A stretch of 20,530 nucleotides of DNA from Vezdaea acicularis (taxonomy: Eukaryota), in NCBI GenBank assembly GCA_026025075.1, contig JAPEUI010000004.1, positions 310,001 to 330,530 of the forward strand, given 5' to 3'. Within the stretch, counting starts at the first letter, position 1. The number at the start of each line of letters is the position of its first letter. Under the pieces are notes generated by a model. That model ran no database searches and was not told the origin of the DNA. It saw only the letters and a program-made list of their open reading frames with translations. The translations under genes and the position numbers were made by a program. Below, one piece after another: positions 1-20,530 of this stretch.

Positions 1-304
1 CTCCTTCTATTTCCTCACAGTGCTTGGTGTTATCACCTTGCGGGTCAAGGAGCCGAACCTTGAGAGACCTTACAAGGCTTGGATCACTACGCCAATTATC
101 TTTTGCTGCGTCAGCCTGTTCCTTATCAGTAGGGCAGTATTTGCGCATCCGCTACAAACGATAGTCGTTGCTGTGTTTGTACTTGCCGGGGTACCCGTAT
201 ACTACTGGCGCGTTTTGGATCGTGATAGCGGTCGAAGAGGTAGACAAGGGGCGGATTCTGTCTCAACATGGAAGTTTTGGAGAAAGTTGGGCTGGGGCGG
301 ATAG
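1..304 (+). CDS. 3' end of an APC-superfamily L-type amino-acid (LAT/methionine permease-like) transporter, 5' part outside the window
   Basis: Frame open from base 2: SFYFLTVLGVITLRVKEPNLERPYKAWITTPIIFCCVSLFLISRAVFAHPLQTIVVAVFVLAGVPVYYW. The LRxKEPxLERPYK motif followed by two hydrophobic helices is typical of the C-terminus of LAT/SLC7-type permeases. Stop TAG at 302-304. Confidence 0.85.
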   Translation, partial: SFYFLTVLGVITLRVKEPNLERPYKAWITTPIIFCCVSLFLISRAVFAHPLQTIVVAVFVLAGVPVYYWRVLDRDSGRRGRQGADSVSTWKFWRKLGWGG

Positions 305-911
305 TCTGTAGTCCGATACGCTCGTTGTGTTTCAAGCATTGCGTTGGCGCAATTCTTTGGCTGTTTTGGGAAAGAGTACAAGTGTATAGGCAGCATTTAC
401 ACATAGCGAGGTGTTATTGTGCTTGTCATAACGTTCGGATTCTCCTACTGCCAAAGTGCAAATAATGACGGAAAAGATGATATCCGCTCCTAGTATTAGA
501 CTACATTTCAGGAAAACCATCCAAGTAGGGGACTATGATGCTGGGGGATACCTAGGGTTCCTTCGTCTGCGAGCGTCCATTCCATAAATTTTGAGGGCAA
601 TCATGGTAAATCATGCTTTCACCTTTGCTCGCCTGTGATGCTTCCAACCTATCGAAGTCGACGAATGAATACCCCCCAACTCGCCCACATCACTCTATCC
701 ATGTTTCTTACCTCATAAAGGGGCAAGAATGAAACTCAATCTTTTGAGTGTTAAAACTTAATCGGCAATAATCAGAGAAAAGACTTACCAAACTCGTCTT
801 GGATCAAAGTGCCCATGATCTGTTAATGGCATTGGCGCCCCGCAATTGCCATCTTCTATGAGACTATTGTTTCACTAAAAGTCAGGATACATTGAAGACG
901 CAGACCTAATA

Positions 912-1868
912 ATGTCTAGCTACTTTCAGTCCTTTGCGACTACAGCAGCATCGCGATACAAAGATATTAAACGAACACTACTATCCGACGAGACGGATGG
1001 CGACACAGAAGATGACTCTCATGTTTCGCGAGTTCTACGAAATTATTACATGGAAAAGGGAAGACCATTTCCCCCCTGGCTTCCTCCTGATCCCCGACAA
1101 GCTCAACAATCACAATCGAACCAATATCCTGCTTCAGGGCGCCATTCGGCAAGTAATAGTGGGGGCCGGGGTGGAGGTAGGGGAGGGGGGCTATTGAGCG
1201 ATCTCTGGGATGGACCGCAAGAGGAGCCACAACCACCTGCGCATGCAGGGCCACAATCACTGAGGAAAGGTGGTGGCCAAATGGCTTCAAGGCCTGGGCT
1301 ACGTCCAGGATTGAGTCAAGGCACTGCCAGCCCTTACGACAGGGCACCAGCACCTTTACCAAGTCAACGAGCTGGAAGTTACCAGACCTCGCTGCGCCAA
1401 AGCAATTACAGTCCGCCGCCAGGTAGCACGACTTCTAATCGTAGCGCGCAAGAACGTCTAAAGGCTCGATTCATGGGAGGAGGCAGATCAGCAAGTCCTT
1501 CAGATTCTCCACAGCCAAGTCCGGCTTTGTCAGCGACTCCTCAGAGGCCCTTGTATGATAGGGGCGATAGCGGAAGAAGTGCGGCTTCGGGCGGTCGTCC
1601 CGATTATAGGGATAAGAGTAGGAGTTATGATGACAGGAGGGTAGGCTACAACGACCGTAATGACCAAGGTAATGCTTACGGCGGCCAAATGGAAAGTTCC
1701 AGTGGTGGGTCTACTTATCAAGGTAATGGCAGGGAGCAGAGACCCTATGCTGGATCGTCTGCTCCTTGGTCCACGGGCGAAGTTGAGGATGGTGGCGGGG
1801 GGAGAGGGTACGGCGATTTGGGAAGGAGATATGGAGCGAGGGGACCTAATGGCTCGAGGCCGAGATGA
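912..1868 (+). CDS. MSO1: Mso1-like protein (N-terminal Sec1-binding region, long disordered G/S/P/R-rich tail), 318 aa, single exon
   Basis: N-terminal DGDTEDDSHVSRVLRNYYMEKGRPFPPWLPPDP matches the Sec1-binding motif of fungal Mso1 as I recall it. ATG at 912, TGA at 1866-1868. Confidence 0.8.
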   Translation: MSSYFQSFATTAASRYKDIKRTLLSDETDGDTEDDSHVSRVLRNYYMEKGRPFPPWLPPDPRQAQQSQSNQYPASGRHSASNSGGRGGGRGGGLLSDLWDGPQEEPQPPAHAGPQSLRKGGGQMASRPGLRPGLSQGTASPYDRAPAPLPSQRAGSYQTSLRQSNYSPPPGSTTSNRSAQERLKARFMGGGRSASPSDSPQPSPALSATPQRPLYDRGDSGRSAASGGRPDYRDKSRSYDDRRVGYNDRNDQGNAYGGQMESSSGGSTYQGNGREQRPYAGSSAPWSTGEVEDGGGGRGYGDLGRRYGARGPNGSRPR

Positions 1869-2365
1869 GCGATCCTTTCTGTACTTCGAGGATCTTTGCG
1901 GGAGTCCAATATACCAAATAAAGGGTTCGTCCACATTCTTGAGCGATGAACTTTCAATAGGCTCTAAAGAGTGCCTGTACGGGCTGAGGCTTATAGTGCT
2001 TAAATTCCAAAACCCCCAACTCTTCCAAACGCTTCCAAGCAATTATCATGGGGGCCTAATGAGACGCATATAGGGCTCTTTATAGACTACTCCAAGCTTG
2101 TTGGCGTAACAGGGGTGCCGTGCACCGGACCCGCAGGGGCCGCGCATACCCACTAGTGAAAGCCGGTTATGACGCGGAAAACCCGACCCCGCCACGCGCC
2201 CAAGGTCATCTTCTCACGGTTGCCATAAGAATGGCTTAACCTACCAATATACCTAAGATTCCGACTTGGACCTCGGCCAGCTCTATTCACTAATGAGTTT
2301 TCCTTGAATACCATACGCTCGTTCACGTATCACGTTGCCCTTAGCCACGAAGCTCTTTCATCAAG

Positions 2366-5115
2366 ATGGCATCAAAGCAATATACGCCTCCAGTGTCGCC
2401 TCCTTCACCTACCGCATCTTTCTATGATCTAAGCGACGACGAAGAAGGGGAATATAACACAATCACACATACAAGCTCCGGGAGAGGCGTCAAGCTATTA
2501 TTCTCCAAGAGCAAGGTAAGTCACCATCTAACAATATTCTGGTGGAGTCTACACTCACATCAACATTTCACAAGCCTTGAAATTACAAAAGCTAATGTAC
2601 TTGTTCTGAATAGGTATATATCCACCCTACCCCATCATCCAAGGACAACATACCCGGTTTCATTGCCCTCGTCCAACAAAAGCCACCTAGACCAACAGGA
2701 GGTCCCGCACCTACATCTTCAGCCACAACATCCGAGTCTGGCGCGTCTTCACTCCTCCTGGCATGGCTACCAGAATTTTCGCTCGGCGATGCCTACAGTA
2801 CATACGTGAAAGTAGACCTGTCAGAGAACAACAGCCCACCGAAGCAATCATATCTCGTTCCACCGCCCCCGACCACCACGACGCATAGTAGTGCGATAGG
2901 CACATACGCCTTTGCTATCCCCGTTAGTGAAATATATTCTTTGTTGGTAAGGCCGCCAAGCATTGGGTGGTGGTTTGGTAGCGTCGTGATCAATAGCAAA
3001 TCTGGTGACAGCTTCCCCGCCCTTTTCTTCCACGACAGCGAATGCGAATCAACGATACTTCAACGGAAAAAACGTCACAGGGATAGCTTTGACCCGTTCG
3101 GAGAAGAAGGCGATCTGTTTTGGGGAGGAGACGAGGTTCTTAGATGGTTGAAGAGATACGTGACCGTAGAACGTTCAGGTGCCGAGCCTAGTGTCTACCT
3201 TATAGATCCCAGCCACGAAGATAAGATCGGTTTCGGAGGCAAGCCGACTACTGGCATTGCAAAGAATGGACGGCGGAAATCTAGCGCAGGGGATGTGGTC
3301 GTTGTCGCGGGGTCGTCTAGTGGACCTGCCACGTCTTCAGCAGGACGGGATGGTGGAATGGATCCTGTCACAAAGGCCCTCAAGGAGGCTCGGTGGAGCT
3401 TTCTGGAAAAGCTCAGTCAAGTCACCAACTTCACCCGAAGAACTGCAGAAACCGTTTTAGACAACCCGAAGTTACCACCACAAGTCAGACGGCTTATGAA
3501 AAATCCCGAGGTTCAAACACTCCAAGAGGAGTTCGACAGCGCTAGAATATACCTTGCAAGATGGGCAATGGGCATAGCAGAGCAGAGCGAACGAGAGAAG
3601 AATCAAAGGATATGGACTGCAAAAGATGTGTTGGAGATGGAAGACACCGAAGTCGGAGAATTCGAAGTTTTGGACCTTGAGGCTGGAAGCATGACGCTGG
3701 CTGATAAGCGAAAGCCTGTGACGCTTAAGGAATGGAATGGCTTCTTTGACGGACGCAGTGGGAAGCTTCAGGTCACTGCCGACGAAGTTAAAGAGCGGAT
3801 ATTCCACGGCGGGCTGGACCCGGACGATGGTGTCCGAAAAGAGGCGTGGCTCTTCTTACTAGGCGTCTACGAGTGGACGAGTACTGCCGAAGAAAGGAAG
3901 GCAGTCTTACACAGTCGACGAGATGAATACGTTCGTCTTAAAGGAGCATGGTGGGAAAGGCTCGCTGACAACGGCGGGCAAGGACAAGACGGTGAATCGT
4001 GGCGGGAGCAAAAAGCGCGTATAGGTACGTGACTGTTATAGGAATGCTTCAACTCAAGTAATTGCAGGCTGACTTTTGCCCATTGATGGGGACTTTCACT
4101 GTAGAGAAAGATGTTCACAGGACTGATCGTCACATCCCACTATTCAGTGGCGAGGATATTCCTCATCCGAATCCTGACTCGCCCTTCGCAGATGTTGGAA
4201 CGAATGTTCATCTTGAACAGATGAAAGATATGCTCCTCACCTACAACGAGTACAACAAAGGCTTGGGCTACGTCCAAGGCATGAGCGACCTTCTCGCCCC
4301 AATATATGCCGTCATGCAAGATGACGCTGTTGCTTTCTGGGGCTTTGCCAGCTTTATGGAGAGGATGGAACGAAACTTTCTCCGCGACCAGTCTGGCATG
4401 CGTGCTCAGCTGACTACACTAGATCACCTCGTCCAACTCATGGATCCGAAGCTTTATTTACACCTTCAGTCCGCTGAATCTACAAATTTCTTTTTCTTCT
4501 TTCGCATGTTGCTTGTCTGGTACAAGCGTGAGTTCCCGTGGTTGGATGTGCTGAGACTGTGGGAAGTCCTCTGGACGGATTATTTGTCAAGCCAGTTCCA
4601 TGTGTTTGTTGCCCTTGCCATTCTTGAGAAGCACCGAGATGTCATAATGGACCACCTGAAGCACTTCGACGAACTACTCAAATATGGTACGTATGACTAG
4701 ATCCTAAACAACATCCTACGTCATCACTGACATTGCTGCAGTCAATGAGCTATCAAACACAATCGATCTCCAATCAACACTCATTCGTGCAGAAGCTCTC
4801 TTCCGCCGCTTCCAAAGAACCGTTGAAGCTGTCGACAAAAAGGACAATTTTCCAGAGCCGAGACTACGACAAAGGAAAGCGGCTCCTGGCAACAGACCGA
4901 GCGACGTCCAAGGTATCGTTAACGGGCTCCGTGCTGCGTCAGGTTCAGATGCCACAAAGGGTGAAATTGCAACGCCAGCCTCCGAAGAGCCGAAAGAGGA
5001 GAAAGTCATCAGCCCCGAGCTCCGGGCTTTACTGAGTAGACAGTTCGTAACGATGGACAAGTCGGAGACGAAAGGTATAAGTAAAAGTGGGAAGGTACCT
5101 GAGCCTCAATTGTAA
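2366..5115 (+). CDS. GYP7: Gyp7-type TBC-domain Rab GTPase-activating protein; exons 2366-2515, 2614-4024, 4105-4686, 4742-5115
   Basis: Splicing restores KLLFSKSK|VYIHPTPSSKDNIPGFIAL, the TBC arginine finger RI|EKDVHRTDR, the glutamine finger GYVQGMSDLL, FFFFRMLLVWYKREF and LKY|VNELSNTIDL. Introns: 2516-2613 (GTAAGT..GCTAAT..TAG), 4025-4104 (GTACGT..GCTGAC..TAG), 4687-4741 (GTACGT..ACTGAC..CAG). Stop TAA at 5113-5115. Confidence 0.93.
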
Positions 5116-5913
5116 AAGTGTGTCCGTAACAGAACTTGGAAGTGATTGGCGCGCTCTCTCTGTCTGACAAGCTGCATGAATATTACGGATATTGCCCCCC
5201 TTTGCGGGATAGCGGTGAGTGAGGGTATGATGACGTCGGGAGATACATAAAAAATAAAATCCTATATTTCTCCATCCTGCTTCTATTGGTTTAGAAGTAT
5301 GCTCACGAGAACTTTTATCAACGTTTAGTCTGTCGCGTCCGAACGAGATAATCGTTTTGGCTGCTTCAGATTCATGCCCCCTCGAAGGATAATAGAGACG
5401 ATTGTTACTTCATCAATTCGAAATATTTCACCGGACCCAGCCTTTCTTTTGCAAGATCGTGTATTCAACATTGTGAATACCTGGATAGAGTGATACTTAC
5501 ACCATTGCGTAGGTGTAAGGTGGTAAACCTGATTTGTTTTACATTGCGCCTGGTCTCAGGGCGGATCATTTGTCCTTTCCATGGTCTCTTAACCTAAGCC
5601 TATATATGTTCATCCGGAGGGAACCTTACACCTTGATTGACTTGGTTCCGTAGTATTGCACTACTCGAAGGAGCGACTGCTTTCAAAAGTACGATGACAT
5701 TTGGTACTTGGGATGCTTCGTCTTACAACCCCTTGCGTCAGATTTTCTGAAATACAAGAGATTCAAGCATTTTGCCAAAATCTGAATCTACAATTAATTT
5801 CAGTCGTTTTTTATTTGTAGAAAAAACCGTTGATTGAGAAGTATTAACATACTCTCTTCTGAAGTCTTTGAAGCAACATTTGTAGCGGTCATTTCACCAA
5901 AGCGTCAAATATC

Positions 5914-8128
5914 GTCGCCGCGCCGATCATCGTCACAACAGTCATCTTATAAAGGAGCATTATATCATATGATCGCAAGTTGAAAAGGGAAGGGTGGTTT
6001 TAACACTGGTTCGTTGCGGCAACTATACTCACTAAAGCATCTGGCAGCATAACCAAGATCTCCACAATTGGTCCGTACGGGAGAAATGATATGTAAAAGA
6101 AAAGAAAAATTTCCCAAACACCGTAAACGTATAAAGTGGCAATATGAACCAAAATGCTGAAAGGTAGAAAAAGCTTTCCTTATAATTTTACAACTTAATC
6201 GCATAGGTTTTGCGGGTTAACTCTAATATTTCCCTTCTCTTATATTTCTCTGCGCGCATGTGCTCACTGTTTCCTTGCTATACCCTTCTCCTATGAATAT
6301 CACCGTAAAAGGAGTCGCTACGGTGATGCTTGTTGCTCTCCTAGAAGTGGAAAGATGATACACTGTCCTAACAAACGTTGCTATCTGCCTGCATGCAATG
6401 CGTCACTGCATGATTTGCGTATTTCCCAATGTTTCTCTTGCGGGATGCTAAATGATTTGTTGCTGTGACGATGATATATTATGTAAACGTGCATTGCATC
6501 AGACTATCATTACAAGTTGAGGGAGGCAATCCCTTTTATCATCCTCCTGCGCCCGCATTCAAGTAACCCAAGCATTTGCCGATCTCATGGTGTCGTTCCT
6601 GTTTGGTTTTCTGTAACTTACTGTTGTAATGGTGGATTACAAAGGAGTACTATATTCTTCTATTTCCATAGGCAACATATGCACAAAGTACGTGCACCTC
6701 TACAGCAAGTCCATATGCAAGAGCCTTTTACGTTTCGCCTCTTCCATACCCTTAATGCACTTGCAGCCAACAGTCACTCGACTATCACCATGGCGACAAT
6801 TTAAAAGGGGGGTTGCCTTGGGAAAAAAAGGATAACATACGTATAGAGAAAAAGGGGGGTGGCAGTCGCCGCGGTGACTGCGTTAATCAAAATGTTTGTG
6901 CGCGCAGCACGATTCGAACGCAAGTTCAGGGGGCCAAAAAGGAGCCAAAAAACAATCGCGAAGCAATCCAAAAGCTAACCAAAGTCCCCCAGACCAGCTG
7001 AGTTGAAAGTTTAAGCGCGGAACACATGAAATAGAGGCCATTGGCAGTTAAGGGGCACGTGGGAGTGGCAGCACGTGGTAAGACGTGCTTTGAAAAAATT
7101 TTCATTCCCATAACACAACAAATTTTCCACTTGCGACCTTCACTCTACCTCATCGCCGCGGCGATGGTTGTAAGTGCACTTTCAATCTGTCGCCGCGGCG
7201 ATGATCCTCCTATACACTCAACTGTATAGTCAACTCATTCTCCTATAATTCTTTCATTGCGTACTCCTCAAACCGAGTCAAACTGAGCCAACGTCATGGC
7301 AACTGTCGCCGCGGTGACACGTCTACCACTTTTTCTCCACCAATACTATTCGAGTATCTCGAGGGATATTCTCCTTTCTCTCAAGTCAAAACCAGATCAC
7401 ATCTTCCTCTTGCTGCCTAGAAATGTTTGTTCATAATAAACCTTCCTGTTAACAACTCCATGAGTCCCGCTGCCAACGTAGTGAACGTTCACTATTTCAC
7501 CCATCCCTCCACAAGTCTTTACAAGATTCAGACCTTCAGGGCTTTATTATCCATGTTGTCGCTGCAACTAATTGAGTGGTAAGTCCTTATCTACTCTCCT
7601 TTGTTTCCGAGTCCGAAAATTTTTTTATTTCTCGAGAATTCTTTCGAGAGACGTTTACTCATCAATCATCTCTATAGCAACATCGGGCATATACAACAAC
7701 AAGTTTGAAAAGGGTAGTCCGTACCAGATATGGGATAATATGTGACGTTTGTTGGTACTGAAAGTTGTTCGTGTAAGTAATGCAAATCTTGAAAGAGTTT
7801 TATCGTCTCTAACATGCGCAGCAGTTGTCAGTATACTCGTGGCCACAAGAGCACCCCTGAATTCTGTCAACAATATGTGGGGGCTCGAAAAAAAATTTGA
7901 AACAGTCATCGCCGCAGCAACAAAGTTCTCCAAATAGAGGCATGAAAAAAGTAGTTCACAGTTCCGCTCCATAAGTACTCTGGTGACTTTAAGCGAATCC
8001 GCTGTACAAAAAGACACTGCAAGATGGGGAGAGAAAGACATGTTTATAAACAAAAATAGAGAAGTTAGATGAAGTTATGATAAGAGAGACAGTCTGAAAG
8101 TTTGAGAAAAATACATCGCCGCGGCAAC
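5914..8128. repeat. Dispersed family of about 10 copies of a 14-bp palindrome, consensus RTCGCCGCGGCGAY
   Basis: Copies at 5914, 6314, 6459, 6784, 6865, 7152, 7189, 7305, 7908 and 8115. Examples: perfect CATCGCCGCGGCGATG at 7151-7166 and GCAGTCGCCGCGGTGACTGC at 6862-6881. Degenerate copies differ mostly by C>T/G>A. Confidence 0.75.
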
Positions 8129-8190
8129 AGTTGTCATGTTGACGGTGAAGGATGAGAGTCCTCTGCGCGCCGCTCGTTTTGCCCGACGGC

Positions 8191-8315
8191 TGGGGAGCTG
8201 CCCTCTCGACTTTGAGGGCATCCAATGAAGAGGTGGGAGTCGTTCGTCTTGGCGACTATTGGGGAGTCGCCCTCTCAACTATGAGGGCATCCCCCGGAGA
8301 GGTGGGAGTTGCTCC
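8191..8315. repeat. 69-bp-period tandem duplication containing a GCCCTC-N8-GAGGGC hairpin
   Basis: TGGGGAGCTGCCCTCTCGACTTTGAGGGCATCC..AGAGGTGGGAGT from 8191 versus TGGGGAGTCGCCCTCTCAACTATGAGGGCATCC..AGAGGTGGGAGT from 8260. Confidence 0.8.
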
Positions 8316-8728
8316 CGTCAGAGCTCCCTCCATTTGCGCCTCTCCGGTGGACTGGAGGATGGGATAGAGAGCAATCGGACTGACGGCTGCTGCTCTCTGG
8401 GGATGTTTTCCGAACGTGAAGGCATCTCGGTGCACGTCTTCCGTGACAGGCTGGCAATATGGACGGACGTCTCGCGTTGCCGCCTGTCATGGAAGACGTC
8501 CCAGTCAAGGGATGGTGAGGTCTTCCAAACCTCACCAGACGCCCTTGGCGGGTCTTCCGTGACAGGCCTGCCAACAGCACGTCTGTTATGGAAGACCTCC
8601 CGGCTAATCGGTCGGGAGGCACTGGCGAGACAAGGAAGCGGTTCTTCGACATTCGAAGAACTGCTCGAACGGATCTGTGGTGTGGCTGTTGGTCCACCAC
8701 AGGGATGTCACCCTACAACGCTGGTGGT

Positions 8729-9032
8729 GAAGGGGGGCCTTCGAACGGTTCCTTCTTCGTCCCGAAAGGGGGCCGTTCGGGCGGTTCCCTCTTTGTCCTG
8801 AAGGGGAGGCCTTTCGTTTGGGTTCCCTCTTCGTCCCGAAGGGGGGCCTTTCGCTTGGTTCCCTCTTCGCCCCGGAGGGGCCCCCCAGGGTTTTCTTCCC
8901 TCTTCGTCCTGAAGGGGAGCCCTGGGGGTTTTTTCCCTCTTCGTCCCGAAGGGGGCCCCTCCGGGTTTTCTTCCCTCTTCGTCTCGAAGGGGGGTCCTTG
9001 GGGGGTTCTTCCCCCTTGGTCCGCGTTGAAGG
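8729..9032. repeat. Tandem array with 36-38 bp period: conserved hairpin core TTCCCTCTTCGTCCCGAAGGGG plus variable linker (7 full and 2 partial units)
   Basis: Cores start at 8749, 8785, 8823, 8859, 8896, 8933 and 8971, with a degenerate one at 9009 and a half unit at 8729. Confidence 0.9.
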
Positions 9033-9312
9033 CGTCTGCCTACAGCGCTGGTGGCGACGATTGTCGCCACCTTTATATATATATATACGACGAAAATAGC
9101 AGTCTCTATGGAGCTGCTATTGGGGAAGGATGGGCGGGCATCTGGGTCCATTGGACCCGGTGCACCTTGGCCCTATGGACAAAAAGGGGACACGCGGTGT
9201 GCCCTGCTTGGGAGCAGCGGAGGGGCACAAGAGCGTTGCTCAAGAGGCAGCGCCCGGTGCAGGGCTTTCCAGAGAGAAAGCCCAAGTCAATGCCCCCTGC
9301 TCCCTGCCCTTT

Positions 9313-9456
9313 TTCGCCCTGGTCCGACTGGAGTCCTTTGTTCGCCTCGGTGCGACTCGAATCCTTTGGTCGCCTCGGTGCGACGGAGCCGTTCTTTGTT
9401 CCTCTCGGTGCTCGACCCGAGCCGTTCGTTGTTCGCCTCGGTGCTCGACTCGAGTC
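9313..9456. repeat. Degenerate tandem sub-repeats (about 5 copies, roughly 26-33 bp) with core TCGCCTCGGTGC(TC)GAC
   Basis: TTCGCCTCGGTGCGACTCGA, GTCGCCTCGGTGCGACGGAG, TTCCTCTCGGTGCTCGACCCGAG and TTCGCCTCGGTGCTCGACTCGAG occur in succession. Confidence 0.75.
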
Positions 9457-9743
9457 GTGTACAACTGGGAAGGTAAAGGCCTTTCCCAAGCGCCAGTGGA
9501 GGATGCAAGAGCGCTCCGCCGCAAAGGAGGCCGAGCCGACAACACACGGTTCCTTCGGCCTCGGAGCCCCTCGTCTTGCGAACGACGCAAGGAGGTTCCC
9601 AAGCCGCGCGACGAGTGCGAGACCGGCTCCCTGCTGCTCCCGCTGCGCACGAGGCCTACGACTGGGAAGGTAAAGGCCTTGCCCAAGCGGCCACGCCGAA
9701 TGCAAGAGCTCGCTGCCGCTCCGTTGCTTACAAGAATGCAAGA

Positions 9744-9919
9744 GCGCCCTGCGGAGGAAGAAGCAGAAAAGGCGCATTCGGCGCTGTCGGCCTCGGTGCC
9801 CCGCGACTTGCAGGTGAAGCAGCGCGTCAGGGCGCCCTGCGGAGGAAGAAACAGAAAAGGCGCATTCGGTGCTGTTGGCCTCGGTGCCCCGCGACTTGCA
9901 GGTGAAGCAGCGCGTAAGG
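9744..9919. repeat. 88-bp tandem duplication (4 substitutions)
   Basis: GCGCCCTGCGGAGGAAGAARCAGAAAAGGCGCATTCGGYGCTGTYGGCCTCGGTGCCCCGCGACTTGCAGGTGAAGCAGCGCGTMAGG at 9744-9831 and 9832-9919. An older duplication beginning ACTGGGAAGGTAAAGGCCTT lies at 9464 and 9661. Confidence 0.9.
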
Positions 9920-10185
9920 GCTTCATCCGAGTGGAGGCGACGCACGCAGGATGTCTCTTTTTCTTTCTCTCGGAGACAGCGCCGATAGCGGCCTGTCTCT
10001 GCCGGTTTCCAAGAGGCGGCGAGGATACTCTGTTGCGAGGAGAGCTTCGGGGAGTGGGAGTCGTTCGGACCACGCTGCGGATCCAAAAAACGCAAAGGCG
10101 GCCCCGTGTCAACAGGCTCAACTACCATGTATGCACTTGGGCGTTGGGCTGGTGTGGGTGAGTGGGATGTCCGGCTGTCAGTGGA

Positions 10186-10598
10186 CTCGCGGTGATATGC
10201 GCAAGCAGCGCGTTATCACCCAACAATTGCAGTCTGCCCCTCGCCCGCTTTCTAAGCGCTGGTGGGAATACTCTGCGGCAAAGAGCGCTCGGGGTGGCTC
10301 CGGAGCATGCGGATCCGAAAAATGACCTGAGTCGACCAGCCCTACGAAGTCAACTCTCGATGTTGTTTGGGGTGTTGAGGTTCGAGATGTTCGGGGTCTC
10401 GCGGTGATGTGCGCATGCAGCGCGTTTTTCACCCGTCGATTGCGGTCTGCCCCTCGCCCGCTTTCTAAGAGCTGGTGGGAATACCCTGCGGCGAAGAGCG
10501 CTCGGGAGCAGGGATCGGGCAATGCCGATTCAGCCGCAGGGCCGGAGTCGACCTGCCCTACGAAGTCAACTCTCGATGTTGTTTGGGGTGTTGAGGTT
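10186..10598. repeat. About 200-bp tandem duplication (10186-10382 and 10398-10598) with conserved flanks and a divergent internal segment
   Basis: Both copies start CTCGCGGTGATRTGCGCA, share GTCTGCCCCTCGCCCGCTTTCTAAG and end GCCCTACGAAGTCAACTCTCGATGTTGTTTGGGGTGTTGAGGTT. Confidence 0.9.
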
Positions 10599-10610
10599 GG
10601 GCATGGGGGA

Positions 10611-10689
10611 CTTTGAACGGGACGCTTTGACCGGGACGCTTTGAACGGGACGCTTTGAACGGGACGCTTTGAACGGGACGCTTTGAACG
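10611..10689. repeat. 14-bp minisatellite (CTTTGAACGGGACG), about 5.6 copies
   Basis: Units at 10611, 10625 (one A>C), 10639, 10653, 10667 and a partial unit at 10681. Confidence 0.95.
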
Positions 10690-10771
10690 AAAAACTATAT
10701 ACGAAACACATTGCATGAAAGACTTCCGAATGGAATGTCGAATGCGTCGGGGAGAGCTGGGGCGTGGTGTG

Positions 10772-10910
10772 GAAATGATGGCCGCTCGTCGCGCAGAGCT
10801 AGAGCGGCATCACGAAACTCACACAGCCCCGGCTCTACGAGCGGAGTGGAAGAGGAACCGAAGTGGAAGTGAAATGACAACCGCTCGTCGCGCAGAGCTA
10901 GAGCGGTGTC
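10772..10910. repeat. About 40-bp duplicated hairpin module
   Basis: GAAATGATGGCCGCTCGTCGCGCAGAGCTAGAGCGGCATC (10772-10811) and GAAATGACAACCGCTCGTCGCGCAGAGCTAGAGCGGTGTC (10871-10910). Confidence 0.85.
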
Positions 10911-11159
10911 TGTCATGGATTTCCATACGGCGCTGGCTGTACGGGGGGCTTATCACCAGCTCCTCGAAATTATAGTGATGTGCCAGCCAGTCTTCCAAAC
11001 CCATATGGAGCGAAATGAAATTTTTCGTGTCTGGGTTTGTTGGGGGGGGGGAGTGAGGAGAGGGGGGAGGGGAGAGGGAGAGGGGGGGAAAGGGGGAGAA
11101 GGGGGCTAGGAAGAGGCAGGTGCATGGGGAGAGGTGGGAAGCGGCAGGTGCATGGCGGG

Positions 11160-11290
11160 CTTTGAACAGGATGGCTTTGAACGGGATCGCTTTGAATGGG
11201 ATCCATTTAAACAAGATCGCTTTAGATAAGAGCGCTTTGAACAAGATACTTTGGATCGGATGCTTTAGATCGAATACTTTAAACCAGATC
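11160..11290. repeat. Degenerate 14-15 bp minisatellite, 9 units, related to CTTTGAACGGGACG
   Basis: Units at 11160, 11175, 11190, 11205, 11220, 11235, 11249, 11263 and 11277 (CTTTGAACAGGATGG, CTTTGAACGGGATCG, ... CTTTAAACCAGATC). Confidence 0.85.
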
Positions 11291-11501
11291 ACTCTGCACC
11301 AGCCCAATCTCTTATACTCATCTAAACGAGATAGACTCAAGTCGCCAACTCCATTCCATTCAATTCAGTTCCATTCCATCGAAGTTTTTCCTTTCCTCTG
11401 CACCACCAAAATAAGTTCTGCAGAAGTTTATCATCTAGAGCAAGCAAGTAAAGATGAATGCGAATTAGATAGGTTTTTTTTGGTCTTGTGCGCAAGGCGG
11501 G

Positions 11502-12904
11502 TCAGGCGCTGTAGGAGCTGATGTAGTACTAGAGCCAGAGGCGGGTTAGGTGGGTAGGTTGTAGATGCATGAGAGAAGAGGGAGGAGGGAAGAGGGAAGG
11601 GGAAAGAAGGGGAAAAAGGGTTGACTGACCGTCAAAACAGACTCCTCAGCGTCTTCATCCTCGCCCTCGAGGTAAACATACAGAATCAAGGCTTGCTCAT
11701 GCACGAAACCTATCCCCACAGACATCAGCGCCACCCTCCTCCCCCCCTTAAACCCCCAAAAGAGAAAAGAGAGAAAAGAAAGAGAGAGAAAAAACTCACA
11801 AGCAATAACCCTCCCCCCGAGCCTCCCCACACTGAGCACCCTCCCCCAATCCCGCCCATCAATCCGGACCCGCGCCCACCCGCGCTCTTCCCCGCGCGGC
11901 ACCGCTTTCATCCGCGTACTCGGATGCTCTGCAACGCCTTCTTCGCCACCGACGACTTGTCTGGCGTCAAGTTCCGGGTTCGCGAGGCCGGTCCATGTAC
12001 TCTCGATCTTCAGCGCGTCCGTAGTGACGCCGAGACGCAGGTCCCCGTGCATGTTGGCTGATAGGTCGAGTTTGGGGGTTTGGCCGTAATGCGTGTTAGT
12101 ATTGTTGCTGCCACCGCCGCTGAAGGCAGAGCTACTACCACTACTGCTGGGTAGGGAAAGCTTGGTGAAGCGCTCGGAGATGCTTTTTAGTTGCAGCAGG
12201 GGAGGGAGCAGGATATGTACGTCTGGTTCCCGACAGCGGGGTTCGTGGATGCCCTCGACGCTCGCGGCGGGGAGGACGCGCACGGGGATGTCCTGCGTGA
12301 TGATCGTTTCTCGGTCGCGGGCCCAGGAGTCGTCGATGAGCGGGCTGGGATCGTCCGTGGTTAAGCCTGGGGTGGGGGTTGGTTGGTGTGAAGAGCGCGC
12401 GGTGGCGCTGGTGTGTGTGGCGCTCACGATTGTGAGGGATAGCGTGGGGATGTTGTCCTTCTTTGTGAGGCGGATGGAGGCGGAACTTGCGGTTAGGGCG
12501 GAGCGGAGGGCGCGGGAGAGGGGTTGGAGGGGCAGTTCGAGGTTTATCACGTTGGAGGGGAGGGCGGATTCGAGGAGGTAGGTCGAGGAGAAAGTGTCGA
12601 TTGAAAGGACGCTGCCGCGGGGGAGGAAGTTAGCATAGCTGCGGGTTGGGAAAGGGGGGAGAGGAGAGATATACGCCCACACCTGCGTCCCCTGCTCCGG
12701 AATGATCGTGAAGCGGACAGAAGTGTCATCAAGACGGAGCCACGCCAGACGCCCAAGTGAAGATAGCGAGGCGATGAACTCTATACTCCTCCATCATCCT
12801 ATCAGCGCCCATCCATTGCTCACAACACACTGAACCACGAAAGAGAAGCGAGAGGGTTTACTGTGGAAAGTATGCACGTTCTTGATCTGGCTTTTGAACC
12901 GCAT
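11502..12904 (-). CDS. HUS1: Hus1/Mec3 subunit of the 9-1-1 DNA-damage checkpoint clamp, 355 aa; exons 12904-12862, 12780-12675, 12611-11800, 11709-11630, 11528-11502
   Basis: Spliced product MRFKSQIKNVHTFHKFIASLSSLGRLAWLRLDDTSVRFTIIPEQGTQVWAVLSIDTF...NVINLELPLQPLSRALRSA...IRLTKK...ITQDIPVRVL...EPDVHILLPPL...VIACFVHEQALILYVYL...VLTYYISSYSA* carries hallmark Hus1 motifs. Four GT-AG introns with CTRAY branch points. Exon total is 1068 nt, in frame. Confidence 0.92.
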
Positions 12905-12939
12905 ATTTGAGCGTTTGGTTGGCGGGCGGTGATGTCTGA

Positions 12940-12976
12940 CCGCGTCTGGATGTCGGTGGGGGGAGACGCGACGCGA
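12940..12976. promoter_or_regulatory. Cluster of three ACGCG (MCB-like) cores just upstream of the hus1 ATG
   Basis: CGCGT at 12941-12945 and ACGCGACGCGA at 12966-12976. MBF/MCB control is common for fungal replication and repair genes, but short GC motifs can arise by chance here. Confidence 0.35.
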
Positions 12977-14045
12977 TGAGGGGCAGATGGTGCGGCCCTG
13001 ATCTCACTTACGAAGGAATCCCAGCGCCGTCACCAGCCGAACCACCACCACACAACCAATAAAGCGATTTCCAATAAACCCCTCCCCTTCCACCAACCAT
13101 CCACCAAAAAAGTACGAAATCGAGCCGAGAAATAATTCCATACCCACCCTCACTCACCCTCCCACCATCCAAACAAAGCACCAGACCCAACCCCTCGCAA
13201 CCAGAGCAAGCGAGCAGATCCACCAACCCGTCAAGAGCGCTCGAGGCCAAAGTCCCACCCGCCGGAGACGATGTGGGAGACGCACCAAACAGCTCTCAGG
13301 CTCTAGCGAGGAACACGAGGGAGAAGAGAGGGGAGAGAAGGAGGGGGAGGGCCCGGTGCAAGGAAGTACAGAGATAATGTCAGGACGCGGTACCCATTTC
13401 ATTTTATAATCACTCGCATCCGCAATTCTCATGCACGCGTCTAGCAGGATATGTATGTATCTGCCATGCTCAATTTCTCTACAAACTCTCCCATCCCATC
13501 CAGCCCGTCCACTGCCCAAAGGCCTTTCCTTCCCTCCTACCACCCACTGCTCGAGAGGACATGAGTATAACCCATCCCAACCTACTCGCCACCCATCGAC
13601 CGCCGCAGAAAAAACAAAGTTTGCCGCCTTACAGAGAAAGAGAAACAAAAAAGAAAGAGGGAAAGAAAGCCGCCGCCGCCGCCGCCGAAAAAAAAAGCCC
13701 AGCAAGAATGGTTTTTGTTCTCCGCGCTCCCAGGCCATGCATGTCCAGATCCAGATTCCGTTCCAAGACAAAGGGGAGGTGACGGGGAAAATCCGTCGTG
13801 GAAGTTTGAGTGCGCGTAAGTGTACAATAGGGCCGCCAGCCAGTCAGCCGAGTTGGAGAGAGGGAGAGAGAGAGAGAGGTGTGTGTGAGGGAGCCGATGA
13901 TGCCGTAATAACACATGCGGGGGGAAAAGGAAATTCTGAAAATGCGGGTGTGATGCGGGAAGAAAAGTGGGAGAAAAGGTGGGAGGTGAGTGATTGCAGG
14001 AATTGGGTGTCCAAAGCGTAAGGGGAAGAATTTTTATATGCGTGC

Positions 14046-17000
14046 TCATGCCCATCGTGAGAAATCAAATCTATTGAGACAAATAATATTAGCACGAGAA
14101 TGGATGGGTGAGACGAAGAAAAGAGGAAGTAGGGCACTCACGACTCCAAAACGCCATCACAGTCCGTCGCCGCGGTCCCCGTATCCGTCTCCGTCGCCGT
14201 CGACACCACGCTCGAGCGATGACTGCTCAGACTATCCGTCAGGAACGTCGCCGTGCTGGCCCGCCGATTGAGGCTCTCCCGCTGCACCTGGATGCCGCTG
14301 TCCCTCGACGAGAGCAGGCTATGGTTACCCGTCGAGGTGCTGGCCGTGGGCGCGTGCGAGGGTGTGTTGTAGTGCGACGCCGACGATGGCGCGTGCTTCT
14401 CGCGGAGCTTGACGATCTCGCGGAGGCGGTTGCGCCAGCTGGAGATGTGCTCGCCGCCGTCGCGCGTGGCCCAGACGAGGGAGAAGACCGAGGCGTTCAG
14501 GGCGATTAGGCGCACGAATGCGGGCAGGCTCTTGCCCGAGATGATCTTCGTTTCGGACGCTGGAGAGATCTCGGGGAAGCCGGGCTTGCTCATCACTTGC
14601 ACCTTGTAGAACAGATTGTCGGTCTCCTGGCCTTCGATATGCGTGCGCGTGGCGACGAAAGAAGCGCGGGATTCGGGCGTAACGACGATATTTACATAGT
14701 TGAAGTCGGAGGGAAAGGTGTCAAAGCGGAAGGGCTGGCCGGAATTATTAAAGATGATATTGACAAAGTCGTTGCCTGTGTGGCGCTTCTTGTTGATGCA
14801 TTGAGGATCATGTTCCAGGTTCGTAGGCATCATGGTCGTAATGTGGTAGACAATCTCCGTCACGCGGTCGCGCCAGCAATATGTGAATTGGCCGTCCGTG
14901 TCGTGCTCCCGATCGAGGCCCTGAGTATTGAATCGAGCGCCTTTGAGCCGTGTCAGGGTACCGAGTCTGCCCAGTAGGTCCGTGTAGTCATGGCTACCCA
15001 TCACGTTGGCGAGAATCTCTTGCTCCGTGCTTTGGTTCTCCCCAATGTAAATGACCCCGACCTTGTGGCCGTCGACAGTGGAATTACGATCAAAGGTGCT
15101 GATAGCGCGAGCGGTCATGTCGTCGTCAGGCAACGGTATTGGACGCAACGCTTCAGGCAGGCCGTACGAGGTTGCTGAAATCTGCAGAAAGATATGGCTG
15201 GGCAGCACGGCCACCCGTGAGCTCGCATCTTTCCCTTCGTGCTTCGTATCGGTGGTCGATATGATCTGGTGATGGGGCATGGGCGCCCGCTCTAGCTTGA
15301 AGATGGAATGCGAGGTGCCCGAAGGCTGCCGTTTTGTGATTTGAGAAAGGCCGGTCGCTGCCGCGGTTTCTACCGTCACAATGCTGAGTCCATCGAGCCA
15401 CGACTTCTTCATCACTTCTCCATCGGAGACCGAAGCGAAATAAGGGTCGTGCATCGTCTCGTCTAAGTCCGAGTAGGCAACTCTCTGCATCATGTCGATC
15501 GTCACCTGGCTCTGCTCATCCATACTCTCTCGCCCATTGATATCCGTCGAGATCAAATTCTTCGTGATCCATCCGACGTGCTTTGCTCGATCCACAACTT
15601 TCAGCGACATGAACCAAAATGTCATGACATGATACGCCAGTGCATATACGTATTGCGGAAGCTCATCGGCCGTGACTGGGCTTGGTTTGTGGTCTGTCGG
15701 ACCGTTGTAGTCCTTGGTCGTCCCACCCTGCCGGCCAGATGCGTAACTGGTCCTCGTTGAAGTTGGGCCAGAGCCTTTCGCCCGTTGATCCCTCACATAC
15801 TGAAGATAGCGGAAGCATATGCCAAAGACGGTACGAAAGTCATCCTCTCTGAAGTTGACGTAGATTTCGGGCATCCGTGCAAGCCCAGCGAGGAACTCTA
15901 GCACGTGTACGGCGACATGGGCTTGAGTAATGATCTGCGACATCTTCTGTAGGATAGTGTTCATGGACTTGCTGATGGACAGAGGAACTTCGTGGCAGCA
16001 TATTGTCAGAGCATGTATGCATCGCTTGGCAGTCCGCTCCCAGGATCCAACGCCGTGCATGAAAGTGCGTACGATCTCGTCCTCTTCATTCTTCGAAAAG
16101 TGCCGAGAGTAACTCAACACCATGGTAAGGGTGTGAAACAAGCAGATGGTAACATCCGCTTTCTTCAAACCAGATGAGGGCGGCGGTTCGTGAAAGCTGT
16201 TGCCTTTGATCTGCTCACATATCACACTACGCAGCAGTTGGATCTGCGGTTTCGCTCCTTCGAACAATGAATGATTGGTCAGCTGAGAGCCTAGATGCAC
16301 CAGCACGTGGCTGTAAATCTCCCAGTCGCCTCCTTGTTGTATAATCGAGATGAGCACCTCGAGCCATATGTTCATTGCCAATACGGTCCTTGGCTCTTCT
16401 TCTCGAAGCTTCTCTGCAATCTCAACCGGGCGGTCATCAAACGAGTGCAGCAGGTGACTCGGAGTGGATGGAGGATCTTGAGGAAGTGCATTCTCGTCTG
16501 GGTATTTCCAAAGCGGTATGGAAGATGGCAGGTACTTGTTCTTCCCAGCCATCGAGCGTGTATTCGATCTCGACATGTACGAGTGGGGATGGCCTGCGGA
16601 GGTACTGCGGTTGGACCTGACCGAACTAGCGTCATCAGCCATAGAATGCCGACTGGGTGGAACCTCCTCCGGAACGTCGCGTAAATGTAAGACTTGAGTC
16701 GTCCGATTGAGTGCAGACGCTAGTCCATCACTGTCAAGCGTCGATACGATTATCATCGAGTGGCTGGAGTCGCTCCTGAGCCGGAATAAGAGCTTCATCG
16801 CGCTCAGACGTGCGTCCACCGCGCATGTTTCTGATCTAGCAATCTCCAAGATAATCTCAAAAGCTTTCAATGCTTTCTCTGCCGATTCATTAAAGGCACG
16901 CATGAAGATGTGCACAAACCCGCGAGCCACGACATTATCCAAACTGTTTGTATAATTTGAAATAGTCGCAGATGAACTCGGACGAGACTCGTTCTTCACA

Positions 17001-18970
17001 CTTGACGAAGAGTTGGTCGAGGGCGTGTCAGGAAGGCGTAGTGTGGCTTGGAGAGACTCTACGATCCGAGCAAAGAGCGCCTGGTCTGCATCGTCTCCGA
17101 CTTCCACGGCAAAGTTCACCAGGACTTGAAGGACCTGGATGTCTCGTTCGTGTTGGATATCGTCGAGCACGGCCCAGATGAGCTCGTCCACCGCAGCTGC
17201 GTCATACACGTCCTTGATGGTCTCGTAAACGTCCCGCATAGCGCGAAGCACGAGCAATCTGACGGGCGTATGCCGATTTCGTGTCCTGAAGAATGCATCT
17301 ATGAGGCGGTTTGAGTTGAGGAGCCAGTTCGTGTTGGAAGGATAGCACAGATGCTCTTCGATGTAGTAGTGTATCAGCAGCTCGGCACAAGAATCGGAAA
17401 GACGATTGTGGACGCTGAAGAAGAAGTCTATGATCTTCTCCTTCTCGATGATCTCGAAGCGGTGGAAGAGAGTCTCGATCTTGCCAAAGATCGAGTTCAG
17501 TGAGTCAGTCATCATGTTCCCTATCCTGATTTCTTTCGTGTCTTTTTGGTTCATCAGGTCGGAGTTATCGAGCAAGGTATCCGCACGCCCCGACGCATGC
17601 CGGAGAACGTTCAGTAAGTTTGAGCAGTCTTCCTCCAAAAGAGCGTCCACAATCTCGCCTTCTCCGAGCAAGTTGTCGATTGTGGTGACAATATCGAGCT
17701 CCAGCCGGGCGCTGTCCGCCGCTAGGGCTTTCCTGAAAGATTCGAGAGCGACCTGCAAGGGGACTAAGACGAGACTGTCGGCACCGTTTGCCATGATGAG
17801 CTTCTGGATGATGCTGAGGGCGCCGCGAATGGTATTGGTATTCCGCTCGGCGCTGTTGGACTTCCGGAGCACGTTGAAGAGAGCGTTCAGGGTCAGTTGG
17901 GCGACGTGCGAGCGACAGAGATTGGCAATGGCGTTCCACGTGATGTCAGCCAAGGGTTTCAGCTGGTTGTAGATGCCGCACAACACTTCGATGCAGGGCG
18001 AGAGGATTTCTTGGGGCAGCGTGCCATAGGTGATGATGGCGTCGATCAGCTGGATCGAGTTGCGAATATCCTGCTCGGATGTCGTTCGGCGGCAAACGAC
18101 CAGCACTTCCTCCAGCAATGCACGCACGTCCAATTCGGCAAAGATCTTGTAGTTGTATTTGACCACGTTAATGATGAAATTATACAGTTGCGTCAGGTTC
18201 GTCTCTTCACCCAGCGTGCCGTTCGTCCGGAACAGCTTGTCCTTCTGGGCGGTGCGGGCGGCCACGGAGGCGATGAACCAGGACTTCAGCCATTGGGTCA
18301 GCAGCGGAAGGATGGAGGCCTCGAAGGGATGGATACTACGCCCGTCACTCGTCAGGTCCCTCATCGCGCTGAGCTGGAGATGGAAGTCATCAGGGTTCAA
18401 GGGGGCCGAAAGGGTCTCATAGAAGGCTCGCCGTTGCAGGGGCTTATGGCTCGAATGGTTTACACACGCGGTCAGAAGTTCAAAGCCGGCGCCACGAACG
18501 TCTTGCGAATGCCTCGGATCCAGCAAGTCCTTGCTGGCGGACCAGATGTCCACGATGTTATTCGACGTCAACGGTTCCAAGTTCATCCGCAGGGCCTGCG
18601 CCGCCTCCACCCTCCCCTGCAGCGGTTTCCCCGGCTGCAGCTGCTGCCCATACTGCTGGATATAATCGGGCTGGCGGCCCAGGAAGAGCTCGGGCTCCCC
18701 ATCCCCGAGTCCCACGAGCGTGCCTCTGCTGCGACTCCGCGTGAGGGTGCCATGCGAGCTCGGCGAGAGCGAGCTGGCGGCGGCGGCGTTGACGGGTGCG
18801 GGGTTGCGATGCAGACGGCCGCCGAAGGTGCTCTTGAAGACGCCGGCGATGCCCGAGCTACTCTTCGACTCGGGGGTGTTGGGGGCGTCACCAGACGGGG
18901 GAGACATACGATCCCGCGAGATGATGGGGGACAATGGACGTCGGGAATCTGGAGCACGACGACGATCCAT
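14046..18970 (-). CDS. TSC2: Tuberin (TSC2), Rheb GTPase-activating protein, about 1620 aa; exons 18970-14142 and 14070-14046
   Basis: Long ORF with an N-terminal helical region, a tuberin domain (DWEIYSHVLVHLGSQLTNHSLF, CIHALTICCHEVPLS, LAYHVMTFWFM) and a C-terminal Rap/Ran-GAP domain (HKVGVIYIGENQ, IVYHITTMMP, KKRHTGNDFVNIIFN with the asparagine thumb). First ATG at 18970 (alternative 18907); the ORF-track start at 18979 is TTG. Intron 14141-14071 is GTGAGT..GCTAAT..TAG. Confidence 0.93.
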
Positions 18971-19234
18971 GGTCAGCAAGCTTTCGGATGGACATGTTCA
19001 ACGCAGGTAGATAAGAAGATGATCACAGTTAGGGGGGGGGGCGTGTAGAGGATGTTCGAGGTATGAAGTATGAAGTATGAACTTGTCTGCCTTCACCCAT
19101 GCGCCGGCGGAGAAAGTGACGGTGGAGCAGAGAGAGAGAGGGAGCGCAGGAGCTTCGTAAGGAAAAGGTTTTTTGCAGGGTGAGGCATGCGAGTAGGAGA
19201 GACGAGCAGACGAGCGACGTGAGAGGGTGCAATG

Positions 19235-19246
19235 TTTCGCGCGAAA
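19235..19246. promoter_or_regulatory. Palindromic TTTCGCGCGAAA (SCB-like CGCGAAA on both strands) upstream of TSC2
   Basis: Perfect 12-bp palindrome about 265 bp upstream of the TSC2 ATG, next to an A-tract. Confidence 0.3.
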
Positions 19247-20530
19247 AAACAAAAAAAAATTCTTCGCCATGCGAGCATTAGCAGCATTAGCAACAGCGCA
19301 CTAACCCCAGATTCAATCGCGGCGTCGCATCAGGAATGCCGACACGGACGGAGGCAGGAGGAGCGACGGCGGCGACGGCGGCAGTGGTGGCAGCAGCAGC
19401 AGCGATAGCAGCAACAGCAGCAGTCGCCCGCCTGGTGCCGATCGACGTCCAAGTGAAAGGACGAGCGCGCGGGCGCCGTTGGAATTCCCTGCGCTGGTGA
19501 ATGACCCACCCCCCACATTCCCCCCAAACGAGAGCGGGCAGCCAGACGAGGTGAGAATTGGATGGTCGGGACGGGTGGGACGAGCGACGGATGCGCGCAG
19601 GCGTTCGTTCGAACTTCTCGTTCTGATGCCGCGAGCTGCAGAAGGAGCGAAAGGAAGGGCCGCGTTGGAGATTAGAAGTCGTGAAGAGGGGCGAGAGATG
19701 GCCGCACGGCTGGCTGGGGGCCCAGTCGCGGATTGACGATGGAGCGGATGAAGCGAAAGGGGGGGAAGGGCGGGGGCGTTGAAGAGATTTATAGATACCA
19801 CCACGCTCGCGGCAGGTACGGCGACGTGGGCCCGTTGGATGGGCGCGAGCCGGGGGGTGGGAGCCAGGAGAGAGGCAGGAAAAGACGAAAAGAGGAAAAA
19901 GAGAAAAGAGCAAAAGACGACGGAAAAGAAGCAAAAGTCGGATTTGGCAGCGGGTGGGATCTCGTTAGTGATCGCGCAAGCTAGATCGATCTCCGTTCAT
20001 TCAACCTCCAGCGCGACGTAAAGCTGCGCACTGCGCACGCCCCGTCGCTCTGACAGCAGCGCCGTCACGCCGTCTCGCATCGCTGCAGCGAATCGACGCA
20101 GGTCCGTCCGTTGGAGGGCAGCACCAGATGGACGCACCGCAGCCACGATTCCACTTCCATGGCCGCGCTGCCCGTTGCGTTGCCGTGACCCAAGCGAGTA
20201 GCCCTCACGGCCGTCGCGTACGTGTACTGGATGAGAAGGGCGAGGGCGTACAGGACCGTAGCGGCCGCATCCAACCAGACAGCCTCCTCCTCCCCCCGCT
20301 GATCTCCCTCCTGGTCTGATTCGACTCGATCCGATCAGATGCCCGTCCGCCGCCGTCGTGGCCTCTCACCCGCCGCCGCACGCAATCCACACCTTGCGGG
20401 GAGAGGGGGAGGGGGGGGGCCGAGAGGGCGGACGGTGAGTGGCGGGCGGGGCAGCGACGAGAGCACCAGCGACCGATGCGGCCTGCACGGCGGGAGAGGG
20501 GAAACCGCGCCAGGGCGTGCGGGGGCCGGT

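Follow-up and report, generated by a model that had tools for sequence, protein, structure and literature searches.

What fills the long gene-free gap between two convergent genes in the stretch of DNA analysed here (the window, 20,530 nt), and do its many hairpins mark a folded RNA, a mobile element or a property of repeated DNA? The window is nuclear DNA from a filamentous ascomycete without a close sequenced relative. Its 6.4-kb gap (5070-11546) separates RabGAP-TBC (+) from Hus1 (-), and is unusual within the window, where the other intergenic gaps measure about 0.5-1.3 kb. The stretch in question occupies half of it:

8130-11300, no strand assigned, GC-rich non-coding repeat mosaic, right half of the 6.4-kb gap

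GC content steps from 42% to 60% near 8130 and changes abruptly again near 11300. Since 60% GC equals that of the neighbouring genes (0.595 for 8130-11300, 0.53-0.61 for the genes), the AT-richer left half of the gap is the odd part. This left half is not obviously a RIP-mutated transposon, as the indices of the gap (TpA/ApT 0.53-0.83; (CpA+TpG)/(ApC+GpT) 1.17-1.20) lie outside the RIP thresholds and indicate no RIP. A promoter-like motif cluster is found at 7040-7320 and a TATA-like site near 8045, and GC skew is positive on the + strand over 8000-11500.

The stretch shows no coding signal, in agreement with the earlier note on this DNA, which had called it non-coding. None of 30 ORFs gave a Pfam match (one match, at E=0.038, was below the cut-off), codon log-odds were about 0 throughout 5100-11400, and the ORFs at 8519-9673 (+) and 9106-10212 (-) had no homologues at E≤0.001 among proteins of 0.55-1.75 times the query length. 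At least 10 families of direct or tandem repeats, every one in + orientation and with periods mostly not multiples of 3, tile 8130-11300. By blastn self-comparison, at least 44% of the stretch lies in internal direct repeats, against 0% in the window's other three regions, and inverted matches within it numbered 0. Its short repeat motifs are confined to one strand, and GTCTTCC is found 6 times. The features, from left to right, are:

8184-8314, + strand, two 69-bp direct repeats, 79% alike, with a GCCCTC...GAGGGC hairpin in each
8361-8708, + strand, hairpin core of eight nearly abutting stem-loops
8729-9022, + strand, 37/38-bp tandem array of 7.4 copies, by repeat finding
9045-9124, + strand, two short perfect hairpins (9050-9071, 9095-9121) with a (TA)n run between them
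9307-9458, + strand, 28-33-bp tandem repeats, about 3.5-5 copies, folding z about -1
9460-9719, + strand, two 63-nt direct repeats, 81% alike, 197 nt apart
9740-9921, + strand, 88-bp tandem repeat, 2.1 copies, 93-94% alike
10176-10605, + strand, 212-216-bp tandem duplication, 85-92% alike, folding z about 0
10611-10689, + strand, 14-bp tandem repeat CTTTGAACGGGACG, 5.6 copies
10745-10935, no strand assigned, 99-bp duplication with long-range hairpins, the second structured block
11020-11140, + strand, polypurine (G/A) tract, CT-rich when read on the - strand
11159-11281, + strand, degenerate 14-15-bp tandem repeats, the right end of the mosaic, adjoining the Hus1 3' region

Every unit of the 8729-9022 array holds the imperfect palindrome CCCTCTTCG-TCC-CGAAGGGG, and the array is bracketed by 24-nt direct repeats at 8707-8730 and 9034-9057. 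The degenerate repeats at the right end are related to the 14-bp array (10611-10715 vs 11190-11298, 69% identity).

The earlier note had described about 3 kb of near-continuous hairpins. The stem-loops that it listed do exist: most were recovered by a Watson-Crick-only hairpin finder (8366-8398, 8434-8499, 8513-8537, 8551-8597, 8637-8665, 8675-8702, and also 9050-9071, 9095-9121 and 9262-9283), and others (8199-8220, 8402-8426, 8598-8617) by RNAfold. Their distribution is uneven, with 10 hairpins in the 1.05 kb of 8150-9200 versus 11 in the remaining 15.85 kb of the window. Folding z-scores were calculated on both strands in sliding 150-nt windows, against 40 dinucleotide shuffles. Of the 11 windows between 8376 and 9126, 9 had z below -3 on the + strand and 6 on the - strand, the lowest sliding-window value at 8376-9200 being -8.8, and at 10701-10851 two of three + strand windows passed the same level. 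Over 9201-10626 neither strand did so in any of 20 windows (z+ between +1.5 and -2.5), and folding was ordinary at 8151-8301 (3 windows) and 10926-11226 (5 windows). The 107 control windows outside the right half of the gap had a mean z of about 0 and a standard deviation of 1.3; scores below -3 occurred in 1/107 on + and 4/107 on -. Structure beyond that of shuffles is thus limited to 8376-9200 and 10700-10930; since the scores are exceptional in two local stretches, about 0.8-1 kb is exceptional and not 3 kb, the part between 9200 and 10700 folding like its shuffles. The 8184-8314 repeats fold no better than shuffles either (z+ -1.3, -0.2, -1.6), and the block at 10745-10935 gave z+ of -3.5, -2.0 and -3.5 and z- of -3.6, -2.1 and -1.6.

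The hairpin core consists of the following elements:

H1, 8361-8399, + strand, stem-loop
H2, 8400-8428, + strand, stem-loop
A, 8429-8502, + strand, hairpin with 31 pairs in the MFE fold, paralogue of B
H4, 8508-8545, + strand, stem-loop
B, 8546-8602, + strand, hairpin, paralogue of A, with GTCTTCCGTGACAGGC...ATGGAAGAC common to both
H6, 8598-8626, + strand, stem-loop
H7, 8637-8665, + strand, stem-loop
H8, 8669-8708, + strand, stem-loop

The outer arm of hairpin A has 18 bp with one G.T, at 8443/8490. With DNA energies, the core (8361-8708) gave z+ -7.7 and z- -7.3, the two strands folding equally well and far better than shuffles, as DNA palindromes would. With RNA energies the values were z+ -9.5 and z- -6.7 in the core, and z+ -8.2 and z- -5.0 at 8710-9030.

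The reading that we favour, at about even confidence, is that 8130-11300 is a single-locus, lineage-specific, non-coding complex minisatellite spacer, in which palindromic units make the hairpins. The stretch would have grown as units of 14 to about 213 bp were duplicated in tandem, locally and many times over, presumably through slippage or unequal exchange. Several of the amplified units are imperfect palindromes (CTTCG-NNN-CGAAG cores, GTCTTCC...GGAAGAC arms), and these, copied and then diverged, would have left the abutting hairpins of 8360-9120 and the second small block at 10745-10935, while the remaining units (9200-10700) are without a special fold. The hairpins would then belong to the repeat units as DNA, not to a 3-kb folded molecule, and they probably also drive unit amplification, because hairpin-prone units favour slippage. 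A sequence-specific function of the stretch is probably absent.

Moss metagenomes contain a relative, 98-99% identical, that bears on this reading. It has the 8130-11300 stretch at the same junctions, both of which are spanned by its contigs (7934-8226 and 11210-11418); its contigs leave about 8816-9116 and 10923-11223 without cover. Among the joints reported, changes in repeat copies occur only within 9500-10830: the 88-bp repeat has one copy fewer (a joint from 9788 to 9877 skips 88), and the 212-216-bp duplication is altered (joints from 10508 to 10303, back 206, and from 10190 to 10461, skipping 270). A rearranged unit lies left of 9501, at loose ends of contigs. Complex minisatellite islands are defined by neighbouring tandem arrays of 10-100+ bp units in non-coding DNA, with repeat numbers that differ among close relatives; the stretch agrees with this in its arrays, its lack of coding signal and the variation of its 88-bp and 212-216-bp units in the relative. 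At 8251-8766 the relative has no indels. Substitutions in the hairpin core amount to 5/461 and 7/317; as the flanks vary from 0.6 to 6.4% and so embrace this level, the core shows no special conservation. Contig depths over the stretch were 6.9 and 5.5 versus 6-8 in the flanks (3 runs), which hints only weakly, depth being a poor measure, at a single copy.

Complex minisatellite islands have their textbook example in the mosaics of rDNA spacers, and the present stretch resembles them in its adjacent 14-213-bp arrays, palindromic units, repeat-number variation and lack of coding. rDNA spacers in general combine sub-repeat mosaics with GC-rich hairpins, which counts for another proposal of the earlier note, namely that the stretch is a displaced fragment of rDNA intergenic or external transcribed spacer, or else GC-palindrome DNA of organellar origin. 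We consider this very improbable. Neither SSU, LSU, 5.8S nor 5S rRNA was found anywhere in the 20.5-kb window (Rfam 15), and a tRNA/tmRNA scan of the window found none. Organellar gene fragments and mitochondrial rRNA were likewise not found, GC is 60% throughout, and nuclear single-copy-type genes flank the stretch on either side. Furthermore, an rDNA match of at least 85% should give a many-fold excess of depth, whereas depth, a weak measure, equals that of the flanks. Unlike rDNA-type islands, this locus lies between two single-copy nuclear genes, in neither rDNA nor a subtelomere.

The same note had suggested a LARD- or retrozyme-like mobile element, and the abrupt GC changes near 8130 and 11300, together with the long polypurine tract at 11020-11140, would fit a relic of a non-autonomous element (LARD/TRIM-, Helitron- or foldback-like) in an AT-richer spacer, later expanded internally by tandem duplication. 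Subterminal regions of DNA transposons commonly hold internal arrays of short repeats and hairpins, and LARD, TRIM and retrozyme elements share with the present locus a kilobase-size non-coding stretch with internal structure. An origin of this kind nevertheless seems unlikely to us. The stretch has neither LTRs nor terminal inverted repeats, the best end-to-end pair (19 nt, 79%; 8161-8179/10879-10897) being chance-like. No direct repeat links 8130-8400 to 11000-11300, the sole long-offset match being that between 10611-10715 and 11190-11298. Helitrons open with TC, close with CTRR downstream of a GC-rich hairpin and insert between A and T; an inspection by eye only showed no hairpin followed by CTRR near 11250-11340. 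Rfam 15 gave no hammerhead, which retrozymes carry in each terminal repeat, nor any other ribozyme, remnants of transposase or reverse transcriptase were not found by Pfam, and the repeat motifs are all on one strand. The relative has both junctions, with no empty site in its contigs. A contig of run X1 with a loose end at 8057 is not an empty-site allele that would join to the right flank, because a 12-nt motif from that end is absent elsewhere in the window. No target-site duplication was found, nor any further copy: JGI metagenome contigs gave 0 matches to the hairpin-arm pattern, and the protein collection gave none to the ORF translations. Contig depth is like that of the flanks, and the 60% GC is the same as that of the neighbouring genes.

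An observation that counts against the minisatellite spacer is a preference of the + strand. The earlier note had found all five mismatches of the three longest stems to be G.T and none A.C. With the hairpin finder, stem mismatches were G.T in 4 cases, A.C in 0 and other in 1. Hairpins A and B, being paralogous, share one ancestral wobble (8443 in the one, 8559 in the other), so that the independent G.T events number at most 3. In a strand-difference test with 60 paired shuffles, where z(diff) measures + against - beyond composition, RNA energies gave -3.3 at 8360-8710 (0/60 shuffles matched the observed value) and -2.5 at 8710-9030 (1/60 shuffles). The three other blocks tested with paired shuffles showed no + strand advantage, and z(diff) was -0.2 in the 10745-10935 block, that is, no strand preference. 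With DNA energies the strand difference was non-significant (z(diff) -1.5 and -1.6). The folding advantage of the + strand beyond composition is therefore real but local, at 8400-8710 and more weakly to 9030, and is present with RNA energies only. Of the earlier note's inference, a folding advantage of the + strand over about 300-650 nt holds, and a 3-kb structured element does not, since half of the stretch folds like its shuffles.

Taken hairpin by hairpin, 9 of 18 favour the + strand beyond composition, and the four that do so at p≤0.05 are all adjacent, within 8400-8665. An excess for + was found in H2, A, B, H6, H7 and H8, with -10.3 kcal/mol in hairpin B (0/150 shuffles), and none in the hairpins of 9045-9124 by per-hairpin shuffles. 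In the MFE fold of 8360-8710, G.U pairs are 20 of 134 on + versus 5 of 116 on -. Compared with A, hairpin B has one compensatory change (C-G to G-C), three one-sided changes, each leaving a G.T pair on +, and no disruptive one; covariation is confined to this one pair of paralogues. Transitions among the repeat copies of 9300-10910 are strand-symmetric (A/G 14, C/T 12, a small and unpolarised sample), so that a general C-to-T bias of the + strand is not readily behind the excess of G.T, and mutational asymmetry as its source is unsupported by these counts. Nor would a purely DNA-level model favour G.T over A.C. This, the RNA-energy advantage at 8360-8710 and 8710-9030, the four adjacent hairpins, the A/B comparison, the symmetric transitions and the unusual length of the gap all count against the minisatellite reading.

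These observations raise the tentative possibility of a + strand non-coding transcript, in which the hairpins of 8400-8710 (possibly to 9030) would be kept foldable as RNA. Such a putative transcript could be a platform of repeated protein-binding sites, or the hairpin precursor from which Dicer makes small RNAs, and might start at the motif cluster of 7040-7320 or the site near 8045 and run toward the Hus1 3' end. In its favour are the + advantage, seen with RNA energies and absent with DNA energies, the G.U counts, the substitutions between A and B, the strand symmetry of nearby transitions, the relative's indel-free 8251-8766 beside a rearranged 9500-10830, and the positive GC skew. Against it, the independent G.T events are few, being shared among paralogous hairpins and tandem copies, half of the 18 hairpins do not favour +, the core's substitution level is no lower than in flanking non-coding DNA, and the shuffle null takes no account of the shared descent of the repeats. 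Rfam 15 gave no match at gathering score in the whole window. At E≤5, 10 weak matches in 5000-11600 were generic miRNA-hairpin look-alikes well below threshold (the mir-3017 match, for instance, scores 34.6 bits where the gathering score is 51); being on both strands and below threshold, they reflect hairpin shape only. A telomerase template is not indicated, as no 8-mer of (CCCTAA)n, which we take to be the canonical telomere repeat, occurs on either strand of 5070-11500. Homologues are also limited, metagenome scans having found no orthologues of the hairpin region beyond the one near-identical relative. Seven Hus1-anchored loci were found in metagenome contigs, at 37-57% identity, and the only long contig among them, of 20.9 kb, contains a single small tandem repeat; as it is not syntenic, these loci give no orthologous spacer comparison. 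The more specific proposal, that an undescribed + strand ncRNA in an orphan filamentous-ascomycete lineage (a hairpin-array scaffold RNA or a clustered small-RNA precursor, transcribed toward the Hus1 3' end and under selection tolerating G.U and not A.C) has its folded core at 8400-8710, perhaps with the 37-bp array as far as 9030, is a little more doubtful still.

Among known systems, plain minisatellites would not be expected to have a hairpin core with an RNA-type (G.U) strand bias, as this locus does. The A-repeat of Xist, a hairpin-repeat module of a long non-coding RNA, is similar in form only to the array at 8729-9022, with about 7-8 tandem GC-rich hairpins and pyrimidine-rich linkers on one strand; homology is lacking here, and the host is a fungus. 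Neurospora milRNAs are fungal microRNA-like small RNAs made from hairpins, and the long near-perfect stems here (17 bp, 13 bp, and one of 18 bp with a further 6 bp), with G.U and without A.C mismatches on +, resemble their precursors, although the Rfam scores here are sub-threshold, on both strands, and reflect only the hairpin shape. In the portions of full-text literature available, nothing specific to such fungal elements surfaced. To our knowledge, catalogues of structured lncRNAs and hairpin small-RNA loci are poor for filamentous fungi, and we know of no such RNA in this lineage. Should the stretch be nothing more than a minisatellite island, it would be fast-evolving spacer DNA of an ordinary though striking sort, of use chiefly as a hypervariable marker of the fungus. 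If the local G.U bias of the + strand marks a real RNA, it matters more, and the hairpins, facing a checkpoint gene in convergent orientation, could then be tested as a regulatory unit.

The window holds four genes, all eukaryotic and of fungal type according to Pfam:

912-1868, + strand, Mso1
about 2366-5060, + strand, RabGAP-TBC protein
11546-12682, - strand, Hus1
14138-18979, - strand, tuberin/Tsc2

An ascomycete-style intron is visible in the sequence of the RabGAP-TBC gene at about 4687-4742. The top homologues of Hus1 in the protein collection, the named ones belonging to lichen-forming and other filamentous ascomycetes, are just 55-63% identical, so that collection contains no close sequenced relative of the source organism. 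TBC and Hus1 run convergently, with 6.4 kb (5070-11546) between them, where none of 30 ORFs has a Pfam match and the codon log-odds stay near zero along the whole length. The left half of this gap (5070-8130) has a GC content of 42.5% and carries no RIP signature at customary thresholds. The right half (8130-11300) has 59.5% GC, about that of the neighbouring genes, so that in composition this "GC-rich element" is not foreign. Between Hus1 and Tsc2 lies another non-coding gap, about 1.3 kb long (12800-14100), with several short microsatellites rich in G/A (13321, 13855, 13961) and a single folding window, at 12951, that has a - strand z-score of -3.9.

In the left, AT-richer half of the gap, the 12-bp palindrome TCGCCGCGGYGA is present seven times with at most two mismatches (5915, 6866, 7153, 7190, 7306, 7909 and 8116), and its last copy stands at the edge of the repeat mosaic described below. 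Window-wide there are 24 strand-matches for 4.0 expected, a number reached in none of 100 shuffles. With its TCG-N6-CGA form and CCGCGG core, the palindrome resembles sites of zinc-cluster factors, among them TCGN5CGA for AflR and TCCGCGGA for Pdr1/3, and the copies may mark a regulatory region. At 7040-7600 lies a promoter-like cluster in which a pair of CACGTG boxes (7056 and 7072, 16 nt apart) is accompanied by perfect palindromes at 7153 and 7190 and by a TATA-like run, with an ATG at 7460 and GTAAGT at about 7579 downstream; CACGTG is not enriched in the window as a whole (5 found, 4.3 expected). The 150-nt window at 7051 has a + strand z-score of -5.2, the sole control window below -3 on that strand. 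The cluster could mark where a + strand non-coding transcript, or a small gene that lacks annotation, begins.

Tandem Repeats Finder and a repeat finder resolved the right half of the gap into a mosaic of direct repeats, in a single orientation throughout:

8184-8314, 69-bp direct repeat, 2 copies
8429-8502 and 8546-8602, paralogous long hairpins A and B
8729-9022, 37/38-bp unit, 7.4 copies, with a 24-nt direct repeat on both sides
9307-9458, 28-33-bp unit, about 4 copies
9460-9719, repeat pair 197 bp apart
9740-9921, 88-bp unit, 2.1 copies
10176-10605, 212-216-bp unit, 2 copies
10611-10689, 14-bp unit, 5.6 copies
10772-10906, 99-bp unit, 2 copies
11020-11140, polypurine tract
11159-11281, degenerate 14-15-bp repeats related to the 14-bp array at 10611-10689

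Internal repeats make up 44% or more of 8130-11300 and 0% of the window's three other regions. Many units are imperfect palindromes: the 37-bp unit contains CCCTCTTCG-TCC-CGAAGGGG, hairpin H7 (8637-8665) is the palindrome GTTCTTCGA-CAT-TCGAAGAAC, and GTCTTCC is common to A, B and hairpin H4 (8508-8545). To a large extent, then, the hairpins come with the repeat units that were copied.

Three shorter motifs were also recorded. GTCTTCC has 6 of its 9 occurrences in the window inside the element (3.7 expected in the window; 9 reached in 1 of 100 shuffles). The 12-mer GTCTTCCAAACC of H4 (8520-8531) was found again by eye 2.5 kb rightward (10990-11001). Four + strand sites of GCTGGTGG (8720, 9047, 10258, 10471) compare with 0.65 expected and are matched by none of 100 shuffles; they fall in two pairs of duplicated units and thus represent just two independent occurrences.

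The earlier note had described the stretch as an element of about 3 kb made of near-continuous hairpins with a + strand G.U bias. The stem-loops it listed are present, both by hairpin finding and by folding. The finder, which scored Watson-Crick pairs only and so had no bias towards G.U, located 10 hairpins in 8150-9200, three in 9200-10700, two in 10700-11300 and 11 in the remaining 15.85 kb of the window. Folding energies of sliding 150-nt windows were compared with dinucleotide shuffles (z+ and z- for the two strands):

8376-9126: of 11 windows, 9 fall under -3 for z+ and 6 for z-, extremes -8.8 and -8.6
10701-10851: 2 of 3 windows fall under -3 for z+
9201-10626: no window of 20 falls under -3, whether on + or on -
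8151-8301, and likewise 10926-11226: unremarkable z-scores
elsewhere: 107 control windows with mean about 0 and s.d. 1.3, of which 1 on + and 4 on - fall under -3

Folded whole, 8360-9130 gave -441 kcal/mol on the + strand (z -20) and -361 kcal/mol on the - strand (z -10.6), with 20 shuffles each. Together these values define a block of about 0.8 kb and another of about 0.2 kb that are far more structured than chance; an extent of 3 kb is not confirmed for the hairpin element.

The strand bias proved to be partial. Stem mismatches in the Watson-Crick-only hairpin set were four G.T, no A.C and one other, and the wobbles at 8443 (A) and 8559 (B) are one shared ancestral wobble, leaving at most three independent G.T events, too few for a test. 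When every shuffle was folded on both strands with RNA energies, a null that ignores the shared descent of repeats, the + strand was favoured beyond composition in 8360-8710 (z of the strand difference -3.3; 0 of 60 shuffles reach it) and 8710-9030 (-2.5; 1 of 60), and not in 10700-10930, 9200-9550 or 9900-10250. Of the 18 hairpins taken singly, 9 prefer + over and above composition, with p<=0.05 in four neighbours within 8400-8665 (H2, B, H6 and H7). Under DNA energy parameters the two strands are structured to the same degree (z -7.7 and -7.3) and do not differ significantly (-1.5 and -1.6), so the asymmetry is relevant only to an RNA molecule. The stems of A and B are set apart by a single compensatory substitution (C-G to G-C) and by three changes on one side only, each of which leaves a G.T pair on +; no change disrupts pairing. 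Repeat copies at 9300-10910 give no sign of a general C-to-T bias on + (A/G 14, C/T 12 differences). Small as the numbers are, these results leave room for a + strand RNA reading over a few hundred nucleotides. The main rival explanation is a + strand transcript whose hairpin run at 8400-9030 would be kept foldable as RNA; it fits both the bias seen only with RNA energies and the A/B substitution pattern, and we consider it possible rather than probable.

Rfam returned no match at gathering score; its sub-threshold matches at E<=5 were all look-alikes with a miRNA shape, the best of them found on both strands. We found no tRNAs, telomerase-type template, ribozymes, rRNA, or transposase or reverse-transcriptase remnant, and repeat finding and self-comparison revealed no LTRs or terminal inverted repeats in the element; Helitron ends were inspected by eye only. 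A testable defining feature is thus missing for a retrozyme (ribozyme), LARD/TRIM (LTRs), TIR-transposon (terminal inverted repeats) and rDNA spacer (rRNA), and organellar DNA likewise fails on one. Xist A-repeats and Neurospora milRNAs served as background comparisons, and a literature listing contained nothing specific to such elements. A transposon relic is an improbable origin, less likely than a spacer or a transcript, and displaced rDNA or organellar DNA a very improbable one, again behind both.

One moss-metagenome study, through three DNA runs that contain 18-33% of the sampled words, provided a relative about 94-99% identical, piece by piece, whose contigs were compared over 4000-13000. 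They run across the left (7934-8226) and the right (11210-11418) border of the mosaic, so that an empty site is not seen, and contig depths equal to flank depths weakly hint at a single copy. Across 8251-8766 the relative shows substitutions (5 in 461 nt and 7 in 317 nt) and no indels; it has one 88-bp unit fewer, rearranged or extra 212-216-bp units, and more loose ends within 9500-10830. Substitution in the hairpin core is 1.1-2.2%, within the flank range (0.6-1% at 4000-7100, 2-4% at 7200-8100, 4.7-6.4% in Hus1), and no special conservation of the core relative to the flanks is visible. The Hus1 coding region (11848-12843) differs by 4.7-6.4% with many small indels, and the 3' part of TBC with the left half of the gap (4000-7133) by just 0.6-1.0%; a mixture of strains or a boundary between haplotypes may underlie this odd gradient over 9 kb. 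The conserved hairpin arms, searched as exact patterns, gave no match in JGI metagenome contigs, metagenome loci anchored on Hus1 were too distant and not syntenic, and the translations of two long ORFs had no homologues at E<=0.001 among proteins 0.55-1.75 times their length.

Most likely, at about even odds, the stretch is a single-locus, lineage-specific complex minisatellite spacer, in which palindromic units would have been amplified via slippage or unequal exchange, the hairpins would be a property of the DNA units, and the copy number of the arrays would still be changing.
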